Assembly (NCBI GenBank): GCA_023551395.1 | Contig: GCA_023551395.1_3945.1 | DNA length: 64,000 bases | Strand: one strand, 5' to 3' | Source of the DNA: a phage | Shown: positions 1 through 64,000 of the stretch, piece after piece | How positions within the stretch are numbered: the first letter of the stretch is position 1 | How the letters are laid out: each line of letters opens with the position of its first letter | The notes under the pieces: model-generated | The model's database searches: none | Seen by the model: the letters and a program-made list of their open reading frames with translations, nothing else | What the model was told of the DNA's origin: nothing | Position numbers and translations under genes: made by a program

Positions 1-2
1 TT

Positions 3-484
<482 letters not shown>

Positions 485-486
485 TA

Positions 487-1674
487 ATGGCAGTAGGTGA
501 AATTCAAATTAGTGCCTTGCCTCAAGCAGCCTTACCAATTGACCTTAGTGATATCTTCCATCTTAAACAAGGTATTGAGGATAAGAGATGCACTCTTGAG
601 CAATTACTTGCTCCACACTCAAGCCTAAGAAATAACCCTCATGGTGTTACTAAAACACAAATTGGTTTAGATAACGTTATCAATGCTCTTCAGTTAGTTG
701 CTGCAAATAACTTATCAGACGTTACTAATGTAGCTCAGGCAAGAGCAAATCTACAGATTATGTCTTCAGAAGAGGTTAATAATCTTGTTCAACAGCATAT
801 TCAGGACAAGAGCAACCCACATAATACAACTAAGGCACAGGTAGGATTGAGTAATGTTCAGAACTGGACAACATCTAACCTTTATAACGAAGATGCAGAT
901 AAGTATGCTACAGCAAGAGCAGTAAATAACTTGTACAAGGCTGTTCAGGCTTCTTATCCAGTAGGTACTATCCATCTTTCCATGAACTCTGCAAACCCTT
1001 CTACGTATTTAATTTGTGGAGGAACTTGGGAGTTAGTTTCAAAAGGTAGAGCATTGGTTGGTTATGACTCTGACACAAGACCAGCAGGTTCTGTATTTGG
1101 TGCTTCAACTGTCACTTTGTCAGTTAATAACATGCCTCAACACTCTCACTCTGTGTCTCTTAGTGGTGGTGGTCATACTCATAATGCAACGGTGTCAATT
1201 TCAGCTTTTGACTATGGGACTAAGACTACCAACTCTTTTGACTATGGAACTAAGACCACTAACACAACTGGTAACCACAACCATGTTGGTAGTGGGTCAA
1301 CAAGTTCTGCTGGTGCTCATAACCACAGATTGACCTATGAATCAGGTGGTGGTTTATCGGAAAGACCTGCAATGGTTTGGTCTTCAAGGAATGACCAATC
1401 ATGGTACTCAGCAGATGCTGTCTGTGAAGTAGCTGGTGCACACACTCACTCTTTCAGTGTTACCACTAACACAACTGGTAACCACAACCATACGGTTGGT
1501 ATTGGTGCTCATAGCCACACAGTTGGTATTGGTTCGCATACACATAATGGTACTGTAACAGTTTCTTCTTCTGAACATACGCATAGCGGGAACACTAATA
1601 GTGTTGGTGGTGGACAAGCTTTCAATATTGAGCAGCCATCCTTCGTACTGTATGTATGGCAGAGAACGGCTTAA
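487..1674 (+). CDS. tail fibre / receptor-binding protein with His-x-His boxes
   Basis: C-terminal half is Gly/Ser/Thr-rich with repeated HxH boxes (HSHS, GGHTHN, GNHNH, GAHNH, GAHTHS, GAHSHT, GSHTHN, EHTHS) as in T4 gp37-type fibre tips; GGAG RBS; tandem duplications FDYGTKTTN x2 and HTVGIG x2. Confidence 0.7.
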   Translation: MAVGEIQISALPQAALPIDLSDIFHLKQGIEDKRCTLEQLLAPHSSLRNNPHGVTKTQIGLDNVINALQLVAANNLSDVTNVAQARANLQIMSSEEVNNLVQQHIQDKSNPHNTTKAQVGLSNVQNWTTSNLYNEDADKYATARAVNNLYKAVQASYPVGTIHLSMNSANPSTYLICGGTWELVSKGRALVGYDSDTRPAGSVFGASTVTLSVNNMPQHSHSVSLSGGGHTHNATVSISAFDYGTKTTNSFDYGTKTTNTTGNHNHVGSGSTSSAGAHNHRLTYESGGGLSERPAMVWSSRNDQSWYSADAVCEVAGAHTHSFSVTTNTTGNHNHTVGIGAHSHTVGIGSHTHNGTVTVSSSEHTHSGNTNSVGGGQAFNIEQPSFVLYVWQRTA

Positions 1675-1684
1675 TTTCTTTACA

Positions 1685-1704
1685 GGGGCTTTATAGCCCC
1701 TTTT
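1685..1704 (+). terminator. Rho-independent terminator
   Basis: GGGGCTTTATAGCCCC hairpin followed by TTTT, just after the stop of 487..1674. Confidence 0.5.
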
Positions 1705-1720
1705 AAGAGGAAAATTTATA

Positions 1721-4099
1721 ATGGCAGATTACAAGTTGAGTGAATTAAACTCAATCGATACAATCCGTTCAGATGACCTTCTTCATGTCAGAGTTAAAAA
1801 GAGACCTGAAATGCTGGGTGATGAAGACCGTCGAATGACCTATCAAGACTTCTTAGCATCTTTTAAACTCGAAAGATTTGTTCAGATTGCTGGTAGCACT
1901 ATGACGGGTGACTTAGGTATTGTCAAACTTCTTTATGGTGGTAAGGCAGTATTTGACCCAACAGGCTCTTCTGAGATTAATATTGGGGACGTTTTAAAGA
2001 CTTTTAAAATTAACTCAAACGGTCTTAAGCTAACTATTGCAGACGCTTCAAGGTCGGCAACTGTTTATCACACTCTGAATAAACCAAGTCCTAATGAACT
2101 TGGAATGAGAACTAATGAAGAGAATGATGCAAGATACTCAAGATTAGCTGCAAATAACATCTTTACCTTCCAACAGGTTATTCAAGCAAATGGCGAAGCT
2201 ATTAGACTAAAAAACTCTTCTGAGAACTCCCCGTTGTATATTAGAGGTCAGGATAGCACTGGTGCTAATAGGTGGTATGTAGGTAATGGTTCAGGGAATG
2301 ATGATGTTATTATCCACAACTACAAGACAGGTTGTGAAGTTAATCTGTCTAGTGTTGCTGCTATTAGCAAGACACTAAGAATCACTGGTCAAGTTCAACC
2401 ATCTGACTTCTCTAACTTAGATGCTAGATATTTTACTCAGACAGTAGCTAATCAGAGATTTGCACAGTTAAATGCTAGTAATGTTCTTTATGGTGCTAAT
2501 ACATTTAAAAAAGATGTTGTATTTAACTCAGATATCCCTGTCATTCTTAAGAGTCTAACAGCTAACAAACCATTATATATTCTAGGTAGAGATGACCAAA
2601 ACTCCAACTTGTGGTTTGTTGGTAAAGGTGGTTCGGGAACAGAGATTAAATTCTATAACTATGTGAGTGATACGGTTTTAGAGTTGTCTGAGACGGCAAG
2701 ATTTAATAAAACTTTGAAGATTACTGGTCAAGTTCAACCATCTGATTGGACTAACATTGACTCTAGATATATTCCAGCAGCAACTTTGAGTAATCTTGCT
2801 AAGATTAATGTGGCTAACACTTTTACAAATGTGCAGACTATTGTATCTAACAATGAAGGTCTAGTATTGAGGAACTTAACACAGGGTCAGCCACAATATA
2901 TCCGTGGTGTTGATACTGCGAATGTATCTAGGTGGTGGGTAGGTGTAGGTGGTACAAATTCTACTGATGTAGCCTTAAACAACAGCTCATCTGGGACTCA
3001 AATTACCCTTATGACTTCAGCGATTAAGGCTAATAAGAATCTAACCATTACTGGTCAAGTTCAACCTTCTGATTGGTCTAACTTAGATGCTAGATATTTT
3101 GTTAAAACTCAGTTATTAAACCAATCCTTAATGACTGTCTCTGTAGATAACCTTGAAAACCCTTCAGGTTTTAATCTTGGATATTCAGGTTTTGTCAGAA
3201 ACAATGCGGTTACTAGTGGACTGAAAGAATTGGCAATCCATGTTGCGCACTCTAATAAGACTGCTGCACATGCAAGAGGAATCTCTTTTGTGTATGGCTC
3301 AAATGGACTGGCAACATTTACCTATGCCTATGACAAAAATGGTGACTATGCCGGAGAAGCACAGATTTATACAACTGATTTTAAACCAACCCCTTCAGAT
3401 ATTGGTGCATACACTAAAGCTGAAACTGACCAGAAGATTGCACAAGCTGTAAGCGACTCCACAGACCTTAACAAAATCTATCCAGTGGGTATTGTAACGT
3501 GGTTTAACAGTAATGTTGACCCTAATACGGCACTTCCTGGTCTAACTTGGACGTACCTGAACAATGGTGTTGGTAGAACTATCAGAATTGCAGCAGCAAA
3601 CGGTTCAGATGTTGCTACAACTGGTGGTTCAGATTCTGTGACGTTAGCTGTTGGTAACTTACCATCACACACCCATAGTTTCTCTGCTACCACTTCATCT
3701 TTTGATTATGGTACGAAGAACACTAATAGCACTGGTGGTCATACTCACTCTGTAAGTGGTACAACAAGTGCTGCTGGTAACCACGCTCACCACTTAGGTC
3801 TGCTATTGGTTAATGGTGGTGATGCTCAGTACGGATATACCACTATTGGTAACAATAAGACAAGAACTCTTGACTGGCTTGACAGAACTGATAACAAATT
3901 CCCTAACACTAACACAACTGGTAACCATACACACACATGGTCTGGTACTACAAGTAACACTGGTGCTCACACCCACTCTGTAGGTATCGGTGCTCACACT
4001 CATACAGTTAGTGGTAACACTGGTGGTACAGGTTCTGGTTCAGCATTTAGTGTTACTAACCAGTTCTACAAGTTAATGGCTTGGGTAAGAACTGCTTAA
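1721..4099 (+). CDS. long tail fibre protein with three shaft repeats and HxH-box tip
   Basis: 792 aa; three ~105 aa internal repeats each ending ITGQVQPSD(F/W)(S/T)N(L/I)D(A/S)RY; C-terminus has HxH boxes; C-terminal end (LMAWVRTA) resembles that of the preceding gene (LYVWQRTA). Confidence 0.75.
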
Positions 4100-4178
4100 T
4101 CCCTTGTTGACTGATTGTTGAGATGGTGTTAATATTCTTTATTGGTATTCTCACCATCTTGGCTGATGAGGTGATTAA

Positions 4179-4376
4179 ATGCCTACAATCCTAGCAATTC
4201 TTCTAAAAAATCTAGGTAGCTTCTTCTGGAAACTCATTTTATCCCTTCTAAGTGAATACATGATTGAGAAAGTGTTCTTTAGGCTTGCAAGATACCTTGC
4301 GAGTAAAACAGACACACCTATTGATGATGAGTTCGTAGATAACTTAGAAAAAGCTTTTAAGGGGGAGAATAAATGA
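4179..4376 (+). CDS. small hydrophobic protein
   Basis: 65 aa, hydrophobic N-terminal half; stop overlaps next start. Confidence 0.4.
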   Translation: MPTILAILLKNLGSFFWKLILSLLSEYMIEKVFFRLARYLASKTDTPIDDEFVDNLEKAFKGENK

Positions 4377-4744
4377 AGTGGCTAGAGGAAGCTTTTAAAA
4401 ATAATATTGGTGCAATTGTTGTTGGTATTTTTAGTGTTATTGGGATGTATACCACTATGCAAGTTTCAAGTGGTAAGCAAGAAGTGTCTGTCACAACAAA
4501 GTTACAGCAGCTAGATAATTATTCCAAAAGTAACTATTCAGCTATTCGTGATTTACAGTCTGACATGAGACTGATTCAGCTAGGGATGGAGAACCAGAAA
4601 GTTCAGTTAGAGAACGTTAAGGGTGAGAATGCAAAACTTACCAAAACTCTTGATAAATTCTCTGACAGTGTGAATAATCTGGCTCAATCAGTATCAGCCT
4701 TGCAAGCTATTACTGAAAAGAACACAAAGAATACTGAAAAATAA
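4373..4744 (+). CDS. membrane-anchored coiled-coil protein
   Basis: N-terminal TM helix (IGAIVVGIFSVIGMY) then heptad-like helical region. Confidence 0.45.
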   Translation: MKWLEEAFKNNIGAIVVGIFSVIGMYTTMQVSSGKQEVSVTTKLQQLDNYSKSNYSAIRDLQSDMRLIQLGMENQKVQLENVKGENAKLTKTLDKFSDSVNNLAQSVSALQAITEKNTKNTEK

Positions 4745-4750
4745 AGTTTA

Positions 4751-4781
4751 AGGCTCCTTTTTACGGGAGCCTTTTTTGTTT
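4751..4781. terminator. Rho-independent terminator at convergent gene junction
   Basis: GGCTCC-TTTTTAC-GGGAGCC hairpin followed by TTTTTTGTTTT, between a plus-strand stop (4744) and a minus-strand stop (4781). Confidence 0.6.
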
Positions 4782-5680
4782 TACTTGCCTACTGACAGAG
4801 GTGCTTCAATCTTCCCTGCATGTTGGTAGTTGTTAATTCCACCAATAAAGTCACTTGCAGTAAGATGTTTTAAGTCACTTAAAGTGTTAAGCTGTACACC
4901 AATCTCAAAAGTAGGTGCATGGAACTCTTCATTGTTCATCAGTTCATAAACCTGCTTCATATGGTTCTGATAAATCTGAGTATCTCCAAAGACACCTATC
5001 AAGTACCGTGGAGTGTATCCAGTCATCTTGCAAAGAACTTCCAGAATAAAACCATAAGACGCAATATTAAATGGAAGTCCTAAAAAGGTGTCTACAGAAC
5101 GTTGATACCATTGTAAGTCAACTTCACCTTCATTAGTGATATAAATCTGAAACAGAACATGACAAGGTGCTAAAGCCATTGAGTTTGCTGCAATATCTGC
5201 TGCATTCCAAGCATTAACAAGCATGTAACGGTCTGTGATATCACCCTTCATCTTCGTTACTAAGGCCTCTAACTGGTCTACAACACAACCATTATGACCT
5301 TCGAAGTTTCTCCACTGAACCCCGTAGATTCTCCCACCTGCATCTTCTAACCAGTCTTGCTCAGAAGAATAGTTAGAGCTTAACCAACGTTTAAAATCAT
5401 CTGACCAGATGGTCCAACGTTCTCCATCATTTTCACCCCAAGTGCGATAACGGAGTTCACCAAGTTTATTCTCACCATTCAGGAACCATAAAGCTTCCCC
5501 AATAACTTGCCGTGTAAACACCTGTTTAGATGTTAAGAGTGGGAAACCAGTACGCATATCAAAACGAAACTGTGGTGGAGCAAATGCAGAGATAACATCT
5601 CCAGTTCGTGTAGTACGCAGTTCACCAACGGATAAAACATGGTTCAGGATATTTTTGTAACTTGAATCTGCTTGTGACAT
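4781..5680 (-). CDS. thyA: thymidylate synthase
   Basis: 299 aa; active-site Cys motif ALAPCH; ThyA-like overall features. Confidence 0.85.
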   Translation of the reverse strand: MSQADSSYKNILNHVLSVGELRTTRTGDVISAFAPPQFRFDMRTGFPLLTSKQVFTRQVIGEALWFLNGENKLGELRYRTWGENDGERWTIWSDDFKRWLSSNYSSEQDWLEDAGGRIYGVQWRNFEGHNGCVVDQLEALVTKMKGDITDRYMLVNAWNAADIAANSMALAPCHVLFQIYITNEGEVDLQWYQRSVDTFLGLPFNIASYGFILEVLCKMTGYTPRYLIGVFGDTQIYQNHMKQVYELMNNEEFHAPTFEIGVQLNTLSDLKHLTASDFIGGINNYQHAGKIEAPLSVGK

Positions 5681-5681
5681 A

Positions 5682-6227
5682 TCAAAAGTGTCCTTTTACT
5701 TGTGGAACATAAATTTCAAAAGTTGCTTTACCATCCTCTGATGGTTTTGACTGTACCTTTGTAAATACACGGTTATCATACAGCTTCTCAAAGAAGTTTT
5801 CAAAAGGTAAATGCACAGTAGCCTCTTCAGTAACTTTATGGAAGACTGTATGGAACACCACACCAGCATACGGTAAAGCATTGACAAGGACACCTGCACC
5901 ACCAATTACAAAGACATCTTCATCAATAGAGCTATCAAGATACTTCAAAAATGCTCCAAAGGATTCTTTGCTGGCCTTAGCATACATTACACCATCTTTG
6001 CCAAAATCTATACCTAAGTATGGTACAGAATTTGTTAAGATTAGGTTTGCACGTTCTGGTAGAGGTTTACTACCCAGAGTCTTAAAAGTCTCATTACCCA
6101 TGACTACTAAGTTATTTTTAGTGAGTCTCTTAAACTCTTGCATGTCCTGTTTATGTCGAGGCCACGGCATACCAGTTGGAGTACCAAATTCACCGTTTTC
6201 ACCACTTGCAAATATCAGCTTAATCAT
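5682..6227 (-). CDS. folA: dihydrofolate reductase
   Basis: 181 aa; N-terminal MIKLIFA...GMPWP...F and LPERANLILT match DHFR signatures; immediately upstream of thymidylate synthase. Confidence 0.8.
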   Translation of the reverse strand: MIKLIFASGENGEFGTPTGMPWPRHKQDMQEFKRLTKNNLVVMGNETFKTLGSKPLPERANLILTNSVPYLGIDFGKDGVMYAKASKESFGAFLKYLDSSIDEDVFVIGGAGVLVNALPYAGVVFHTVFHKVTEEATVHLPFENFFEKLYDNRVFTKVQSKPSEDGKATFEIYVPQVKGHF

Positions 6228-6484
6228 TTTGTAAACCCTTTCTTAATGAACCAGTTGATGACACTCTTCACAACTTTACTACGATGGTAGATAAAATGTG
6301 GAGAGGGTTGGTATGAACCATAAGCCCAGAAAGCGATAATTTCATTACACCCTGTGCATCGGGTACTTTCTTCAGCAATATGACCGTTGACTATTTCACT
6401 TACCTCACCTTGTAAGTCTGTACACCCGCAATGTGGACATCGGATAGGTGTTCCATCAGACTCATAGCAGTGTTCAATTTTCAT
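6224..6484 (-). CDS. small zinc-ribbon protein
   Basis: CPHCGC ... CTGC cysteine pairs. Confidence 0.4.
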   Translation of the reverse strand: MKIEHCYESDGTPIRCPHCGCTDLQGEVSEIVNGHIAEESTRCTGCNEIIAFWAYGSYQPSPHFIYHRSKVVKSVINWFIKKGFTK

Positions 6485-7000
6485 TTATTTAACCTCAAAA
6501 ACTGGTTCAAGAACCAATATAAAATCTACACAGTCATCTTCTTCATCCAGAATACCATCAAAGTTCTTAGGAACGAAGTCGAAGAGGCTCATAACAAAGC
6601 AGTCAGAAGTAACCCTGATAGTTCCTCCCATATTCTCTACAGTCAACACTGTACGACTTTCTTTTACCTCTCTCAGAAGATTACTCACAAAGTCATCTAA
6701 GAAGTACTTCATCAGTGACTTAAAGCCTTTAGGGTAATCTGTACCAGAGTATGTTTCAATTTGAGGTACAAGCTTAACATTTATACTGGTCTTTGTTAAG
6801 AATGTGCTAGAGAACATGCTATCAGGTAACTTACAAACAGTCTTTCCAGTACCTTCATGTTCAATCTCAACAAAACCAGCTTCGTCGCCACATGTAACTA
6901 TTTTAAAAGATGCTTCATTCTCATACTGTGAAGCCATAAACTTTTTAAGCATTTCCTTAAGGAAATCTGCATGAGCATCTTGTAAGTAGATATCAATCAT
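6485..7000 (-). CDS. hypothetical protein
   Basis: 171 aa ORF, tight packing with neighbours. Confidence 0.5.
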   Translation of the reverse strand: MIDIYLQDAHADFLKEMLKKFMASQYENEASFKIVTCGDEAGFVEIEHEGTGKTVCKLPDSMFSSTFLTKTSINVKLVPQIETYSGTDYPKGFKSLMKYFLDDFVSNLLREVKESRTVLTVENMGGTIRVTSDCFVMSLFDFVPKNFDGILDEEDDCVDFILVLEPVFEVK

Positions 7001-7013
7001 AGTTAATTACCTA

Positions 7014-7373
7014 TTATGGGAACAGACACTTGATGTCATCATTTTTGAAAACGAAACTTGTGTAGTTGTGACCGTCAACATCCAACCAAACAGCCTGAAC
7101 ATCTACACCATCAAGATTCTGGTAAAGCTCTTTGATGAAGTGGTCTTTCACAACCTGACTGCTAGTGGTTTCCAGCTTAATGTTTGAGATTGCTGAACCT
7201 ACAGCCATATAACCCATGACACGTTTCTTCTCAGTATGCTTAATCTTACCATCTTTGTAAGCCATAATGAGATTGGAAAGAATCTTCACACCATAATATT
7301 TTTCAAGGTGAGTAGGTACACCATAAAAGCCTAATGCGAAGTTTTCAGAGTGGATAATGTTTTCACGTTTCAT
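7014..7373 (-). CDS. hypothetical protein
   Basis: 119 aa ORF. Confidence 0.5.
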   Translation of the reverse strand: MKRENIIHSENFALGFYGVPTHLEKYYGVKILSNLIMAYKDGKIKHTEKKRVMGYMAVGSAISNIKLETTSSQVVKDHFIKELYQNLDGVDVQAVWLDVDGHNYTSFVFKNDDIKCLFP

Positions 7374-7374
7374 A

Positions 7375-7704
7375 TTAATCTGCCAGCCTTAAATTAAAAT
7401 TAACACCAAATTTTTCGCATACTTCCAACATATACTCAAGGGAGACATTACCAGTGAGGTGGATTATGTTGGATACACGAGCCTGAGAGATACCACAAAT
7501 TTTAGCAACTTGCTCTTGAGAAAGACCTCTGGATTTAATCTCTCTCTTAAAACGATGTGCAACGAAGTCTCTCATTTCGTCTACATCCATTGGACAAATA
7601 TAACTCTCCATTTCAGCCTCTCTATCAGCCTCCCAATCATCTTGTGGAGCATAAGGGTCAAAAACCTCATTCATCTTTCTTCTTCCGTTTACGTGAAGTA
7701 TCAA
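7375..7704 (-). CDS. helix-turn-helix (XRE-like) DNA-binding protein
   Basis: LSQEQVAKICGISQARVSNI is a typical HTH; true start may be the Met at 7674, which would overlap the upstream stop by a few nt. Confidence 0.55.
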   Translation of the reverse strand: MILHVNGRRKMNEVFDPYAPQDDWEADREAEMESYICPMDVDEMRDFVAHRFKREIKSRGLSQEQVAKICGISQARVSNIIHLTGNVSLEYMLEVCEKFGVNFNLRLAD

Positions 7705-7879
7705 TTAATGAGTCTATGTTTGTAGCTCTGACCTTTTCACGTTCATCATTAAGATAATCGTCAAGAGCCTTTTCAATCTGTGAATCATCCTGACAGATGA
7801 CTGTAAAGACTGTAAAGCCGTCTGTATCGTCAATTATCTTACCATAACCGCTTCTGGGATGTAACTTTTTAAGAGCCAT
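7667..7879 (-). CDS. hypothetical small protein with basic C-terminus
   Basis: 70 aa ORF overlapping the start of the HTH gene. Confidence 0.4.
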   Translation of the reverse strand: MALKKLHPRSGYGKIIDDTDGFTVFTVICQDDSQIEKALDDYLNDEREKVRATNIDSLIDTSRKRKKKDE

Positions 7880-7880
7880 A

Positions 7881-8264
7881 TCAAATACCTGTGCAGCTTC
7901 TGTTTTCTAAGAAATACTCAACACCATACATAGCTTTTTGCATCAAATCTTCTTTAAACTGGATACGATGATTGAGCATAGCCTGTACATCAATATCATC
8001 AGGGTGCTTCTCTTTAATATTTGCAGATTGCAGGAAATACTCTGCAAGAACACGATACTGATAGTCAGTTACCTTATCAGTCATCTCTGTTAAAGACTCT
8101 TCAGAGATTGGTTTAAGTAGTTCACCTTTAGATAGGGCAACACCTTTAACAATCTGGCAAGTGTCTTCTGGAACACCTGATAAGTCCACATTTGGAAGTT
8201 CTGTTGCATTGACTGGTAAATTCATTGCCATAACCATTGCAGCAGCTAATAAAATCTTTTTCAT
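7881..8264 (-). CDS. secreted / periplasmic protein
   Basis: N-terminal signal peptide MKKILLAAAMVMAMNLPVNA. Confidence 0.5.
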   Translation of the reverse strand: MKKILLAAAMVMAMNLPVNATELPNVDLSGVPEDTCQIVKGVALSKGELLKPISEESLTEMTDKVTDYQYRVLAEYFLQSANIKEKHPDDIDVQAMLNHRIQFKEDLMQKAMYGVEYFLENRSCTGI

Positions 8265-8371
8265 AATGACCTCAAAGTTATATTAAATTTTGTATTACAT
8301 TGAGTATAAAAATAAGCTATAACACCTGACTTGTCAACAGATTTTATAGCTTATTTGGCAGATTTTTTATA

Positions 8372-8641
8372 AGGCTACTGCCATCCTTCCATACCTTACC
8401 TTACCACACCTAACCATACCTAACCATACCTAACCAAACTACACCATACAATACCTTGTTAAAAGACCCTTTTAAAGACCTTTTAAAAAGGTAAGTCTCA
8501 TTTTAATGTAGCTGAGACTAACTACCCATACCAGACCCTACCTTACCAAACCAGACCTCACCCTACCCCACCATACCGTATACTACCTCATTAAAAGACC
8601 CTCTTAAAGACCTTTTAAAAAGGAGCCTCCGAAGAGGCTAC
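8372..8641. repeat. composite intergenic repeat block, copy 1
   Basis: Plus strand nearly G-free tandem CCATACC/TTACC units, then AAAGACCTTTTAAAAAGG palindrome and hairpin GTAAGTCTCA...TGAGACT; second sub-unit ends in GGAGCCTCCGAAGAGGCT hairpin. Shares long stretches with 9774-10075. Confidence 0.7.
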
Positions 8642-8650
8642 CTAGTCAAC

Positions 8651-9091
8651 TTAGAAAGGTTTTCTGCGTTGCTTGTTAATGTTAGCTTTCATAGCAACTA
8701 AGTGGTTTTGCTGTTCAATTAGTCGTGAACGTTCTTGGTGGCTAAGTGCCATAGTGTTCACATTCTCAATTGCTTGAGTAGCTTGCTTTAAAGCACGACC
8801 AATTTTACCAGACATTTTACGTTTTGCAATAGTTGCTTGATGTTTAGGCTCAACCACACGATAACCAACACCCATTGAAGCAACCAGATAAATCTTCTCT
8901 TCTTTAAGAAGCTTTTCAATAAACTTCTCAAGTCGGTTTAGTCGTGTAAGTGCATAAGCCTTCATTTCATCTTCGTACTTAACAATGTCACCTTGATAAG
9001 TTGGCTTCACAATACCTAAGAAGGTATCCATCTCAGAATGTGATACAGTGTCACCGTAACTAAACTTTGCTGCTAATGCTTTTGTATTCAT
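8651..9091 (-). CDS. hypothetical protein
   Basis: 146 aa ORF between the two repeat blocks. Confidence 0.5.
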   Translation of the reverse strand: MNTKALAAKFSYGDTVSHSEMDTFLGIVKPTYQGDIVKYEDEMKAYALTRLNRLEKFIEKLLKEEKIYLVASMGVGYRVVEPKHQATIAKRKMSGKIGRALKQATQAIENVNTMALSHQERSRLIEQQNHLVAMKANINKQRRKPF

Positions 9092-9093
9092 AA

Positions 9094-9699
<606 letters not shown>

Positions 9700-9773
9700 T
9701 TAGTTGATTGTTAAGTTGTTTGTAAAGAACCCTCAACAGAAGACTCTTTAGAAACTTGGTAGATTTTTAACGT

Positions 9774-10075
9774 GGCTACTACCATCCACCCATACCATAC
9801 CGAACCTTACCTTACCAAACCAGACCGCGCCTTACCAAACCAGACCAAACATTACTTTACCCTACCTCATTAAAAAACCCTCTTAAAGACCTTTTAAAAA
9901 GGTAAGTCTCATTTTAATGTAGATGAGACTAACTACCCATACTGTACCGCACCTGACCCGACCTGACCAGACCTAGCATTACCGTGCCACACCGTACCGA
10001 ACAGAACACTACCATACCTCACATCACTTAAAAACCCTCTTAGAAGACTCTTAAGTGATGCTGGTGAGTACCCGT
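9774..10075. repeat. composite intergenic repeat block, copy 2
   Basis: Same architecture as 8372-8641: GGCTACTACCATCC start, G-depleted CA/T-rich tracts, CCTCATTAAAA(G/A)ACCCTCTTAAAGACCTTTTAAAAAGGTAAGTCTCATTTTAATGTAG(C/A)TGAGACTAACTACCCATAC shared almost verbatim. Confidence 0.7.
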
Positions 10076-10275
10076 TGGTTTATGCTGCTCAGTATACTCA
10101 CCAAATTTTCTATGTCAACAACTTTTTATAAAAAAGTTCTGATAGCTATATGTGTCACGAAACAAAAGATTGTAAACAAGACACCCATTGCAAAAGATGT
10201 GTCCAAAAGCTTACTTGCAACGTATGACAATACAAAGACAACCAGTATAAACAGAATGACTGTACTGAACATAGT

Positions 10276-11376
10276 TTATTCATAATCCCTAATAACTAGC
10301 CCGACAGGGAACTGTAAAGAACCCTTACGAGTCATCTTCTGGAACTGTACCGTTAAAGGTTTCCCGATAAACTCTTCAGGATGCTCAGCAAGATACTGTT
10401 TCTTCTCATGAGTAGTCTTCCATGAGACATCTACAAAGACGTTAGGAAGAGTCTCTACAACGAACTTACCGTGGCCACGCTTATCAGTCTTTACACCAGT
10501 CACTTTAAACTCTTCAGTGTGCATCTTCTTGTGCTTAATCAAGAAGTATGAACGGTGACAACACTCATAGAATGAGTCTTCAGAGATTGAACGGTACATT
10601 GCACCTTCAAACTTAGCCTCAACCCACTTATCATGAGCTTCATCAAATTCTTCCCAAGAGTTCACACGGATAGTCTGTACAGGAACCACTCTACAGGTAT
10701 CACCAAGCTCAACAATGGGTGAATTATCAATAACTTCACGACGCTCAGGCCAAGATTTTGAATTGTCACAGATATCATACCAGTAGAATTTAAGAAGGTG
10801 GCGGTCTGGATTGTCAGCATTCTTAATCATAGAGACAATATCTTCTAAGTCCCAACCATGAGCATAAATCTCACCATCAAAGTCTTCAACTTGTGGATGT
10901 AATTTAAGCAACAAAAGCAAATCTGGAATTAGTTCTGCTGGAACGTTGTAAACAGTATTCTCACGAGAATAAGCCGTGAAGTTAACTAAATCAGCATCTC
11001 TTGAAATTCTACAACGGACACCATCAAGTTTTGGTTGAGCATCAGCAGGGAACTTCAGATACTTTGCATGACTAACCTTTGCAGCATCATGAGCAAGCTG
11101 TACACCTACCTTCTCAGTATTCTGTGCAGATTCTTTTGTGTAAGCATAACCTTTACGGTCAACTTGCTTTTTATACTTAGCAGCAACTTCAAAGAGAGCT
11201 TGCTGTTCAGCATTACGCTCATTCTTTTTACCGATGTTCTTAGGCTCTGCTGTGTACTCTTCAAACATCATCTTGCCATTTTCTTTGCCATAGGTTGTAA
11301 TAACTTTGTCACCTACAGCGACACATGACCAGACGTTAAAAGAGCCATCTTTATTTTGTTTGTATAGAATTGTCAT
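10276..11376 (-). CDS. ATP-dependent DNA ligase
   Basis: 366 aa; adenylation motif I KLDGVR; size and layout like T7-type ligases. Confidence 0.85.
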   Translation of the reverse strand: MTILYKQNKDGSFNVWSCVAVGDKVITTYGKENGKMMFEEYTAEPKNIGKKNERNAEQQALFEVAAKYKKQVDRKGYAYTKESAQNTEKVGVQLAHDAAKVSHAKYLKFPADAQPKLDGVRCRISRDADLVNFTAYSRENTVYNVPAELIPDLLLLLKLHPQVEDFDGEIYAHGWDLEDIVSMIKNADNPDRHLLKFYWYDICDNSKSWPERREVIDNSPIVELGDTCRVVPVQTIRVNSWEEFDEAHDKWVEAKFEGAMYRSISEDSFYECCHRSYFLIKHKKMHTEEFKVTGVKTDKRGHGKFVVETLPNVFVDVSWKTTHEKKQYLAEHPEEFIGKPLTVQFQKMTRKGSLQFPVGLVIRDYE

Positions 11377-11381
11377 TCAAA

Positions 11382-11939
11382 TTACCTTAGCATGTGTGAT
11401 TTTACTGGAATAAAGATACCAAATTGTGAGACTGCTAAATCAGATAGTGACATACACTGTTCAGGTAAGTACACAAAAACCCCTGTGTAGAAGTCTATAA
11501 AAGAACCATCATCTTGTTTGCAGGCTAGTTTTCCATAACCATAGTTGTACAACTTTAATGAACCATCATCATACTTTAAGTAGTTCTTGAACTGAACATT
11601 AAAAGCATATTCAGAGAACCTTGTGTACAGGTCATAAAGCAATCCAATACTGTCGTCGACTATTGCTACACCAAACTTTTTACAAACATCTACATAGTTT
11701 TTGTATAATTTATTATGATTTTCAGGTGTTGCAAAGTTTGTATACCAATGTTCTAAGATAGATAACTTAATTGGCTGATTTTTAGAATATTCTAATACCT
11801 TCATGTCATACCAAGATTTCCTAAGTCTGACATCATCTAGCCTTAAATTTTGAGACACTTCGCGGAAGTTTTTGATGATTATATTTCTGCGCCTATTGTC
11901 AATCATAATCAATCCTCTGAGTGATACCAAGTATTGCAA
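11382..11939 (-). CDS. hypothetical protein
   Basis: 185 aa ORF. Confidence 0.5.
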   Translation of the reverse strand: MQYLVSLRGLIMIDNRRRNIIIKNFREVSQNLRLDDVRLRKSWYDMKVLEYSKNQPIKLSILEHWYTNFATPENHNKLYKNYVDVCKKFGVAIVDDSIGLLYDLYTRFSEYAFNVQFKNYLKYDDGSLKLYNYGYGKLACKQDDGSFIDFYTGVFVYLPEQCMSLSDLAVSQFGIFIPVKSHMLR

Positions 11940-12100
11940 GCATTACATGCGTAAAGCTCTAAGTCATTTTTATCTGGTTTATGAAAACAGTTTGCTCCGC
12001 AGTGGCAACGAAACGGCTTTCCACCAACTGTCAGGATGAAGGATTGAACCTTTCCATCAGGAGTCCGTACAGCATTTTTATGCTTATCTTCTTTGTTCAT
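11909..12100 (-). CDS. small zinc-ribbon protein
   Basis: CHCGANC ... CNACN cysteine pairs. Confidence 0.4.
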   Translation of the reverse strand: MNKEDKHKNAVRTPDGKVQSFILTVGGKPFRCHCGANCFHKPDKNDLELYACNACNTWYHSED

Positions 12101-12402
12101 TTTCTCTTACCACCAATCTCTACGTCAATAACTTGAACATCACCAGCAACATCAAACTTATGAATGATGTTTTCCACAGTGTAAGTCCAACCCTCAATGC
12201 GAACCAATTCACCTTCTCGCGGTACGATTGGGTTACGTTGGGCCACGGTTGCAGTGGAATAAACAACATCGTAGCAGTAGATATAGTGTACTAAAACTTG
12301 CATATTAGTCTCATCCATCAATAACAGTAGTGTGTGATTGACCATTTTTGCCATATCTATAAGATGTTGTTGTTTGAGAGTTTGGGCATCTGACAACAAC
12401 AA
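12097..12402 (-). CDS. hypothetical protein (start uncertain)
   Basis: ORF overlaps the lipoprotein gene; an internal Met near 12303 would avoid the overlap. Confidence 0.4.
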   Translation of the reverse strand: MLLSDAQTLKQQHLIDMAKMVNHTLLLLMDETNMQVLVHYIYCYDVVYSTATVAQRNPIVPREGELVRIEGWTYTVENIIHKFDVAGDVQVIDVEIGGKRK

Positions 12403-12571
12403 TATCCCTGCTTATAGCATCCCCATTGAGTTTGTAGATTTTGCAGTCTTGCATCTCTGGAGGGAGGCTGTAAGAGGCATCTTTGTTTTCATAAGATGGG
12501 TTACAGCCAGCCAGAAAAATTACTACAAGTGCAACCATTGCTTTCACACAACTCTTAACCTTATTGTTCAC
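12311..12571 (-). CDS. small lipoprotein
   Basis: Signal peptide with lipobox VIFLAGC followed by a short mature domain. Confidence 0.5.
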   Translation of the reverse strand: MNNKVKSCVKAMVALVVIFLAGCNPSYENKDASYSLPPEMQDCKIYKLNGDAISRDIVVVRCPNSQTTTSYRYGKNGQSHTTVIDG

Positions 12572-12703
12572 GATAATCTACCTCTCTGTATGTTTTTAAA
12601 TAGTGAGTGATGAGTTCTGGTAATTCACTACGTTTAACGTTTGAACGAAGAAGTGTCCAGTCAAAACCTTTACCAACCCTCCCCCAGAGACTGTACATTT
12701 TCT

Positions 12704-12937
12704 TCATAGCAACTCCAGAATATCAATACGTTCACCTTTGAGTACTCCAGTACGGTCTTTTGCAATCTTACCTTCAACAATAAGAATGTGTGCAGACCTT
12801 AAAGTGTCACTGTTAAAGGTTTTTACGAACCTACTAGGCATGACTACAATGCACATCTCCTGAATCAGCTCTGGAGTATAGCAGTTATCATGAAGTTGCT
12901 GAATAACGTCTGCAAGTGTCATTTTTGATGTCTCCAA
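12704..12937 (-). CDS. hypothetical protein
   Basis: 77 aa ORF. Confidence 0.4.
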   Translation of the reverse strand: METSKMTLADVIQQLHDNCYTPELIQEMCIVVMPSRFVKTFNSDTLRSAHILIVEGKIAKDRTGVLKGERIDILELL

Positions 12938-13128
12938 TATTCAATGTCTATAAGCTCTTGTGCAATGCTTTTCAGATTACCTTTCAAGAAAACCTTCTCA
13001 GAACCTGAAAGAGATGAATTGTCAATTAACCTGTTCATTCTCTCAAACAACTTCTGCTTACGATTTTTGATAGTTTCCTTTGAAGCACCTTTCATCATCG
13101 CTGCATGGGTTCTTCCACGATGGCTCAT
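12919..13128 (-). CDS. hypothetical basic protein
   Basis: 69 aa ORF. Confidence 0.4.
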   Translation of the reverse strand: MSHRGRTHAAMMKGASKETIKNRKQKLFERMNRLIDNSSLSGSEKVFLKGNLKSIAQELIDIEYWRHQK

Positions 13129-13189
13129 AAGCCCTCCTATATAAGATATAGTATAAGGTACTCTTCCATGAGCACCTTGTCAACACTAA

Positions 13190-15889
13190 TTAGTGAACCT
13201 CAAGCCAGCTTTTACCAACCTTACCAGTACCTGTAACAAGCGTTTCTTTCTTAAGACCTAAGTTCTTAGAAGCTTGTCCATAATACCAGTCAGTAACTGC
13301 TTTCACTTCTGCCGTCATACTTTCTGGACATTCCCAACTCGTCTCGTCGTGATATGCGCAGAGTAAACGAGCACCAATAGCTGGTTTACGCCCATTTAAC
13401 TTCATTAAGCCTTCGTCAATCATACGACGGCAAGCAAGGTTAATTGCCTCATTTTGAATCTGAGCCTCTGAACCCATGAGCAAATAATTCAATAGCTTAT
13501 GCGGAGATTTACACCACAACCAAGCTCCAGCAACCTTTACAAAACCCCCTTTAGAGATTGCAGCAGTCTTACCAAACACCTCTTCAAGTGCCTTTTTAGT
13601 TGCTTTGTAGTCAGCTTCCAAGTCATCTAACAGCTTCTTAATTTTAGGCAAACGTATAAAGTAAGTCTGTTTAGTCAGCGCACCTTCCTGAGTAGTCGCA
13701 GCTTTAATCGTCTTAGCAAACTTCTCATCACCTGCACCGAACAGCAGTGCATAGATACCATTCTTAGCTTTCTTACGACCTTTGCTAATCTCATGAAGAA
13801 GATTCTCATCCTGAGTAGCTCGACAAGTCAAGATGTCCTGCTCATCATTCAAGCTAAAGTAAATACTGTTCAGTGTATGTGCATCAGTCCCTGAATAGAC
13901 AACGTACAGGTCATTCTCAGAGTCATAGCGAAGGTACTTATCAATCTCTGGGTTGAGGTACTCATCAAAGTGTTTGCAGTAATAGCGTCCATCTTCTTGA
14001 CGAATGAACTCAATTTCTTCTTTACCTTGCGTTACCGCTTTGGTGAAGTCTTTATCACCCATAAAGTTACAAAGTAGAACTAGCTGGGCTGAGTTCATAT
14101 CTACAGAGACAACGTTAGTACCTTCCTCACAAATCCACACTGCCCTCATTGGTTCCCCATAGACAGCAGCACCAGACGGTACGTTTACAATACCATATTG
14201 TGTCATACGTCCAGTTGAAGTACCAAACACCATTGCACCAGCACTAAGGCGACCATCAGGACGAATCTGGTTCAACCAACCTTTTTCATCATCCTTTGAG
14301 TTCTCAATAGTTCTGCGTCGGTGCATCAAAGTATAGTACTTAGCAATCTTCTGTCCAAGCTCACCTTCAATCGTATCATAAGATGATTCAGTAAGTTTTG
14401 GTGAAGTACGGATTAAGCAAGGCTCAAGCAAATCTGTGTACTTCTTCACAGACCAGTTATGCTCAATGTACTGTACACCTTCATGTTCAACATAGCTCAA
14501 ACCACACCGCTCAACCATTTCCTGCCACTTAGGATGTTTTGTAATCATCTTTTTATTGTCTTTGAAACGACAAACTTTGACAGGGCGACCGTCTGAGTCT
14601 TTCTTGTAGTTCCAGTCATCTGGAATCCAACCAACTGATTTCAAGTAGTCTTTTACAACTGCTACCTGAGTCATACGAGAAACTTCAAACTCAATTGGTG
14701 TATATGGTGCATCAATCAATCCTGTGTAGCGACTTGACTCAAGTTCAAAGTGGTTAACAACGTGGCTGTTATAGTACTTCACAGTTTTGACTGTTTTTAC
14801 TGGCTTCCAGTCTTTGCATTTCTTACCAATCTTTGCATTCAACTCATTGCAAATTGCACGAGCATCCTTCATTGCTACAAAGCCTTCCTTGTACTCTTCA
14901 CCAGTTACAGAGTTGGTTGGTGTATAGCAATTTCTCTTTTCAATGTTAAAAATCTTTGTAGTTGGCTTACCAAATGGTTTGATTTCATAAGTCTGCATCT
15001 CACCATTACGCACCTGCTGACGATACTTCGTCTTAGGGTACTTGGTAATTCTTTTCAGTCCATCTGCATGACCAAATGCTTCAACATACTCATTCCAAGC
15101 TTTTGCAAACTCTTCTCCAGTGACTTTACCTTTGGTCTTAATAGTTGGAGGTAGATGTGGTTCAACCTCTGAAGCAAGCTCATTAGTCAACTTGTCAAGT
15201 TCCTTTACATGGAACTCCATAAGCTCTTTATCAGCTTTCCAACCATTGATAGCTTGCTGGCTCATCCAGAAAGATGTTTCTTTAGCTCGCATGTAGGTTT
15301 CATAAGTATCTATGCCACACTTCTTAAGCTTGAGATACTCATTATCAAGTGCCCGTTTAGTTTTGGCGTTAATACGGATATCTTCTACAACACGAGTGAA
15401 GATTTCTGCATTCCACACACCCCAATGTTCAATCTCTGGTTTACGAACACCAACACGAGCACCCCATGCAGCCAAACCATGAGCACCTTTATAGCCCTTT
15501 GGAGTTGGTCTATCCATCCACTGAACACGAGACTGGATAAGAGAATCCTGAAAGAAATTACTCCACGGTTTACACTTTGGATTATCAAAGTTCCATAAAT
15601 CAGGTGCAATGTGATTGAAAACCCACCAGTCATAACCGAGACCATTATGGATGCAAAGACGTTTTGCCTTTAACGCAAACTCAATACCTTCACGTAAACC
15701 ACCCTTAATGTACTTGGTATACTTGTGACCGAGGATAGGTTCATCTGTAAAGACCCATACAGGTGGCTCTTCATCGTCAGATTTATAGTCTGCGAAAGCC
15801 ATTACGTGCACTTTAGTGAACTCAAGGAGTAAACCATCAGTTTCTGTATCACCAACTAAATGTAAGTTTTTAAAATCTACGTTTTCCAT
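13190..15889 (-). CDS. DNA polymerase, family A, with 3'-5' exonuclease domain
   Basis: Exo I motif DTETDGL; Pol A motif B KKAKNGIYALLFGAG; motif C YHDE. Start placed at MENVDF (15889) because a GAGGGAG RBS precedes it; the ORF track extends to 15919. Confidence 0.9.
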   Translation of the reverse strand: MENVDFKNLHLVGDTETDGLLLEFTKVHVMAFADYKSDDEEPPVWVFTDEPILGHKYTKYIKGGLREGIEFALKAKRLCIHNGLGYDWWVFNHIAPDLWNFDNPKCKPWSNFFQDSLIQSRVQWMDRPTPKGYKGAHGLAAWGARVGVRKPEIEHWGVWNAEIFTRVVEDIRINAKTKRALDNEYLKLKKCGIDTYETYMRAKETSFWMSQQAINGWKADKELMEFHVKELDKLTNELASEVEPHLPPTIKTKGKVTGEEFAKAWNEYVEAFGHADGLKRITKYPKTKYRQQVRNGEMQTYEIKPFGKPTTKIFNIEKRNCYTPTNSVTGEEYKEGFVAMKDARAICNELNAKIGKKCKDWKPVKTVKTVKYYNSHVVNHFELESSRYTGLIDAPYTPIEFEVSRMTQVAVVKDYLKSVGWIPDDWNYKKDSDGRPVKVCRFKDNKKMITKHPKWQEMVERCGLSYVEHEGVQYIEHNWSVKKYTDLLEPCLIRTSPKLTESSYDTIEGELGQKIAKYYTLMHRRRTIENSKDDEKGWLNQIRPDGRLSAGAMVFGTSTGRMTQYGIVNVPSGAAVYGEPMRAVWICEEGTNVVSVDMNSAQLVLLCNFMGDKDFTKAVTQGKEEIEFIRQEDGRYYCKHFDEYLNPEIDKYLRYDSENDLYVVYSGTDAHTLNSIYFSLNDEQDILTCRATQDENLLHEISKGRKKAKNGIYALLFGAGDEKFAKTIKAATTQEGALTKQTYFIRLPKIKKLLDDLEADYKATKKALEEVFGKTAAISKGGFVKVAGAWLWCKSPHKLLNYLLMGSEAQIQNEAINLACRRMIDEGLMKLNGRKPAIGARLLCAYHDETSWECPESMTAEVKAVTDWYYGQASKNLGLKKETLVTGTGKVGKSWLEVH

Positions 15890-15949
15890 TTTTACTCCCT
15901 CTAAAATCATTAACCTCATACATTACTGCAAAAAATTATAAAAAGCAAG

Positions 15950-15990
15950 TTGACAATGCACTTGACAAGGTGTTAATCTTTGCGAAGTGG
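15950..15990 (+). promoter_or_regulatory. promoter-like element with conserved CTTGACAAGGTG motif
   Basis: Two overlapping TTGACA hexamers in an AT-rich divergent region; the 12-mer CTTGACAAGGTG recurs at 31220 and 61448. Confidence 0.4.
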
Positions 15991-16147
15991 GTTTTTTACT
16001 TAAAAGGTTACTTAACAGTTTAACTATACAGATACTTTAAAACTCTTAAAAGATTATTTAATAGCTTTTAAAAAGCTTTAAAGTATAACGTATAGAATAC
16101 GTTAAGATAAAAGATTAAAACTTAATAGTTACTTAAAAGAGGCTTAC

Positions 16148-16570
16148 ATGCAGAAAATGTTTGTTCACCCAGACATAGCTGACTTTGTTAGAGCTTTGCA
16201 GAAGTTGGAAGAACTTGACATTGCTGCTCAACGGGAATATGCTCACCATCACAGGAGGATGGTTGATATACAACATGAAATAGAGTTGTCTGAAAACTAT
16301 GAAGATGACTTAAAATGCTCTGTATTTGAGCATATGAAAGATGTTGCTACAGCGAGACGTAAAGCTAAAGACACAGTTGCTTTACTAGATTCTCTTAAAA
16401 AGAGGTTGCAAAGTGGTACAGACCTGTGTAATCTAGCGTCACTGATTAACGATGTTGAAACTTCTTGGGATAGGCACTATTATCCACGTTCTGAAAAGAC
16501 ACTTGACTTTTCTTCATCCGAAAACTTAAAATGTTCTAGAAAGAAACTTAACCAACTGAGAGAGAAATAA
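16148..16570 (+). CDS. hypothetical protein
   Basis: 140 aa ORF, first gene after the divergent promoter region. Confidence 0.5.
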   Translation: MQKMFVHPDIADFVRALQKLEELDIAAQREYAHHHRRMVDIQHEIELSENYEDDLKCSVFEHMKDVATARRKAKDTVALLDSLKKRLQSGTDLCNLASLINDVETSWDRHYYPRSEKTLDFSSSENLKCSRKKLNQLREK

Positions 16571-16571
16571 T

Positions 16572-17372
16572 ATGAATATCAATGTAGAAAAGATGCTTGA
16601 AGAGAAAGGTGTTGATGAAGCATTCTTAATCAATGCCGTAGAAAGCATGGCTATGATTCTTCGTGGTAATAACTACACAGAACAGTTTATGCCTGCAAGC
16701 TATAACTTGCCTGAAGACAAGTCTGATAACGGTGCTTTTGCAGAACAGGTTAATATGATGTTGACAGACACTACACTTGCTCTGGCATCTATTGCGGTTG
16801 GTGTTGATGCACTTGCTGAGTTCATTTTTTATGAAATGCAAAAGAATGACTATATCAGGATGTCAGACGAAGATAAGGAACTGTTGCTGACTAAGGACAC
16901 TGATTTCATTATTGATACGCTTATCTCATCAACGAGTGCTGTTATGGCTGTTCTTGAGAAGCGTATGGAAGAGAAACTTTCACGATATGAAAAACTTGAT
17001 TGGGGCGTAGAAGAATTAAACCCACGAATCAAAGAGATTATACAGCAAACTAAAGAGTCTTTGGAAGAAGCTGTTGAAAATGACTCTGTAGCTGATATAG
17101 AACCACTTCAGGTGAAAGTTGCACTGATGATTCCAGCTATCTCCACGATGATGAATATCGTTGCACTAATCCAACTTTCACAGATGATGGGTGTGAGTAT
17201 TGAGTTCATTGAGGAGATGACTGGTGGCGTTAGTATGCAAGCAATCAATGATGTTTTGGTGAACATTGGTGCTTCAATCATTGAAGAGAAACTACGCATT
17301 AACTTCGGTGATGATTTTGTGAAGCAAATCTCAGCTATGGCTGAAAAAGAGTCTGCTGAGCAAATGCACTAA
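16572..17372 (+). CDS. hypothetical acidic protein
   Basis: 266 aa ORF, translationally coupled to upstream gene. Confidence 0.5.
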   Translation: MNINVEKMLEEKGVDEAFLINAVESMAMILRGNNYTEQFMPASYNLPEDKSDNGAFAEQVNMMLTDTTLALASIAVGVDALAEFIFYEMQKNDYIRMSDEDKELLLTKDTDFIIDTLISSTSAVMAVLEKRMEEKLSRYEKLDWGVEELNPRIKEIIQQTKESLEEAVENDSVADIEPLQVKVALMIPAISTMMNIVALIQLSQMMGVSIEFIEEMTGGVSMQAINDVLVNIGASIIEEKLRINFGDDFVKQISAMAEKESAEQMH

Positions 17373-17390
17373 GTCTTTATAAATCTTACA

Positions 17391-17414
17391 AGCCTCCTTA
17401 GTTGGGGGCTTTTT
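17391..17414 (+). terminator. Rho-independent terminator
   Basis: AGCCTCC-TTAGTT-GGGGGCT hairpin plus TTTTT. Confidence 0.45.
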
Positions 17415-17433
17415 AGTAATTAAGGGAGATAAA

Positions 17434-18177
17434 ATGAGTAATATTATCGCATTTACTGGAAAGGCACGTTCTGGAAAAGACACCTCATGTTCTATTGTGA
17501 AGAACATCTTAGAGGATGAGTATGGCTACAATGTTGCTGTAATGGCCTTTGCAGACAACCTTAAACTGTCTGCATCAAAGATATTTGACCTGACTTGGAA
17601 TGACCTGTATGGTGAAACTAAAGAGACTCCACAGGTTTTTGACTTATCATATCCTGAACTGATGTTTAAAGTTACGGAAGCTATGGAGTTCACCTTCAGA
17701 GATGAACGTTACCATATGGACTTCAAGCTTATATCAGAGTTAACCGGACGATTAATCATGGAGCTTAAGAATGTTGCTAAACCGACTCTATTGACACGTC
17801 TGGGGTTTAGTAAAAAGTATAAATTCTCATCAAGACAAATTCAACAGATTTGGGGTACTGAAGTTGTCCGTAAAGTAATGGGCGACAAGTTCTGGTCTAA
17901 AGACCTTGAAAAAAGAATGGTTAGATTCCATGAAATGTGCTCACTTAGAAACCAATATGGTTTTGTCTTAATCAGTGATTTAAGATTTGACTCTGAAGCT
18001 GAATGGCTGAGTAGATTTGCACACCAAACTATTGAAGTAAAAAGAGACAATGTGGACAAAGTTTCATCACATGTTTCAGAAAATGGGATTTCTACAAAAT
18101 ATGAGCGTGACATTATTCATAATAATGGTACTCTTGCAGACCTTGAGAACAAGCTAAGAGCCATCATTAAAGTTTAA
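17434..18177 (+). CDS. P-loop kinase, probably deoxynucleoside monophosphate kinase
   Basis: N-terminal Walker A FTGKARSGKDT; resemblance to phage dNMP kinase N-termini is from memory. Confidence 0.5.
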   Translation: MSNIIAFTGKARSGKDTSCSIVKNILEDEYGYNVAVMAFADNLKLSASKIFDLTWNDLYGETKETPQVFDLSYPELMFKVTEAMEFTFRDERYHMDFKLISELTGRLIMELKNVAKPTLLTRLGFSKKYKFSSRQIQQIWGTEVVRKVMGDKFWSKDLEKRMVRFHEMCSLRNQYGFVLISDLRFDSEAEWLSRFAHQTIEVKRDNVDKVSSHVSENGISTKYERDIIHNNGTLADLENKLRAIIKV

Positions 18178-18185
18178 AAGAGAGA

Positions 18186-18386
18186 ATGAAGATGAGAGTA
18201 AAAGACAATTTTAAAGTTATTGACCACCGTTTAGTGGAACTCTCATCTCTTTCCAATGAGGTAATGATTGAACGTCTTAAGAGAGTTGAATCACGAAGGA
18301 AAGAGATTGCAGATGAAATTCATGAACTGGACAAGATTGAAAATGGATTGAAGGAAGAACTACAACGAAGAGGTGCTAATGTCTAA
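18186..18386 (+). CDS. small coiled-coil protein
   Basis: 66 aa ORF. Confidence 0.4.
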   Translation: MKMRVKDNFKVIDHRLVELSSLSNEVMIERLKRVESRRKEIADEIHELDKIENGLKEELQRRGANV

Positions 18387-20364
18387 AGGTCGTAAATTGA
18401 AAGAGGCTGGTCAGTTTGTTGGTCATTGCGCATGTCCACGTTGTGGTTCATCAGATGCTGGTTCAATCTATCATCATGACGATGGTTCTTATTCAATGAC
18501 TTGCTTTAGTTGTAACAAAGGTTTCCCAGAGTGGGATTTTGATAAAGGACAAATCGTGAGCACTTATTCTACTGGTTCAGACAATAAAAACCGTACTTTC
18601 CGTGGAATGGATTTAGACGATGTGAAAGAAAACCTTGAAGCGATGGACTTGAAAGACAGGAAGATTCCTGCAAAAGTTCTTGAGCGTTTGGGTATCAAGG
18701 TTGACATTGACAGTGATGGTGAAATTGACGCGCATTTCTACCCAACTTACAAACGCAATGAAGATGGCAAGCTAGAGCATGTTGGATACCGTGTTCGTCA
18801 CCGTTACCCAGAAGACCATCCAAAAGAGCACCTACGAGGTAAGTTAAAAGACTTTTCTGGTGGTGTTGGAGACATTAAAGGTGAACTGGCAATGTTCGGT
18901 TCATGGATTGCTCCAGAAGGTGGTAACCGTCTATTCATCTGGGAAGGTGAGATGGAATGTGCGACAGCAATCTATATGACTTCTCTTGCGATTAAGGACA
19001 AGTCTCGTCGTAAGAATTACTGTCACGTATCTGTTCCATCAGGTGCAAACATTAAGTCTATCAAAGACAACTATCAGTACATCACATCATTTGATGAGAT
19101 TTACTTGTGCTTTGATAACGATGAAGCAGGTGCTAAAGCTACCAAAGAGGCTGCTGGTATCCTACCTATTGAGAAGGTTCGCTTATTCCAGTATCCAGAA
19201 GGTGTAAAAGACCTTAACGAGTGGTGGACAAAGTTCTATAAAGAGAAAGATACAGTTCTGGAAGGATTTAAGCAGCGTATCTACAATGCACCTCGTTACT
19301 GTCCTGCTGGTATCAAGAACTTCGCAGATGGTTTTGAGGCAATGAAGAATCGTGGTCAGATTCCATTGATTCCTTTCCCAGAATCTTTCGGAGATTTGAA
19401 CAGACTGACTTATGGTGGTTACGGTTTAGGTGAGATTACAACTCTGGCAGCACCATCTTCAGTGGGTAAATCTGCATACACTCGTGAAATGATTTATACT
19501 GCTTGGAAAGATACCGATTACAATATTGGTGTAATTCCTGTAGAAGATACCTATGAAGAGTTGATGGAGATGCTCTGTGCAATCCACCTCAGCAAGCAGA
19601 TTTCTGAGATTCCTTATGACGAACGTGATTGGGATGAATTGAAGGAAGCACACGCAGAACTATCTAAAGGTCGTCGTATCCACATCGTAGACCATCAAGG
19701 GGCAATTGACCAAGATAACTTGCTGGAGTTTGTTGATTATCTTGTTAATAGCTTAGACTGTAAGATTATTATTCTTGACCCTATTACATTGGCTCTGTCA
19801 CGTTCCGATACGGATGAAGAAGAAGTCTTGTCTGAGTTATTGCGTCGTTGCAAGCGCTACCAGTATGCACAGGTGAACGTCTGTCACGTTCGTAAGAGCG
19901 CAGGGGGTCAGAAAGCCAACTCTGAAGGTGGAGATATCTCTGAAGAGGATATCAAAGGCTCTGGTGCGTATTTCCAGATTTCTATGAACAACATTCTGTT
20001 AATGCGTAACAAGGTTGACCCAGACCCTGTTAAGAAAAACTTGACAAAAATCAAGTTAACTAAGTGCCGTCGGCATGGTAAGTCAACTGGTATTGCTGGT
20101 CATACTTGGTACAATCCAGATACAGGACGTCTCATCAAAGCATCTGGTTGTGGAGTTGACATTGATGGTGCAGCAGAAAACATTCGCCAGCAGTTTGGTA
20201 TTGGTGAAGCTGAAGACCATTACGATGACTCTTTGCCACATTATGAGGATGAAGTGTTTGACCGTGAGACTGGTGAAGTCTATACTGAAGAGCAGCGTCA
20301 AAGCTCAACGATTCCCCCTGTATTAAGTGAGGATGTAGATGACTGCCCGTTCGAAACTGAGTGA
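18373..20364 (+). CDS. bifunctional primase-helicase (T7 gp4-like)
   Basis: N-terminal zinc ribbon CACPRCG...CFSCN; TOPRIM region EGEMECATA ... FDNDEAG; helicase Walker A APSSVGKSAYT and Walker B IIILDPI. Confidence 0.9.
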   Translation: MLMSKGRKLKEAGQFVGHCACPRCGSSDAGSIYHHDDGSYSMTCFSCNKGFPEWDFDKGQIVSTYSTGSDNKNRTFRGMDLDDVKENLEAMDLKDRKIPAKVLERLGIKVDIDSDGEIDAHFYPTYKRNEDGKLEHVGYRVRHRYPEDHPKEHLRGKLKDFSGGVGDIKGELAMFGSWIAPEGGNRLFIWEGEMECATAIYMTSLAIKDKSRRKNYCHVSVPSGANIKSIKDNYQYITSFDEIYLCFDNDEAGAKATKEAAGILPIEKVRLFQYPEGVKDLNEWWTKFYKEKDTVLEGFKQRIYNAPRYCPAGIKNFADGFEAMKNRGQIPLIPFPESFGDLNRLTYGGYGLGEITTLAAPSSVGKSAYTREMIYTAWKDTDYNIGVIPVEDTYEELMEMLCAIHLSKQISEIPYDERDWDELKEAHAELSKGRRIHIVDHQGAIDQDNLLEFVDYLVNSLDCKIIILDPITLALSRSDTDEEEVLSELLRRCKRYQYAQVNVCHVRKSAGGQKANSEGGDISEEDIKGSGAYFQISMNNILLMRNKVDPDPVKKNLTKIKLTKCRRHGKSTGIAGHTWYNPDTGRLIKASGCGVDIDGAAENIRQQFGIGEAEDHYDDSLPHYEDEVFDRETGEVYTEEQRQSSTIPPVLSEDVDDCPFETE

Positions 20365-20616
20365 TAGCTATAAAAGAGAGGGGTTCATACCCTTCTTTGA
20401 AGAAAAAAGTTTAAATAAATTTCAGGAAGAGTGTTTGACAAAGATTGATAGGTTCTATAGAATGCTCTACATGAAATGTGATGGAGGCGTTGAGGTAGAA
20501 GAAAACTTCCATCACAGTATTATTACAGTCACTATTACTATACCTCAGCATAATATTGGTTGGCTGTTTATAATGAAAGAAAATGTGTTTGAATATCAAG
20601 TATATCGGAGAATATC

Positions 20617-20766
20617 ATGAAACACTCTAAAGCATTTGAAAAAATTTTTGGGGATTCCTTAAAAGCCACTGCTGGAAAACCAGCAAAATACTATGAAGAA
20701 AAACGTGTAAGAACTGGAAAAACTGCACGTAAAGCAGCTTCTAAAGATAAGCACAACTTCCAGTAA
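20617..20766 (+). CDS. small basic protein (below the ORF-track size cutoff)
   Basis: 49 codons MKHSKAFEKIFGDSLKATAGKPAKYYEEKRVRTGKTARKAASKDKHNFQ with a GGAG RBS 6 nt upstream. Confidence 0.3.
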   Translation: MKHSKAFEKIFGDSLKATAGKPAKYYEEKRVRTGKTARKAASKDKHNFQ

Positions 20767-20838
20767 TTAGTATTTGACAATAGAGTATCAACAAACTAGA
20801 ATTGGTACTCTTCATAAATTGAGATAGAGGTTTAAATA

Positions 20839-21696
20839 ATGTCTAAAGTTGTTAAAATGAAAGCTCCGGTAGAGAAGTACAACGGTACTGAACGCCAAAC
20901 TCTGCGTTACCTGCTGAAAGATGTCTGGTTTTATTACCTGAACACTTCACCACGTCCGGGAAAAGGTAAGTCTATTGATAAGAAATTCCCAGGCAAAGAC
21001 TGTAACTACAGCGTATCAATTCTGGCAGAAGACGGTAACAAACTGTTTAAAGAGTTTACTAAGTCTAAGAAGAACCCAGAAGGTTGGGATAAAGTTACTA
21101 CTGAAGCAGTTGATGCAGATGACTTCGAAGAGAAGTTTGGTTGCAAACCACCATTTGAAGCAGACACTTACTACATCTTGAAAGTAAGTCGTGCAGCAGC
21201 TTATAAAGATGGTGCTGTGTGGACAGCTAAACAGTCATTCCCTGTAATGCTGATTGAAGAAGTAAATGGTAAGCGTGTAGCTGTTAAGCAGCCGATGAAG
21301 AAAATCAAAGCTCAAGCATCTGATAAACATGAAGATGACAAGAACTATGACGTAATTCATCCAGATATCGCAGTTGGTAACGGTTCTTTTGGTAGTGTGA
21401 TTCTTTCTACTCACTTCTACACTTTTGAGAACAATGTTCTGACAAAACCTATTCAGGAACAGTTTATCATTGATACTCTTGTACCTTACACTGGTGGTAA
21501 CGGTGCTAATGGTGAACCTGAACTGGATGAAGATGAACTGGCTATGCTTGGTCTTGATGGTGTTGAAGATAACGGTGAAATCACTGAAGAAGACGCAACA
21601 GACCATAAACCTTCGAATGATTCTGATGATGGTGATGATGAAGACTTGCCAGACCCAGATGACGAAGAAGATGAAGACTTCGATACAGAAGATTAA
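20839..21696 (+). CDS. single-stranded DNA-binding protein (candidate)
   Basis: Strongly acidic C-terminal tail (DDGDDEDLPDPDDEEDEDFDTED) as in phage SSBs; sits between helicase and exonuclease. Confidence 0.45.
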   Translation: MSKVVKMKAPVEKYNGTERQTLRYLLKDVWFYYLNTSPRPGKGKSIDKKFPGKDCNYSVSILAEDGNKLFKEFTKSKKNPEGWDKVTTEAVDADDFEEKFGCKPPFEADTYYILKVSRAAAYKDGAVWTAKQSFPVMLIEEVNGKRVAVKQPMKKIKAQASDKHEDDKNYDVIHPDIAVGNGSFGSVILSTHFYTFENNVLTKPIQEQFIIDTLVPYTGGNGANGEPELDEDELAMLGLDGVEDNGEITEEDATDHKPSNDSDDGDDEDLPDPDDEEDEDFDTED

Positions 21697-21713
21697 TCTC
21701 TAAAAGTTACTTT

Positions 21714-21744
21714 AAAGCCCTGTACTTAGTATGGGGCTTTTTCA
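21714..21744 (+). terminator. Rho-independent terminator (candidate)
   Basis: AAGCCC...GGGGCTT hairpin followed by TTTT after the SSB-like gene. Confidence 0.4.
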
Positions 21745-21758
21745 TATGGAGAGCCATA

Positions 21759-22799
21759 ATGGAGAAGTACACATTAACAAAACTTCCCGATTCAGTTACA
21801 CATGTTTTTATTGACTCTGACAGTATTGCCTATAAAGGTGCTTGTGTAGTTGAGAAAGCAAAATATAAATACATCAATAAACTCACAGCAGAAGAATCTG
21901 AGCCATTTGATAATGCGAAAGATGCTGCAAGATGGTTAGCAGACCAGAGAATCCTTGTGGAAGAGCTTGGCCTGACATTTGATGAAGATGAATGGGAAAG
22001 ACAGACTTGGAAAGAAGCTAAGAGTGAAAAAGAAGCTATCATGGCTACTCAACAGGTGCTTCAGGAATGGCTTAAGATTGTTGGTAAAGAGAGAACTTGG
22101 GTAGGTTATTTAACAGAGAAAGGTGTACATAAACATAAAGACATTAAAGGTCTTGAGCACCAATATCAAGGTAACCGTAAAGATGCTGTCACACCAACAC
22201 ACTTAGTTGCTTGTCGTGAGTATCTTCTGTCAAGACCAGAGTTCAAACTCTTAAAGGGTGGCTTCGAAGCCGATTCAATCGTAATTGCTAAAGCTGAAAA
22301 GATGGGTAAGAAAGCTGCTCTTATGAGTATTGACAAAGACCTTCGACAAGCTGAAGGAACTTATTGTATTGATATGACCTATGAAAAATCACCACTAATT
22401 TTTATTGCTGATAATAATGTTGGTGATATCTGGGATTGTCCTATCAAATCAAAACCAAAAGCTTCAAAAACAGTTGGTGTAGGTTTTAAATTCTTGTGTT
22501 ATCAGGCTGTTGCTGGAGATAATGCAGACAACTACTTTGGCCTTAAAGGTGCTGGTAAAGTAGCTGTGATGAATGCTTTAGACGGTAAAGAGACCTACAA
22601 AGAGTGTCTTGATGCTATCTATGAACTTTATGCTAAAAAAGACTCTTATACCTATGTGTCATGGGATGGACAGACTGTTACAAAGACACCGTTAGAGTTA
22701 ATGGAACAGCATTTCTGGATAGCATATCAAGAGAGAAATCCAAAAGACAATTTCTCTTTCAAGAAATATAATTGGGAGCCGTGTATGAATGAAGATTAA
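21759..22799 (+). CDS. 5'-3' exonuclease / flap endonuclease
   Basis: N-terminal VFIDSDSIAYKGA matches the FEN N-terminal Mg site; GDNADNYFGLKGAGKVAVMNAL matches the H3TH motif. Confidence 0.7.
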   Translation: MEKYTLTKLPDSVTHVFIDSDSIAYKGACVVEKAKYKYINKLTAEESEPFDNAKDAARWLADQRILVEELGLTFDEDEWERQTWKEAKSEKEAIMATQQVLQEWLKIVGKERTWVGYLTEKGVHKHKDIKGLEHQYQGNRKDAVTPTHLVACREYLLSRPEFKLLKGGFEADSIVIAKAEKMGKKAALMSIDKDLRQAEGTYCIDMTYEKSPLIFIADNNVGDIWDCPIKSKPKASKTVGVGFKFLCYQAVAGDNADNYFGLKGAGKVAVMNALDGKETYKECLDAIYELYAKKDSYTYVSWDGQTVTKTPLELMEQHFWIAYQERNPKDNFSFKKYNWEPCMNED

Positions 22800-23286
22800 A
22801 GGATTTGGCAATTGCCCCACCTATGGTCATTGGGTATCTTTATGTGGGGAAGTTGACCCCACTAAACATTTTGGCTTTGTCTATTTAGTACACTGTAAGA
22901 AGACTGGACAATATTATATCGGAAAGAAACAGCTTAATAGTGTGACTAAAAGAAAAGTTGCTGGCAAGACTCGGAAGAAGGTAGTCACTAAGGAGAGTGA
23001 TTGGATGACTTATGAGACTTCTTCTGAGTATATTAAAAAAGATATTGAGAGCTTTGGAAAAGAATTTTTTGACTTTTACATTATTCAGACCTACTACACA
23101 AAAGGTGGCCTAGTCTATGGTGAAGCAAACCTTCAACATAAATTCGATGTAATGACAAAAAGGATTGACTCGAAGCTCAGACTCTTCTACAATGCCAATA
23201 TTGCAGCAATTAAGTTTATTACTAAAGAAACTTATGAAGATGCTGAAAAAAGAATCCATAAGGTAATGAAAGCAAATTGTGCTTGA
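22789..23286 (+). CDS. GIY-YIG-like nuclease domain protein
   Basis: FGFVYLVHCKKTGQYYIGKK resembles a GIY-YIG motif. Confidence 0.4.
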   Translation: MKIKGFGNCPTYGHWVSLCGEVDPTKHFGFVYLVHCKKTGQYYIGKKQLNSVTKRKVAGKTRKKVVTKESDWMTYETSSEYIKKDIESFGKEFFDFYIIQTYYTKGGLVYGEANLQHKFDVMTKRIDSKLRLFYNANIAAIKFITKETYEDAEKRIHKVMKANCA

Positions 23287-23292
23287 TAACTA

Positions 23293-23556
23293 TTGAGAGA
23301 GAATAAAATGTTTAACAAAAGCAAAGCTGTGAGTCATGTAGCAAAAGTTGACAGCAAGATTGAAGAACTTGAGCGCATCCTTGCAAATGCTAGAGAGTCA
23401 ATAATCAAAGAAGTTGAAGCTGTTGAATCTCAAATGCAGCACCTAATGCTTAAACGTCAAGAGCTACGTGAGCATCTAGAATATATTGAAACACGAGAGC
23501 TAAAAGTTAACAGATATTTTAAGGAGTCCGAATGTTTAACTCAAGAGAATCAGTAA
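23293..23556 (+). CDS. small coiled-coil protein
   Basis: 87 aa ORF. Confidence 0.4.
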   Translation: MRENKMFNKSKAVSHVAKVDSKIEELERILANARESIIKEVEAVESQMQHLMLKRQELREHLEYIETRELKVNRYFKESECLTQENQ

Positions 23557-24287
23557 AAAACTGGAACCTTCGTTGTGGAAACACTCAAAAGCAACCTTAC
23601 AGTAATGAGTATTGGGAATCTTTAAAATCTCAATCTCTGTGTATGCTTGAAGAAGCAAAAGAGCTTGTAAAAGCAATTGAAGAGAAAGACCCCATTGAGA
23701 CACTGGATGCTCAGGCAGATTTACAATATGTTCTTGACGGTTTGATTTACCTGTCACAACATGACCATAACGGTGCTATGGAAGCTGTTTGCCATAATAA
23801 TGACCTGAAGTACACAGATGACTATGAAGAAGCTTTAAAACGTCTTGCAGACATTGAAAAGCGTACTGGTCAAGAGTGTATTATTCGAATGTCAGTGGTT
23901 GATGGTAAAGAGTGGTATGCGATTGTCCGTGCAGCCGATGGGAAGATTATGAAGCAATCAAATCTCCCTAAAGTACAGCTTGGTGAATACATTGTAGAGC
24001 TTGAAAGCCAAGAACTTTTTGTGGTAGTATCTGAGACATGCGTTATCTGCAAAGGTATTGTAGGTAGCTTAAAGGATTTGGGTGTAGATGGTTTTGTAGA
24101 AGTTAATCCAATTACCTCTAAAGCAGATAAAGACTTCTGTAAAGAGAATGGACTATGGATTGCAGATATTGTCTACTATGATGGTGAGCAGTTCCATGTA
24201 ACCTCATACCCGAAACTGAATTATGATGCTAATAACCTGAAGTGCTGGTTAAAAGGGGTTGGTTATAATGGATTCACAGAACATTAA
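23532..24287 (+). CDS. hypothetical protein
   Basis: 251 aa ORF. Confidence 0.5.
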   Translation: MFNSRESVKNWNLRCGNTQKQPYSNEYWESLKSQSLCMLEEAKELVKAIEEKDPIETLDAQADLQYVLDGLIYLSQHDHNGAMEAVCHNNDLKYTDDYEEALKRLADIEKRTGQECIIRMSVVDGKEWYAIVRAADGKIMKQSNLPKVQLGEYIVELESQELFVVVSETCVICKGIVGSLKDLGVDGFVEVNPITSKADKDFCKENGLWIADIVYYDGEQFHVTSYPKLNYDANNLKCWLKGVGYNGFTEH

Positions 24288-24591
24288 TAAAGAGGGTGTG
24301 GCTCAGAAGAGCCACTTCTCAAACTACAATATTTCTATGACGGTGTTTATGAATGACCCGTTACTTGAAAAGTATGGTGAGACTCCAGATACACTTCTGG
24401 ATAATGAACAAGTTTTAAAAGCAGTCCTGTACAAATACGGGATTGACATTGAGAAAGAGTATTCTTTTGAAATCTGCCAACACAGGAATACTTTTGGTAA
24501 AGTTGTGATGGCTCCACTTTTTATGGGTGTAGAAAGGACTGACTACGGTTGGTTATATCTAAAAAGAAACTTGGAGAAATACCGTGTTTAA
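24259..24591 (+). CDS. hypothetical protein
   Basis: 110 aa ORF. Confidence 0.4.
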   Translation: MVIMDSQNINKEGVAQKSHFSNYNISMTVFMNDPLLEKYGETPDTLLDNEQVLKAVLYKYGIDIEKEYSFEICQHRNTFGKVVMAPLFMGVERTDYGWLYLKRNLEKYRV

Positions 24592-24919
24592 AGCAAAGAA
24601 GTTAGATTACGATGCCATTATCTCTGGTGCTAAATTAGGTGTTGACAGTCTCGGACGGGACGTTAAACACGGAGACACAGTTATGTACTGTGATGACCGA
24701 AGAGGAAGAAGTGCAATCTTGTTTGGAAAAGTTGTATGTAAAATACGCGGTAATTATGTTGTTTCAGATATGGATGGCAACGTCGCACAAAAGCTCAAAA
24801 TAATCATGGATAGCAAGACTCCATCATGGCTCTTAAATTGTATGCACGCTTCGTCTATCACAAAAGTAAGTGATAAGTTTTACGATATGTGGCAGAATGA
24901 GCAAATTTTCAAGATTTAA
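24584..24919 (+). CDS. hypothetical protein
   Basis: 111 aa ORF. Confidence 0.4.
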   Translation: MFKAKKLDYDAIISGAKLGVDSLGRDVKHGDTVMYCDDRRGRSAILFGKVVCKIRGNYVVSDMDGNVAQKLKIIMDSKTPSWLLNCMHASSITKVSDKFYDMWQNEQIFKI

Positions 24920-24925
24920 ACTAGG

Positions 24926-24947
24926 GAGCCTCTTCGGAGGCTCTTTT
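24926..24947 (+). terminator. Rho-independent terminator
   Basis: GAGCCTC-TTCG-GAGGCTC hairpin plus TTTT. Confidence 0.55.
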
Positions 24948-24965
24948 CATCTGTAGGATTCGAAA

Positions 24966-27200
24966 ATGATTAAGACAATTAAAAAATCAAATGGTACAGT
25001 AGTAAGCTTTGACCCAGAAAGACTGAATAAGTGGGCATCATGGGCAGATAAACGTGGAATTATCTGGTCAGAAGTCACTATGGAAGCTATGAAACGTGTC
25101 TATGAGGGTTGCACTACAAAAGAGATGCACCAAGCCATGATTGATGTTTGTGTTGATAAACAAACTCAAGAGTACTCAGATATGGCTGGACGACTGCTTT
25201 TGGGTATTATCTACAAAGAAGCCTTTGGAGGCTTTACTAAGGTTCCTACGCTGATTACCTTCGTTAAAAATATGGAGAGAGCAGGACTTTGGGAGAAGAT
25301 GGATTATTCACAGGAAGAGCTTGAATACCTGCAAGGTTACATCGTGCACTCAAAAGATATCTCTTACGGTTATGCAGTCTTGAAACAGTTCAGAGACAAG
25401 TATGGTATCCGTGATATTAAAACGGGGAGACTGTTTGAGTCACCACAATTTATGTTTATGGGTATGGCTATGAAAGCCTTTGAGAAGCAACCAAAGCACC
25501 GTAGGCTGCAAGATGTTATCAAGCTGTACACTTATCTATCTGACCTGAAGATTAACGCTCCTACGCCTTATTTAAATGGTTTAAGAGCAACTAAATCCGG
25601 TTATGCGTCATGCTGTTTGATTAAGGCAAATGATACTGCTGAGTCTCTCGGTATTGCTGCAAAGGTTGCTTATGATATGACCACAAAGCAAGCTGGTATT
25701 GGTATGCTGATGGAGACACGTACTATTGGTGATGGTATCCGTCAAAATACGATTGAGCACATGGGTAAACTACCTTATTACAAGCTTGTACGTTCATCTG
25801 TAGAGGCAAACAAACAGAAGAGCCGTGGTGGTTCAGCTAACAACTTCTACACTGCTCTAGACCCACAGATTGAGGACTTACTGCGTTTGAAGCACCCTAC
25901 AACGGTTCCTTCTAAACGTATTAATGAGATGGACTACTCATTCGGCACAAACGATTATTTCTGGCAGTGTGTTCAGTATGATACGGATTGGTTGCTATTC
26001 TCTTACAAAGATGCACCAAAACTCTATGACATGTTCTACACAGCATCTGCTGATGAGTTTGCTATGGCAGTTGGTCACGCAGTACATTCAGGAGTTAAGC
26101 ACAGACGAGTAAAGGCTCGTGAAATTGCCAAGCTGTTTATTCAACAGCGTTATGCTACAGGTCGTGTGTATCCATTCTTCACTAACAATGCGAACACACA
26201 TACACCATTTAAAGAACCATTGAAGATGTCAAATCTTTGTATGGAAATTGTGTTGCCAGTGTATGGTTTTGAGAAAGAGACAGACCTTTACAGAGACGAT
26301 GCTGTGAAAGAGGATGGTGAGGTGGCTCTTTGCTTCCTAGCTAGTTTGGTTGCAGGGAGAATTTCAGAAGATGAATACGCTGACGTTGCTTATTATGCTC
26401 TTGCAATGGTTGACTCCGTTATTGACCTTATGGATTATCCGTATCCGTCGATGCGTAACCATGTTCAGAAGCGTCGTTCTGTTGGGATTGGCCTTACAAA
26501 TGTGGCTCATTACCTTGCGAAGAACTACGTGAACTACTCTTCACGAGCAGGTAAAACGAAACTTCATGAACTTGCAGAGATGCACTCTTACTATCTGCAT
26601 GAAGCCTCGCTGAGACTTGCTAAAGAGCGTGGCGTTCCAGAATACATGAAGTTCACTAAGTATCCCGAAGGCTGGGTTCCTCCAAAGACAGCTAACAAGA
26701 AGATTGATGAAAAGCATGATGCAAAACTACGATATGATTGGGATGACTTAGCACAACGTATCAAAGAAAATGGTGGAATCCGAAACTCTGTATTAGAAGC
26801 TTACATGCCTAATGAGAGTTCTTCACTGGCAACCAATACGACAAATGGCTTGTATCCAATTCGTGACTTTATTTTAACTAAAAAGTCTGCAACTGGTAAC
26901 GTACTGTTTATTGTTCCAGATTATGAAGAGTTGAAGTATGTATATGAAATTGCTTGGGGTATTGACACCTTTGACCTGATTGATTGTTATGCAATTGTTC
27001 AAAAGTTCACTGGTCAAGCTATCTCTTCAGATTTCTATGTTGACTACGCAAAAGCTAAGAAGGTATCATTGGCTCAAGCTTTGAAGTACATGATTTATGC
27101 CAACTCGGTAGGTATGAAAACCATGTACTACCTTAACAGTCGCATTGGTGTAGGTAAATCTGCACTGCAAGATGCTTATTGCGAGGGTTGTGGTGTTTAG
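24966..27200 (+). CDS. nrdA: ribonucleotide reductase class Ia, alpha subunit
   Basis: 744 aa; N-terminal ATP-cone-like segment; active-site NLCMEI; C-terminal Cys pair CEGCGV. Confidence 0.9.
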   Translation: MIKTIKKSNGTVVSFDPERLNKWASWADKRGIIWSEVTMEAMKRVYEGCTTKEMHQAMIDVCVDKQTQEYSDMAGRLLLGIIYKEAFGGFTKVPTLITFVKNMERAGLWEKMDYSQEELEYLQGYIVHSKDISYGYAVLKQFRDKYGIRDIKTGRLFESPQFMFMGMAMKAFEKQPKHRRLQDVIKLYTYLSDLKINAPTPYLNGLRATKSGYASCCLIKANDTAESLGIAAKVAYDMTTKQAGIGMLMETRTIGDGIRQNTIEHMGKLPYYKLVRSSVEANKQKSRGGSANNFYTALDPQIEDLLRLKHPTTVPSKRINEMDYSFGTNDYFWQCVQYDTDWLLFSYKDAPKLYDMFYTASADEFAMAVGHAVHSGVKHRRVKAREIAKLFIQQRYATGRVYPFFTNNANTHTPFKEPLKMSNLCMEIVLPVYGFEKETDLYRDDAVKEDGEVALCFLASLVAGRISEDEYADVAYYALAMVDSVIDLMDYPYPSMRNHVQKRRSVGIGLTNVAHYLAKNYVNYSSRAGKTKLHELAEMHSYYLHEASLRLAKERGVPEYMKFTKYPEGWVPPKTANKKIDEKHDAKLRYDWDDLAQRIKENGGIRNSVLEAYMPNESSSLATNTTNGLYPIRDFILTKKSATGNVLFIVPDYEELKYVYEIAWGIDTFDLIDCYAIVQKFTGQAISSDFYVDYAKAKKVSLAQALKYMIYANSVGMKTMYYLNSRIGVGKSALQDAYCEGCGV

Positions 27201-27255
27201 TTTTAACAATTATGAGGGTCGTAAAAGACCCTCTAAAAATAACTTTGGAGAGACC

Positions 27256-27513
27256 ATGAAAGATTTAATAGAAAAACATGAGCGACCAATATACTTGCTC
27301 TACAAACCCCGCAAAACATTGTACTATGTGAGCAGCACAGGTATCATGATAAAGCAGAATGATGACTTATGGGTCACTGGAGCCTCTTATATCTCTACAG
27401 CAGATGGTAAAATTTACGCAAGACCTTATGAGATGTTTAACAAAGAAAATTGGGAAGTTTTAGACAGAAAACAAGCCTTAGAAATGATAAAGAAAGGAGA
27501 AATCACGCTATGA
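27256..27513 (+). CDS. small protein between nrdA and nrdB
   Basis: ORF 27172..27513 starts inside nrdA; the internal Met at 27256 gives a non-overlapping 85 aa gene. Confidence 0.3.
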   Translation: MKDLIEKHERPIYLLYKPRKTLYYVSSTGIMIKQNDDLWVTGASYISTADGKIYARPYEMFNKENWEVLDRKQALEMIKKGEITL

Positions 27514-28583
27514 TTAACCAGCACCCAATCTTTTTAGGTGGTGAGAGAAAAACTTTTGACTCACTTAATAAGCACTACCCAAAAATCTTTGAACTTTATA
27601 AACAACAAAAAGCACAAGACTGGTCAGAAGATGAGTTCCCTTTTGAACAATCACGTCTTGATTTTGAGAGTGTTCCAGCATCAATGTCAGGTGTAATGCT
27701 TGAGATTCTTAAGTGGCAATGGGAAGCAGACACTCAAGTTGCTAAGAGCTTGGCATTTGCCTTTGCACCCTTTATCTCTGATGACATCTATGCAACTGCA
27801 ATTATGAAGCAGTCTGAGATTGAAAACCTACATGCTCTTACTTACTCAGAGATTGTAAGACAATGTATTAAAAACCCTGAAACAATCTTAGATGAGATTA
27901 ACCAGAATGTTGCTGTGCAAGACCGATTAAAAACTGTGAATCGTGTTCTTGAAGAATTACTGGATGAAGGTATAAACTATCGCCTGAGTTATGTGCGTGA
28001 TTCGCTTCTGGACAAAGACCCTTTACACTTCCATAAAGTGATTCTAAAAGGTCTATTTGCAGTGACTGCACTGGAAGGTATATCTTTTATGGCATCCTTT
28101 GCATGTACTTTTGCACTTGATGCTCAAGATAAATTTCAGGGTATTGCTCAAGCTGTGCAGAAGATTATGCTTGATGAAATCCTTCACACTAAAATTGATA
28201 TTGAAGTTTTAAAAGAAACTTTAAGAGATGATGAGTGGCAGAAAGCTTTTCAACAAATTCTTCCAGAGATTAAAGTAATCTTAGATGAAGTAGTTGAAAG
28301 TGAAGAGAAATGGTCGTATTATATCTTCTCCGAAGGACGTGCTGTAGTTGGCTTAAATACAAAGCTTCTTCATGAGTGGGTTTACTATAATGCTGCCCCA
28401 CTGTATGATATGTTTGGCATTCCCAGAGATTTTGTAGCTCCTAAAGAACCACCTTTGAAGTATATGATTAAGAAGATGGAAATTGATAAAGAGCAGAATG
28501 CTAATCAGGAGCAACAGAACGGTGCGTACCTGTTGAATACTATTGTAGATGATTTGAATAGTGGATTTTTAGAGGTTCCTTAA
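27510..28583 (+). CDS. nrdB: ribonucleotide reductase class Ia, beta subunit
   Basis: Follows nrdA; start placed at MINQHPIF (AAGGAG RBS upstream) rather than the track start at 27450; helical di-iron protein size; acidic C-terminus. Confidence 0.8.
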   Translation: MINQHPIFLGGERKTFDSLNKHYPKIFELYKQQKAQDWSEDEFPFEQSRLDFESVPASMSGVMLEILKWQWEADTQVAKSLAFAFAPFISDDIYATAIMKQSEIENLHALTYSEIVRQCIKNPETILDEINQNVAVQDRLKTVNRVLEELLDEGINYRLSYVRDSLLDKDPLHFHKVILKGLFAVTALEGISFMASFACTFALDAQDKFQGIAQAVQKIMLDEILHTKIDIEVLKETLRDDEWQKAFQQILPEIKVILDEVVESEEKWSYYIFSEGRAVVGLNTKLLHEWVYYNAAPLYDMFGIPRDFVAPKEPPLKYMIKKMEIDKEQNANQEQQNGAYLLNTIVDDLNSGFLEVP

Positions 28584-28825
28584 TGACTTATGTGATTTAC
28601 TCCAAAACTGGATGCCCTCAGTGTGAGACTGCAAAGAATTTTGCAAAAGCTCGTGGTATTGACCATGTTGTGAGAATGTTAGGGCAGGATTATGAACTGT
28701 CAGACCTGATGGATATTGCACAGATGCCAGTTCGTCAGATGCCGTTCATCATGAAAACTGATGGACAAAACCTAAAACCTGTTGGAACGCTACAGAATTT
28801 TATGGCAGAGGTGAATAATGCTTAA
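28583..28825 (+). CDS. glutaredoxin-like (NrdH-type) redoxin
   Basis: 80 aa with N-terminal CPQC active site, directly after nrdB. Confidence 0.6.
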   Translation: MTYVIYSKTGCPQCETAKNFAKARGIDHVVRMLGQDYELSDLMDIAQMPVRQMPFIMKTDGQNLKPVGTLQNFMAEVNNA

Positions 28826-29024
28826 ACGCCTTTGGGAAGGTTTGGTTGTTGATGCACCAGCTATTGTGATTGGTATGCTTATTGTTAACCTATTTACTGA
28901 CTTTGAACAAGGTTCATTGTTTGGAGCCATGTTACTATGGGTTATCTTCGAAATATTAGAGATACAGCTAGGCATCACTGAAAAACTGAGAAAACTCGTT
29001 TCTAAGTTTTCTAAAAAGATTTAA
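28818..29024 (+). CDS. small membrane protein
   Basis: 68 aa, two hydrophobic segments. Confidence 0.35.
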   Translation: MLKRLWEGLVVDAPAIVIGMLIVNLFTDFEQGSLFGAMLLWVIFEILEIQLGITEKLRKLVSKFSKKI

Positions 29025-29032
29025 AATGAAAG

Positions 29033-29053
29033 GGTCTCTTCGGAGACCTTTTT
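29033..29053 (+). terminator. Rho-independent terminator
   Basis: GGTCTC-TTCG-GAGACC hairpin plus TTTTT. Confidence 0.55.
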
Positions 29054-29072
29054 AGCATGTAAAGGGGCAATA

Positions 29073-31217
29073 ATGAACAAAGTACAGATTATTAAAAAGA
29101 ACGGCTCACTTGAAGAACCCGATATCAAAAAAGTTTTAGCAGCAGTAGCTAAGTCAGCTAACAGGGTTGGATATAAAGAACTTCCACCAGATGTTACCCA
29201 AGCTCTTGAGTCAGCATTCATGAGGATTTTGGTAAAGTCCACTAAGCAGAATAATTTGCTTATCTCGGTAAATGATATTCACAGTATTGTTGAAGGTGCT
29301 TTGGCAGAGGTCAATCACGAGATTTATGAGTCTTACTCAACATACAGAAATTACCGTAAAGAGGTTGCTCAAAATTGGGACGAACTCTACCAGAAGACTA
29401 AAGATACACTCTTCTTAGGTGACCGTGAAAATGCTAACTTTGACAGCAGTTTAATTTCTACGAAAGGTTCAATTATCCGTGGTTACCTGACTAAAGAAAT
29501 ATTTAAACAGTATCATCTAACACCAGAGGAACTTGAAGCCATTGAGAAAGGCTTTATCTATATCCACGATTTGAGAGACCTGATTTTTGGTGGTATTAAC
29601 TGTTGCCTGTTTGACATTGGTAAAGTACTAAAAGGTGGCTTTGAAATGTCCGGCATTGAGTACTGTGAACCTAAATCTGTACTGTCAGCGTTGCAGGTTA
29701 TTGGTGACGTAGTACTTTCAGCAACTGCACAGCAATTTGGTGGTTTTACTTTAGCAGAGATTGATAAGGTACTTGTACCGTATGCTAAGAAGTCTCTACG
29801 CTATCATGCTGAGAAAGCATCATCTTATGGTATTCCTAAAGAGCATTACCACAATTATGTAATGGAGCAGCTACAGATTGAACTAACTCAAGGTTTCCAG
29901 TCACTTGAAATGAAACTAAATACCGTACCTTGTAGCCGTGGGGATTTTGCATTTACAACTTTGACATTCGGGTTACTTGACTCAGATATGTCTAATGAAG
30001 ATAACCGACTGCAATATATGATTGCAAGTACTCTCCTAGATGTTCGTATGAATGGACAAGGTAAGAGCAAGAAACCTGTTGTATTCCCTAAACTGGTTTA
30101 TATTTATGACCAGAAGAGACACGATGAGAATATCTGTCAAGGCCAACTGTACAGCAAAGCTATTGAGTGTTGCTCTAAAGCGATGTATCCAGATTTCTTA
30201 AGTGTATCTGGTCATGGTGCTGTAGCAGAAGCTTTTGAGCGTTCTGGCAAGGTAATTTCACCGATGGGTTGCAGAGCTTTCTTATCCCCATATCTTAACG
30301 AGAATGGAGAAGAGTTCTACGTTGGTCGTGCTAATATTGGTGCTGCATCTTTGAACTTACCAATGATTTACCAGTATTCTAAAGAGAATGGTTTAGATTT
30401 CTGGAAAGAGCTTGATAAGTACCTAGAAATGATTCGCAGCTTCCATAAGAAACGTTACGAAATGATTGCCAATATGCCAGCAAGTTCTAACCCTCTTGCA
30501 TTCACACAAGGTGGTCTGTATAAAGGGACTAAGAAGCCTACTGACAAGGTTGGTTGGGATATTGTGAAATCCTTCACAGCTTCTTTTGGGGTTACTGCTC
30601 TTGATGAGTTATCTGTTCTTGCTGAAGGTAAACGACTTCATGAAGTTGGAAGTTCTAGTTTTGCATACGATGTTCTGGCATACATTAACATGAAAACTGA
30701 AGAGTTTAAGAATGAAGATGGCTTCCTGTATGCAGTATATGGCACTCCAGCAGAGTCATTGTGTGGAACTCAGCTAAAACAGTTCAGAGATATGTTTGGT
30801 GTTATTAAAGGCGTTTCTGACAAGGAATACTTTACAAACAGTTTCCATATGAATGTTGCAGCAAACATCTCACCATTTGAGAAGCAGGACTTAGAAGAGC
30901 CATTCTTCCATATCTGTAGAGGTGGCAGAATCCAGTATGTAAGGGTAGCTAACCCAGAAAACTTACCAGCACTTAAAAGTTGTATTACCAGAGGGATGTT
31001 GAAGGGTTTTTATCAGGGACTTAACTTTGACTTAGCAATCTGTGAACATTGTGGTAACAGACCAAAGGCTGATGTTGAAGAATGTGAGGTTTGCCATTCA
31101 CATGATATCTCTGTGATTAACAGGGTGTGCGGATATCTGGGATGGACTAAGATTAAAGGTGAATCCCGAATGAACGATGCAAAAATCGCTGAGATTCGTG
31201 ACAGGATTTCTATGTAA
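29073..31217 (+). CDS. nrdD: anaerobic ribonucleoside-triphosphate reductase (class III)
   Basis: 714 aa; C-terminal glycyl-radical motif RVCGYLG and zinc ribbon CEHCG...CEVCHS. Confidence 0.9.
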   Translation: MNKVQIIKKNGSLEEPDIKKVLAAVAKSANRVGYKELPPDVTQALESAFMRILVKSTKQNNLLISVNDIHSIVEGALAEVNHEIYESYSTYRNYRKEVAQNWDELYQKTKDTLFLGDRENANFDSSLISTKGSIIRGYLTKEIFKQYHLTPEELEAIEKGFIYIHDLRDLIFGGINCCLFDIGKVLKGGFEMSGIEYCEPKSVLSALQVIGDVVLSATAQQFGGFTLAEIDKVLVPYAKKSLRYHAEKASSYGIPKEHYHNYVMEQLQIELTQGFQSLEMKLNTVPCSRGDFAFTTLTFGLLDSDMSNEDNRLQYMIASTLLDVRMNGQGKSKKPVVFPKLVYIYDQKRHDENICQGQLYSKAIECCSKAMYPDFLSVSGHGAVAEAFERSGKVISPMGCRAFLSPYLNENGEEFYVGRANIGAASLNLPMIYQYSKENGLDFWKELDKYLEMIRSFHKKRYEMIANMPASSNPLAFTQGGLYKGTKKPTDKVGWDIVKSFTASFGVTALDELSVLAEGKRLHEVGSSSFAYDVLAYINMKTEEFKNEDGFLYAVYGTPAESLCGTQLKQFRDMFGVIKGVSDKEYFTNSFHMNVAANISPFEKQDLEEPFFHICRGGRIQYVRVANPENLPALKSCITRGMLKGFYQGLNFDLAICEHCGNRPKADVEECEVCHSHDISVINRVCGYLGWTKIKGESRMNDAKIAEIRDRISM

Positions 31218-31219
31218 AA

Positions 31220-31250
31220 CTTGACAAGGTGGTGTGGGTCTTGATAGGCT
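31220..31250 (+). promoter_or_regulatory. promoter-like element with CTTGACAAGGTG motif
   Basis: AACTTGACAAGGTGG immediately after nrdD stop. Confidence 0.35.
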
Positions 31251-31370
31251 TGCATCACCTTTTTATTGGATGTTAGATATGGCAGAGAGTATTATTGGGT
31301 TGTTCATAGGTTCTGTCTTACTAGGGTTCTTTTTAGGACTCTCTTATTGTGAATTGAGAGATAAGTTAAA

Positions 31371-31571
31371 ATGTTTAAGATATCAAAAACGATGATATAC
31401 ATACTCCACATTCTAATCTTCTTCTTTGGGGTTAGTGTTATGGTATGGGGTTTTTCAGACCCACAATGGGGTTTCTCATATCATGGTCAGATGGATTTAT
31501 GGTCATGCTTCAAACCATTTTTAGGGTTAGCTATAGCATTCAGTGCATTACCAACTAAGGTGAAATTATGA
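31371..31571 (+). CDS. small membrane protein
   Basis: 66 aa, two hydrophobic helices. Confidence 0.4.
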   Translation: MFKISKTMIYILHILIFFFGVSVMVWGFSDPQWGFSYHGQMDLWSCFKPFLGLAIAFSALPTKVKL

Positions 31572-31963
31572 TTAAGTTAAACCAAAAACAGTTAGAGTGG
31601 CTTAAAGATTACGCCTCAGAGTGTGGCTCTTGCGAAAAGAATCACGTAAAATACTCAACATTCCATACGACATTCACATTGTATATCAGCGACAACGTTC
31701 TAAGCGATTCCGTAGAAGATGGTGTAGCATTGCCTAATGAATTGCTTGATAAATTAGCTGTAGTCACTGGAACGTGGAGTGAAGAAGATGGTCACGAGCT
31801 ATCTGACGATGTTGTCTTCTACAGTCTTGAAAATATTATGAATCCAGAGTACATTATGCTAATGACTTGTGCACAAGACTGTGTGCCACTACAAAACTTC
31901 ATTAAAGAGCACTGTGAAGAGTTTATTACTAAACAGGTTCCTTGTCAGGTGGTGTTTGAATGA
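31568..31963 (+). CDS. hypothetical protein
   Basis: 131 aa ORF. Confidence 0.45.
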   Translation: MIKLNQKQLEWLKDYASECGSCEKNHVKYSTFHTTFTLYISDNVLSDSVEDGVALPNELLDKLAVVTGTWSEEDGHELSDDVVFYSLENIMNPEYIMLMTCAQDCVPLQNFIKEHCEEFITKQVPCQVVFE

Positions 31964-32022
31964 GCAAAACAATTCGAAGAAAAGGTTTAAAGAACGCTTA
32001 TATGTATTGGTGAGGTAACTAG

Positions 32023-32508
32023 ATGAATTACATGGAGATTAGACCATTTGACACAGCTAATGGTGAAGGGGTTCGTGTAAGCCTCTTCGTAGCTGGTTGT
32101 AAGCATCACTGTGAAGGCTGCTTTAACAGGGAGTCTTGGAAGTTTAATGCTGGTAAAGCATTTACTTATGCAAACCTCTACGGCATCATTAAGTTAATGG
32201 ATGATGAGGCCATCAGTGGGTTGTCAATACTTGGTGGAGAACCTCTGGATGATAGAAATATTCAAGAGGTTACCAACATATGCAAACGTATTAAAACTGT
32301 TTACCCAGAGAAGTCTATCTGGCTATGGACAGGTTTTCAGTTACACGAAAAAATTCACCTAGATGTAATGAAATATGTTGACGTGGTGATTGATGGTAAG
32401 TATGATTCATCTAAACCAACAGTTAAACCATATCGTGGTTCTGATAACCAAAACCTCTGGAGAAAAGAGTATGGGTGGCAAGGCGATTGTCAATGGAGAG
32501 CCGAGTAA
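32023..32508 (+). CDS. nrdG: anaerobic RNR activating protein (radical SAM)
   Basis: 161 aa; CKHHCEGC radical-SAM cysteine cluster near N-terminus. Confidence 0.8.
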   Translation: MNYMEIRPFDTANGEGVRVSLFVAGCKHHCEGCFNRESWKFNAGKAFTYANLYGIIKLMDDEAISGLSILGGEPLDDRNIQEVTNICKRIKTVYPEKSIWLWTGFQLHEKIHLDVMKYVDVVIDGKYDSSKPTVKPYRGSDNQNLWRKEYGWQGDCQWRAE

Positions 32509-32632
32509 GTCTCGTCGTAAAGTAGGTTATCGGTAAAGGGCACTTTACAATGTTCTACAGAACAAACTTAACCGTTTGTGTCACTGAAAAAGAACTTAAA
32601 ACATTTTGTGAAAAGATTGAGAGAGATATGAA

Positions 32633-32890
32633 ATGGGACTCTGGAATAGTTTTAAATCAAAAGTAAAAGCAGCACTAGCTTCATTAGGCATGCTCACTGG
32701 TGTTGATGTGACTCATCTTATGCAGAACTTTAAGATGGATGAGAAGCTGGCTAATGAGATTATGAAAAGTATCTATGTAGGCCGTGGCAAAGGTGGTAAG
32801 AAACAAGCCCACCGTCCGTCTGGTGCAGCAGCTATTAAACGAGCAGCTAAGAAAGCTCGTAACCGTAAACGTAATAAGAAGGCTAAATAA
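32633..32890 (+). CDS. small protein with Lys/Arg-rich C-terminus
   Basis: 85 aa ORF. Confidence 0.4.
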   Translation: MGLWNSFKSKVKAALASLGMLTGVDVTHLMQNFKMDEKLANEIMKSIYVGRGKGGKKQAHRPSGAAAIKRAAKKARNRKRNKKAK

Positions 32891-32892
32891 TC

Positions 32893-33213
32893 ATGAGCAA
32901 AGTTTATAACACTCGTAAATTACAGATTTTCGTACTGTGCCAGTTTATGGCTAAAGAATATAACTTCTACTATTGTGGCACAGGATTCATTAGTGACGAT
33001 GATGGCTCGTATCTACCATTCAAAGAGGCTGTAAAACTCTTCAATGAAGAGAAAAGCTCTAAGAAAGATATTGAAAAGGTTAAGCTAACCTACAGCAAGA
33101 AAGATAAGAAGATTATCTGCCTAGATAACTTTGTAAAAGTTACTGGAGAAGCAAAAGAGTTTATGGATGAGAGTGAGATTTCATTCACAAGCATCTTGAA
33201 AGTAGCTCAGTAA
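32893..33213 (+). CDS. hypothetical protein
   Basis: 106 aa ORF. Confidence 0.4.
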   Translation: MSKVYNTRKLQIFVLCQFMAKEYNFYYCGTGFISDDDGSYLPFKEAVKLFNEEKSSKKDIEKVKLTYSKKDKKIICLDNFVKVTGEAKEFMDESEISFTSILKVAQ

Positions 33214-33226
33214 ATAGATACTATAA

Positions 33227-33251
33227 GGGAACTGTAAAGGTTCCCTTTTTA
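33227..33251 (+). terminator. Rho-independent terminator
   Basis: GGGAAC-TGTAAAG-GTTCCC hairpin plus TTTTT. Confidence 0.5.
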
Positions 33252-33264
33252 TTTTGGAGATGAT

Positions 33265-33780
33265 ATGTATCTGTCAAACCTAAAACGTTCTGCTGCAATG
33301 TCAGTGTTAAGACTCAGCTTTGAGGAACGTCAAGAGTTCATTGACTCCCACCAATACGACCCCTCAAACTCCAATCACATGATTCTCTGGAATCGTGAGA
33401 GTACTCGTGAAAGAGCATTATTCCGATATTACCCACACTACACCATAGATAACCTGTATGAATGTTTTGTTGTGAAGAACACCATTACAGTGCTCAATAA
33501 ACTCTGTAGATACACAGGCAGTCAATCCTTCACATTAGGCCATCACAAACCTGTTACAAAGGGTGGTGAGCATCACTGTGCAAACTGGTTTATTCAGACT
33601 AAACTTGATAACCAGAAGCAAGGGGATAACCTTCTAAGCACCCCTAAGATGACCTACGAAGAGCAAGAGAAATATATCAAAAATAATATGCCAGATGTGC
33701 TTGACAACAACTATACAGATTTGGCAATATCTCTCCTGTTGAAGTTCGAGACAGTTTATAGGGCAACTTACAATGGCTAA
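33265..33780 (+). CDS. HNH endonuclease (candidate homing endonuclease)
   Basis: CRYTGSQSFTLGHHKPVTKGGEHHCANW contains the HNH pattern. Confidence 0.5.
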   Translation: MYLSNLKRSAAMSVLRLSFEERQEFIDSHQYDPSNSNHMILWNRESTRERALFRYYPHYTIDNLYECFVVKNTITVLNKLCRYTGSQSFTLGHHKPVTKGGEHHCANWFIQTKLDNQKQGDNLLSTPKMTYEEQEKYIKNNMPDVLDNNYTDLAISLLLKFETVYRATYNG

Positions 33781-34051
33781 AGAAAAGTGGGAGATTTTAC
33801 CATTAGTCAGTGAAGGTGGTAATGGTTGTGAGATGTACATGATACGTGGTCATGTTCCAGAACCAATTGCGCTTGAGATGGTAAACAACTTTACAGATGG
33901 TTCTTACAAAGACTTAGGAGAGCCAACTATAAAGCATCAATGGGTAAAACCTGTACCAGACAGCACAGGTAACTGTAGTGTACTTTACCACGTTGTAGAC
34001 CCTGTAAAATGCAAATCTGCAATGGCAGTAACAAACGTAACCTTTGATTGA
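33773..34051 (+). CDS. hypothetical protein
   Basis: 92 aa ORF. Confidence 0.4.
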   Translation: MAKEKWEILPLVSEGGNGCEMYMIRGHVPEPIALEMVNNFTDGSYKDLGEPTIKHQWVKPVPDSTGNCSVLYHVVDPVKCKSAMAVTNVTFD

Positions 34052-34944
34052 GAGACAAAACTATGAAAACTGTTATTGAAGCCGTCGTCACCGCACAAGA
34101 GAAATTCTTCCACACAGAAAAATTTAATATCATTCAATTCCCATCTGGAGAAATTGGTGGAAACTTCTCTGAAGATTTTGTTAAGTTTACTGAGCGTAAT
34201 GCTGGTAAGATTGATAATGTTATACTTACTGTACAGGGATATGACAAAGATACACTGTTTGCATTGGCTTTGGCTAAGGATGCCGTTGACAGTCTTGTTC
34301 CCCAGAAATCAGCGATGAAAACCGTTGTTTTCGGGTTCTTACCAAATGCTCGATATGACCGCCACATGTTCAAAGGTGATGCAGCAGCACTGAAAGTCTT
34401 TGCCAACCTAGTTAATGCAATGGGCTTTGATGCAGTATGTGCTCTTGACCCTCACAGCAATGTTGCAGAAAACCTATTTAAGTGCTTTCAGAGCATGAAG
34501 CAAAAAGATGTGGCAGTACACTTTGCAAGTGACCCACGCATTGATTTCTTGGTAGCCCCAGATGCAGGTGCAGCTAAGAAGACTGAAGATGCCGCTAAAG
34601 AGGTGGATAAACCATATATCACAATGACTAAGGTGCGAAACCTTAAGACTGGAGAAATCACTGGTATGCGAATCCTTGACGATGTTGATTTAACCGATAA
34701 AACCGTCATGATTCTTGATGATATCTGTGATGGTGGTCGAACTTTCGTAGAGGCAGCTAAACACCTACGTGAAGCAGGTGCAAAACGTGTGGAACTCTAT
34801 GTAACTCATGGTATTTTCTCTAAAGGTGTTGAAAACTTACTTGACAATGGTATTGACCATATCTACACTACAAACACTTTAGGTGAAGCTAAAGACCGTG
34901 GCTTAACACATTATAGTCAAGTTACTGTAGCAACCATTGATTGA
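34048..34944 (+). CDS. ribose-phosphate pyrophosphokinase-like enzyme (Prs family; possibly ADP-ribose pyrophosphokinase)
   Basis: 298 aa; type I PRTase/PRPP-binding loop VMILDDICDGGRT; directly upstream of the NAMPT-like gene. Confidence 0.7.
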   Translation: MRDKTMKTVIEAVVTAQEKFFHTEKFNIIQFPSGEIGGNFSEDFVKFTERNAGKIDNVILTVQGYDKDTLFALALAKDAVDSLVPQKSAMKTVVFGFLPNARYDRHMFKGDAAALKVFANLVNAMGFDAVCALDPHSNVAENLFKCFQSMKQKDVAVHFASDPRIDFLVAPDAGAAKKTEDAAKEVDKPYITMTKVRNLKTGEITGMRILDDVDLTDKTVMILDDICDGGRTFVEAAKHLREAGAKRVELYVTHGIFSKGVENLLDNGIDHIYTTNTLGEAKDRGLTHYSQVTVATID

Positions 34945-34991
34945 AACTTTATAGGGGCTTGAAAGACCCATTTTGAGAGAGAGATTAAAAG

Positions 34992-36773
34992 ATGACTAAA
35001 TCACTTTATGCAGTACCAGCAGGTTTAAACGCGGATGCTTACAAATCTGGCCATGTTTACCAGTACCCTAGTGCAACAGAATACTTGATGTTCAACCTGA
35101 CACCACGTAGTGACAAATGGTTTAACAGCCCCTTAGCAATTGATGGTGTAGTAGCTTTTGGTATTCAACGTTTCGTTAAAGATTACTTGATAGACCACTG
35201 GAACGCCACTTTCTTTGAACGTGATAAAAAAGAAGCCATTGATGAAATCTTAGAAGTCATGAATGGTGTTCTGGGTAAAGATGCTATCGGTCGAGAGCAT
35301 TGGGAAGCACTTCACGACTTAGGCTATCTACCAGTTGAAGTATACGCTGTAGAAGAAGGTACAGTTGTTCCTATGCGTGTCCCAATGATTGTCTTCCAGA
35401 ATACTGTTTCAGGCTTCCATTGGGTAGCGGGATATCTGGAAGATGCTTTCTCTGCTGAGATTTGGAAGGCTTGTACCATTGCAACTATTGCATTGCATTA
35501 TAAACGCATCTGTAAGAAGTGGGCTGACCTTACTTGTGACAATGACTTGCATTTACCTTACCAGTGCCATGACTTTGCTATGCGCGGTATGTCCGGCTTT
35601 ACTGATGACGCATTTAACGCTGTAGGTCACTTAACCAGCTTTAAAGGAACTGATAGTTTCCCTGCTGTTTATACAGCTAAACGTATCTATGGACAGTCCT
35701 ACCCAATCTCTGATATTGGTAGCTCTGTACCAGCCACTGAACACTCTGTAATGTGTGCAAACATTGCTTGGGAAGGCGGTAATGAATTGATTGAAGAAGA
35801 AAGACGCTTTAAAGGTGAGTTACAAACCTTCCGCCGTTTCTTAACAGAAACTTACCCAACTGGTATTGCAAGCATTGTTTCAGATACTTATAACTTCTGG
35901 AGAACTGTGTCAGAAATCTTACCAGCACTCCGCAAAGAAATTATGGAACGTGACGGCAAACTGGTAATTCGTCCTGACTCTGGAGACCCTGTACATATTG
36001 TCACAGGTTATAAAGCAATCCACTTAGAGTGTGCTAAGAAGGCTTATTACGAACACCTAAGCAAGCTGGAAGCCAGCGACACAATGTTGAATGCTGTCCT
36101 GAACATGAAGCTTGAGAACATCAACTATGGTATTGCTGGATGGCTACTGTCAGAAGGCTACGAAATGGTTGTTGACAGAGAAGATTTTGAAGCTGCTGAT
36201 ACGGTGCTATTGAAGAATACTTATATGGTTGGCTCTGCAAACGTTGTAACACGTCCTGTAGCGGAGATTGATGGAGCTATTAAGACACTGTATAACATCT
36301 TTGGAGGAACTATTAACTCTAAGGGTTTTAAGGTACTGGATGAACACATTGGCCTTATTTATGGTGACTCTATCACACTGGAACGTGCAAACGAAATCCT
36401 GAAGCGTCTGTATGAAATGGGTTTTGCAAGCTCTAACGTAGTGTTTGGCGTAGGCTCTTACACTTACCAGTACATGACTCGTGACACCTTTGCATTTGCT
36501 GTTAAAGCAACTCTTGCAAGCATTGGTGGTAAAGAGATTATGCTTGCAAAAGACCCTAAAACAGATAGTGGTGTTAAGAAGTCTGCTTTTGGTGGTGTAG
36601 CACCTATGTGGGATGGTGATAAGTTGAAAGCTGTAGATGGCTATGGATTCCAGAGCTTTGCAGATGTACTTGAACATCCAGCTTGTGCTCTACGTTTAGT
36701 CTTTAGTGACTCTGAGCAGTACGGTTACACATCTCTTGGTGATATTCGAAATAATATTGACAAGCAGCTTTAA
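34992..36773 (+). CDS. nicotinamide phosphoribosyltransferase-like enzyme
   Basis: 593 aa; assigned from overall resemblance to NAMPT-family proteins, no specific motif checked; paired with the Prs-like gene. Confidence 0.7.
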   Translation: MTKSLYAVPAGLNADAYKSGHVYQYPSATEYLMFNLTPRSDKWFNSPLAIDGVVAFGIQRFVKDYLIDHWNATFFERDKKEAIDEILEVMNGVLGKDAIGREHWEALHDLGYLPVEVYAVEEGTVVPMRVPMIVFQNTVSGFHWVAGYLEDAFSAEIWKACTIATIALHYKRICKKWADLTCDNDLHLPYQCHDFAMRGMSGFTDDAFNAVGHLTSFKGTDSFPAVYTAKRIYGQSYPISDIGSSVPATEHSVMCANIAWEGGNELIEEERRFKGELQTFRRFLTETYPTGIASIVSDTYNFWRTVSEILPALRKEIMERDGKLVIRPDSGDPVHIVTGYKAIHLECAKKAYYEHLSKLEASDTMLNAVLNMKLENINYGIAGWLLSEGYEMVVDREDFEAADTVLLKNTYMVGSANVVTRPVAEIDGAIKTLYNIFGGTINSKGFKVLDEHIGLIYGDSITLERANEILKRLYEMGFASSNVVFGVGSYTYQYMTRDTFAFAVKATLASIGGKEIMLAKDPKTDSGVKKSAFGGVAPMWDGDKLKAVDGYGFQSFADVLEHPACALRLVFSDSEQYGYTSLGDIRNNIDKQL

Positions 36774-36788
36774 AAGTATATGATAAGA

Positions 36789-36809
36789 GGCTCCTACGGG
36801 AGCCTTTTT
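36789..36809 (+). terminator. Rho-independent terminator
   Basis: GGCTCC-TACG-GGAGCC hairpin plus TTTTT. Confidence 0.55.
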
Positions 36810-36826
36810 AATTTCTGGAGAAGACT

Positions 36827-37162
36827 ATGAAAATCAAAGAAATGAACATCAACATTGTCTTAGAAGAACGTTGGGAGAACATCAAGAAGCCTGAAGATGG
36901 CCATAAGTTTCTTAACAAAATTTTAGTAGCAGCTAAAGAAGAACTAACTGGCAAGGTCGCAGCAGCAATTACAATAAAGGTCTGTGTAAAAGGTCTTCCA
37001 GATAATCACCAATTTGCACTTGACGAGTTTAAAGAAAGCTTCTACAATCCAAACAAACAGATGCTTGAAAGTAACTTTGCAGTGTCTACAAGTATCGTCC
37101 ATGACAGAAGCTTTATCCTTTACAAGAATATGAGAGGTGAGTCATGCAAGCATATTGGATAG
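36827..37162 (+). CDS. hypothetical protein
   Basis: 111 aa ORF. Confidence 0.45.
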   Translation: MKIKEMNINIVLEERWENIKKPEDGHKFLNKILVAAKEELTGKVAAAITIKVCVKGLPDNHQFALDEFKESFYNPNKQMLESNFAVSTSIVHDRSFILYKNMRGESCKHIG

Positions 37163-37320
37163 AAATTTTACTGTCACTTGGTAGTGTAGCAGTATTTGTC
37201 TACCTCCTTTGTAAGTACTTTGCAGAGCACAAAAAATGTGACTACTGTAATGGAGAGGGGTACATAAGGGCAGGTTGTTGCCCTATGTGTGGTGGTTCTG
37301 GTAAAATGTTTAATAAGTAA
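37144..37320 (+). CDS. small membrane protein with DnaJ-type zinc finger (below track cutoff)
   Basis: 58 codons; hydrophobic N-terminus then CDYCNGEGY and CPMCGGSGK (CxxCxGxG x2). Confidence 0.35.
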   Translation: MQAYWIEILLSLGSVAVFVYLLCKYFAEHKKCDYCNGEGYIRAGCCPMCGGSGKMFNK

Positions 37321-37348
37321 TTTAACAGTAAACTAAGAGGAAAGTATT

Positions 37349-39715
37349 ATGCGCATGGTAAACGACCACGCAGAAGTGATTAAGAGTTCAACTTCTTTAG
37401 AGACGTCTCAAGCACAGATTACAATGACACCTGAAATGTTCAGCCTTTTGAGTTCCGGTGTATACACATTTAAAGAAAGGGCAGTGATTCGTGAACTGTC
37501 ATGTAACGCAGTAGATGCTCAAAAAGAATCTGGAAAAGAGAACATCCCGTTCCATGTGCATTTACCTACTCGATTTGAGCCTTACTTTGAAGTCCGTGAC
37601 TTTGGAACTGGTTTAACCCATGACAAAGTAATGAGTTTGTATCTGAACTATGGGGCTTCTACGAAGAATGACTCTAATGACTACATTGGTGCAATGGGTA
37701 TCGGCTCAAAGTCACCGTTTGCGATTGCTCAGTCATTCACAGTGTCTAGTTATGTTGATGGTGTTGTTAATAAGTACTCTGTTTACCTTGAGAATGGTAT
37801 TCCTCAAGTAACTAAGCTTACTACTAACCAAACAAATGAACCTAATGGTTTAGCTGTACGTGTGGCAGTTGCTGACCACCGTATTTCAAAGTTCTTTGAA
37901 GAGGCTGGTAATGTATACTCATACTTTGCTGTAAAACCAGAGAGTAATGTGGAGTATAATGATATATTAGCAGATATGGATGTGATTGCTCGTGAAGAAG
38001 GTGTCTATGATGCCATGACTCATAAGCATAGCTGGCGTTCAAGCAGCAATAGAACAGAGTTTAACGTGGTTATGGGTAATATTGCCTACCCAGTTAATAT
38101 GGAGGCATTACTTGGTGATGATTTCTTCAAAGTATTACCAGAATTTTTCCGCAGGAGCATAGACCTTGTAAACATCTACATGCCTATTGGTTCAGTTGCT
38201 ATTGCAGCTTCTCGTGAAGCATTGCAGATGAATGACACGACAAAAAATGTTATCATCGAGGCTACTAAAAAGATAACTGAAGCAATTACAAAGGATGTTA
38301 TCAAGAAAGTTAATAGTCAACCTACACTCATGGATGCTGCACAGGCTTATGCTGAGTTACGCTTGAACTCACGAGAGATGTTTAATGCTGTGTGTCCAAA
38401 GCTAGAGTGGGGAGGCGTTAAGCTTGATTCTCTGGAAGAAGAATTGTTAAACATTCGTCGTGGAATTATCTACGCAGAAGACGGCTCAGTCATTTATGAA
38501 CGTGACGGTAAAGGCAATATTAAGGTTGATAGGAACGGGAACAATATCCCTAAAGTAGATTATCTTTATGACCCAGTTGCTTATGTCAAGTTCAACTCTT
38601 TAGAGAGTAAGATTCGTGCAACAGCACTTTCCTACACTCAAGAGGCAAGCATGTTCAATATCTTTGGTGCAATGCGTAAAAGCCAAATTGAACAGTTTTT
38701 GTTCGTGATTAATGACCGTCGCAATAAAAACGGTACTGAGAAGACTGTAGGACGCAATCAAATTTTGCGTGGTGCATGTCGAGACTACGCCAGTGAGTCA
38801 AATCTGTTTCACAGATACAATGGTATTGTCTTTGTATTCTCTACAGAGAAAGAGCTAGATGACTTAATCAATCTGCACAAACTTGATAAAAGCTTGTTAA
38901 AGATTGTGAAAATGTCTGATAAGGAACACCATTACCAACGTAAAGAAGCTGTAAGAGGTGTTGTAAAACTCTGGAAAGCTGTTCCAGCAGAAGGTGTAGC
39001 CTCCTACAAAGAGGTGTCAGAGGACTTAGACACAATTGAAGAACCTCAGCTTTACATTAAGGCAATTGGTGACACAGTTGATGGTGAATGTTTTTGCTCA
39101 TCTCCAGAAGATGTAGCTAAGTCAGTTGCTAATGTTACAGGTAAGACAGTCTATGTTTTCCGAAAAGCAAATTGGAAAAAGATACCAGAAGATTGGATTG
39201 AAGTAGATGAGAAACTCTTGAACGACAGCTTAACTGATGTTCACTGGATTAACCATAACAGATATATGACGCGTATCTATATGAATGGTGTCCTTGACCT
39301 TACAAGCAGTTGGATTATTGCCAGAAACTTTACGTTTAATAACAGGAAGATTTCTCGCGGGTATTGTTATTCAAGGGATACAAACAAAACTATCTTCCTA
39401 GAAGGAAATGAAGAGGCTGTAGAGGCAATGTTCGGTAAAATCCAATACGTTGCTGCACCATTTGCATACACTTATACCATTAGTGTATTGAAAACTTTGA
39501 AAGACTGTCTTGACAACGATACAAAGCTTTACAAGAAAATTAAGAAAGCTGGTGACCGTATGGTTATTAAGGTGACAAACTATCTTTCAAAAAGAAAACA
39601 AGAAAACTTCTTGCTTTCTCATTTGGATTGGAATAAAGTGTCACCCATCGAAGTGAGTAAGTTCTTAGGCTTTGATGTAAAATGTGTTCCAGAAGGGACT
39701 ACAATTTACGATTAA
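37349..39715 (+). CDS. rIIA: GHKL-type ATPase domain protein, rIIA-like
   Basis: 788 aa; Bergerat-fold boxes: N-box ELSCNAVDA, G1 VRDFGTGL, G2 GAMGIGSKS; size similar to rIIA proteins. Confidence 0.5.
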   Translation: MRMVNDHAEVIKSSTSLETSQAQITMTPEMFSLLSSGVYTFKERAVIRELSCNAVDAQKESGKENIPFHVHLPTRFEPYFEVRDFGTGLTHDKVMSLYLNYGASTKNDSNDYIGAMGIGSKSPFAIAQSFTVSSYVDGVVNKYSVYLENGIPQVTKLTTNQTNEPNGLAVRVAVADHRISKFFEEAGNVYSYFAVKPESNVEYNDILADMDVIAREEGVYDAMTHKHSWRSSSNRTEFNVVMGNIAYPVNMEALLGDDFFKVLPEFFRRSIDLVNIYMPIGSVAIAASREALQMNDTTKNVIIEATKKITEAITKDVIKKVNSQPTLMDAAQAYAELRLNSREMFNAVCPKLEWGGVKLDSLEEELLNIRRGIIYAEDGSVIYERDGKGNIKVDRNGNNIPKVDYLYDPVAYVKFNSLESKIRATALSYTQEASMFNIFGAMRKSQIEQFLFVINDRRNKNGTEKTVGRNQILRGACRDYASESNLFHRYNGIVFVFSTEKELDDLINLHKLDKSLLKIVKMSDKEHHYQRKEAVRGVVKLWKAVPAEGVASYKEVSEDLDTIEEPQLYIKAIGDTVDGECFCSSPEDVAKSVANVTGKTVYVFRKANWKKIPEDWIEVDEKLLNDSLTDVHWINHNRYMTRIYMNGVLDLTSSWIIARNFTFNNRKISRGYCYSRDTNKTIFLEGNEEAVEAMFGKIQYVAAPFAYTYTISVLKTLKDCLDNDTKLYKKIKKAGDRMVIKVTNYLSKRKQENFLLSHLDWNKVSPIEVSKFLGFDVKCVPEGTTIYD

Positions 39716-39721
39716 AGTGTT

Positions 39722-39755
39722 TGACAAGGGGCTTCAAAGCCCCTTAAAATGGCAT
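39722..39755 (+). promoter_or_regulatory. TTGACAAGG promoter-like element with hairpin
   Basis: TTGACAAGGGGCTTCAAAGCCCC between rIIA-like gene and next gene. Confidence 0.3.
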
Positions 39756-39794
39756 CACAAAATGATTTATTAACTAACAAGAGAGAGTAATAAG

Positions 39795-40904
39795 ATGACT
39801 ACTAAAACTAAAGCACAGATTGACGCAGAAATTTACAAACTGGTTAAAGAGGGCAAGCTGACTAAAACCGCTATTGCACAGAAATTTAACACCTCAACCC
39901 GTTCAGTCGGTCGTGCTGTAGAGCGTCATGAAGCAACCTTAAAAGGGAATAAGAAGGTGACTTCTACACCAGCTACGAAGACTTTGAAGCAAGTTGCTAA
40001 GACCTTTAAAAAGAAAGCTGACAAACCAGTTGAAAAGGTTGTTAAAGATGCTGTACAGAAAGCTCCAGTAAATAAACTGCATGAAGCTATGCAGAAAGAT
40101 GACAAGATTGAGTACATGATTACTGGTGACTCTGTAATTATGACTTACGGTTCAGAGTCTGAAATTGTTGAATCTACTCATCCGAACTATCAAGAGATTG
40201 TAGTTCATGTTGTGAAAGGTGAGTTTAAGAAAGCCTTTGAACTGATGAACATTCGTAAGTCTATCGAAAACTTCACTCAGGGTGCTATCACAATCAAAGG
40301 CGACAAACTATTCTACGGTGCTGTTGAGATGCGTTCTACTCTGGTTGACCGTATTCTCCACATGATGAAGACTGGAGATAAAGGTTTCGAACGCCTTGTG
40401 ATGTTCTTCGAAAAACTGATGGAAAACCCATCTAAAGATTCCGTAGAACAACTTTGGGGCTTCGTATCTCACCTTGATGTTGAAATTGATGAAGAAGGCT
40501 ACATCATTGGTTGGAAGAAAGTATCTACTCGTGAAGGCAAGCTGGTTGACTCCCACACCTACAGAGTACCTAATGATTTGGGTAACATTGTAGAAATGCC
40601 ACGTTGGATGGTTGATAATAACCGTAACGTGACTTGCTCTCAAGGTCTTCATGTTGGTGCTTGGGATTATGTTCGTTGTTTCTCAGGTGATACAATTCTG
40701 AAGGTTCGTGTCCATCCACGAGACGTTGTATCCGTACCAACTGATTACAACGATATGAAGATGCGCTCGTCTCGTTATGAAGTTGCAGCAATCGTTGATA
40801 ATCAACGTAAAGTGCTGAAAGCATGGGATGGCAAGACTGAAGCTTTACATGTCATCGTTGGTACTGCTGGAGAACTTATCTCCCAACGTAAACGTGAAAT
40901 CTAA
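39795..40904 (+). CDS. hypothetical protein, possibly rIIB-like (synteny only)
   Basis: 369 aa ORF directly after the rIIA-like gene; no motif recognised. Confidence 0.3.
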   Translation: MTTKTKAQIDAEIYKLVKEGKLTKTAIAQKFNTSTRSVGRAVERHEATLKGNKKVTSTPATKTLKQVAKTFKKKADKPVEKVVKDAVQKAPVNKLHEAMQKDDKIEYMITGDSVIMTYGSESEIVESTHPNYQEIVVHVVKGEFKKAFELMNIRKSIENFTQGAITIKGDKLFYGAVEMRSTLVDRILHMMKTGDKGFERLVMFFEKLMENPSKDSVEQLWGFVSHLDVEIDEEGYIIGWKKVSTREGKLVDSHTYRVPNDLGNIVEMPRWMVDNNRNVTCSQGLHVGAWDYVRCFSGDTILKVRVHPRDVVSVPTDYNDMKMRSSRYEVAAIVDNQRKVLKAWDGKTEALHVIVGTAGELISQRKREI

Positions 40905-40920
40905 TAAGTAATTTCTTAAA

Positions 40921-40945
40921 AGGCTGCTTCGGCGGCCTTTTTTAT
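40921..40945 (+). terminator. Rho-independent terminator
   Basis: GGCTGC-TTCG-GCGGCC hairpin plus TTTTTT; a TATAAT box follows at about 40965. Confidence 0.5.
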
Positions 40946-41004
40946 TTGTATTTTGTGCAGAGTGCTGTATAATTGTTGTCACGATAAACTAAACAGGAGA
41001 ACCA

Positions 41005-41553
41005 ATGAAGAAATTGATTCTAGGTTTGTGCTTAATGTTTACAGCACACTTATCTTATGCAGTTGACTGCCCAGAGCTATCAATTAGCCAAAAAGTAAAC
41101 ATGTTAAAAGCTTACCAGTATGGTGAGAATAACATGGGTAAAGGTTGGGGTATCACTCTAGCTGCTATAGCCTTACAAGAGTCAGAGTTAGGTCTGAAGG
41201 TAGAGAATAAAAAGACACATGATTATGGTATTTTCCAGAATCACTTGAAGACTGTTGTAAAGCGTAACAAAATTAGTCCTAATGTGGCTAAAAAGAAACT
41301 CTTAAGAGACTTTGACTATGCTGCAAAGGAAACGCACAAAGAACTTGAATTTTGGACAAAGGTGCATGGTCAGCCAAAGTCAAAGAAAACTTTACAAAAA
41401 GTTTTAGCATCATATAATGCTGGGTATTCGTACAGAATCCCTAAAGCTAAAAAATATTCTCAAGATGTCTATAACAACATGAAAGTTATCGCTCAATGTG
41501 AATTTGCAACAAACATTTCTAAGGTAAATCATGAAAAAATTAAGAAAGTCTGA
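41005..41553 (+). CDS. lytic transglycosylase (SLT-like) with signal peptide
   Basis: Signal peptide MKKLILGLCLMFTAHLSYA; catalytic-Glu region ALQESELG; AYNAGYS motif. Confidence 0.55.
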   Translation: MKKLILGLCLMFTAHLSYAVDCPELSISQKVNMLKAYQYGENNMGKGWGITLAAIALQESELGLKVENKKTHDYGIFQNHLKTVVKRNKISPNVAKKKLLRDFDYAAKETHKELEFWTKVHGQPKSKKTLQKVLASYNAGYSYRIPKAKKYSQDVYNNMKVIAQCEFATNISKVNHEKIKKV

Positions 41554-42226
41554 TGAAGTACTGTGTCATGCTTATGACTTACATCCTCATGAGTTAGGTC
41601 TTGATTCCTGTGTATGGACTCCAGAACAGTGTAGGGATTTTGAAGACACTGCAAGAGAAGTTGTATGTTCACTTGAAGAGTTTCACACATCAGAGCCAAT
41701 TGTGAATGTTGTAGATAAAGAGACTGGACAAACTATAGGGGTAAGTCGTGATAGTTTAGTCATAGTCAATAAAGACCTTGTAGAAAAAGGTAACCTCATC
41801 TTAGCAGATATTGATGGTGTTCTTACAAATTTTAATCACGAAGATTGCTCAACGGAATTGACTGATGGGTCATTCTCACAGTACACTAATCTTCTTGACT
41901 CTGTAAGAGCAAAACCAACGTATGTTTTTAGTATTATTGATGCAATTGCTAATCATGCTGCCATTGGACTCTTGACAGCGAGAGGTGAATCTCAGAGAAT
42001 ACCTACTGAGATGTTTTTAAGGCATAACATAGAGCATGACTACATGCTTTTTATGCGTGGTTTTGGAACTAACTCTATAAGTGCAGAAAGTTTGAAAGTG
42101 AGGATGATTCAGTCTTGCATCCTGCCTTACTTTAATATAGTATGTTTTATAGAAGACACAGAGAAGAATGTGCAGAAGGTGAACAGAATCCTTCCACACA
42201 TTAAAACCATGTTAGTTAAACATTGA
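41531..42226 (+). CDS. putative 5'(3')-deoxyribonucleotidase-like HAD protein
   Basis: LILADIDGVLTNFN resembles the DxDGVL nucleophile motif, but it lies about 95 aa from the N-terminus, so the call is weak. Confidence 0.35.
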   Translation: MKKLRKSDEVLCHAYDLHPHELGLDSCVWTPEQCRDFEDTAREVVCSLEEFHTSEPIVNVVDKETGQTIGVSRDSLVIVNKDLVEKGNLILADIDGVLTNFNHEDCSTELTDGSFSQYTNLLDSVRAKPTYVFSIIDAIANHAAIGLLTARGESQRIPTEMFLRHNIEHDYMLFMRGFGTNSISAESLKVRMIQSCILPYFNIVCFIEDTEKNVQKVNRILPHIKTMLVKH

Positions 42227-42236
42227 GAGAAAACTT

Positions 42237-42701
42237 ATGAACAATATCATTACGGTAGCACTGGACGATACGGTAAACAAATCCGCAGTAGTTCGTAAAA
42301 TGATTCAAGGTAACTTTGAAGGTAAAATTTTTCGTGCTGTTAATGTAAAAGCTGATGGCAGCATTCGTGAATATCGTGCATTGTTGAACGTTAAGAAGCA
42401 CGTAAAAGGTGTTGGTTCAACGACTGCACACAAAGAAAACCTGATGACTATCTATGATATGGGTAAGGCTTCAGAGTTAGGTGCTGAAGGTATCGTTAAA
42501 GAAGGTGCTCCGTATCGCTCTTTCAATCTGGAAACTACTCTTATGCTTTCCTTTACAAGTGGTTCCAAAACAATCACTTATCTCTTTACTGATGCTGCAA
42601 CGGTATCTGCTATTAAGGATAGCACTGTCAAAGCTGGCGTAGTTGCTGCTGCAAAAGCTTCTTCGATGGCTGCGAATATCCTTGCTAAAGTCCTCGGTTA
42701 A
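42237..42701 (+). CDS. hypothetical protein
   Basis: 154 aa ORF with good RBS. Confidence 0.5.
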   Translation: MNNIITVALDDTVNKSAVVRKMIQGNFEGKIFRAVNVKADGSIREYRALLNVKKHVKGVGSTTAHKENLMTIYDMGKASELGAEGIVKEGAPYRSFNLETTLMLSFTSGSKTITYLFTDAATVSAIKDSTVKAGVVAAAKASSMAANILAKVLG

Positions 42702-42713
42702 GGTTAAGATACA

Positions 42714-42734
42714 GGCTCCTTCGGGAGCCTTTTT
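42714..42734 (+). terminator. Rho-independent terminator
   Basis: GGCTCC-TTCG-GGAGCC hairpin plus TTTTT. Confidence 0.6.
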
Positions 42735-42753
42735 CATTTCAGGAGATTGTTAA

Positions 42754-43101
42754 ATGACATTTAAAGAGTTCTGTCAAGCTACTTTCATAATTGTTTTCTT
42801 AGTTGGGGCGGGTGTCTGGGGAGGGTACTCTTACAGAGACTACCAAGTTGCTGAAACTGAGCTAAACAATCAAAAGCTCATAAGTGTTGCTAAAGATGCT
42901 TATCAGGAAGGATTAGTTACACTGAGCGCCAATTACAAAAATGATTTGAAAGATGTGCTTGCTAAGAATAAGCACACAAAAGAGGTACTAACATATGAAA
43001 AAACTAAGCCAGAGTTTTATAATGTTTGTGTTACTGATAATTATGTCAGGGTGTTCAACGAACAAAGTGAACAGTACATTCAAAAACTCCCAAGTAAGTG
43101 A
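42754..43101 (+). CDS. membrane-anchored periplasmic protein (i-spanin-like candidate)
   Basis: N-terminal TM (FIIVFLVGAGVWGG) then helical domain. Confidence 0.35.
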   Translation: MTFKEFCQATFIIVFLVGAGVWGGYSYRDYQVAETELNNQKLISVAKDAYQEGLVTLSANYKNDLKDVLAKNKHTKEVLTYEKTKPEFYNVCVTDNYVRVFNEQSEQYIQKLPSK

Positions 43102-43264
43102 GAGTGATAAGTACACTCAAGAAGAATCACGGTATATCATCAAAGGCAACACAGGCAGTGATGTAGCAGCAGCACTTGAGTTCTACCGTGACGGCTTTTA
43201 CCAGTGTACAATTAAAGCTAATAACCTTATTGACATGATTTTATTAGGGAATAAGCAGCAATGA
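42995..43264 (+). CDS. lipoprotein encoded out of frame across the 3' end of the preceding gene (o-spanin-like candidate)
   Basis: Signal peptide with lipobox IIMSGCS; overlaps 42754..43101 by about 100 nt in another frame; not proline-rich, so spanin identity is uncertain. Confidence 0.4.
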   Translation: MKKLSQSFIMFVLLIIMSGCSTNKVNSTFKNSQVSESDKYTQEESRYIIKGNTGSDVAAALEFYRDGFYQCTIKANNLIDMILLGNKQQ

Positions 43265-43530
43265 CAGAGAATCAAGACACTTTCTATGTAGAAGGTTACT
43301 TACTGTTGCCACGACCAAAAGAAACTTATATGCGAATCGATTTCTTACCAACCATTATGGATAATGTGATGTGTCATATCTTTATGCAAGGTGTCACAGC
43401 ACAGCTTAAGCATGTTGGTAAAGATTGCAAAATAAAGGTTGACACTCATCCAGAAATCAAAGAGAATCACTACACATGGTTCTTACCAGATTCTAAAGAA
43501 ATCTTAGCAGTTCTTAAAACGAGGAAGTAA
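43261..43530 (+). CDS. hypothetical protein
   Basis: 89 aa ORF. Confidence 0.4.
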   Translation: MTENQDTFYVEGYLLLPRPKETYMRIDFLPTIMDNVMCHIFMQGVTAQLKHVGKDCKIKVDTHPEIKENHYTWFLPDSKEILAVLKTRK

Positions 43531-43532
43531 CT

Positions 43533-43859
43533 ATGCAGATTAATGGAAGAGACTTTGTAGCCGTTTACTACGAGAAAGATAAAGAAGTTGGCGTAGCACA
43601 AGTAACTTACGGCAATGGTAAGTGGCTATATGGAACAATTGCAGTGGTCGGAACAAGAAGTGACACAAAAACTTTTAAAGATTGTGTTGACCTTCTTGAA
43701 GAATCCATTCAGAATCATTGGTGTCTGATATGGATGACTGACAACGAAGTGATAGAACGCTTCAAAAAGATTGATATCAACATTGATAGTATTGAGCATG
43801 TTGATTTATATGAGCTAACTGAGAAGGTAAACTATGAAAGTAATACTAGCCAGAGATAA
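43533..43859 (+). CDS. hypothetical protein
   Basis: 108 aa ORF. Confidence 0.4.
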   Translation: MQINGRDFVAVYYEKDKEVGVAQVTYGNGKWLYGTIAVVGTRSDTKTFKDCVDLLEESIQNHWCLIWMTDNEVIERFKKIDINIDSIEHVDLYELTEKVNYESNTSQR

Positions 43860-44061
43860 AAAGACACGAAAGCTTATCAGGTCAGCAGTGTTCATTGGAC
43901 GAAATGAGGTCATCCCATTTACAGCAAATGATGTGATAGCTTACAGGAAGAACTTAGTATTCACTGACTGCTTACGTGGCTTCATCTCTGAACCATTGGA
44001 AGACTTTAAAAGTCGTTGTGGTAAAGGTATCATCATTCAAGAGGCAATTATTCATGGCTGA
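43834..44061 (+). CDS. hypothetical protein
   Basis: 75 aa ORF with GAGAAGG RBS. Confidence 0.4.
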   Translation: MKVILARDKKTRKLIRSAVFIGRNEVIPFTANDVIAYRKNLVFTDCLRGFISEPLEDFKSRCGKGIIIQEAIIHG

Positions 44062-44254
44062 CTTCTGTAAAGATTGTTCTATCGAAATGTTCGGACGTGA
44101 TACAGGTGACTTAAAAGGTCTTATCACTGAAGATGACTTTAAAGCTGGCTACGCAATGCCAGTAATCTGTGAAGGTTGTGGGTGCATCTGGGTAGACCAC
44201 GAAGGGCAACGTGTAAAACCTTCAGAAGATAAAGAATCTTGGGAGAGATGTTAA
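44054..44254 (+). CDS. small zinc-ribbon protein
   Basis: Start placed at MADFCKDCS (AGAGG RBS upstream); CKDC ... CEGCGC cysteine pairs. Confidence 0.4.
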   Translation: MADFCKDCSIEMFGRDTGDLKGLITEDDFKAGYAMPVICEGCGCIWVDHEGQRVKPSEDKESWERC

Positions 44255-45040
44255 ATGGGTATTGTAAAAATCATCAATGGCGATATCTTTGCAGCATTTG
44301 ATAAAGGTAAGTTTGACATCATTGGTCACGGTTGCAACTGTATGAATTTAATGGGTGCAGGTATCGCTGACAAGATTTCTAAACTTTACCCAAAAGCATA
44401 TGAGACCGATACAGAAGTTTACCTCTATGCAGGTGGTATAGTTCACAAACCCTGTGAAAATCTACTGGGTAATTTCTCTGTAGCACGTTTAGAACAAGGC
44501 CGTATAGCTAACCTTTACACTCAGCTTAAGACTGGTAAAGATGCCCGATACAGTGCTTTAGAGTCATCTTTGAAACAACTTAACAGATACTGTGAAGTCA
44601 ATCAGTTGAAGAAAGTTGGGTTACCTATGATTGGTGCAGGTATCGGTGGACTAGACCCTCAAGCCGTCACAGTTATCATTAATCAGGTGATGAAGAGTGT
44701 AGATGTGTATCTTTATGTCTACGAAGGAGAGATGTACCACAAGTTACGCTCAGGTTGGAAGAACTACTGTGAACCAGAATACTTTGCAGGTGTAGCAGTG
44801 TTCACAGATAACGCAGTTACCCTCTTCAGACGAAGAAAAGGTAAGATACATCAAAGTAACCCTCCGGTTGAAAAGATGTCTCTAAGTAACGCTCTAGTTA
44901 CCCACCTGTCGAAGAGCAATCACAGGATTGCAGTAACATTTGGCAGTGATGCAGATACTTATATCTATGCAAGAACTGATGAGGATATCGAGACAGTTTT
45001 CTCTTCACCAGAAGTTACCTTCTTAGACGCAAAGAACTAA
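44255..45040 (+). CDS. macro-domain (ADP-ribose-binding/processing) protein
   Basis: N-terminal IINGDIF...IIGHGCNCMNLMGAGIADKI and later GLPMIGAGIGGLDP match the macro-domain glycine-rich loops. Confidence 0.5.
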   Translation: MGIVKIINGDIFAAFDKGKFDIIGHGCNCMNLMGAGIADKISKLYPKAYETDTEVYLYAGGIVHKPCENLLGNFSVARLEQGRIANLYTQLKTGKDARYSALESSLKQLNRYCEVNQLKKVGLPMIGAGIGGLDPQAVTVIINQVMKSVDVYLYVYEGEMYHKLRSGWKNYCEPEYFAGVAVFTDNAVTLFRRRKGKIHQSNPPVEKMSLSNALVTHLSKSNHRIAVTFGSDADTYIYARTDEDIETVFSSPEVTFLDAKN

Positions 45041-45106
45041 GAAACTCTGTAGGATATTCACAATAGCCTAAGCCTTTCTTATCTGGTAAATTTTTCAGGT
45101 AAGGAG

Positions 45107-45405
45107 GGCTTTTTCATTTCAGAATTGTGCAGGTAGAGTTCTGTAGAGAAATCTGTAGAGAGAATTTTGAACTCCAAAGAGAAAATTCATTTTCAAACTG
45201 TGCAGATAATCTCCAAAGAGCTTTTTCATTTTCAAAACGTGCAGACCACACTCAGGTCGGGCAAGAAAAATCATTTTAGATTTGTGCAGGTAGGTTTTTA
45301 TAGAGAGCCAGACCAACCCCTCTCCCCCTCTTACTCCCCCTCTCCCCAAAAGTCAAGAGAAAAATTTGTAGCGGATTGAAAAATAATTCTTGATTTGTGT
45401 TCTGT
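45107..45405 (+). repeat. array of about 5 direct repeats, consensus TTTTCATTTTCAAAACGTGCAG
   Basis: Copies near 45107, 45177, 45219, 45262 and a degenerate one near 45375; ORFs drawn here by the track are probably spurious. Confidence 0.6.
45314..45348 (-). other. G-quadruplex-capable tract (G-rich on minus strand)
   Basis: Plus strand CCCCTCTCCCCCTCTTACTCCCCCTCTCCCC gives four G-runs of 4 or more on the minus strand. Confidence 0.4.
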
Positions 45406-45469
45406 TTTGTGGTAGTCGTGTGCGCCCGTTTCATTACAGTTTTGCCAAAAATATTTTTAAAATTTTTTC

Positions 45470-45529
45470 TTGACTCTTTGAACGTGGTTATCTAGTATTT
45501 GCATCAACGGGGAGGGAATGACCTTCCCC
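45470..45529 (+). promoter_or_regulatory. sigma70-like promoter plus conserved leader hairpin (type A module)
   Basis: TTGACT-17 nt-TAGTAT, then ATCAACGG and hairpin GGGGAGGG-AATGA-CCTTCCCC, then ACTAAATAAAGTCCTAAACTGGAGATTCAAAAATG. Confidence 0.6.
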
Positions 45530-45561
45530 ACTAAATAAAGTCCTAAACTGGAGATTCAAAA

Positions 45562-45945
45562 ATGGCATATCGTGCACCTAAATTCATCAACAAAGACAAC
45601 TTTCGCAACGCACTGGAGAAGTCACTTGATGAGAATTTTAAAGGTAACATTATCGTTGTTCACGCATTCAATTTTAAGTATGATGTAAACGGGAATAGAA
45701 TCAACCATTACACGGCAACCATGTTAGATGGTACACTTTCAAGTGAAAAAGCCGTACTAAATGCACTGGCAGGACGTGGAAAGGTATTAGTAAGATGTGA
45801 TAAGAGACGTTATCAGGGCGGCGCATATGGTTATGATGATGCTGTTTACCATCTTGAAAATATGGGCTATCAAGTAGAAAAAGCTGGAGCATCACAAATC
45901 ATCGGCAGCGATGGTTATGTAACTATCTTCAAAATTAACAAATAA
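45562..45945 (+). CDS. hypothetical small protein (cluster gene 1)
   Basis: 127 aa; type A leader upstream. Confidence 0.5.
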   Translation: MAYRAPKFINKDNFRNALEKSLDENFKGNIIVVHAFNFKYDVNGNRINHYTATMLDGTLSSEKAVLNALAGRGKVLVRCDKRRYQGGAYGYDDAVYHLENMGYQVEKAGASQIIGSDGYVTIFKINK

Positions 45946-46031
45946 AGTACTTTACAAGGGGCTTATAGTTCGATAAAGTAAGCCCCAGATAAAGAGCTTT
46001 ACCACTCAATCCTAAATTGGAGAACTTAAAA

Positions 46032-46325
46032 ATGGCTATTATCAAAAACGTTGTAATTACTGCAAAGACTCGTGATGACGCTCGCGTTATGGCTAAAAAG
46101 TTATGCGGGAAAGTGGTTGACAACGGAAAACAATCTGCTGTAAGGTGGGGCGTGAAGGTTGATAAACAGTTGAAGTTAAAAAATTCACCGATAAACCTTT
46201 TTACATGTGTAAACACTATCGGGAAGACAAATGTATACACGAAAAAGGCATACATTAGACGCGTAGCATTAACATCCCCCATTCGTACAATGAGAAGTTA
46301 TGCAAAGCTGAAAATTAACAAATAA
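46032..46325 (+). CDS. hypothetical small protein (cluster gene 2)
   Basis: Start at ATG 46032 after GGAG RBS (track ORF starts earlier, in the leader); type B leader; ends KLKINK. Confidence 0.5.
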   Translation: MAIIKNVVITAKTRDDARVMAKKLCGKVVDNGKQSAVRWGVKVDKQLKLKNSPINLFTCVNTIGKTNVYTKKAYIRRVALTSPIRTMRSYAKLKINK

Positions 46326-46410
46326 AGTACTTTACAGGGGGCTTAAAAGCTGATATCTTAAGCCCCAGATAAAGAGCTTTACCACTAAATCCTAAACTGG
46401 AGATTCTAAA

Positions 46411-46923
46411 ATGAAAACTGTAGACGCTACCTTTGAAGTTGTAAAAGAAAAATTTTCCATCATTTACGAAGCAGTTAATTGCTTTGAAGCAAGCCATAAT
46501 CTTGATAATTGGGAATTTACAGATGACCATCAAGGCGGTGTGACGATTAAAAATCCTAGCTGTCAGCGTAATGAATTTAAATATGCAATCCCTTTACATT
46601 ACAGCCTTAAACAGCTTTCAAGTGACTATGCAAAACAAGGCCGGGAAAACCCATCAAAAGAGGCTTACATCAGCTTACAGAAAGAACTAGAAAGAGATTT
46701 AGAGGCTTCAGAATATAACATCGCCGCGAAAGTTGTAGATGCAAACGGTAGCACGGTTTTAGAGAGTTTTTATATTGGTTATGCTTTCGATTGGTGCTAT
46801 CATGACGGCGATGATTTAGAGGATAGACTAAAAGAAGAGGTGAACAACGCAGACGCAGAATCTGAAGTATTAGAACGTTTGGAATCGTTGAAAGACTCAG
46901 TGATGAATATCTTTAAGAACTAA
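46411..46923 (+). CDS. hypothetical acidic protein (cluster gene 3)
   Basis: 170 aa, Asp/Glu-rich; type B leader. Confidence 0.5.
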   Translation: MKTVDATFEVVKEKFSIIYEAVNCFEASHNLDNWEFTDDHQGGVTIKNPSCQRNEFKYAIPLHYSLKQLSSDYAKQGRENPSKEAYISLQKELERDLEASEYNIAAKVVDANGSTVLESFYIGYAFDWCYHDGDDLEDRLKEEVNNADAESEVLERLESLKDSVMNIFKN

Positions 46924-47015
46924 ATAGATTTCTTTACACGGGGTTATCAGACTGATAAGATAGCCCCAGATAAAGAGCTTTATTCAAATCAACCCTTAAA
47001 CTAGGAGATTCTAAA

Positions 47016-47312
47016 ATGAAATTATCAAATCAAGTGCGTGAGAATCTGAGCAAATTACTCAACAAAATTGATTTCATTGAAACATCAAGGAATAGTCATG
47101 ATGTTATGGAATGGTTACACGGCAAAATAAAAGGCCGTCGTGTAGTGATTTGCTTATGGAACAGTTGCAGGGAGTATAAAAAACCTGTATTGCAAGTCAA
47201 TATCTATGATGATACTTTTAAAAGCCCTGTAAAGTCTAAAAACGACTTATTAGAATCCTATGAGATAACTGTAAGTGGCAAAGTATCACGTAAAGAGGAA
47301 ACACCATGTTAA
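47016..47312 (+). CDS. hypothetical small protein (cluster gene 4)
   Basis: 98 aa; type B-like leader. Confidence 0.5.
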   Translation: MKLSNQVRENLSKLLNKIDFIETSRNSHDVMEWLHGKIKGRRVVICLWNSCREYKKPVLQVNIYDDTFKSPVKSKNDLLESYEITVSGKVSRKEETPC

Positions 47313-47638
47313 TGACTGGTATCACTGCAATCATTGCCATTTTCGCGCTATATAAGGCATATAAAGCCTATAATCTAGCAAATAAGGCAATCACACAGCA
47401 GGTTAGAAATAACCTTGTAGAGAGCTTTCTAGGGCGTCTCAGTGATGAGCAAATAAAGCGGCTAGAGATGAGCTTCAGATACAAAGCGAAAACCTATCAG
47501 ATAAGTGACATCTTCAAAGATAATTTTCAGTTAGTTGATGATTATAATTCTCTGATAAATGCTTTAAATGTCAGTGACTTAAAAGACTACTACGCTGTAA
47601 TTGTTCAAGAGTTGAGCAAACGAAAACAAAACTGTTGA
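47306..47638 (+). CDS. small membrane protein (cluster gene 5)
   Basis: 110 aa; N-terminal TM helix. Confidence 0.45.
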   Translation: MLMTGITAIIAIFALYKAYKAYNLANKAITQQVRNNLVESFLGRLSDEQIKRLEMSFRYKAKTYQISDIFKDNFQLVDDYNSLINALNVSDLKDYYAVIVQELSKRKQNC

Positions 47639-47695
47639 CACTGGTTTTTAGATAGATTAAATTACACATCAACGGGGAGGGAATGACCTTCCCCA
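47635..47695 (+). promoter_or_regulatory. sigma70-like promoter plus type A leader hairpin
   Basis: TTGACA-17 nt-TAAATT, then ACACATCAACGGGGAGGGAATGACCTTCCCC. Confidence 0.6.
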
Positions 47696-47727
47696 CTAAA
47701 TAAAGTCCTAAACTGGAGATTCTGAAA

Positions 47728-48000
47728 ATGTATACTACTAACAACGGTCGCACCTTAAATGTCACCTTGCGTCACTATGTAGACGGTGTGATGTGCTTTG
47801 AAGATTTACGGGCTGAGCAACACATCTTAAATTGGCAAGTTGCAGGACTCCAAAAAACTGCTACAGGATACGGGAAAAAGATTCCAACCAGTTGGAAAGT
47901 ACACTACGAAGGACGTTTGCGCAGAATTTATCAGGATGTGCAAAGCAATAGCGCATCGAGTTACATTATAGTAAAAGGCAAAAAACTGCATTTAATGTAA
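47728..48000 (+). CDS. hypothetical small protein (cluster gene 6)
   Basis: 90 aa; type A leader. Confidence 0.5.
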   Translation: MYTTNNGRTLNVTLRHYVDGVMCFEDLRAEQHILNWQVAGLQKTATGYGKKIPTSWKVHYEGRLRRIYQDVQSNSASSYIIVKGKKLHLM

Positions 48001-48086
48001 AGTACTTTACAAGGGGCTTATAGTTCGATAAAGTAAGCCCCAGATAAAGAGCTTTACCACTAAATCCTAAATTGGAGAACTTAAAA

Positions 48087-48491
48087 ATGGCTATTAATAA
48101 CCGTGAATTATCAATTTTAAAAGCACGTTTGACCGTTAACCGGATTAATGTTATCACGTCATCAGCACCAGATGAAACACTGCAAAACATTATTGGGAAG
48201 ATTCAAAGTGTTATCTTAGACGTTGAAAGCGTAAAAAACTCATTGACTGACGTTGCAGCAGGTATCACGCTAGACGGTGCACAACATGAAATGGCCGACA
48301 TGTTAGGCAAATCTAAGGTAATGAATAAAGAGTTAGATTTGAAAATGTTCCGATTTGCTGTTAAAGTGTGGTTATCTGTCGAGTATGATGCTAACTTTGC
48401 AATCGCTGACTTTTTCGCCACTTGGTTGCAGCGTAATTTGACTAATCATGACTTCCGTAATATCTGTGATGCAATCTATGCAGAACTTTAA
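48087..48491 (+). CDS. hypothetical small protein (cluster gene 7)
   Basis: Start at ATG 48087 after GGAG; type B leader. Confidence 0.5.
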   Translation: MAINNRELSILKARLTVNRINVITSSAPDETLQNIIGKIQSVILDVESVKNSLTDVAAGITLDGAQHEMADMLGKSKVMNKELDLKMFRFAVKVWLSVEYDANFAIADFFATWLQRNLTNHDFRNICDAIYAEL

Positions 48492-48500
48492 AAAATTTTG

Positions 48501-48560
48501 TTGACACTGGTTTTTAGATAGATTAAATTACACATCAACGGGGAGGGAATGACCTTCCAC
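48501..48560 (+). promoter_or_regulatory. sigma70-like promoter plus type A leader hairpin
   Basis: TTGACA-17 nt-TAAATT then conserved leader (near-identical copy of 47635-47695, hairpin has one change). Confidence 0.6.
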
Positions 48561-48592
48561 ACTAAATAAAGTCCTAAACTGGAGATTCAAAA

Positions 48593-48796
48593 ATGGCTAT
48601 TATTAATGGTTTAACCATTGAAACTACACACATCAAAGATATCAAAGTTGGTGATATAGTCCTTTCCCACGGCGTAGAAAAAACTGTCACTGCAAAGGAT
48701 ATCAAAGAGGATTCTTTCATGGGTAGGACTCTCTTCGGTGATTCTTATTGCTTAGGCTATCTTGCAGTTTTAAAAGTTGTCAAAAATAACAAATAA
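48593..48796 (+). CDS. hypothetical small protein (cluster gene 8)
   Basis: 67 aa; type A leader. Confidence 0.5.
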   Translation: MAIINGLTIETTHIKDIKVGDIVLSHGVEKTVTAKDIKEDSFMGRTLFGDSYCLGYLAVLKVVKNNK

Positions 48797-48881
48797 AGCA
48801 CTTTACAAGGGGCTTATAGTTCGATAAAGTAAGCCCCAGATAAAGAGCTTTACTACTCAATCCTAAACTGGAGATTCAAAA

Positions 48882-49424
48882 ATGAAATGTTATCACGGAA
48901 CTACTCAAGAAAATTTCCTCAACCTGATTAATAACGGTGATAAACCATCAGGCGCATGGAATTGTTCGGATATGGACGGCAATTTTTACGTGTATCCAGA
49001 AAATAAAATCTATGGCGACGATGATGAAGAGATAACATCGGAGGGCATTCAGCAAGCTCTAGGGAACGCCACTATTACGGCGGCCTTCCAGATGAAAACC
49101 CAAAATATTGTTATCTTAGAACTCGATATTCCAGATGATGAGCTAAATGATGATTATTCTTGTGATAATATGTCGAGTGTAGCAAGTTTTACAGAGTACT
49201 TTGATGTAAACTGGATTAAAAAGGTCTATACAACAGAGTTTAACGCTATGTATTCGCCTTTTTGTCTTCCTTCACTGGATAACCCAAATATGAACTATCT
49301 TGATGAGACATTAGAACTACTTGCTAAAAGTGTTCAACAGTCGGACAGTATTCAGGTTTTTTGTGACATCATGGATACACTGACAGGAAACATCGCAGAA
49401 GAGGATTTAAAGAGCTTTTTCTAA
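48882..49424 (+). CDS. hypothetical highly acidic protein (cluster gene 9)
   Basis: 180 aa, many Asp/Glu; type B leader. Confidence 0.5.
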   Translation: MKCYHGTTQENFLNLINNGDKPSGAWNCSDMDGNFYVYPENKIYGDDDEEITSEGIQQALGNATITAAFQMKTQNIVILELDIPDDELNDDYSCDNMSSVASFTEYFDVNWIKKVYTTEFNAMYSPFCLPSLDNPNMNYLDETLELLAKSVQQSDSIQVFCDIMDTLTGNIAEEDLKSFF

Positions 49425-49490
49425 AAACCTATGCAATCACCTTATAAACACTATTTAGCCCCTTACAGGGGCTTTTGGGAGGCTTAAATC

Positions 49491-49724
49491 ATGCTTACAA
49501 CCGTTTACCTCATCCTTTCTATTTGTAACGGTCATTCATGCGATTTTAAAGGGCTTGAAGAGTTTACAGGAAGTAAAGAAAATGCTATTCAAGTTTGCCA
49601 GATAGCAAGGAAAGACTATCCCGCTAGTGATGATATACAATGTTACTTTAAGACAGAAGATGACGACGGAATCTATTTCGACAGCGTAGATGGTCAGTAT
49701 GAAATTATCATTGAAAAAGACTAG
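49491..49724 (+). CDS. small secreted-type protein (cluster gene 10)
   Basis: 77 aa; hydrophobic N-terminus. Confidence 0.45.
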   Translation: MLTTVYLILSICNGHSCDFKGLEEFTGSKENAIQVCQIARKDYPASDDIQCYFKTEDDDGIYFDSVDGQYEIIIEKD

Positions 49725-49780
49725 ACAAGCCTGATAAAAATCTGTAAATTGTCAATCAACGGGGAGGGAATGACATCCCC
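49722..49780 (+). promoter_or_regulatory. promoter plus type A leader hairpin
   Basis: TAGACA-17 nt-TAAATT, then GTCAATCAACGGGGAGGGAATGACATCCCCC. Confidence 0.5.
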
Positions 49781-49815
49781 CACTAAGTACAATCCTTAAA
49801 CTAGGAGATTCAAAA

Positions 49816-50157
49816 ATGGCTTATGTAACCGTAATTACCGATAAAGAAAATTCATCTTGGTCAACTCAAGTAAGTGATAAGATGTCACCTATGCAGTGCC
49901 TAAAATACTTTGAACAGTGGAACAAAGGCGAGGACACAAGCCCCTTTCAAGTGATGCAGATTATCCATGTAGACAACGAAGGGAATAAAACGACCTTGAA
50001 CAGTGAATACTACGCAAGCCGTTTTGAAACGAGAAGTAAAACAATGAAGCTTTTACGTGAATCCGGTTATGCCCATATCGCCGCGTTAATCTGGGATGAC
50101 CTGCTAAAAAGTCAGCGTATCAGCTATGTAAAGCCTGAAAAAATATTCATCAGTTAA
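49816..50157 (+). CDS. hypothetical small protein (cluster gene 11)
   Basis: 113 aa; type A leader. Confidence 0.5.
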   Translation: MAYVTVITDKENSSWSTQVSDKMSPMQCLKYFEQWNKGEDTSPFQVMQIIHVDNEGNKTTLNSEYYASRFETRSKTMKLLRESGYAHIAALIWDDLLKSQRISYVKPEKIFIS

Positions 50158-50377
50158 TCAATAACTTACAAAAAACTTTTAAAAAAGTGTTGACAATACC
50201 CCTTGACATTGGTAACTTTGTTCGAGGGGGTTTATCTAAAAGGGATTCACTTAAAAGATTCTTTATAGATAAGCTCAAAAAATTACTTGCAATCAACTAT
50301 CAAAACAAGTAAATTACTAATCAACGGGAAGGCAATAGCCTCCCCACTAAATAAAGTCCTAAACTGGAGATTCTAAA

Positions 50378-50908
50378 ATGAACAAATTTCAAGCTATCAA
50401 CTTCATTCGTTCAAATGCTGTAATGTCTAAGCCTGTAAAAGATACATACGAATTCCGTTGTAATGGGGTACATTTCGCAACAATCACCAAATCAGAAAAC
50501 GGGGCTTATTACGTTCATCGTCGTAATGTTGCAACCGTTGTAGTCTCTCACTTTATGCAAGCTGTAGCGGAATTATTACCGTTATTCTTAGAGATTTACT
50601 TAGATGAGTGTAAAAACGTTCACAACCACGTTAAAAGCCTTTTAAACGGTTATAAAATGGCTTATGAACGCTCTATCAAGTCCTTAAACAAGTTTTACAA
50701 TGCACCTGCAAATACTGTTTCAATGGCTTATGATGTAAATGGTGAGTTAGTTAGTCTCTTTAAAGTGGAAGAAATTAAACTGTATAATTTACGTCCTAGT
50801 GGTTACTCTAAGACTCTTGGTGAAGGTTTAACATTCAATATCAAGAACTTAGAAAAAACTTTAAAAGATATTGAAAAAGATATTGACGAGACAATCAAAA
50901 GTCTGTAA
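50378..50908 (+). CDS. hypothetical protein (cluster gene 12)
   Basis: 176 aa; type A leader with covarying hairpin GGGAAGGC-AATA-GCCTCCCC. Confidence 0.5.
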   Translation: MNKFQAINFIRSNAVMSKPVKDTYEFRCNGVHFATITKSENGAYYVHRRNVATVVVSHFMQAVAELLPLFLEIYLDECKNVHNHVKSLLNGYKMAYERSIKSLNKFYNAPANTVSMAYDVNGELVSLFKVEEIKLYNLRPSGYSKTLGEGLTFNIKNLEKTLKDIEKDIDETIKSL

Positions 50909-50974
50909 ATTGTCAATCAACGGGGAGGGAATGACCTTCCCCACTAAATAAAATCCTAAACTGGAGTTATCAAG

Positions 50975-51238
50975 ATGGAAAACGTAGAATTAACCACACT
51001 TTTACAAATTGCAACCGACAAAGAAGATGTAGCATTATTTCACCGTATCGAAAGTGATTTGTTCAATGGTGAAATCATCAAAGAATCTTACGAAGTTGTT
51101 GGATTCAAAGATGGTAAAGCGTTTGGCTTTTTTGACCTCGATAAAGGCAACGCTGTTACAAAGTATGATGTTGTATCTTGTGAGATTCTTACAAAATACA
51201 ACGAAAAAAGGCTTGCAACATACGCCAATATGCAGTAA
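50975..51238 (+). CDS. hypothetical small protein (cluster gene 13)
   Basis: 87 aa; TTGACG-17 nt-TAAATT promoter and type A leader. Confidence 0.5.
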   Translation: MENVELTTLLQIATDKEDVALFHRIESDLFNGEIIKESYEVVGFKDGKAFGFFDLDKGNAVTKYDVVSCEILTKYNEKRLATYANMQ

Positions 51239-51304
51239 ATTACTAATCAACGGGAGGCGATAACCTCCCCACTAAATAAAACCCTTAAACTAGGAGATTC
51301 AAAA

Positions 51305-51553
51305 ATGGCAACTATCCGCGCTACTGTTAACGAGTTCGGTTTTTCCTCTCTGGATGTTAAATTTGACATTACAGGCACTGATAACGCCTTTGAAATGGTG
51401 AAAGGTCTTATCAGTCAGACCATCAAAGATTATAATCCTTCGGATGAGTTCTGGGAGGAAACAAAACAAGAAGTTATCAAGGATGGTTATACTTATCACT
51501 ATTGGGGAGAAAAAATCGTCTCCCTGTACTACAACAAACAAGATTATAACTAA
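51305..51553 (+). CDS. hypothetical small protein (cluster gene 14)
   Basis: 82 aa; type A leader with variant hairpin GGGAGG-CGATAA-CCTCCC. Confidence 0.5.
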   Translation: MATIRATVNEFGFSSLDVKFDITGTDNAFEMVKGLISQTIKDYNPSDEFWEETKQEVIKDGYTYHYWGEKIVSLYYNKQDYN

Positions 51554-51589
51554 TCGACGCAGCGGGGCTAAATAGCCCCAGATACCTGA

Positions 51590-51616
51590 AAAGCTCCTTC
51601 TCATAGGGGCTTTTTT
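51590..51616 (+). terminator. Rho-independent terminator ending the small-gene cluster
   Basis: Hairpin followed by TTTTTT at 51607-51616. Confidence 0.45.
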
Positions 51617-51619
51617 ACG

Positions 51620-53180
51620 TCTATTGAATCATTATACAATCCCTTTCCCTCACCTTTCCAGAATCTTATCAGACCTTAAAAGCAATAACTCTATAGTCTA
51701 CTCTATAACCTTTTATCAAATCAACTTAAATAAAAGCCAATAACCCCAGAAAGGGGATGGCCCATTTAAACGCTCTATAAAGCTCTATAACAGCCTTATC
51801 AACCTAACTTAAGGGATTGCATTAACCAACCTTAAAAAGCTCTTTACAGGGCTTTATAGAGGCTTAAAAGAATCTTATAAGGTTATAAGCTTTATTATCT
51901 CGTTAGCTATCTTGTGAACTACTAAAAAGGGCTTGTTATTGTCTTAAAAGTATGTTATATGGGCTTTAAAGTTACTTTGAAGTAGCTTAAAAGTTACGTA
52001 AATGCTAGCCCCCTTAACATTTTCTTAACAATTTCTTAACAAACCCTACATAGTTATGCTTTTAAGGCACTTGTTAGCAACTTGTTAGTCCCTTGTTAAA
52101 TCTCTGTTAAGACCACGTAAAAGCCTTGTAAGAGTCTTTGACATAGCCTTTAAAGCCCCTGTAAAGCCCTATAAAGAGGTATCTGTACAGTTGGGGGGTA
52201 GATACTAGGAAGAGACTTAAAAGAGCTTACAAGGAGCTATAGAGAGCTTTTAAGAGGTATGTTTAAAGAATCACTAAGAAAGGAAAGGGAACGATAAGAA
52301 AAGAGATAGTGACCATGTTAATAGCTTGTTAAAAAGATTAAACACTTGTTAGAGACTTGTTAATTATCTTAACAAAATAACTCTTAAAAATTAACTTGTT
52401 AGCTCTTGTTAGCCATCTGTTAAGACTCTGTAAAGCCTATGTATCAACTGTTAAGAAACTGTTACGCTCTTGTTAGTTCTGTTGAGAATCTGTTAAGACC
52501 TTTGAAGAGATGTTAAGGAGATGTGAGAACTGTTAAGAGATTGTTAAGGATATTTTAAAATTTTGCAAAGTACTTGTAAGGGAGCTGTTAAGGGCTACCA
52601 AGCAGATATACATCTTCTACAGATATTTTTCAGTTCCTTCAAAGACCCTAAAAAATGACTTGATAGTCCTATTTTATAAAAATTTTAAAAATCTGAATAA
52701 TTACCTATACAGTCTTTCTAAAATACAGGTAATAACAGGCTTATAAGATACCTTGTTAGTACCGTGTTAGACCTTGTGAGATAAGGTCTGTAAAGATATT
52801 CCTGTTAAGTTTGTTAAAACAGTCTATATAGAGGCTTAGTAATACCTAGTGAACACCTATAGAGAGTGTCATAGCTAACCTAGAGATTAAGAGGTGTATA
52901 GGAGCTTCTAAGAGGGTATAGAAAGATGGTTAAGGTGATTGTATAGGTTGTTAAGAAGGCTTGTTAGAGGGCTTGTTAGAAGGGTTATACAGAGGGCTAT
53001 TAAGACCACTAGATAGATACTAAGATACTATATAGTACTATATAACTATATATAGAGAGTAAGCTTAAGAAGGTTGTTAAGAAGGGTAGATATTTTGTTC
53101 ACATATGATGGTGACCCAGAGGTTGGGACAACCGATAAAAATTTTATAAAAATTAAAAAGCCCCCAATTAAGGAGGCTCT
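51620..53180. repeat. 1.5 kb ORF-free region with dense short direct repeats
   Basis: More than 25 copies of (C)TTGTTAG / CTGTTAAGA / TGTTAAG at 9-12 bp spacing (densest 52040-52120, 52320-52560, 52740-52800, 52920-52990), plus repeated CTATAAAG/CTTTATAGA motifs; lies between convergent gene blocks. Confidence 0.7.
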
Positions 53181-53189
53181 TAAGATATT

Positions 53190-53813
53190 TTAAATCAGTG
53201 TTTCCAGAACTGTTTTTAATGATGACTTGGTTGTCTGATAAAAATGAGTAAAGCCATTGTTGTTATCAAATACCTGCATCATGATATCATCTCCCTTGAT
53301 TGGGTACACTCGGATATCATAGTGAAAACCATTAAAGACACAAGAGCCATTACAGAATGCACTAAAGTCATCAACTGAGATATACTCTTCATGTCCTGTG
53401 ATTTTTATACAAACACCTTTACTCGGTCTCTTAGGGTTGATATCTTCCATCACAGACATACTCTGTCCACCAAGAGATACCATAGTGACCACTTTACGGT
53501 TCTTCTGTCTAAAGTACATTTTAACTTTCTGCAAAGTGTCTTCATAGAACGGATAAGACCTTTCTACAAAGATTCCTTCAAGTGGCTCTTTACCATTTTC
53601 AACTTCTCTGTTATGCCGTACTGCAAAGATAATTTGTTCGAACCAGTCAAGATTTTCTTCGGAGAGTGCTTCCCGAACATCCTTCCAGTCAAGTACTAAG
53701 TAGTTACCTTCAACTTCTTTTAAGTTATCTTTTTCCATATCTATCACACCATTATCGTAAAACTTGATATTCTGGTACTGCGAATTTATTACTATTGTTC
53801 TTGATGAGGTCAT
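53190..53813 (-). CDS. hypothetical protein
   Basis: 207 aa; start may be the internal Met near 53738. Confidence 0.45.
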   Translation of the reverse strand: MTSSRTIVINSQYQNIKFYDNGVIDMEKDNLKEVEGNYLVLDWKDVREALSEENLDWFEQIIFAVRHNREVENGKEPLEGIFVERSYPFYEDTLQKVKMYFRQKNRKVVTMVSLGGQSMSVMEDINPKRPSKGVCIKITGHEEYISVDDFSAFCNGSCVFNGFHYDIRVYPIKGDDIMMQVFDNNNGFTHFYQTTKSSLKTVLETLI

Positions 53814-54216
53814 CCTCTGAAACTAAAAATGTAATACCACATAAGTGTCTGTAACGACTATCATACTCGAATATCTTAAACAGATATTTACCATCATGAT
53901 AAACCTGTTGCACTTCACCTTCTGCAACAATCTCACCTGTAATAAAATTTTTTAGTTTATACACATTACCAACTTTAGGTACTGTTTTCATCTCAGGCTC
54001 TTTTAGTGCTACACCTATTTTTGCATCACCGAGTAAATGAGAACTCTCAAAAGCTACGTGTTTCATATAGGCTTCTGAGCATTCCCAAATAAAACAATGT
54101 ACAAGAACCTTAGCAGCATGTCTTGAGCAGTTCAACTTATCACAAATTTCTGTGTACATCTCATCTTTAGTAGAATTGTCAAGCATTGCTCTTTGCACTA
54201 CTTCTTTAATTTTCAT
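53752..54216 (-). CDS. hypothetical protein
   Basis: 154 aa ORF. Confidence 0.45.
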   Translation of the reverse strand: MKIKEVVQRAMLDNSTKDEMYTEICDKLNCSRHAAKVLVHCFIWECSEAYMKHVAFESSHLLGDAKIGVALKEPEMKTVPKVGNVYKLKNFITGEIVAEGEVQQVYHDGKYLFKIFEYDSRYRHLCGITFLVSEDDLIKNNSNKFAVPEYQVLR

Positions 54217-54628
54217 AAGCTCTCCGAATAACCCTATTAAGCATCTCTAAAGTCAGCTTTCCAGATTCTAAATGCGGCATAACAAGCTTTAAAGCTTTTT
54301 CAACATCATGCACAATATCAATTATACCTTCTTCATAGGCTTCTACGAGGATATCTTTTACACAGATATAGCCTTCATTGATAAGGATTTGCATATCAAA
54401 ATCTTTTGATTGCTTGTTTAACTTACCTCTCCAATACCCATCAGCATTAAAAGATATCACTTCACACTCTTTAAAATCCATATCATCTGCATTGAATGGA
54501 GTAATTATTGTGCATTGGATTGGGTACTCTACACCAGTGGTGTCAACATCAAAAACCTTCACAGAAGTGAGTGGTTTCTTTGTTTTAGAGCAGTAAACTG
54601 TCAATCTTTTACCAATAAGCTCTTTCAT
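54206..54628 (-). CDS. hypothetical protein
   Basis: 140 aa ORF. Confidence 0.45.
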   Translation of the reverse strand: MKELIGKRLTVYCSKTKKPLTSVKVFDVDTTGVEYPIQCTIITPFNADDMDFKECEVISFNADGYWRGKLNKQSKDFDMQILINEGYICVKDILVEAYEEGIIDIVHDVEKALKLVMPHLESGKLTLEMLNRVIRRAYEN

Positions 54629-54680
54629 TTCGCTACCTTCTAAGTTTCTACAAAGGGGCTATCAAGTAACCCCTAAGTTA

Positions 54681-54905
54681 TTACTCAGACTTTTCAGTCT
54701 TCTTATCGGATTTCTTACTAGTCTTCTTCTCAGCTTTCTGTTCAGGTTCCTTCTCAGAAGTTGCCTTGATAACCATATCAAGAAGCTCTGATAAGTCACT
54801 CTTCAGCAAAGTAACAGGCTGCTCATTGTAGAAGTTTTTGTCAAGATAAACTTTAAACTCTTCTATAGAAGGAAATCCAAAAATTGGTACAGGTGTCTTA
54901 ATCAT
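54681..54905 (-). CDS. small protein with Lys-rich C-terminal tail
   Basis: 74 aa ORF. Confidence 0.4.
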   Translation of the reverse strand: MIKTPVPIFGFPSIEEFKVYLDKNFYNEQPVTLLKSDLSELLDMVIKATSEKEPEQKAEKKTSKKSDKKTEKSE

Positions 54906-54981
54906 TACTTAGTCTCTCCATAGGCATCTTTTAAGATTGCCTTGTTAATCATTTCAGCGATTGCAAAACGAACACATACAG

Positions 54982-55515
54982 CTATAATTGTAGGTTGCAT
55001 TCTTTACTTACCTCTTCAAGTTTAACCTCAGAATCCTTAAGTCGTTTCTTATGAACTCTGAACCTCATTAGTGAGATGATGATACCAGCTAAAGGAACAA
55101 CATACAAGTACCAGACATCATGCAACTTTGCAGTAATCTGTGTAATGGTCAAGTCTTGAGCTATGTAGCTGATTGCTGATACAGCTAGTAATGTTGCTAA
55201 GAAGAAAACCAGTATCATAACAATATTCAGACAACCTCTGGCATGGTATTCATGCTTAATGCACTTATTCTTCTCTTCAACAACCCTGTTGTAGTCATTT
55301 GTAAAGTCTCTGTAGAAAGCTTTTAAGTATTCTTGAGTGTAGCCTTCAAAGCAACCTGTACCGTACCAATAATCACCACCAAAATGTGCTATGATACCAG
55401 TATCCCCATTTGGTTTGGTTACTCTTAGTGAAGTATGATGACCAGTCTTCTGATAATCTATCTTGTATCTTTCTTCGTAAATCATTTCCCAACCCCTCTC
55501 AATCGTTTGTTCCAC
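54982..55515 (-). CDS. membrane protein
   Basis: 177 aa; two hydrophobic helices in the C-terminal half. Confidence 0.45.
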   Translation of the reverse strand: MEQTIERGWEMIYEERYKIDYQKTGHHTSLRVTKPNGDTGIIAHFGGDYWYGTGCFEGYTQEYLKAFYRDFTNDYNRVVEEKNKCIKHEYHARGCLNIVMILVFFLATLLAVSAISYIAQDLTITQITAKLHDVWYLYVVPLAGIIISLMRFRVHKKRLKDSEVKLEEVSKECNLQL

Positions 55516-55700
55516 TCAAGGTCAACAAGTCTTTGCAGGACTTTCCCTCTAGGTGTTACACCTTTTAAATCTGCATCGTAGCAACGGTAAAAGTCACCTT
55601 CAGCGTGTTTACCGTAGCATTTTCTGATATTCTGGCTCCTACGATACTGCTCTAACAGGGACAGTTTGTAGTAGTCTTCAACTGTAGTTAGTTTTTTCAT
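55482..55700 (-). CDS. hypothetical small protein
   Basis: 72 aa ORF. Confidence 0.4.
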   Translation of the reverse strand: MKKLTTVEDYYKLSLLEQYRRSQNIRKCYGKHAEGDFYRCYDADLKGVTPRGKVLQRLVDLEWNKRLRGVGK

Positions 55701-56242
55701 TCTTTCACCATAGCGTTTCTGAACTGGCGTTGTGTTTCTCTTGTAATTTCGTTTGGAGTAAACCCTGCTTTTAGCATATCTCTGAAAAGAACTTCTAAAT
55801 GGTTCCTCTCAATGATGTAAATAGCATTCTGAATAGCTGTTTTGCGCTCCTTCAGGTCACTACTAATCTCTTCGCACTTACTGGTAAGTTCTGTATCAAC
55901 TTTCTTATAGACTGGCATAACATGTGCGTAGCAACCTTTATTAGTCTCCATGAAAAATTTAAAAGATTCTTCAGAGTCCTTTAGAGCAATCCCTATAAAG
56001 TTTTTGTAAGCACCTGTGAAAGATAAGGAATCAATCTCAGCAGTTGAGTATACAGTCCCTGCACACAGTCTTGCAGAAGTACTGAATGTGTGATTTGGTG
56101 TTGTGTCAAAGTCTAAATTCTTCAGTGGTCGGAAATAAACTGTACCATTGTGTGAGATGTGTGTTACAACAGCCTCAACACTCTTTGAAGGGTTCTGTTT
56201 AACATACAAAATAATTTTATCGTGCTCTTTCACTTTAGCCAT
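55697..56242 (-). CDS. hypothetical protein
   Basis: 181 aa ORF. Confidence 0.45.
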   Translation of the reverse strand: MAKVKEHDKIILYVKQNPSKSVEAVVTHISHNGTVYFRPLKNLDFDTTPNHTFSTSARLCAGTVYSTAEIDSLSFTGAYKNFIGIALKDSEESFKFFMETNKGCYAHVMPVYKKVDTELTSKCEEISSDLKERKTAIQNAIYIIERNHLEVLFRDMLKAGFTPNEITRETQRQFRNAMVKE

Positions 56243-56314
56243 AACTATTCTCCAGAAACTAAAAAGGGAACTACCTCTCGATAGCTCCCATCATAGTCAA
56301 TATTGTATACTCGG

Positions 56315-56896
56315 TCAAGAGTATTTTTTAGGCAGTAATGCACTGCGCTTGTTACTCTCTTCACTCAATAGTGCAATGAAATCATCACTTTTACCTTTCC
56401 ACGGGCTGAATGAAGGGATATGCTCACGAATGGCTTCAATCACCGTTTTCAGTGCTGTATTTTTCATCCACCAATCAGAATCTGCTGATGCTACCACGTA
56501 GTATCCACCGTCATCAGTTAAAATTGGCTCTGAAATACATGGTGAAATCAAAGTGGTGATGATTGAACCGTTGTTCATGTAGTATGTGCGCTTCATAACC
56601 TTTTCAAGAAGCTTGTGAAGGTCACCAAACAGTGTTACAAGCTCTTTGTGGTCAATGTCTTTTTCGAGATTTGCACGATACTTCAACAAAGCTGCATCAA
56701 CTTCTCTATCATTGAACTTGAAGTATTGAACTTCTTCAACAAGGCAAACACTAATGTTGTTAACATTCATAGTCAACTTACAAACTTTTACAGGAGAGTT
56801 GATGTTTGGTTGAAAAAGTGCAATACACCCTTCAATATTTCCAAAATGTTGTACCAATGTTACTTGTGGAGTGATATTCTGTTGCTCTTCGGACAT
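56315..56896 (-). CDS. hypothetical protein
   Basis: 193 aa ORF. Confidence 0.45.
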   Translation of the reverse strand: MSEEQQNITPQVTLVQHFGNIEGCIALFQPNINSPVKVCKLTMNVNNISVCLVEEVQYFKFNDREVDAALLKYRANLEKDIDHKELVTLFGDLHKLLEKVMKRTYYMNNGSIITTLISPCISEPILTDDGGYYVVASADSDWWMKNTALKTVIEAIREHIPSFSPWKGKSDDFIALLSEESNKRSALLPKKYS

Positions 56897-57240
56897 TACA
56901 GTTTCCTCATTAAATACTTTTTAAGTTGTGTGTTAGGTTTCTCAAAAACTTCTATAGAAGATATCTTGACAGATTCACCACGCATACCAGTATGTTTGAA
57001 TATATAGTACTCTAACATCCCTATGTACTTTGCTGGCAAGTCATACTTGACATACACCGTTACAGAATCTTCAAATTCAACAACCTTCGTACCATCTTTG
57101 TAGTTAAACTCTTTAGGATGGTTGTAGTTGTCTATGTCATACATTAAAAAGAGTCTTTTACGTTGTAAATCAAGCTTATTTGTTAAAGACTCTTTGATAT
57201 CTGAGAAGTTTTTGTACACTGTGACATGGAGCTTACTCAT
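56896..57240 (-). CDS. hypothetical protein
   Basis: 114 aa ORF. Confidence 0.45.
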   Translation of the reverse strand: MSKLHVTVYKNFSDIKESLTNKLDLQRKRLFLMYDIDNYNHPKEFNYKDGTKVVEFEDSVTVYVKYDLPAKYIGMLEYYIFKHTGMRGESVKISSIEVFEKPNTQLKKYLMRKL

Positions 57241-57526
57241 CGTTAAACTCTCTGACGAAGAAATAGTTGACTTTGTTATTACCTACCATAAGGTCAAAGC
57301 AGGTATTTTCAAAAGGTTTGTTGCAGGCATCATATGAAGTGTATGTATCAGCTACTTGCTTAGTAGTGAGCTTTTTACTTGATGGATTTAAGAGGCCACC
57401 ATACAGTTTCTTGATAGCCTCTTCTACAACAGACCAGATGATTTCGTCAGTAATCTCTTCGTACAGGTCAAGTTCACGCTCTAGTGAGAAGTCACAAATA
57501 GGGAAAATAACCTGCACTTTACTCAT
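57233..57526 (-). CDS. hypothetical protein
   Basis: 97 aa ORF. Confidence 0.45.
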   Translation of the reverse strand: MSKVQVIFPICDFSLERELDLYEEITDEIIWSVVEEAIKKLYGGLLNPSSKKLTTKQVADTYTSYDACNKPFENTCFDLMVGNNKVNYFFVREFNDE

Positions 57527-57921
57527 TAACGAATCACCTGTGAGACTTGAATTGCTTCAGTTACTGACAAGTCACCTACTTTCTCTTCTTTGATAAAAGT
57601 GAAGGTGAGTTCAACAGGTTCTTCTTCTTGCTCAACTGGAACACCATTAAGCTCATCAAAGATTGATTGGGTTGTCCAGTCTTCACCACCATCTGGGTAG
57701 TGGATTGCGTAAAGAGGGAACTCTATATCAAACCAACCAAATACAGGACAACCATCTTCATCATCTCGTACTCGATGAAGTGTGCTTCCAGACCCTGTAA
57801 ACTGAAGGAATAAATCTCCGTTGCACTTGTATATTACTGCATCGGCAAAACCTATATCTTCTCGACCATCATGACCAAACGTGTCAACTTTTACTTGGAT
57901 ATCTCTAACATCTTTATTCAT
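57526..57921 (-). CDS. hypothetical acidic protein
   Basis: 131 aa ORF. Confidence 0.45.
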   Translation of the reverse strand: MNKDVRDIQVKVDTFGHDGREDIGFADAVIYKCNGDLFLQFTGSGSTLHRVRDDEDGCPVFGWFDIEFPLYAIHYPDGGEDWTTQSIFDELNGVPVEQEEEPVELTFTFIKEEKVGDLSVTEAIQVSQVIR

Positions 57922-58312
57922 AAAAACCTCTCTCTGCTTGTTCGATTTTTGCTCTTAAAGTTTCGCAATGATGTAGGTGGTAGTTAGCTTCTTGTTCATG
58001 TGTTGCTAACTGCCTTTCCAGAACAGTTTTATAGTAACCTGCAAGTTGCTCTTTTGTCAATGGGTGCTCTGAAATAATATCAAGTCCACTTTCGCCAAGA
58101 GGGTTGAATTGTCCATACTCATTGACATTGTAAGTCTCAAACTTGAATAGACCATTGTTCACAGACTCAATAGGTGACAGTTCAACAAGCTCTACAGTAA
58201 ACCGTGTATACACCTTGTCACCTCTTGAAACTACATTGTTTCCAACAATGCGTACAAGCGAGCCATTACGAGTGTACTTAAAAGTCCCAAAGTCACTAGC
58301 CCAAAGTTTCAT
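57914..58312 (-). CDS. hypothetical protein
   Basis: 132 aa ORF. Confidence 0.45.
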   Translation of the reverse strand: MKLWASDFGTFKYTRNGSLVRIVGNNVVSRGDKVYTRFTVELVELSPIESVNNGLFKFETYNVNEYGQFNPLGESGLDIISEHPLTKEQLAGYYKTVLERQLATHEQEANYHLHHCETLRAKIEQAERGFYE

Positions 58313-58330
58313 AGTTTTCTCCTTAGAAAA

Positions 58331-58352
58331 TAAAAAAGGCTCCCGAAGGAGC
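58331..58352 (-). terminator. Rho-independent terminator (minus strand)
   Basis: Reverse complement reads GGCTCC-TTCG-GGAGCC followed by TTTTTT, downstream of the lysozyme gene. Confidence 0.55.
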
Positions 58353-58363
58353 CTATGAAGATA

Positions 58364-58828
58364 TTACTTTGGGTATACACTGTCAAGATAAATGTCAGCT
58401 TCCATTCTACGTCTGTTTTTCAGGCCGTTTGAAGTGACCTTCTGACCTTTGACTGTAACCTTGTTCCACCACTGCATAGCTTCTGCACAACCTACCTTAT
58501 TACCAGCGTTGTGGCGCTTGATAAATGTAGAGTCCTGCATAGCTGTGATACCAATGTTGTATGTTTCACTTACAAGTGCATCAAACTCGTTCTGAGAAGT
58601 TGGAACCTTGATGGCTTTGTTCACTGCTGCAACGAATTTCTCAACATCTGCAAGAAGATACTGTTCAGCTTGTTCAGCAGTAATCTTCATACCCATCTTA
58701 ACAGGCTTCCCACCAATACGAATTGTCCCATACCCAATTGTGGGGATTCCAGCAGAATCTTCGTAAGCCTCAAGCTTAAGACCTTCAAAGAACTTAATAG
58801 CTTCTAAACCTTTTCTTGAGAGTTGCAT
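58364..58828 (-). CDS. T4-type lysozyme (endolysin)
   Basis: N-terminal FEGLKLEAYEDSAGIPTIGYG matches the T4 lysozyme catalytic region (Glu, Asp, TIGxG). Confidence 0.8.
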   Translation of the reverse strand: MQLSRKGLEAIKFFEGLKLEAYEDSAGIPTIGYGTIRIGGKPVKMGMKITAEQAEQYLLADVEKFVAAVNKAIKVPTSQNEFDALVSETYNIGITAMQDSTFIKRHNAGNKVGCAEAMQWWNKVTVKGQKVTSNGLKNRRRMEADIYLDSVYPK

Positions 58829-59961
58829 TATGCCTCCCCTGCTGGGTTAACTGTAACTGTTGCTGCATTAGATGTTACAGAGCCACCTGCACCAGTAACT
58901 ACACAAGTGTAGCTTCCTGCATCAGCAGTGGTTGCACCTTCTTTGGTGTAAGTTGCAGCAGTTGCATCGAGGATGTCTTCCTCACCTTTCTTCCACTGGT
59001 AACCTGTTGCACCTGTTGCCACAACATTCAGTGTTAAAGTCTCACCTTCAGTGATTTCTTGATTGGTTGGCTGTTGAGTGATTACCGGAAGTGCGTTAAC
59101 AATAATCGTTGCAGGGCTAGAAGTGACAGAACCACCTGCACCTGTTACAACGCAAGCGTATGAACCTGCATCTGCTGGCAGAGCACCAGACTTGCTATAG
59201 GTAGCATTTGTCGCTGAAGGAATGTCAGAGCCATCTTTCTTCCATTGGTAACCGGTTGCACCAGTTGCAGTAACTGCTAAGTTGATGTTTCCACCTTCAT
59301 TAATAGTCTGGTTAGAAGGTTGCTTGGTAATCACAGGTAGTGCGTTCACAGTCACTGTTGCTGCATCTGAGGTAACACTTGTTCCACCCTCTCCAGATAC
59401 AACACAAGTGTATGAACCAGCGTCAGAAGGTGCTACTGACTGTTTTGTGTAAGTTGCAGAATTGGCACTAGGGATATCCTCACCATCCTTCTTCCACTGA
59501 TATCCAGTGGCGTTAGTTGCTAGAATGCTTAGAGTAAGTGTGCCACCCTCATTGACTGTTTGACCTGTTGGTTGCTGAGTAATTGCTGGTGGCTTAATAG
59601 CATCCTTCAACTTAGCATTCAACATTGAGAACGGCTTAACTCTTGCCAACCATTCACAATACACTGTGTCAATGTCTTTACCATTGATGATTGCATACTG
59701 TAAATCCATGAAGAAATCAGCAGTCCTCATCTGTGCACCAACACTGTAAAGGAGTTCATCACTAAAAGGAACTTTGTAGTCTGGTTTGTAGTCAAACTTC
59801 GCAACCTCTGCAATATCAGCTTCAGGCCAATATGAGCTATAGGTTAGCGGTAAAATAGCTTCTTGATATGTTCTAAAATCATATCTCTTACCAGCCTTTA
59901 CATTTGCAACGAAACCTTTTACAAATTCTTTGAAGTCTGGGTAAGTCTTTGCTTTAATCAT
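58828..59961 (-). CDS. protein with three tandem Ig-like repeats
   Basis: Three ~95 aa repeats each with TGYQWKK(D/G)xxDIxxAxxATY(T/S)K...ADAGSY(T/A)CVV(T/S)G; N-terminal domain is paralogous to 59958..60329. Confidence 0.6.
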   Translation of the reverse strand: MIKAKTYPDFKEFVKGFVANVKAGKRYDFRTYQEAILPLTYSSYWPEADIAEVAKFDYKPDYKVPFSDELLYSVGAQMRTADFFMDLQYAIINGKDIDTVYCEWLARVKPFSMLNAKLKDAIKPPAITQQPTGQTVNEGGTLTLSILATNATGYQWKKDGEDIPSANSATYTKQSVAPSDAGSYTCVVSGEGGTSVTSDAATVTVNALPVITKQPSNQTINEGGNINLAVTATGATGYQWKKDGSDIPSATNATYSKSGALPADAGSYACVVTGAGGSVTSSPATIIVNALPVITQQPTNQEITEGETLTLNVVATGATGYQWKKGEEDILDATAATYTKEGATTADAGSYTCVVTGAGGSVTSNAATVTVNPAGEA

Positions 59962-60329
59962 TTCTTTTTAGCCTCTAAACGTGCGTTTAATCTAAAATAG
60001 CCTTTATGTTGTGGAGACACATCACTAACAACAATACCTTCAACTTTATAGCCCTTACCAATTACATACTGGATATCCATAAGAAACGTACCAAGCCCAA
60101 CAATGTGGAACATTGGGTATAGTAACTTATCTGAATCTGGGAGTTTAATTTCTGGTTTATAGGTAGGTTGTTCGGCAGTTGGTGTAATATCTTCTTCAGG
60201 CCATTTGCTAAGTCTCCATGTTAAAGGTGATGCAATAACATCGTTAAGATTATATCTCTCACCTTTCTCCACGGAATTAATATAGGATTGTAGGAAGCAA
60301 TAAAAGTCTTTTGCACTCTTAGCCTTCAT
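59958..60329 (-). CDS. hypothetical protein, paralog of the N-terminal domain of the Ig-repeat protein
   Basis: Shared motifs (KxxxDFxxFxxxxxxxVxxGxRYxxxxxxxxxLxxxxSxWPExDI ... LLY ... FxMDxQYxIxxG). Confidence 0.5.
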   Translation of the reverse strand: MKAKSAKDFYCFLQSYINSVEKGERYNLNDVIASPLTWRLSKWPEEDITPTAEQPTYKPEIKLPDSDKLLYPMFHIVGLGTFLMDIQYVIGKGYKVEGIVVSDVSPQHKGYFRLNARLEAKKK

Positions 60330-60376
60330 TAAATATCCTTATAAATAGATAAAGGGGCATTAGCCCCTGTTTATAC

Positions 60377-60967
60377 TTAAGCTTTGGTCTTAAGTAGGTT
60401 CTTAAGTTTTTTGAGATTCATGCTCTCGTCAAACTTAAAACCAAATCCATTGACATAATCAATGAACTCGGATTTCTTACTAAGTGATAGTGCGTAACTC
60501 ATATCAAAGTTATTACTTGTTTCTGCGTCTGGACTAGAGTTCACATCAAATGAAATTTCTGTAGGCTCTTGTTTACTTTTTCTCATATTATCAACCAACA
60601 AACATGTATAGTTTGCTGGATAGAAGTTTACACTACCATCAACGTAGCTGTACTTATTATTATGGATAAGGTTTGAAAATACCTTAAGAAATGTTTCTGA
60701 GTCGTGACAAACAAGTTTGAATTGGCTGCTCTCTCCAAGCGCAACTAATGAGTACGGACTTTCACTATCAAAGTCATAATTTGGATTCGATGCCGTCACT
60801 GTTACACGCATCAAGTTATTAGCAATAGTCTTCTGTTTAAAAGAATTTTGAACATAGTGAAGACCTCTATCACACTGATTGACTAGCTCTTTAAGTAGGT
60901 CATTTGCATATGGTGAATTAATTGATACAGAGCCATCACTATTGTAATTAAAACTTACTGTTAACAT
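60377..60967 (-). CDS. hypothetical protein
   Basis: 196 aa ORF. Confidence 0.45.
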   Translation of the reverse strand: MLTVSFNYNSDGSVSINSPYANDLLKELVNQCDRGLHYVQNSFKQKTIANNLMRVTVTASNPNYDFDSESPYSLVALGESSQFKLVCHDSETFLKVFSNLIHNNKYSYVDGSVNFYPANYTCLLVDNMRKSKQEPTEISFDVNSSPDAETSNNFDMSYALSLSKKSEFIDYVNGFGFKFDESMNLKKLKNLLKTKA

Positions 60968-61194
60968 TTTTCAGTTCTCCTGCGATTTATAATTTTGCTG
61001 CAATAGAGAAACGAAGTAAACTCACTGGAAGAAACCATTAAGTGTTGTTCACTAGATTGAGCCATTGCCCTGAAATACATTCCAGTCAAAGCATCATAGT
61101 GACTATTCTTTCCAATTGAGGTTATATAGCCATGACTCTTTGCAGTTTGATATAAATCTATAATATCTGCGATTTCTAATTGGGAACTACACAT
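60961..61194 (-). CDS. hypothetical small protein
   Basis: 77 aa ORF. Confidence 0.4.
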   Translation of the reverse strand: MCSSQLEIADIIDLYQTAKSHGYITSIGKNSHYDALTGMYFRAMAQSSEQHLMVSSSEFTSFLYCSKIINRRRTEKC

Positions 61195-61358
61195 AGATAA
61201 TCCTCTTGTCTTCTGTAATTTTGAAAGAACAGGTACAGACCAATTTCAGAGGATGAATAGTAGATTAACTCTACCCTTTTTGATTCCTTACAGTGATTGG
61301 TATTCTTACCTTTCTTCGGTTTATTTGATTTTCTCATTAAGTCTCCTTTGTAGAACAA
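61176..61358 (-). CDS. small basic protein
   Basis: 60 aa ORF, Lys-rich N-terminus. Confidence 0.35.
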   Translation of the reverse strand: MFYKGDLMRKSNKPKKGKNTNHCKESKRVELIYYSSSEIGLYLFFQNYRRQEDYLCVVPN

Positions 61359-61436
61359 GGCAGACCTACAGCTTTAAGTAAGATGGTACAGTAATCCATA
61401 CAACAAGTCAAGAACTATTGCAAGTTAAAAAAGTTG

Positions 61437-61477
61437 TTGACAAAGTACTTGACAAGGTGTAGGCTTATAAATACTTA
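61437..61477 (+). promoter_or_regulatory. promoter-like element with CTTGACAAGGTG motif
   Basis: TTGACAAAGTACTTGACAAGGTGTAGGCTTATAAAT in divergent intergenic region. Confidence 0.4.
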
Positions 61478-61586
61478 GAAGATAACTTAAAAGGTTCCTC
61501 TAAAAAGGCTATTTAAACAGATATCTTTCTGGATATCTATCTTTTATCTTAAAAGCCTTTTAAGAGGTCTTATAAGAGGCATACCA

Positions 61587-61958
61587 ATGAAAAACAGAAC
61601 AAACAAAGGCCAGTTTAAAAAAGGCCAATCTGGAAACCCATCTGGAAGACCAAAAGGCTCTCGCAACAAAAGCTCACTTGTAAAAGCTCAACTGACCATT
61701 GATAATTCTGCTGAGTTTGCTGCAAAGTTGTTTGAGGCGATTGTTACAAGGGACGCTGCTAAGCTTGCAGAGTTCGGGTTAAACACAGATGATGTAACCA
61801 TCAAGAGTATGATTGAGGTCGGTAAAACTATCTTTACTCACTCAGCAGGTGAGATGAAAGCACTTGCAGCAGACACTAAGAAGACTCCTGATAATGGTGG
61901 TCAACCACAGACAGATAACAAACCAACGTTCTCTGCTGTAGCGACTCTTAAAAAATAA
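61587..61958 (+). CDS. hypothetical protein with Gly/Pro/basic N-terminal motif
   Basis: N-terminal KGQFKKGQSGNPSGRPKGSRNK. Confidence 0.45.
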   Translation: MKNRTNKGQFKKGQSGNPSGRPKGSRNKSSLVKAQLTIDNSAEFAAKLFEAIVTRDAAKLAEFGLNTDDVTIKSMIEVGKTIFTHSAGEMKALAADTKKTPDNGGQPQTDNKPTFSAVATLKK

Positions 61959-62039
61959 TTTTAAAAGGTGTTGACAGACTCTATAAAGTTGCTCTAAAGT
62001 CTGTCACATCAAACAACAAATGAGAGAAGAGAGTAAAAT

Positions 62040-63455
62040 ATGAGCGAATTATTTAAACATGCGCACCTTCATGCAGGTCGAACTGAAAATGGTGCTGTAA
62101 ACCATACTTCATCAATGTCTGCTCTTGTAGACTTTTACAAAGCTGCTGGTTCTAGCCGTAGCAATGTAGAAATCTTACCAGACTTGTTCTACAAAGCTTT
62201 GCATGAGGATGTTGATGTTGCAGTTCGTATTTTACTGCATATGCGAGATGTACGAGAAGGTATGGGTGAGCGTAAAGCTTTCCGAACTGTTTTACTTCAA
62301 GCGATTGAAGATAAAGTTTTAGAGCCTACGCAGGTTCTTCGCATTATGGATAAGATTGCAGAGCTTGGTCGCTTTGATGACTTCAAAATCTTTGTAGGTA
62401 CTCGTTTCGAGACAGATGCCTTCAAACATTTAGAAGCAGCTTTACTAGACCCTGCAACAGCAGGTTTGGCGGCTAAGTGGTTACCACGAGTCAAACCACG
62501 TCATAAGCAGTTTGTAAAACGTTTCTGCAAGTTTGCAAACTTGAGTGAGAAAGAGTACCGCACACTGCTGTCTGCACTATCTGATACAGTTGAACAAAAA
62601 ATCTCTGCTAATGAGTTTGGTAATATTGACTACAGTAAGATTCCTTCACTTGCTGCTGCACGTTACCAAAAACTGTTTAACCGTAAAGATGGAGAGCGTT
62701 ACAAAGCTTACATCGAGTCCTTATCAAAAGGTGAGACTAAGATTAATGCTGGTGCTGTTTATCCATACGATGTGATTAAATCTCTCAAGTATGGTAATGC
62801 AGATGTTGCTAATGAGCAGTGGAAAGCACTACCAAACTGGATGGCAGAAGGTGAAAACATCCTATGTATGACTGATGTTTCAAGCTCAATGTCTTGGGTG
62901 AATTTTGGTTCAATCACTGCACTTGATATTGGTGTATCACTTGCCTTGTATGTAGCAGAACGCAATACAGGTTGCTTTAAGGATGAGTTGATGGTTTATT
63001 CAACAAACCCTCACTTCATCGAACTGAGTGGTGATTTACGAAACCGTCATCGTCAGGTGATGCGACACGTTGAATATGGCTCAACTAACTTACAAGCAGC
63101 TTTTGACCGCATTCTTGAGACAGGTAAAAGAAATAACTTGACTCAGAAAGATATGCCAAGTAAGCTTATCATCTTCTCCGATATGGAGTTCAATCAGGTT
63201 GATGGAGCTAACGGTCGTACAAACTTTGAAGCAATTCAGAGTAAGTACAAAAAAGCTGGATATGAGATGCCACAACTGGTATTCTGGTACTTAGCAAACC
63301 GTAATGGCACTTGCGAAGTATCTGTTAAGGATAACGGTGTAGCAATGGTATCTGGTTTCTCTCCAGCCACTTTAAAAGCTCTGCTTGGTGGTGAGAAGTT
63401 TGACCCAATTAGTGTAATGCTCAAAGCAGTAATGATTGACCGTTATATCTGGTAA
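62040..63455 (+). CDS. von Willebrand factor A (vWA) domain protein with helical N-terminal domain
   Basis: MIDAS-type DxSxS motif in ILCMTDVSSSMSW, later LIIFSDMEF; N-terminal ~250 aa helical. Confidence 0.5.
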   Translation: MSELFKHAHLHAGRTENGAVNHTSSMSALVDFYKAAGSSRSNVEILPDLFYKALHEDVDVAVRILLHMRDVREGMGERKAFRTVLLQAIEDKVLEPTQVLRIMDKIAELGRFDDFKIFVGTRFETDAFKHLEAALLDPATAGLAAKWLPRVKPRHKQFVKRFCKFANLSEKEYRTLLSALSDTVEQKISANEFGNIDYSKIPSLAAARYQKLFNRKDGERYKAYIESLSKGETKINAGAVYPYDVIKSLKYGNADVANEQWKALPNWMAEGENILCMTDVSSSMSWVNFGSITALDIGVSLALYVAERNTGCFKDELMVYSTNPHFIELSGDLRNRHRQVMRHVEYGSTNLQAAFDRILETGKRNNLTQKDMPSKLIIFSDMEFNQVDGANGRTNFEAIQSKYKKAGYEMPQLVFWYLANRNGTCEVSVKDNGVAMVSGFSPATLKALLGGEKFDPISVMLKAVMIDRYIW

Positions 63456-63473
63456 AAAGTTTTAAAAAGGGTA

Positions 63474-63502
63474 TTGACAATGTGTTTAATACCCTTTAAT
63501 AT
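63474..63502 (+). promoter_or_regulatory. sigma70 consensus-like promoter
   Basis: TTGACA - 17 nt - TAATAT. Confidence 0.6.
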
Positions 63503-63564
63503 GTTCTACATAGAAACGAAATGAGAGCTTTTCTAAGATACTGAAAAATATTTTAAAAAAGTTC

Positions 63565-63594
63565 TTGACAACCACTAAAAAATAATGTTAAAGT
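63565..63594 (+). promoter_or_regulatory. sigma70-like promoter upstream of tRNA cluster
   Basis: TTGACA then 17-18 nt then TTAAAGT about 25 nt before first tRNA. Confidence 0.45.
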
Positions 63595-63620
63595 GGTTAC
63601 ATAGAGTTTGAAAAGTTTAT

Positions 63621-63697
63621 CTCTGTTTAGCTCAGCTTGGTAGAGCGTTCCGTTTGGGGCGGTAAGGCCGGAGGTTCAAGTCCTCCAACAGAGACCA
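63621..63697 (+). tRNA. tRNA-Pro (anticodon UGG)
   Basis: Hand-folded cloverleaf: 7 bp acceptor CTCTGTT/AACAGAG, D-arm GCTCAGCTTGGTAGAGC, anticodon loop TTTGGGG, T-arm GGAGGTTCAAGTCCTCC, encoded CCA. One U-U mismatch in anticodon stem. Confidence 0.65.
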
Positions 63698-63704
63698 AAT
63701 TAAT

Positions 63705-63782
63705 GTTCCAGTAGACAAAACGGTAAAGTCACCACTCTTTCAAAGTGGATATTTGAGGGTTCAAATCCCTTCTGGAACGCCA
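63705..63782 (+). tRNA. tRNA-Glu (anticodon UUC)
   Basis: Acceptor GTTCCAG/CTGGAAC, perfect anticodon stem CCACT/AGTGG with loop CTTTCAA, T-loop TTCAAAT, encoded CCA. Confidence 0.6.
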
Positions 63783-63873
63783 GTTTTGACAGAAGACCAA
63801 TTACAGCAAACTTAATCTTATTCATCTGAAGGTAAATCGGACAAAGAAGAGATTTGGTCTGGTCATTAAGAAT

Positions 63874-63950
63874 TGCGGGTATAGAGAAAGGGCGTCTCAC
63901 ATGTCTCATTAGCATGGTATCGGCAGGTTCGACTCCTGCACCCGCCTCCA
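63874..63950 (+). tRNA. tRNA with CAU anticodon (Met or Ile2)
   Basis: T-arm GCAGGTTCGACTCCTGC, anticodon stem CATGT/GCATG with loop CTCATTA, encoded CCA; unpaired 1-72 position and one extra nt before the D-stem. Confidence 0.45.
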
Positions 63951-64000
63951 ATTTTGCAGAAGACCGTTTACAGCAACAAAATACTTTTTGCGGATAAAAG

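Follow-up and report, generated by a model that had tools for sequence, protein, structure and literature searches.

What occupies the 521-bp ORF-free spacer (45041-45561) that separates a macro-domain gene on its left from a run of small + strand genes starting at 45562 on its right? The question arises from a 64,000-nt stretch of phage DNA, in the following called the window, for which an initial annotation had described an array of direct repeats and a G-quadruplex (G4)-capable tract in this spacer, and had read the two together as a regulator-binding region or transcriptional switch that controls entry into the small-gene cluster. Array and tract both lie within the spacer. The 3 kb around the array are 99.8% identical to Escherichia phage vB_EcoM_LMP33 (E. 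coli phage LMP33) and match 257 phage records, nearly all of which are Felix-O1-like (Felixounavirus, subfamily Ounavirinae), and this similarity places the window in Felixounavirus. Felix O1 is among the classic phages for the typing of Salmonella, and many phage cocktails make use of its relatives. With a G+C content of 37-42%, the genome is AT-rich, as the initial annotation had it. Between 40 and 56 kb of the window there are two ORF-free gaps of at least 500 bp, namely the spacer and the terminal region.

The macro-domain gene is the final gene of a conserved upstream operon (41005-45040), and the array comes next in every lineage examined. Its 261-aa product carries the Macro domain at the N-terminus (Pfam PF01661, E=1e-7). 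The operon further contains genes for a signal-peptide protein, a Pnk-like protein, Rz-like spanins and a protein with a distant homologue that bears an RNA-ligase domain. In an annotated relative, this operon belongs to a single long + strand arm that runs from the primase-helicase via nucleotide metabolism and rIIA/rIIB to the macro gene, and then on through the spacer and about a dozen small genes to the right end. The direct terminal repeat lies at 52008-52599, about 6.7 kb downstream of the array. It was placed there with the E9 record, a relative ordered by PhageTerm, both ends of which are identical over 580 bp and map to these positions; the published terminal repeats of relatives measure 581 bp by PhageTerm and 608 bp by Bal31 digestion with run-off sequencing. 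With the 580-bp repeat at this distance, the idea that the spacer itself is a genome terminus or pac site was ruled out.

Four direct repeats in an ORF-free spacer

Read along the + strand, the spacer contains the terminator, unit 1 of the array, a set of mini-repeats, units 2 to 4, the C-rich tract, a leftward and then a rightward promoter-like element, an A/T-only stretch, a consensus promoter and its leader. These features are listed here together with the gene to their left and a candidate site further upstream.

40937-40973, + strand: candidate isolated fifth unit, CTTTTTTATTTGTATTTTGTGCAGAG, with TATAAT (PWM, 16.2 bits in the window)
44255-45040, + strand: macro-domain ('phosphatase'/Tk.4-like) gene, 261 aa (Pfam PF01661, PHROG 335, synteny)
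45070-45111, + strand: predicted strong intrinsic terminator of the upstream operon, 17-bp stem and T run (annotated in ASO1A and AYO145A)
45109-45134, + strand: unit 1, CTTTTTCATTTCAGAATTGTGCAGGT (PWM, 34.6 bits)
45129-45166, + strand: three phased 12-bp mini-repeats, GCAGGTAGAGTT, CTGTAGAGAAAT and CTGTAGAGAGAA (repeat search)
45182-45207, + strand: unit 2, AAAATTCATTTTCAAACTGTGCAGAT (PWM, 34.4 bits)
45221-45246, + strand: unit 3, CTTTTTCATTTTCAAAACGTGCAGAC (PWM, 32.3 bits)
45266-45291, + strand: unit 4, AAAAATCATTTTAGATTTGTGCAGGT (PWM, 32.0 bits)
45317-45347, G-rich on the - strand: G4-capable tract, CCCCTCTCCCCCTCTTACTCCCCCTCTCCCC (+ strand letters, C-rich; G-run search and G4Hunter)
45328-45356, - strand: leftward promoter-like element TTGACT-N17-TAAGAG (sequence reading and conservation table)
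45390-45418, + strand: rightward promoter-like element with TTGATT (45390-45395), a 17-nt spacer ending in TGG, and TAGTCG (sequence and conservation)
45470-45498, + strand: first consensus sigma-70 promoter of the small-gene cluster, TTGACT-N17-TAGTAT (promoter scan; annotated in ASO1A)

The array consists of four 26-bp direct repeats, all on the + strand and beginning at 45109, 45182, 45221 and 45266, with the consensus W5-TCATTTYnrAnnYGTGCAkr; the repeat search had returned families of 22-36 nt. The existence of direct repeats thus stands, the four being far above chance, whereas the size and number given by the initial annotation, about 22 bp and about five copies, had to be revised to 26 bp and four. 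What had been taken for a fifth copy (GAAAAATAATTCTTGATTTGTG, about 45378-45399) has no more than its A/T-rich 5′ portion in common with unit 4; it has no GTGCA core, scores below 12 bits and is the -35 region of the TTGATT promoter-like element. A uniform spacing of about 40 bp was not recovered either, the measured distances from unit to unit being 73, 39 and 45 bp. By contrast, the location assigned to the array, between a macro-domain gene (that with PF01661) and the first cluster promoter (45470-45498), was correct.

The units are unique in the genome. A search of the 64 kb with the pattern TCATTTTCAAANNGTGCAG, allowing up to three mismatches, gave six matches against 0.5 expected, four of the six lying in the array, and not one of 100 shuffles reached six. 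A PWM derived from 25 distinct units of several genera assigned 32-35 bits to the four units, but at most 20.8 bits to any other site in the 64 kb, such that the search for the motif elsewhere in the window yielded no comparable site; the top score over 20 shuffled windows was 19.6 bits. The complete genome of the related SLAM_phiST56 has no site above 17 bits apart from its own four units.

Within the units, the TCATTT and GTGCA blocks are invariant and lie about 11-12 bp apart. As to the W5 part, units 1 and 3 have CTTTTT there and units 2 and 4 have AAAAWT, such that only its A/T richness is retained. This layout suggests, by inference, an asymmetric protein site that is contacted in two successive major grooves and in a narrow minor groove. 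Unit 1 begins on the T run of the terminator, which makes up its first six bases, i.e., its W5 part. The mini-repeats occupy the long gap between units 1 and 2, and are present in a variant form in ECML-1 and Si3. Further to the right, an A/T-only, UP-like stretch (about 45446-45469) precedes the cluster promoter, which is followed by a hairpin-containing leader that recurs before many of the cluster genes (BLAST matches at 45503, 47668, 48534, 49710, 50308 and others).

Several identities for the repeats were examined and discarded. Small ORFs have been annotated over the array in several records, but all frames are stopped within it in the window, Felix O1, VpaE1, SLAM_phiST56, SUSP2, phiEa21-4 and the lineage of the metagenomic contig L030; no single frame is open across the lineages, and the unit spacings are in most of them not multiples of 3. 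A general class of promoters was rejected as well, because there is just one extra weak site per genome. In a sigma-70 test (16-18 bp spacing, A at -11, T at -7), none of the four units was called on the + strand, and the lone minus-strand promoter match at the units (TTGAAA-N18-GATTAT, 45235-45206) is lineage-specific; a TATAAT is carried by the isolated site at 40937 only. With respect to host factors, the array contained no match to the consensuses tested, those of DnaA, IHF, the marbox, CRP, LexA, sigma-54, Fis and Ter. By eye, unit 3 bears some resemblance to the mar marbox and to the Mu-end consensus, which the other units do not, and its spacing differs from that of the marbox by 1 nt. 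The neighbouring genes were also considered as the source of a partner protein; those scanned gave no DNA-binding domain, and they look like a mix of RNA-repair and lysis functions (Pnk-like, RNA-ligase-like, spanin-like, macro).

Conservation of the array and of the G-run tract

Felixounavirus, Suspvirus, Mooglevirus and Kolesnikvirus all have the array in the corresponding spacer, as does one metagenomic lineage, and the number of units is three to five. A distant BLASTN search with the spacer returned 292 records. In Kolesnikvirus (phages of Erwinia, Hafnia and Salmonella), the sole alignable part of the spacer is query 146-248, which corresponds to units 2-4. Erwinia phage phiEa21-4, for instance, has four units, spaced 37/37/39 bp, after the terminator of the macro/Tk.4 gene, and its unit 3 is nearly identical to unit 4 of the window. 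The spacing is genus-specific (73/39/45, 75/41/45 or 37/37/39), and in an alignment of 12 spacers from four genera the unit cores are invariant, while the sequence between the units diverges. Measured as majority identity over 32 distinct sequences, conservation amounts to 0.91 in the unit cores versus 0.71-0.87 in the inter-unit segments. For the adjacent macro gene, the values at codon positions 1, 2 and 3 are 0.85, 0.87 and 0.75, and even its first two positions are thus less conserved than the unit cores. In the aligned spacers, the array is among the most conserved non-coding blocks.

Arrays of three units occur in the isolates ECML-1 and Si3 and in the metagenomic contig L057, and an array of five units directly follows the macro-domain gene in an IMG/VR contig of ~88 kb (L030/L147). 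When this contig was compared with the phage collection, there was no nucleotide match, the flanks of the array included. At least eight TTAACA repeats with a period of ~11 bp come directly after the array in its lineage, and TTAACA is the motif that fills this lineage's own terminal region. Homologues of four genes of the upstream operon are retained beside the array, whereas the ~14 small genes downstream of it have no detectable homologue in the window. Since operon and array are kept here and the cluster is not, the array travels with the upstream operon and not with the small-gene cluster. Given this linkage and the position of the units 180-360 bp upstream of the first cluster promoter, control of entry into the cluster, as proposed by the initial annotation, is not borne out; among the other cluster promoters, which were scanned with the PWM, none bears a unit. 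A scan of IMG/VR for a two-unit pattern gave contigs of 51-90 kb only. The pattern scan of the metagenomes mainly returned unrelated tandem repeats, and a PWM filter was applied, after which full arrays were found only on contigs of 81-89 kb or on short fragments. In 5,426 E. coli genomes, there were no copies of the unit.

The G4-capable tract has a different history. As a sequence pattern it is exactly what had been described: the minus strand reads GGGG AGA GGGGG AGTAAGA GGGGG AGA GGGG, with loops of 3, 7 and 3 nt, which agrees with the definition of a canonical intramolecular G4 (four runs of at least three G, loops of 1-7 nt). It is the only motif in the window with four G runs of at least 4. 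G4 prediction gave a G4Hunter score of -2.36, the most extreme in the 64 kb, and the only other segment that reaches an absolute value of 2.0 (42801-42826) lies within an ORF. The calculated fold energy is -28.8 kcal/mol with G4 energies versus -16.1 kcal/mol without them (RNA parameters).

However, with a majority identity of 0.62, compared to 0.91 for the unit cores, the tract is conserved less than any other block of the spacer. Out of 31 distinct sequences past unit 4, about 12, among them VpaE1, AYO145A and SLAM_phiST56, carry a different allele of unrelated sequence (GGGTGCAGGTGGGGATGTCGCCATTTCTCACAAGGCTACC..., here allele B), and in 12 of the 31 a motif with four runs of at least three C is missing. 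Allele B scores only +1.1 to +1.2 in G4Hunter, and on the opposite strand. Among the more distant relatives, the metagenomic L057 has a score of +2.24 on the + strand and Kolesnikvirus one of -1.6, and no G/C-run tract was found past the last unit in the L030 lineage. In most lineages, the last unit is succeeded by some tract of G or C runs, of which there are three sequence forms that vary in strand, sequence and strength, and viable isolates exist with either allele, i.e., also with no canonical motif. Given the 12 of 31 sequences that have no such motif, the low identity, and the strand flips and absence in relatives, G4 potential is not a conserved property of the orthologous site. The G4-capable sequence is real, yet to judge by these alignments it is poorly conserved and dispensable in natural isolates. 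The tract was also considered as a rut site on the + strand RNA (~70-80 nt, C-rich and G-poor), and this was discarded: it is only 31 nt long, a 78-nt window at the tract is not among the top C/G windows, and allele B is G-rich on the + strand.

A possible boundary block at the end of the upstream operon

In this context, a candidate site at the other end of the upstream operon deserves attention. CTTTTTTATTTGTATTTTGTGCAGAG, at 40937-40962, directly follows the rIIB terminator and is itself followed by TATAAT (40968-40973) and then by the operon's first gene; it overlaps the -35 region and spacer of the promoter heading the operon that ends at the array, 4.2 kb upstream of the latter. In the window, its score of 16.2 bits is within chance. 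In L057 and in Mooglevirus contigs, however, the orthologous site has a score of 23.8-26.5 bits. The promoter there has the form TTGAAA-N16-TATAAT or TTTGCA-N17-TATAAT, and the unit covers the -35 region and the spacer; in Mooglevirus, the isolated unit abuts the rIIB terminator and overlaps TTGAAA-N16-TATAAT. In the 5.8 kb upstream of the array at a Kolesnikvirus locus, an isolated unit was not found. If the site is real, the promoter of this operon and its 3′ end would be contacted by one and the same protein, which is suggestive only.

We consider it quite probable that one sequence-specific protein binds the units at the DNA level. More tentatively, at somewhat less than an even chance, we favor a reading in which the array forms a nucleoprotein block with a boundary or regulatory role where the upstream operon meets the terminal gene block. 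The four units would be cis-acting sites for one DNA-binding protein, either phage-encoded or contributed by the host. The A/T tract of each unit (T5 or A5) would provide a minor-groove or bending contact, and TCATTT and GTGCA, about one helical turn apart, would form an asymmetric site of a monomer-type or head-to-tail kind. Once bound, the units might assemble into a nucleoprotein block that starts on the terminator T run of the upstream operon, and at the terminator such a block could halt RNA polymerase or modulate it. Combined with the single unit at the operon promoter, the array could place the two operon ends under a common regulator. This device would not require the G4-capable tract. 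The repeats, their uniqueness in the genome, their conservation in one orientation throughout the subfamily, their linkage to the upstream operon and the absence of a coding or RNA-structure signal are observations, and that a protein binds here, what it might be and how it could affect transcription are inferred.

This reading is favored because unit 1 abuts the terminator, because the array is flanked by promoter-like elements, because it is linked to the upstream operon, and because a unit lies over the operon promoter in some lineages. The earlier idea of a regulator-binding region keeps its first half: it fits the repeats, which are asymmetric, bipartite and under stronger constraint than the adjacent coding sequence, whereas the G4 tract no longer qualifies as their conserved partner. 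Several points speak against a boundary block. A binder was found neither among the neighbouring genes scanned nor by way of the host-factor consensuses tested. The distance of the units from the first cluster promoter, and their absence from the others, would be odd for a promoter regulator. Furthermore, the extra unit at the operon promoter reaches only 16 bits in the window and was not found in the 5.8 kb upstream of the array at a Kolesnikvirus locus, and a roadblock needs fewer than four sites.

The closest known parallels are arrays of operators and auxiliary operators, as in multi-site repressor regions and in roadblock-assisted termination. Like these, the array lies between a terminator and promoters, has an extra site over the -35 region and spacer of a promoter, and is made of bipartite sites that span two major grooves. 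It differs from them in that most of its sites are far from consensus promoters and none is found at the dozen promoters of the cluster. An array of short direct repeats that serve as binding sites is thus of a familiar kind, while the array as a specific element appears to be undescribed. In the Felix O1 genome paper, whose list of repeats is confined to exact ones of at least 24 bp, it goes unmentioned; the same paper states the timing of transcription as not known. The papers searched, mostly outside subscription journals, contained nothing on the spacer, be it a transcript, a footprint or a mutant, and no mapping of a replication origin for Felix O1. The accessible part of the Bas63 knockout screen reports no intergenic data for the spacer.

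A protein that binds the array would likely matter for gene timing, replication or DNA entry across the subfamily. The array itself offers a 26-bp bait for the binder as well as a short target for deletion.

Alternative roles of the array and of the tract

The main rival to a boundary block is a replication origin. In this case, the units would be iterons for an initiator, and the divergent promoter-like elements, the A/T stretch and the G-run tract would serve in activation, unwinding or the formation of an R-loop primer, with T4 oriE or lambda ori as models. T4 oriE combines an early promoter with iterons. As in lambda ori, P1 oriR, RK2 oriV and T4 oriE with its RepEB, there are several asymmetric direct repeats of about 20-26 bp in one orientation, and where at least three such repeats of about 17-22 bp are expected of iterons, four of ~26 bp are present on the + strand of the window and three to five in the different lineages. 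As with iterons, the repeats lie in a non-coding spacer, here an ORF-free gap of at least 500 bp, beside A/T-rich DNA and promoters, the promoter-like elements being divergent and conserved. There is no comparable site in the genome, and in allele A, the form of the tract other than allele B, the G runs are located just downstream of the leftward promoter-like element, which would make its RNA G-rich.

Nevertheless, we regard an origin as unlikely. The spacing of 37-75 bp contrasts with the about 22 bp of classical iterons, and the replisome is T7-like: the primase-helicase has Toprim plus DnaB_C domains only and resembles T7 gp4, with no origin-binding domain. No initiator gene and no defined unwinding element were found; Rep-, O- or DnaA-type domains are absent from the 14 neighbouring and replication proteins scanned, a set that includes a minority of the small ORFs, and the DnaA box TTWTNCACA does not occur on either strand of 45041-45561. 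Furthermore, the array is situated inside a long co-directional transcription arm, such that forks starting from it would run head-on into a + strand transcription unit of 30 kb. A more conventional place for an origin would be the divergent Pol/primase spacer at about 15.9-16.1 kb, and many relatives either lack the G-run tract or have it on the other strand.

A further possibility, which we hold to be quite improbable, is that the array marks the inner edge of the right-terminal part of the genome and holds or pauses the DNA there during entry, or acts in the biology of the genome end. The model for this is T5, where the conserved untranslated repeat region 3, at 7.9% of the genome, has been proposed to be the injection stop signal (Davison, bioRxiv 10.1101/866236). 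The array of the window lies about 7.3 kb from the right end, i.e., about 8% of the ~88-kb genome, and the terminal block of small genes downstream of it comprises 5.5-7 kb. In four lineages, one of them with an unrelated gene cluster, the array is found 5.5-6.8 kb upstream of the terminal ORF-free region. Similar to T5 region 3, it consists of conserved non-coding repeats at ~8% from one end and at the inner edge of a small-gene block, and both are better conserved than the surrounding genes. The terminal 1.6 kb of the window are crowded with CTTGTTA, CTGTTAAG and CTTAACA repeats, to which the 12-bp repeats between units 1 and 2 bear a loose resemblance, and the TTAACA repeats that directly follow the L030 array are its terminal-region motif.

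Against this, the spacer has simple direct repeats and, unlike T5, neither DnaA boxes nor long inverted repeats, and the terminal repeat of the genome measures 0.6 kb, compared to 10 kb in T5. For T5, the mechanism has itself only been proposed, the papers searched contained no report of two-step entry for Felix-O1-like phages, and the similar distance to the end could simply reflect similar gene content. At the inner boundary of the left terminal cluster, there was no matching array. A more specific form, in which the array together with the adjacent terminal-type short repeats would delimit a terminal DNA domain that is separate physically or in function, appears more improbable still. If it were true, a T5-like stop or hold, for example, could let the right-terminal ~8%, the small-gene block, act first, and this in a family of myoviruses that is not known for such behaviour.

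It is very improbable that the array acts at the RNA level, as a repeat-containing non-coding RNA or a protein sponge that is transcribed leftward (from 45328-45356) or by read-through. The TTGACT of the leftward element (reverse complement of 45351-45356) and its N17 spacing are conserved, allele B has an extended -10 at this place (TGg-TAGCCT), and for leftward transcription the terminator has no T run. However, the -10 of the window (TAAGAG, reverse complement of 45328-45333) is without the critical T, and as it has no T at -7, the element was not called by the promoter scan. The change of the W5 part between T5 and A5 would alter an RNA, but not the geometry of a duplex. Moreover, a structured RNA was ruled out, with no Rfam matches at E<=1 and folding no better than that of shuffled sequences (z = -0.83 and +0.47 for the two strands).

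Harder still to credit is a switch in the sense of the initial annotation, in the form of a G-quadruplex (or i-motif) that would gate transcription of the cluster, with the repeats as an accessory. It can draw on the strongest G4 propensity of the 64 kb, on the gain in fold energy and on the recurrence of a G- or C-run tract after the last unit in most lineages. Unlike what would be expected of such a switch, the tract is the block of the spacer with the least conservation, has a weak allele on the opposite strand in about 12 of 31 sequences and is absent in the L030 lineage; in addition, it lies 120 bp upstream of the consensus promoter, and phages with either allele are viable. The least probable explanation of all is that the repeats are decayed tandem duplications of a terminator tail or promoter fragment and have no function, because even though the 5′ half of the units resembles a terminator T run, that of unit 1 being one, and the single extra unit is part of a promoter, the cores surpass the non-synonymous positions of the neighbouring gene in conservation over four genera while the sequence between them drifts, and the units persist in a lineage without any similarity of the flanks.

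Three assemblies stop inside the tract, namely the LMP34 record and the IMG/VR contigs L021 and L026, the last of which runs into Nextera adapter. As the site is polymorphic and rich in homopolymers, we attribute these ends to problems of assembly or coverage, and not to biology. The natural phages with and without the G4-capable tract provide a ready-made comparison.

The operon upstream of the array and the small-gene cluster behind it

The array of four 26-bp direct repeats (units) lies between two groups of genes, the first of which is an operon that ends with the macro-domain gene and encodes, among others, the proteins listed here together with the modules of the second group.

41005-45040, operon upstream of the array: polynucleotide-kinase-like protein (PHROG 3970)
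41005-45040, same operon: 154-aa protein with a distant homologue that contains an RNA-ligase domain (PF09414)
41005-45040, same operon: macro/phosphatase protein
45470-45561, and again near 47668, 48534, 49710, 50308 and 50905: module made up of a promoter, a GC hairpin and a ribosome-binding site

In this operon, genes for Rz-like spanins are interleaved with the kinase-like, ligase-related and macro/phosphatase genes. Because proteins of the latter three kinds are combined here, the gene mix suggests an RNA-repair module. The macro-domain gene itself contains two adjacent 27-nt direct repeats (44843-44899; 74% identical, 30 bp apart), which fall in its C-terminal, non-macro half, and it is the C-terminal half of the protein that is missing from a 148-aa homologue in the metagenomic lineage of locus L030.

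The small-gene cluster (45.5-51.6 kb) varies in gene content among close relatives. Ahead of each small gene stands the module listed above, in nearly identical form every time, an arrangement that brings to mind the promoter-early stem-loop cassettes known from T4-type phages.

The metagenomic loci L030 and L147 represent a phage lineage of about 88 kb (IMGVR_UViG_3300045988_063805, 88,375 bp; the assembly is circular, as shown by a 55-nt overlap between the two ends of the contig). Its order is a Dam-like methylase, the macro gene, five units, TTAACA repeats and then about 14 small genes, which are unrelated and are followed by a terminal-type repeat region. The layout is the same as in the window, despite an 871-bp spacer segment for which no nucleotide match was found in the phage collection.

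Unit-like and G-rich sequences

Immediately 3′ of the rIIB terminator there is a further unit-like sequence (40937-40973), which overlaps a promoter whose TATAAT is perfect. This site is weak in the window (16 bits against the weight matrix built from the units), and the orthologous site, found in the same place in Mooglevirus and a metagenomic relative, reaches 24-26 bits.

Within Felixounavirus, the segment that follows unit 4 (45292-45350; loci L007, L016, L036 and L057) exists as two unrelated alleles. One is C-rich; the other reads GGGTGCAGGTGGGG... and has its G runs on the opposite strand. The leftward promoter-like element has an extended -10 (TGg-TAGCCT) in the GGGTGCAGGTGGGG allele and in this form mirrors the rightward element. 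The C-rich tract is also where three independent assemblies stop, namely the LMP34 record (H76) and the metagenomic loci L021 and L026, the contig end of L026 running on into Nextera adapter sequence. These stops are probably artefacts of assembly or coverage, at a site that is polymorphic and rich in homopolymers.

Besides this tract, a single segment of the window reaches a G4Hunter score of 2.0 or more, and it lies inside the ORF of an Rz-like spanin (42754-43101).

42801-42826 (+), G4Hunter segment: GGGGCGGGTGTCTGGGGAGGG

The terminal region, a divergent spacer and short palindromes

51605-53189, ORF-free region of 1.6 kb that contains the direct terminal repeat
52008-52599, direct terminal repeat of about 580 bp, placed here because both ends of the E9 record, from a relative, match there
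15920-16147, A/T-rich divergent spacer, with the DNA polymerase gene on one side and the + strand arm on the other

The ORF-free region is crowded with CTTGTTA, CTGTTAAG and CTTAACA motifs at a period of 11-12 bp. Several CTTAAAAG/CTTTAAAG motifs resembling those of the terminal region are found in the divergent spacer, along with two TTGACA hexamers. The spacer is a candidate of the conventional kind, either for an origin or for a region of divergent promoters.

With respect to short palindromes, GATC does not occur once in the 64 kb of the window (1-64000), as opposed to about 224 occurrences expected from base composition. Over the same 64 kb, CCGG and CGCG are depleted to 0.17 of expectation, and TGCA, at 1.67 times expectation, is the most over-represented 4-bp palindrome.

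Follow-up and report, generated by a model that had tools for sequence, protein, structure and literature searches.

The noncoding stretch at positions 51554–53189 of the window (the whole 64,000 nucleotides of phage DNA analyzed here) is probably a T7-like packaging and processing site for a direct terminal repeat (DTR), located at the junction between concatemeric genomes and carrying arrays of short phased units that would bind a candidate recognition protein. By homology, the source phage is a Felixounavirus, a Felix O1-like myophage of the Ounavirinae; phages of the Felix O1 type are widely used in the typing and biocontrol of Salmonella and E. coli. A search with the 1.6-kb region as the query matched 256 phage records at 75–96% identity, nearly all of which belong to Felixounavirus or Mooglevirus (Ounavirinae) and have Escherichia, Salmonella, Shigella, or Citrobacter as hosts, and both the G+C content (35–42%) and the gene order near ORFs of rIIA/rIIB size agree with the assignment. 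Felix O1 has been reported to contain a 57-bp repeat, whose stem-loop core is absent from the 64-kb window at up to 3 mismatches, and the repeats listed in the available portions of the Felix O1 genome paper are others than the arrays described here (PMC3185647). The terminal repeat of the genus is already published; the anatomy of its arrays appears to be undescribed in the searchable literature on Felix O1-like phages. The features of the region and its immediate context are as follows.

51305..51553, plus strand: gene closest to the right genome end, encoding an 82-aa homologue of Felix O1 gp23 (ORF; PHROG 4559, a family without assigned function); context, outside the repeat region
51564..51616, plus strand: two terminator-like hairpins ending the plus-strand gene cluster, read from the sequence
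51640..52007, no strand assigned: upstream flank array, 15 exact CTNNNNAG units; in the virion, this unique sequence adjoins the right-hand DTR copy on its inner side
52008..52599, no strand assigned: DTR of ~592 bp, placed by homology to relatives with mapped ends; left physical end GCCCCCTTAACA, right physical end TGTTAAGGGCTACC
52014..52041, minus strand: three TTAACA units (reversed TGTTAA) in 11-bp steps directly inside the left cut; TAACA on the plus strand at 52015, 52026, and 52037
52059..52254, plus strand: first direct array in the DTR, comprising CTTTTAAG, CTTGTTAG twice, CTTGTTAA, CTGTTAAG, CTTGTAAG, CTTTAAAG, CTGTAAAG, CTATAAAG, and others in a 10–12-bp register
52314..52599, plus strand: second and densest direct array, of (C/T)TGTTA(A/G) units, up to the right cut
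52586..52613, no strand assigned: right cut-site block, TGTTAAGGGCTACC / AAGCAGATATACA(T/C), with 27 of 28 nt invariant in 13 aligned genomes
52600..53100, no strand assigned: downstream flank array, 16 exact CTNNNNAG units together with degenerate copies; in the virion, this unique sequence adjoins the left-hand DTR copy on its inner side
53156..53181, minus strand: Rho-independent terminator ending the minus-strand gene block, from a consensus scan; also annotated in KhF1 at the corresponding position
53190..53813, minus strand: gene closest to the left genome end, encoding 207 aa (ORF; PHROG 4330, a family without assigned function; no Pfam match); context only

Genome Ends and the Direct Terminal Repeat

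The records of at least 10 independently deposited relatives start at the equivalent of position 52008 and/or stop at the equivalent of position 52599. In vB_EcoM-Ro111lw, the first 613 nt are 100% identical to the last 613 nt and map to positions 52008 and 52599 of the window; the record opens 1214 bp before the first minus-strand gene and closes 1077 bp after the last plus-strand gene, and a non-permuted DTR of 613 bp was obtained for this phage with PhageTerm (PMC6454146). Similarly, ZX4221 has a 591-nt DTR that is 100% identical at both record ends and has the same end bases as the window DTR, and in the records of ECP2307, H12, I14.1, CRP22, NBEco005, SPJ41, pEP20, and Citrobacter phage HP1, the start or the end falls on one of these bases. 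For HP1 (Mooglevirus), a repeat_region matching the window DTR is annotated at 1–570. Given this annotation and the several records that are opened at their termini, the statement in the preliminary description that nothing in the standard annotation explains the region was too strong.

Direct experiments were reported for UAB_Phi87, in which a DTR of 608 bp was determined by Bal31 digestion and run-off sequencing; cohesive ends were not found, the restriction pattern was unaltered by heat, and the Bal31-sensitive bands were discrete (PMC4837284). The terminal fragments that are sensitive to Bal31, as given in the available part of that paper, flank the locus of the window DTR. The GenBank record of UAB_Phi87 is not opened at the termini, and the published SpeI terminal fragments were used instead: fragments of 4435 and 2747 bp are predicted from the boundaries determined here, versus published sizes of 4322 and 2819 bp, and this agreement within 72–113 bp places the ends of UAB_Phi87 at this locus to ~100 bp. 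Short DTRs have also been reported, again in text available in part, for the Erwinia phages of Kolesnikvirus (PMC11984208), and the record of one Erwinia phage, Prophecy, begins at the homologous AGCCAC...TTAACA. The DTRs of UAB_Phi87, vB_EcoM-Ro111lw, and Kolesnikvirus thus lie at the same locus as the window DTR, which shares 88–96% identity with the published Felix O1-like repeats.

Taken together, the record ends of the relatives and the UAB_Phi87 experiments indicate that the ORF-free stretch is a concatemer junction containing one copy of the DTR and both of its flanks; the DTR is present as a single copy in the window because the assembly is of a circular style. The ends of this phage are assigned by homology, which shows that virion DNA should start at 52008 and stop at 52599 and that 52008–52599 should be carried at both ends. 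The two marks of a T7-type DTR, namely fixed ends and a repeat at both of them, are present in the relatives and by homology would apply to this phage as well. The TerL of UAB_Phi87, whose counterpart gene is located outside the window, contains Terminase_6N/6C domains (Pfam) and falls in the “Felixounalikevirus DTR group” of a published tree (PMC4837284).

Two other kinds of packaging site were considered. The pac site of a headful system does not fit the end coordinates, which are identical and precise across the independent records of the relatives. A lambda-like cos site does not agree with the lack of an IHF consensus in the region, with the behavior of UAB_Phi87, which is not that of a cos phage in the available part of the report (PMC4837284), or with the duplication of 570–613 bp that is found instead.

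The Gap and its Flanking Genes

The plus-strand gene cluster stops at 51553 and the minus-strand block at 53190, so that, as noted in the preliminary description, the arrangement is convergent, with the genes on either side transcribed toward the physical genome ends. That description had also found no credible ORF in the gap, which holds at 51554–53189: just four ORFs of 31–39 aa are present, with frame-breaking indels in the relatives, and the many indels of 10, 11, and 22–23 bp among 13 aligned relatives imply that no reading frame is conserved, even though several relatives' records annotate small ORFs within the repeat region. The comparison with related phages that had been suggested as a check on this point accordingly revealed no conserved ORF, and the relatives' records begin or end inside the stretch.

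In FO1a, gp23 is annotated at the position equivalent to 51305..51553, and the Felix O1 gp23 protein (9.7 kDa) was found in virions by mass spectrometry, according to the available part of the genome paper (PMC3185647). No DNA-binding domain was recognizable in gp23 by PHROG and Pfam scans. Terminator-like hairpins bound the repeat region on both sides. The two at 51564..51616 consist of GGGGCT-AAAT-AGCCCC followed by AAGCTCC-loop-GGGGCTT and a T run, and they are regarded as putative terminators, since the consensus terminator scan did not list them; the records of vB_EcoM_ASO1A/B list two terminators somewhere within the match to 51600–53200. The terminator of the minus-strand block was the sole feature to stand out in the promoter and terminator scan of the region, in which sigma-70 promoters showed no excess (8 versus 7.1 expected). 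An Rfam scan of 51200–53500 yielded just two sub-threshold chance matches.

Number, Spacing, and Orientation of the Repeat Units

Relative to 1000 dinucleotide-preserving shuffles, the region 51554–53189 is strongly enriched in the octamer CTNNNNAG, of which 63 exact copies are present versus 11.7 ± 3.2 in the shuffles (z = 16). The motif frequency is therefore far above the expectation from composition, which was the control that the preliminary description had set for its motif, and the claim that more than 25 short copies are spaced about one helical turn apart was likewise borne out, with 27 copies of CTTGTTA/CTGTTAA/TTGTTAA (0.9 ± 1.0 in the shuffles) at a spacing of 10–12 bp. Approximately 30 further copies of CTNNNNAG with one mismatch occur in the 10–12-bp register, and the CTTGTTAG-like and CTATAAAG-like repeats share this octamer as one common frame. 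YTGTTAR occurs 23 times (1.1 in the shuffles), and TGTTA is found 29 times on the plus strand (3.0 in the shuffles) and 6 times on the minus strand. In total, the region contains ~85 short phased units, very degenerate, of 8 bp each at a pitch of ~11 bp over 1.5 kb; the spacings between neighbors cluster at 10–12, 21–23, 31–33, and 42–44 bp, and Tandem Repeats Finder also reported periods of 10–12 bp in the region. The density per 500-bp bin is 12–22 units here versus a mean of 2.4, and no comparable bin exists elsewhere in the 64-kb window.

Direct short repeats beside AT-rich DNA are also seen in iteron origins, and a replication origin was among the four roles proposed in the preliminary description. 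An initiator would then use the repeats as iterons, with unwinding at the AT-rich patches that they adjoin (~52663–52700 and ~53130–53160), a function that could coexist with that of genome ends. The cumulative GC skew peaks near 52–53 kb, and in T7 the annotated promoters phiOL and phiOR, which are associated with secondary origins, adjoin the junction. However, the turn in the GC skew is explained by the coincident switch of gene strand, and ~85 units of 8 bp at an 11-bp pitch differ in both size and number from the handful of 17–22-bp iterons of a typical origin. None of the IHF, DnaA, Fis, and Chi consensus sites is enriched in the region, which contains no DnaA box or IHF site; the neighboring genes belong to PHROGs without assigned function, with no initiator-like gene among them, and there is no promoter excess to prime replication. 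With the AT-rich patches as the one defining feature that does exist, we consider an iteron-type origin very unlikely.

The phasing of the units also bears on the possibility that the region is an architectural or end-handling element that acts apart from the terminase, through curved DNA or through binding of a protein, either a nucleoid protein of the host or a virion component such as gp23. Such an element could shield the ends from exonucleases, hold the end that is packaged last at the portal, or set the pace of DNA ejection, as has been proposed for the repeat-rich regions of the T5 terminal repeat. The AA/TT periodicity at 10–11.5 bp in 51401–52600 ranks with the highest values of the window, the units are located at and beside both physical ends, and the product of the gene adjoining the right end is a small protein found in virions. 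On the other hand, coding DNA at 50.4–51.4 kb is similarly periodic, so that the signal is not specific to the region; IHF, Fis, and DnaA sites are not enriched, the scans of gp23 give no hint of DNA binding, and nothing links the units to ejection. This alternative therefore appears unlikely. Of the roles in the preliminary description, the packaging or terminase region is supported by the ends of the relatives and the DTR of UAB_Phi87, and the partition-like site and the nucleoid organizer are without support; the five nearest ORFs of the window, which speak for the neighborhood only, match PHROGs without assigned function, and none is annotated as a partition protein.

Anatomy of the Arrays

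In the upstream flank, the units are mainly of a near-palindromic CTTWWAAG type (CTTAAAAG, CTTTAAAG, CTTATAAG, and CTATAAAG) and are 10–11 bp apart. The DTR itself contains 28 exact units at 52008–52599. Its TTAACA trio lies within the first 35 nt, accounts for three of the six inverted copies of the region, forms the sole tandem inverted run there, and is conserved in 13 of 13 aligned relatives; all of the DTR units downstream of it are in direct orientation. Nucleotide similarity to the Erwinia Kolesnikvirus phages is detectable only at the second direct array (query 933–1059, corresponding to 52486–52612 of the window). In the right cut-site block, the single variable base is the outermost one, even though four of the 13 genomes are just 75–79% identical overall. 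The downstream flank units include CTTGTTAG, CTGTTAAG, CTATATAG, and TTGTTAAG, and the first of the AT-rich patches lies among them.

When the left end is read inward on the top strand, tgcta is followed by the cut and then by GCCCCCTTAACA / GCCCCCTTAACAttttCTTAACA; when the right end is read inward on the bottom strand, tgctt is followed by the cut and then by GGTAGCCCTTAACA / GGTAGCCCTTAACAgctcccTTACAA. The right end of Felix O1, read inward on the bottom strand in the same manner, has ...TTAACA as its last unit. Because the DTR opens with three inverted TTAACA units and closes with a direct TGTTAAG array, the two cut sites resemble each other in the inward direction.

Conservation of the Repeat Region

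Thirteen relatives were aligned, four of which are divergent (75–79% overall identity). The signal was modest when conservation was scored position by position, and a clearer one was obtained from joint retention of the four fixed bases of the motif (C, T, A, and G): all four are kept in 60% of the site-by-divergent-genome cells, compared with 39% for the same four-base mask at other offsets, and none of 5000 random offset sets reached the observed 60%, values to be read with the mutual relatedness of the four divergent genomes and the bias that repeats can introduce into an alignment in mind. Retention of the spacer bases in the same test was 24%. Each genome carries 51–65 motifs, even at an identity as low as 75%. 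Conservation of the non-coding region exceeds that of the genes that flank it: relative to Mooglevirus, the repeat region is 75–79% identical and the adjoining gp23 gene 69–72% identical, and most of the first 250 nt of the other flanking gene cannot be aligned.

Among indels of at least 5 bp, 20 events of 10–12 bp and 12 events of 21–25 bp were counted, and the DTR lengths across ~90 records cluster at 570, 580, 591, 602, and 613 bp; these 11-bp quanta indicate that the register of the units is preserved. Erwinia phage Prophecy has just 85–127 nt of BLAST-detectable similarity to the region, yet its layout resembles that of the window, with TAACA at nt 20, 31, and 42 (counted from the left end) and, beyond these copies, TGTTA arrays in direct orientation that extend to ~nt 395. 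In its upstream flank, arrays are present at the same place and are built from a different unit, (C)TTCTAA(G/A).

These data can be set against a further alternative, namely that the region is a largely neutral, degenerate 11-bp minisatellite that has grown by slippage or unequal exchange and in which only a few bases at the cut sites are functional. The region is the genome's only sizeable non-coding gap, the indels are of whole units, the units are highly degenerate, and the flank unit differs by genus; in addition, most T7 end loci tolerate insertions (bioRxiv 10.1101/2024.10.10.617714), so that such arrays may be nonessential. Neutral growth does not, however, account for framework bases that are conserved well above both the spacers and random offsets, for a region more conserved than its flanking genes, for an array orientation and layout that are kept across genera with barely alignable sequences, or for the strong strand bias of TGTTA (29 versus 6), and we regard it as quite unlikely. 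Parts of this evidence nevertheless weigh on the packaging reading as well: the tolerance of insertions in T7 counts against it, indels of unit length can arise from slippage alone, and the difference in flank units between genera fits a structural or neutral role of the flanks as well as it fits binding. The uniform orientation of the T7 units likewise counts against that reading.

Comparison with Known Packaging Sites

The region resembles the ends of T7 and T3 in having a short, exact, non-permuted DTR within non-coding DNA. The likeness to T7 extends to phased units of 7–8 bp, far more frequent than expected by chance, in the repeat and in both flanks. The T7 unit is CCTAAAG, occurring every ~12–14 bp, and in both phages the units are AT-rich, with AAG as their last three bases; the flanking short-repeat series of T7 were reportedly named SRL and SRR by Dunn and Studier in 1983. 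We know of no function that has been established for that series. The two systems also differ in several respects. The DTR is 160 bp in T7 and 592 bp here; ~20–25 loose CCTAAAG-like matches surround the T7 junction, whereas ~85 units are present over 1.5 kb here; the pitch is 13 bp in T7 and 11 bp here, where the unit is CTNNNNAG/TGTTAAG; and the T7 units are all in one orientation, whereas those described here flip at the left end. The T7 junction is flanked by the promoters A0–A3, phiOL, and phiOR, none of which has an apparent counterpart here, where the flanking genes are transcribed toward the ends.

Terminase sites composed of repeated binding sites for the small subunit are known from lambda (the R sites of cosB) and SPP1 (the pacL and pacR boxes). 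As in the present arrays, several short repeats are located near the cut and are phased for an oligomer on one face of the DNA. To our knowledge, no TerS homologue is known in the Felix O1-like phages. The lambda and SPP1 sites differ in having 3–7 units and in belonging to cos or headful systems, whereas UAB_Phi87 is without cohesive ends in the available part of its description (PMC4837284); lambda cosB also differs in its IHF site, which has no equivalent here. A further contrast with T7 is that the present phage is a myovirus, for which the TerL of UAB_Phi87 indicates the T4-type fold family (Terminase_6N/6C) and for which the genome paper, in its available part, recognizes no small terminase (PMC3185647). 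The available parts of the reports on UAB_Phi87, vB_EcoM-Ro111lw, and Kolesnikvirus give the existence and length of the repeat only, and phased units, an inverted arrangement at the cuts, or flank arrays are not mentioned there (PMC4837284, PMC6454146, PMC11984208).

A Model for Recognition and Processing of the Junction

With one unit per ~11 bp, the units would all lie on nearly one face of the helix. In the packaging model that we favor, the ~85 phased 8-bp units would offer the packaging or end-processing machinery a lattice of weak sites; this machinery would consist of the large terminase and a further putative recognition protein. We infer that the phased units are protein-binding sites; the preliminary description had likewise read the repeats as an array of sites for a DNA-binding protein, which is consistent with the pattern of conservation, with binding itself as the inferred part. 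Since the outermost units are oppositely oriented at the two DTR boundaries, the complex could adopt the same protein-DNA geometry 6–8 nt inside each cut. Nicks on opposite strands, at 52007/52008 on the top strand and at 52599/52600 on the bottom strand, would then produce 5′ overhangs, and strand-displacement synthesis over 592 bp would provide each daughter genome with a full copy of the DTR. A staggered-nick scheme of this type has long been proposed for T7.

A more specific proposal, that a putative small-terminase-like protein of the Ounavirinae has the TGTTAAG/TTAACA lattice as its recognition site and that the inverted arrangement at the boundaries places the staggered nicks on opposite strands, is offered tentatively, as a possibility rather than an expectation. 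Small terminases are not recognized in the Felix O1-like family in the available parts of two reports (PMC3185647, PMC4837284), and a search for the putative binder that covered the flanking proteins and, in UAB_Phi87, a 66-aa ORF located upstream of the TerL gene gave no informative PHROG or Pfam match.

Implications and Distribution of the Arrays

We know of no phage with a short, exact DTR, T7 included, in which recognition of the junction and copying of the repeat have been resolved. The present analysis supplies predicted cut sites at base level, mirror-image arrays, apparent selection on the framework bases, and 11-bp quanta of length. If the small-terminase-like reading were true, it would provide the first account at the sequence level of how a short DTR is measured and duplicated, and the gain or loss of 11-bp units within the arrays would explain the 11-bp steps of DTR length. 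The anatomy also makes concrete and inexpensive experiments possible on recognition in phages that have no recognizable small terminase. For annotation, records of the genus would best be opened at the equivalents of position 52008, with the repeat region left free of small ORFs. In a scan of a viral-contig collection for TGTTAAG-N4-TGTTAAG, the matches were mainly single and due to chance, and the dense arrays all belonged to Ounavirinae relatives but for one.

Length variation and small ORFs in the terminal region

Insertions and deletions in the non-coding region (51554–53189) and in the homologous regions of 13 relatives are quantised, with steps of 10–12 bp and 21–25 bp, and the direct terminal repeat falls into length classes of 570, 580, 591, 602, and 613 bp across approximately 90 records. 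In several GenBank records, tiny ORFs of 25–50 amino acids are annotated as “hypothetical protein” within this non-coding terminal region, for example:

L018 (a relative's record), 805–1928: annotated tiny ORFs
L024 (a relative's record), 13025–13812: annotated tiny ORFs

These ORFs are judged from sequence comparison to be almost certainly spurious, because indels among the relatives break the reading frames.

Genes at the right genome end and beside the large terminase gene

Two small genes were considered, the second in UAB_Phi87 (L023), a relative with an experimentally mapped terminal repeat:

51305–51553, plus strand: final gene ahead of the right genome end, with an acidic product of 82 amino acids; PHROG 4559, counterpart of Felix O1 gp23
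UAB_Phi87 18487–18687 (outside the window): conserved ORF of 66 amino acids, directly upstream of the large terminase gene, PHROG 4397

Pfam scans of the two products returned no match. The gene directly at the genome end encodes a small protein whose Felix O1 counterpart is a virion protein, gp23 having been found in purified virions by mass spectrometry, according to a passage in PMC3185647. The family that includes UAB_Phi87 and the Felix O1-like phages is described, in passages of PMC3185647 and PMC4837284, as being without a small terminase. The product of the 66-amino-acid ORF is a candidate recognition subunit, since this ORF adjoins the large terminase gene.

A similar array in an unrelated contig

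A non-coding array of xTGTTAAG/GTAAAC units with a pitch of approximately 11 bp, closely resembling that in the window, is located at 6100–6400 of IMGVR_UViG_3300021255_002554 (L025), a viral contig of higher GC content that is unrelated to the phage studied here. No nucleotide similarity was found between this contig and the window, and the genes near its array are assigned to PHROGs other than those of the window neighbours. A promoter-like site and a plus-strand ORF lie downstream of the array, which could be a parallel case in a separate phage lineage.

Sequence composition

GATC, the target tetranucleotide of Dam/MboI/DpnII-type enzymes, is totally avoided in the 64-kb window, with no occurrence on either strand (positions 1–64000), whereas dinucleotide-preserving shuffles would give 184 ± 13. 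The coding stretch that closely precedes the non-coding region (50401–51400) has unusually strong AA/TT periodicity at 10–11.5 bp, which ranks among the highest values in the window.

Follow-up and report, generated by a model that had tools for sequence, protein, structure and literature searches.

The window, which is the whole 64,000-nucleotide stretch of phage DNA that was analysed, originates from a Felix O1-like myophage of the genus Felixounavirus. Homology analysis identified a long ORF on its minus strand (58828..59961) as Hex-Dec, the Hoc-like capsid decoration protein that Felix O1-type phages (Ounavirinae) carry at hexamer centres. The predicted protein consisted of 377 aa with a molecular weight of 39.6 kDa and a pI of 4.7. 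The adjacent minus-strand ORF (59958..60329; 123 aa, pI 8.9) is a paralog made up of the capsid-binding domain (CapBD) alone. Both ORFs had been reported in the preliminary description and could be recovered at these positions. Taken together, the account developed here, with a gene cassette, capsid decoration by Hex-Dec, reshuffling of its Ig units and a paralog kept by selection, was considered very probable. The capsid role, the variable number of Ig units and the location outside the structural module have already been published, and every main point save the paralog appeared in print in 2025. The recognition of the 123-aa neighbour as a CapBD standing alone, which was read from its sequence, is new in this analysis, as is the chimeric structure of the short alleles with at least four junctions.

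Homology of Hex-Dec and its capsid-binding domain

Hex-Dec showed a full-length match to PDB 9NCF chain S, the Hex-Dec of Bas63 (E = 7.5e-292), and further matches to PDB 9C2D chain S, which is Sf14 gp20 (E = 1.8e-168), and to phrog_3995 (9.6e-207); NCBIfam contained no family for either Hex-Dec or the paralog. The CapBD (residues 1–122; 59596..59961, minus strand) aligned one-to-one to 9ncf_S and 9c2d_S, with no large gaps; the resolved chains of these two consist of 122 and 120 residues, respectively. In Sf14 gp20, two arginines (R79 and R107) make salt bridges with Asp221 of the major capsid protein (MCP) (PMC11821841). Both anchors were present in the window Hex-Dec and were invariant in 12 orthologs. 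The MCP gene is not located within the window, and the Asp221 partner is the one described for Sf14. From 1.84 billion representative proteins, the CapBD profile retrieved no more than 12 clusters, and all of these bear the same CapBD. AlphaFold2 models of the Hex-Dec CapBD had pLDDT values of 36–59, which is too weak for a comparison of binding surfaces, and the authors of the Sf14 study also reported that AlphaFold did not reproduce this domain (PMC11821841).

Cryo-EM analyses from 2025 placed the Bas63 and Sf14 orthologs at capsid hexamer centres, where, in the T=9 head, each of the 60 edge hexamers has one monomer at its centre (PMC12609058, PMC11821841). The choice between capsid and tail, which the preliminary description had left undecided, falls on the capsid based on this ortholog evidence. 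Most Hex-Dec relatives are labelled 'tail protein' or 'putative tail protein' in GenBank, and the Ig region of Hex-Dec matches major tail protein PHROGs, e.g. phrog_158 and phrog_853; however, those matches are limited to the Ig region (residues ~96–295), a domain common among phage surface proteins, while the N-terminal domain of the two orthologs was seen in capsid hexamer centres (PMC12609058, PMC11821841) and the Bas63 paper explicitly calls the tail annotation wrong (PMC12609058). The cryo-EM placement refutes a tail protein for the orthologs, and for the window ORF such an assignment is hardly credible. Felix O1 ORF36 could be confirmed as a Hex-Dec ortholog, and its product gp36 was detected in virions by mass spectrometry with 44% coverage (PMC3185647).

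Given its orthology to the proteins solved in the Bas63 and Sf14 capsids, Hex-Dec would have a two-lobed domain formed by its first ~120 residues. In the T=9 head, this domain would plug, as a monomer, into the centres of the 60 hexamers next to the pentamers (facet-edge hexamers), held partly through salt bridges from Arg79 and Arg107 to a ring of MCP Asp221 residues. The three acidic I-set Ig domains would extend outward as a flexible fibre. Judging from T4 Hoc, the likeliest function of this fibre would be either to adhere weakly to mucus, glycans or cell surfaces or to control the aggregation of particles. Hex-Dec is dispensable in the laboratory. In a CRISPRi-ART screen SUSP1 agp125 and agp126 were both scored 'Not Fit', a result of limited sensitivity since the lysozyme was likewise scored 'Not Fit'.

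Organization of the gene cassette

The Hex-Dec gene sits outside the structural module, flanked by the CapBD-only paralog and the endolysin gene. The position next to a lysozyme and away from structural genes, as first described, was thereby borne out; the endolysin (T4-type lysozyme; 58364..58828, minus strand; Pfam Phage_lysozyme, 9.2e-41) is encoded directly downstream. Reading of the sequence revealed that the paralog stop and the Hex-Dec start overlap as ATGA, and that the Hex-Dec stop and the endolysin start overlap as TAATG. Owing to the latter overlap, the endolysin was counted as the third gene of the cassette. The ATGA overlap was kept in 27 of 29 loci, and the order paralog, Hex-Dec, endolysin was common to 28 related loci, Sf14 and one distant metagenomic relative.

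A terminator-like GC hairpin (60353..60368, minus strand) occurs just upstream of the cassette and is followed by an AAGGA ribosome-binding site (60336..60340, minus strand), and a second terminator-like hairpin with a T-run (58337..58354, minus strand) occurs just downstream of the endolysin. The stem of the upstream hairpin was conserved in relatives with differing loop and stem letters, and the wV8 annotation places terminators at both hairpin sites. No sigma-70 promoter was found before the cassette between the upstream hairpin and the ribosome-binding site, and an Rfam search of the entire window returned tRNAs only. Overall, the three genes form a minus-strand cassette that has terminator-like hairpins at both ends and in which the genes are joined by their stop/start overlaps.

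Ig units, copy number and recombination

The three Ig-like domains that had been noticed in the long ORF could be confirmed using Pfam, AlphaFold2 and Foldseek. Pfam analysis of Hex-Dec revealed Ig_3 (8.8e-32), Ig_2 (6.5e-27) and I-set (3.3e-24), with three stretches each. The fold prediction that had been suggested as a check yielded three all-beta Ig domains with pLDDT values of 94–97, for which the best Foldseek matches were tandem Ig arrays such as those of LRIG1, Robo and titin I67-I69 (E ~1e-20). Unit types A, B, C and D were defined on the four-unit reference allele L016, and the window units were assigned by painting against this allele. Ig unit 1 (residues 123–206; 59344..59595, minus strand), which was delimited by Pfam Ig_3 and had a pLDDT of 94–95, was of type A. 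Ig unit 2 (residues 207–289; 59095..59343, minus strand) and Ig unit 3 (residues 290–372; 58846..59094, minus strand), supported by Pfam and AlphaFold2 as well, were of types B and D, respectively. A five-residue tail and the stop codon follow Ig unit 3 (58828..58845, minus strand).

The repeat unit measured 83–84 aa, corresponding to a DNA period of 249–252 nt, rather than the ~95 aa initially estimated. Nor were the repeats near-identical as first thought, since the identity between the window Ig units was 64–70% in protein and 61–67% in DNA. The longest exact DNA word common to the unit copies was 9–13 nt, and Tandem Repeats Finder reported nothing for 58000..61000 because the repeats are too diverged.

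Comparison of repeat number among relatives, which had been proposed earlier, revealed 1, 2, 3 or 4 Ig units per allele in 28 complete related loci. The expected copy-number variation was thus found, but near-identical DNA repeats fail as its cause given that the units are only 61–67% identical in DNA. The window allele represents A-B-D out of the A-B-C-D set. Type D is the terminal unit of the four-unit alleles, and Ig unit 3 had a nearly identical counterpart in Bas63 Hex-Dec, namely its fourth unit. The shorter alleles proved to be chimeras joined in register, and at least four distinct junctions could be distinguished; unit 2 of Felix O1 is a B/D chimera, and three one-unit alleles are A/D chimeras whose junctions differ. 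On each side of the junctions, 24/26 to 52/53 informative sites agreed with the chimeric assignment. In-register recombination between the diverged units falls at short conserved motif patches, and the length of the Ig array changes through recombination of this kind.

The CapBD-only paralog

The N-terminal ~120 aa of the long ORF had been described as paralogous to the adjacent small ORF, and BLASTP analysis supported this with 35% identity over 121 aa between the paralog and Hex-Dec residues 1–120 (E = 3e-18). Each of the two proteins matched the PHROG family of the other, the paralog itself matching phrog_4463 at 8.2e-78, and phmmer aligned it with 9ncf_S (E = 7.3e-14, residues 2–119). The AlphaFold2 model of the paralog had a mean pLDDT of 56, too weak for a binding-surface comparison, and the top two Foldseek matches of this low-confidence model were 9c2d_S and 9ncf_S. 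The paralog, which equals Felix O1 ORF37, Sf14 gp21 and SUSP1 agp126, has homology over the full capsid-binding domain and carries no display domain. Its anchors were not kept, with an invariant Gly at the Arg79 position and Gln, His or Arg at the Arg107 position, and Lys109 was retained. With these positions changed, the paralog may lack capsid binding altogether; the loss of Arg79 is not decisive, however, because distant display-bearing CapBD members (e.g. P0105) are also devoid of Arg79. An ORF upstream of a distant CapBD-Big_2 protein (locus L035) was considered separately and was not a paralog.

The length of the paralog was constant (122–124 aa), and its median dN/dS was 0.12 versus 0.044 for the Hex-Dec CapBD, so that its protein evolves approximately three times faster. 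These values indicate that the paralog is under purifying selection. It was retained by Felixounavirus, Mooglevirus and SUSP-type phages as well as by a metagenomic lineage at greater distance, and was lost via one shared internal deletion in about 20 of 253 phage records (~8%), the natural deletion strains including SP116, the REP phages and Tf. Bas63 was not among the records matched by the L016 unit C query, and the paralog gene was confirmed in Sf14 instead. In Felix O1, RT-PCR revealed maximal expression at 60 min for ORF36 as well as for ORF37, and ORF37 is absent from the virion proteome list, which required at least 25% coverage (PMC3185647). ORF40c is likewise absent from the VpaE1 virion proteome list. 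Such absence in mass spectrometry is weak evidence for a 14-kDa protein with possibly 20 copies or fewer. Sf14 encodes gp21, yet its capsid map was published with no reported extra density (PMC11821841). The paralog is apparently not a stable virion component. It may best be regarded as an old CapBD duplicate lacking the display domain and maintained by selection, and our best guess, purely by inference, would be an action within the infected cell on the same partner as that of Hex-Dec, the capsid protein or its hexamers. The paralog could serve there as a transient placeholder or compete with Hex-Dec and so modulate its loading.

It is possible, but somewhat unlikely, that the paralog is now unrelated to the capsid, having acquired a different intracellular role after duplication or being a decaying relic. 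Its absence from virions and maps, the replaced anchor residues, the dN/dS of 0.12 against 0.044 and the dispensability of the gene would fit such a fate. However, a relic is unlikely given the constant length, the low dN/dS and the retention across the Felixounavirus, Mooglevirus, SUSP-type and metagenomic lineages, and the ATGA coupling to Hex-Dec in 27 of 29 loci suggests a linked function of the two proteins.

A more specific proposal, which we regard as doubtful, is that the paralog truly binds hexamers of the capsid or procapsid as a 'blank' devoid of display domains. It would then either cap the 20 face-centre hexamers, at an occupancy that is low or labile, or compete with Hex-Dec and thereby set the number of Ig fibres per virion. 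Still less probable is an overlooked capsid decoration protein, a bare plug sitting on those hexamers that Hex-Dec leaves free, namely the 20 at the face centres (true three-fold positions). The paralog matches the resolved CapBD in length and is homologous to it throughout, it is expressed late together with Hex-Dec in Felix O1, its pI of 8.9 fits an Asp-lined hexamer pore, and its changed anchors could mirror the different Asp221 geometry reported at three-fold hexamers (PMC11821841). Nevertheless, both cryo-EM studies, one of which included a 4.5 Å asymmetric map, found no density on the face-centre hexamers (PMC12609058, PMC11821841), the paralog is missing from the Felix O1 and VpaE1 virion proteomes, and its loss in ~8% of relatives has no obvious cost. 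Icosahedral averaging would smear the signal of a plug of this kind, and low copy number and small size would let mass spectrometry miss it.

A programmed −1 frameshift fusing the paralog and Hex-Dec into one protein with two capsid-binding domains is suggested by the 3' end of the window paralog (...GCT AAA AAG AAA TGA) and by the −1 frame of Hex-Dec, which is open across the junction, but it was rejected as next to impossible because the A-rich run is not conserved (GCTGAAAAG in wV8; AATAAA or AAGAAA in Moogle-/SUSP-type phages) where the ATGA overlap is, and because the reported mass of the protein in Felix O1 virions, 31.6 kDa, corresponds to ORF36 alone (PMC3185647).

Comparison with known capsid decoration proteins

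The closest counterpart of the window protein was Hex-Dec of Bas63 (Escherichia phage JohannRWettstein; 9NCF chain S), which is the same gene in the same genus and corresponds one-to-one over residues 1–372. The two share the CapBD, the unit types and the genome position outside the structural module (PMC12609058). Bas63 Hex-Dec consists of 460 aa with four Ig units, whereas the window protein has three, the third Bas63 unit being missing and the terminal one kept. Sf14 gp20 (9C2D and 9C3A, chain S; PMC11821841) is an ortholog from a Shigella phage of the sister genus Mooglevirus. It has three Ig units and both R79 and R107 like the window protein, and its cassette of gp21, gp20 and the gp19 endolysin equals that of the window, but it is 372 aa long and its Ig units are more diverged.

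T4 Hoc, the functional model for adhesion and aggregation, resembles Hex-Dec as a laboratory-dispensable monomer at hexamer centres with a string of acidic Ig-like domains. However, its capsid-binding domain is C-terminal, whereas in the window protein the CapBD comprises residues 1–122 and the Ig domains residues 123–372, and the two capsid-binding domains have no relationship in either sequence or topology (PMC12609058). Moreover, Hoc occupies every hexamer of its prolate T=13 head, whereas Hex-Dec orthologs occupy the 60 edge hexamers in a T=9 head. The 'Hoc-like' PHROG matches of Hex-Dec (phrog_2973, phrog_4069 and phrog_3945) were confined to residues ~120–370, and neither the PHROG search nor the CapBD profile search found homology to the Hoc family outside the Ig domains. 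T5 pb10 (PDB 5LXK, 8ZVI) has one Ig domain, which matches Hex-Dec at E ~3e-12. The capsid-binding domain of pb10 had no sequence match to the Hex-Dec CapBD. We know of no stand-alone paralog of pb10.

Biological significance

The Hex-Dec gene is an ordinary one in that it encodes an already-described Hoc-like head fibre, and Hex-Dec itself needs no follow-up as a discovery. The analysis replaces a frequent mis-annotation, 'tail protein', with that of a capsid decoration protein whose structure is known. The chimeric alleles represent a natural reshuffling of Ig-fibre length by in-register exchange of units that are only ~65% identical, which is relevant to the engineering of display phages and to the interpretation of Ig-number variation in gut phages. 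If the paralog does act as a 'blank', the phage would encode its own regulator of capsid decoration, born by duplication of the anchor domain. The stand-alone anchor domain is a candidate player in capsid decoration, for which the deletion strains offer a ready-made natural experiment.

Source genome and gene cassette

The 3.7-kb stretch around the locus matched 252 phage records in the phage collection search, nearly all of them Felix O1-like myophages of Escherichia, Salmonella, Shigella, and Citrobacter, with Escherichia phage Andreotti as the top match (94.8%). This places the window within the genome of a Felixounavirus, in the subfamily Ounavirinae.

Three minus-strand genes form the cassette: a short ORF (59958..60329), a long ORF (58828..59961), and the lysozyme (58364..58828). 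The stop of the short ORF and the start of the long ORF overlap as ATGA, which was conserved in 27 of 29 loci, the stop of the long ORF overlaps the lysozyme start as TAATG, and a GGGGAGG ribosome-binding site for the lysozyme lies within the last codons of the long ORF. Terminator-like hairpins were found directly upstream of the short ORF (60353..60368, a GC hairpin) and directly downstream of the lysozyme (58337..58354), and wV8 annotates a terminator at both places. The upstream hairpin scored as a terminator on both strands, and its stem was kept in about 30 relatives despite changed loop and stem letters. Only ~12 nt separate it from the ribosome-binding site of the short ORF, with no room for a sigma-70 promoter in between. 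In Felix O1, RT-PCR showed ORF36 and ORF37 peaking at 60 min together with the tail-fibre genes, and the flanking ORF35 and ORF38 at 25 min (PMC3185647). The same gene order was found in Shigella phage Sf14 (gp21, gp20, gp19), in SUSP1, and in L031, a metagenomic phage of 87 kb that is more distantly related.

On the plus strand, a DUF5681 protein (61587..61958; Pfam 2.3e-14), the neighbours of which were scored 'Not Fit', and a 471-aa DUF2828 + DUF7788 protein annotated 'RNA-binding protein' (62040..63455; phrog_850) were present. Directly after the latter, the tRNA array of the phage begins (Pro, Glu, Met; 63621..63950); ARAGORN calls its third tRNA, which falls short of the gathering score in Rfam. 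Even in L033, a distant metagenomic locus, the pair of DUF2828 and DUF5681 genes lies near those for the capsid-binding domain and lysozyme.

The long ORF, very likely the capsid decoration protein Hex-Dec

The long ORF (377 aa) was confirmed, and it matched over its full length chain S of 9NCF ('Immunoglobulin-like domain protein', 460 aa; E=7.5e-292) and chain S of 9C2D/9C3A ('Tail protein', 372 aa; E=1.8e-168) among the PDB sequences. These entries are the cryo-EM capsids of Escherichia phage Bas63 (9NCF; PMC12609058) and Sf14 (9C2D; PMC11821841). The protein, gp20 in Sf14 and Hex-Dec in Bas63, has been described as a Hoc-like decoration protein with a two-lobed, pseudo-C2 capsid-binding domain (CapBD) in its N-terminal ~118-120 residues, which occupies, as a monomer, the centre of those hexamers of the T=9 head that adjoin the pentamers along the facet edges, while the face-centre hexamers lack the protein and its flexible Ig domains are not resolved in the maps (PMC11821841, PMC12609058). 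In Sf14, Arg79 and Arg107 of gp20 form salt bridges to Asp221 in three of the six capsid subunits (PMC11821841); both residues were kept in the window protein and were invariant in an alignment of 12 orthologs. ORF36 was confirmed as the Felix O1 ortholog, and its product was detected in purified virions by mass spectrometry with 44% coverage (PMC3185647). Judging by orthology, the long ORF very likely encodes Hex-Dec and would bind the capsid as described for its orthologs. The common GenBank label 'tail protein' was rejected as a historical error, a mis-annotation on which the Bas63 paper is explicit (PMC12609058). Over 10 kb separate the Hex-Dec gene from the structural module (PMC12609058), a position already remarked in 2010 for Felix O1 gene 36 (PMC3185647).

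The three Ig-like repeats named in the preliminary description could be confirmed, and they span residues 123-206, 207-289, and 290-372. Pfam Ig_3 (8.8e-32), Ig_2 (6.5e-27), and I-set (3.3e-24) each matched three stretches, AlphaFold2 with an alignment of 12 orthologs predicted three all-beta domains (pLDDT 94-97), and Foldseek comparison of the predicted Ig-like beta-sandwiches against the PDB returned tandem Ig arrays, among them LRIG1, Robo1/2, and titin I67-I69 (E about 1e-20). The fold prediction thus did not refute the proposed Ig-like sandwich. The Ig part was acidic (computed pI 4.3), in agreement with the negative surface likened to T4 Hoc by the Bas63 authors (PMC12609058). By analogy with T4 Hoc, the Ig fibre may plausibly serve in adhesion or aggregation.

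Recombination in the Ig array

The repeats had been described as near-identical and ~95 aa long; however, their period was 249-252 nt (83-84 aa), their identity was 64-70% at the protein and 61-67% at the DNA level, the longest exact DNA word common to the units was 9-13 nt, and Tandem Repeats Finder reported no repeat at the locus. The copy-number variation expected from them does occur, but near-identical DNA repeats fail as its cause. Among 28 complete related loci, one Ig unit was present in four (210/211 aa), two in 12 (294/298 aa), three in 10 (377 aa), and four in two (461 aa). Ig domain number is known to vary from one to four among Felixounaviruses (PMC12609058), and Sf14 relatives carry two or three (PMC11821841).

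Alleles were painted against the four-unit allele of the related locus L016 (units A-B-C-D). The window allele was A-B-D, that of L010 was A-D, and that of Felix O1 was A followed by a B/D chimera (unit 2; informative DNA sites 24/25 for the left and 52/53 for the right parent). The one-unit alleles of three further loci were A/D chimeras with three different junctions, located in the conserved GYQWKK, ATYTK, and SYTCVV patches; left and right parents were matched at 24/26 and 45/48 sites in L008, 28/38 and 36/39 in L030 (Salmonella phage SP116), and 51/58 and 18/19 in L011. The Ig array has therefore changed length through recurrent in-register recombination among units that have diverged from one another. 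In the alignment, the third unit of Bas63 Hex-Dec differed from unit C of L016, so that the extra units in circulation are of at least two kinds.

The CapBD-only paralog

The short ORF (123 aa) was also confirmed, and its proposed paralogy to the N-terminal ~120 aa of the long ORF held (35% identity, E=3e-18, reciprocal PHROG hits). It has the size of the resolved CapBD and matched 9ncf_S over residues 2-119 (E=7.3e-14), and the two best PDB matches of its low-confidence model (pLDDT 56) by Foldseek were 9c2d_S and 9ncf_S. In a record named 'Staphylococcus phage SA1', which was among the Felixounavirus matches and is probably mixed or mislabelled, the paralog protein was 99% identical. The whole locus occurred twice in MG969406 (GE_vB_B3, 109 kb), which suggests a concatenated assembly. 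Neither cryo-EM paper mentions the paralog (no hits for 'paralog'), and 'gp21' appears in them only in the Sf14 supplement, there about phage SPP1 (PMC11821841, PMC12609058).

The paralog was 122-124 aa long in every lineage, with a median pairwise dN/dS of 0.12, compared with 0.044 (Hex-Dec CapBD) and 0.07 (lysozyme). The gene is functional rather than a relic, and it is dispensable. At the paralog search, 20 of 253 phage records were left with the Hex-Dec cross-match alone. An internal ~240-nt deletion removes most of the gene, and SP116 (L030 3306..3497), REP7, Tf, and fKMPT1 had the same 192-nt remnant; the loci with this allele were L030, L036, L037, and L038. This deletion, common to about 20 of the 253 sequenced relatives of differing hosts and countries, points to the spread of one deletion allele through Salmonella, E. 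coli, and Shigella isolates, and its carriers have a one- or two-unit Hex-Dec. In SUSP1 CRISPRi-ART, agp125 (Hex-Dec ortholog) and agp126 (paralog) were both 'Not Fit', as was the lysozyme, indicating limited sensitivity of the screen (PMC11879866 supplement).

Forty-one family-specific conserved positions separate the paralog from Hex-Dec. Among these, it carries an invariant Gly at the Arg79 position and Gln, His, or Arg at the Arg107 position, and it is basic (pI 8.9) versus the neutral Hex-Dec domain (pI 6.3). Arg79 is also missing from some of the distant members that bear display parts, and its loss in the paralog is therefore no proof of lost capsid binding. The Felix O1 virion proteome does not include the paralog (PMC3185647), and in VpaE1 its ORF40c was not among the 22 virion proteins and stays 'hypothetical'. 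As a tentative guess, ranked first, the paralog might act inside the cell on the same partner as Hex-Dec, as a placeholder, competitor, or helper. An unrelated new role is somewhat less probable. That it plugs the face-centre hexamers at low occupancy and has been overlooked there is improbable; Sf14 does encode the gene, and no density was reported on unoccupied hexamers in the Bas63 and Sf14 maps (PMC12609058, PMC11821841). A frameshift fusion with Hex-Dec is highly improbable, as the dnaX-like slippery run at the paralog end (59962..59972; GCT AAA AAG AAA TGA), from which a -1 shift leads into the Hex-Dec frame, is not conserved in wV8, Moogle- or SUSP-type phages and is most likely coincidental.

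A search of 1.84 billion representative proteins with a CapBD profile yielded just 12 clusters. In the distant proteins, the CapBD was joined to a Big_2-type domain (P0101, P0102, P0105), to a single Ig domain (P0103), or to a disordered tail rich in Lys and Ser (P0104); the anchor is a reusable module. In L033 (SRR33913825_5192; P0104 lineage), a single CapBD gene (5001..5462), with a Lys/Ser/Glu-rich disordered tail in place of Ig domains, also adjoins the lysozyme, and this position is therefore old. The duplication seems to be confined to the clade of Felixounavirus, Mooglevirus, and SUSP-type phages and to its near relatives.

The capsid location, the position outside the structural module, and the variable Ig number are already published, and the finding is real but ordinary, being explained in the literature. 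Its remaining novelty lies in the CapBD-only paralog, which was not described before, and in the map of recombination across the Ig units.
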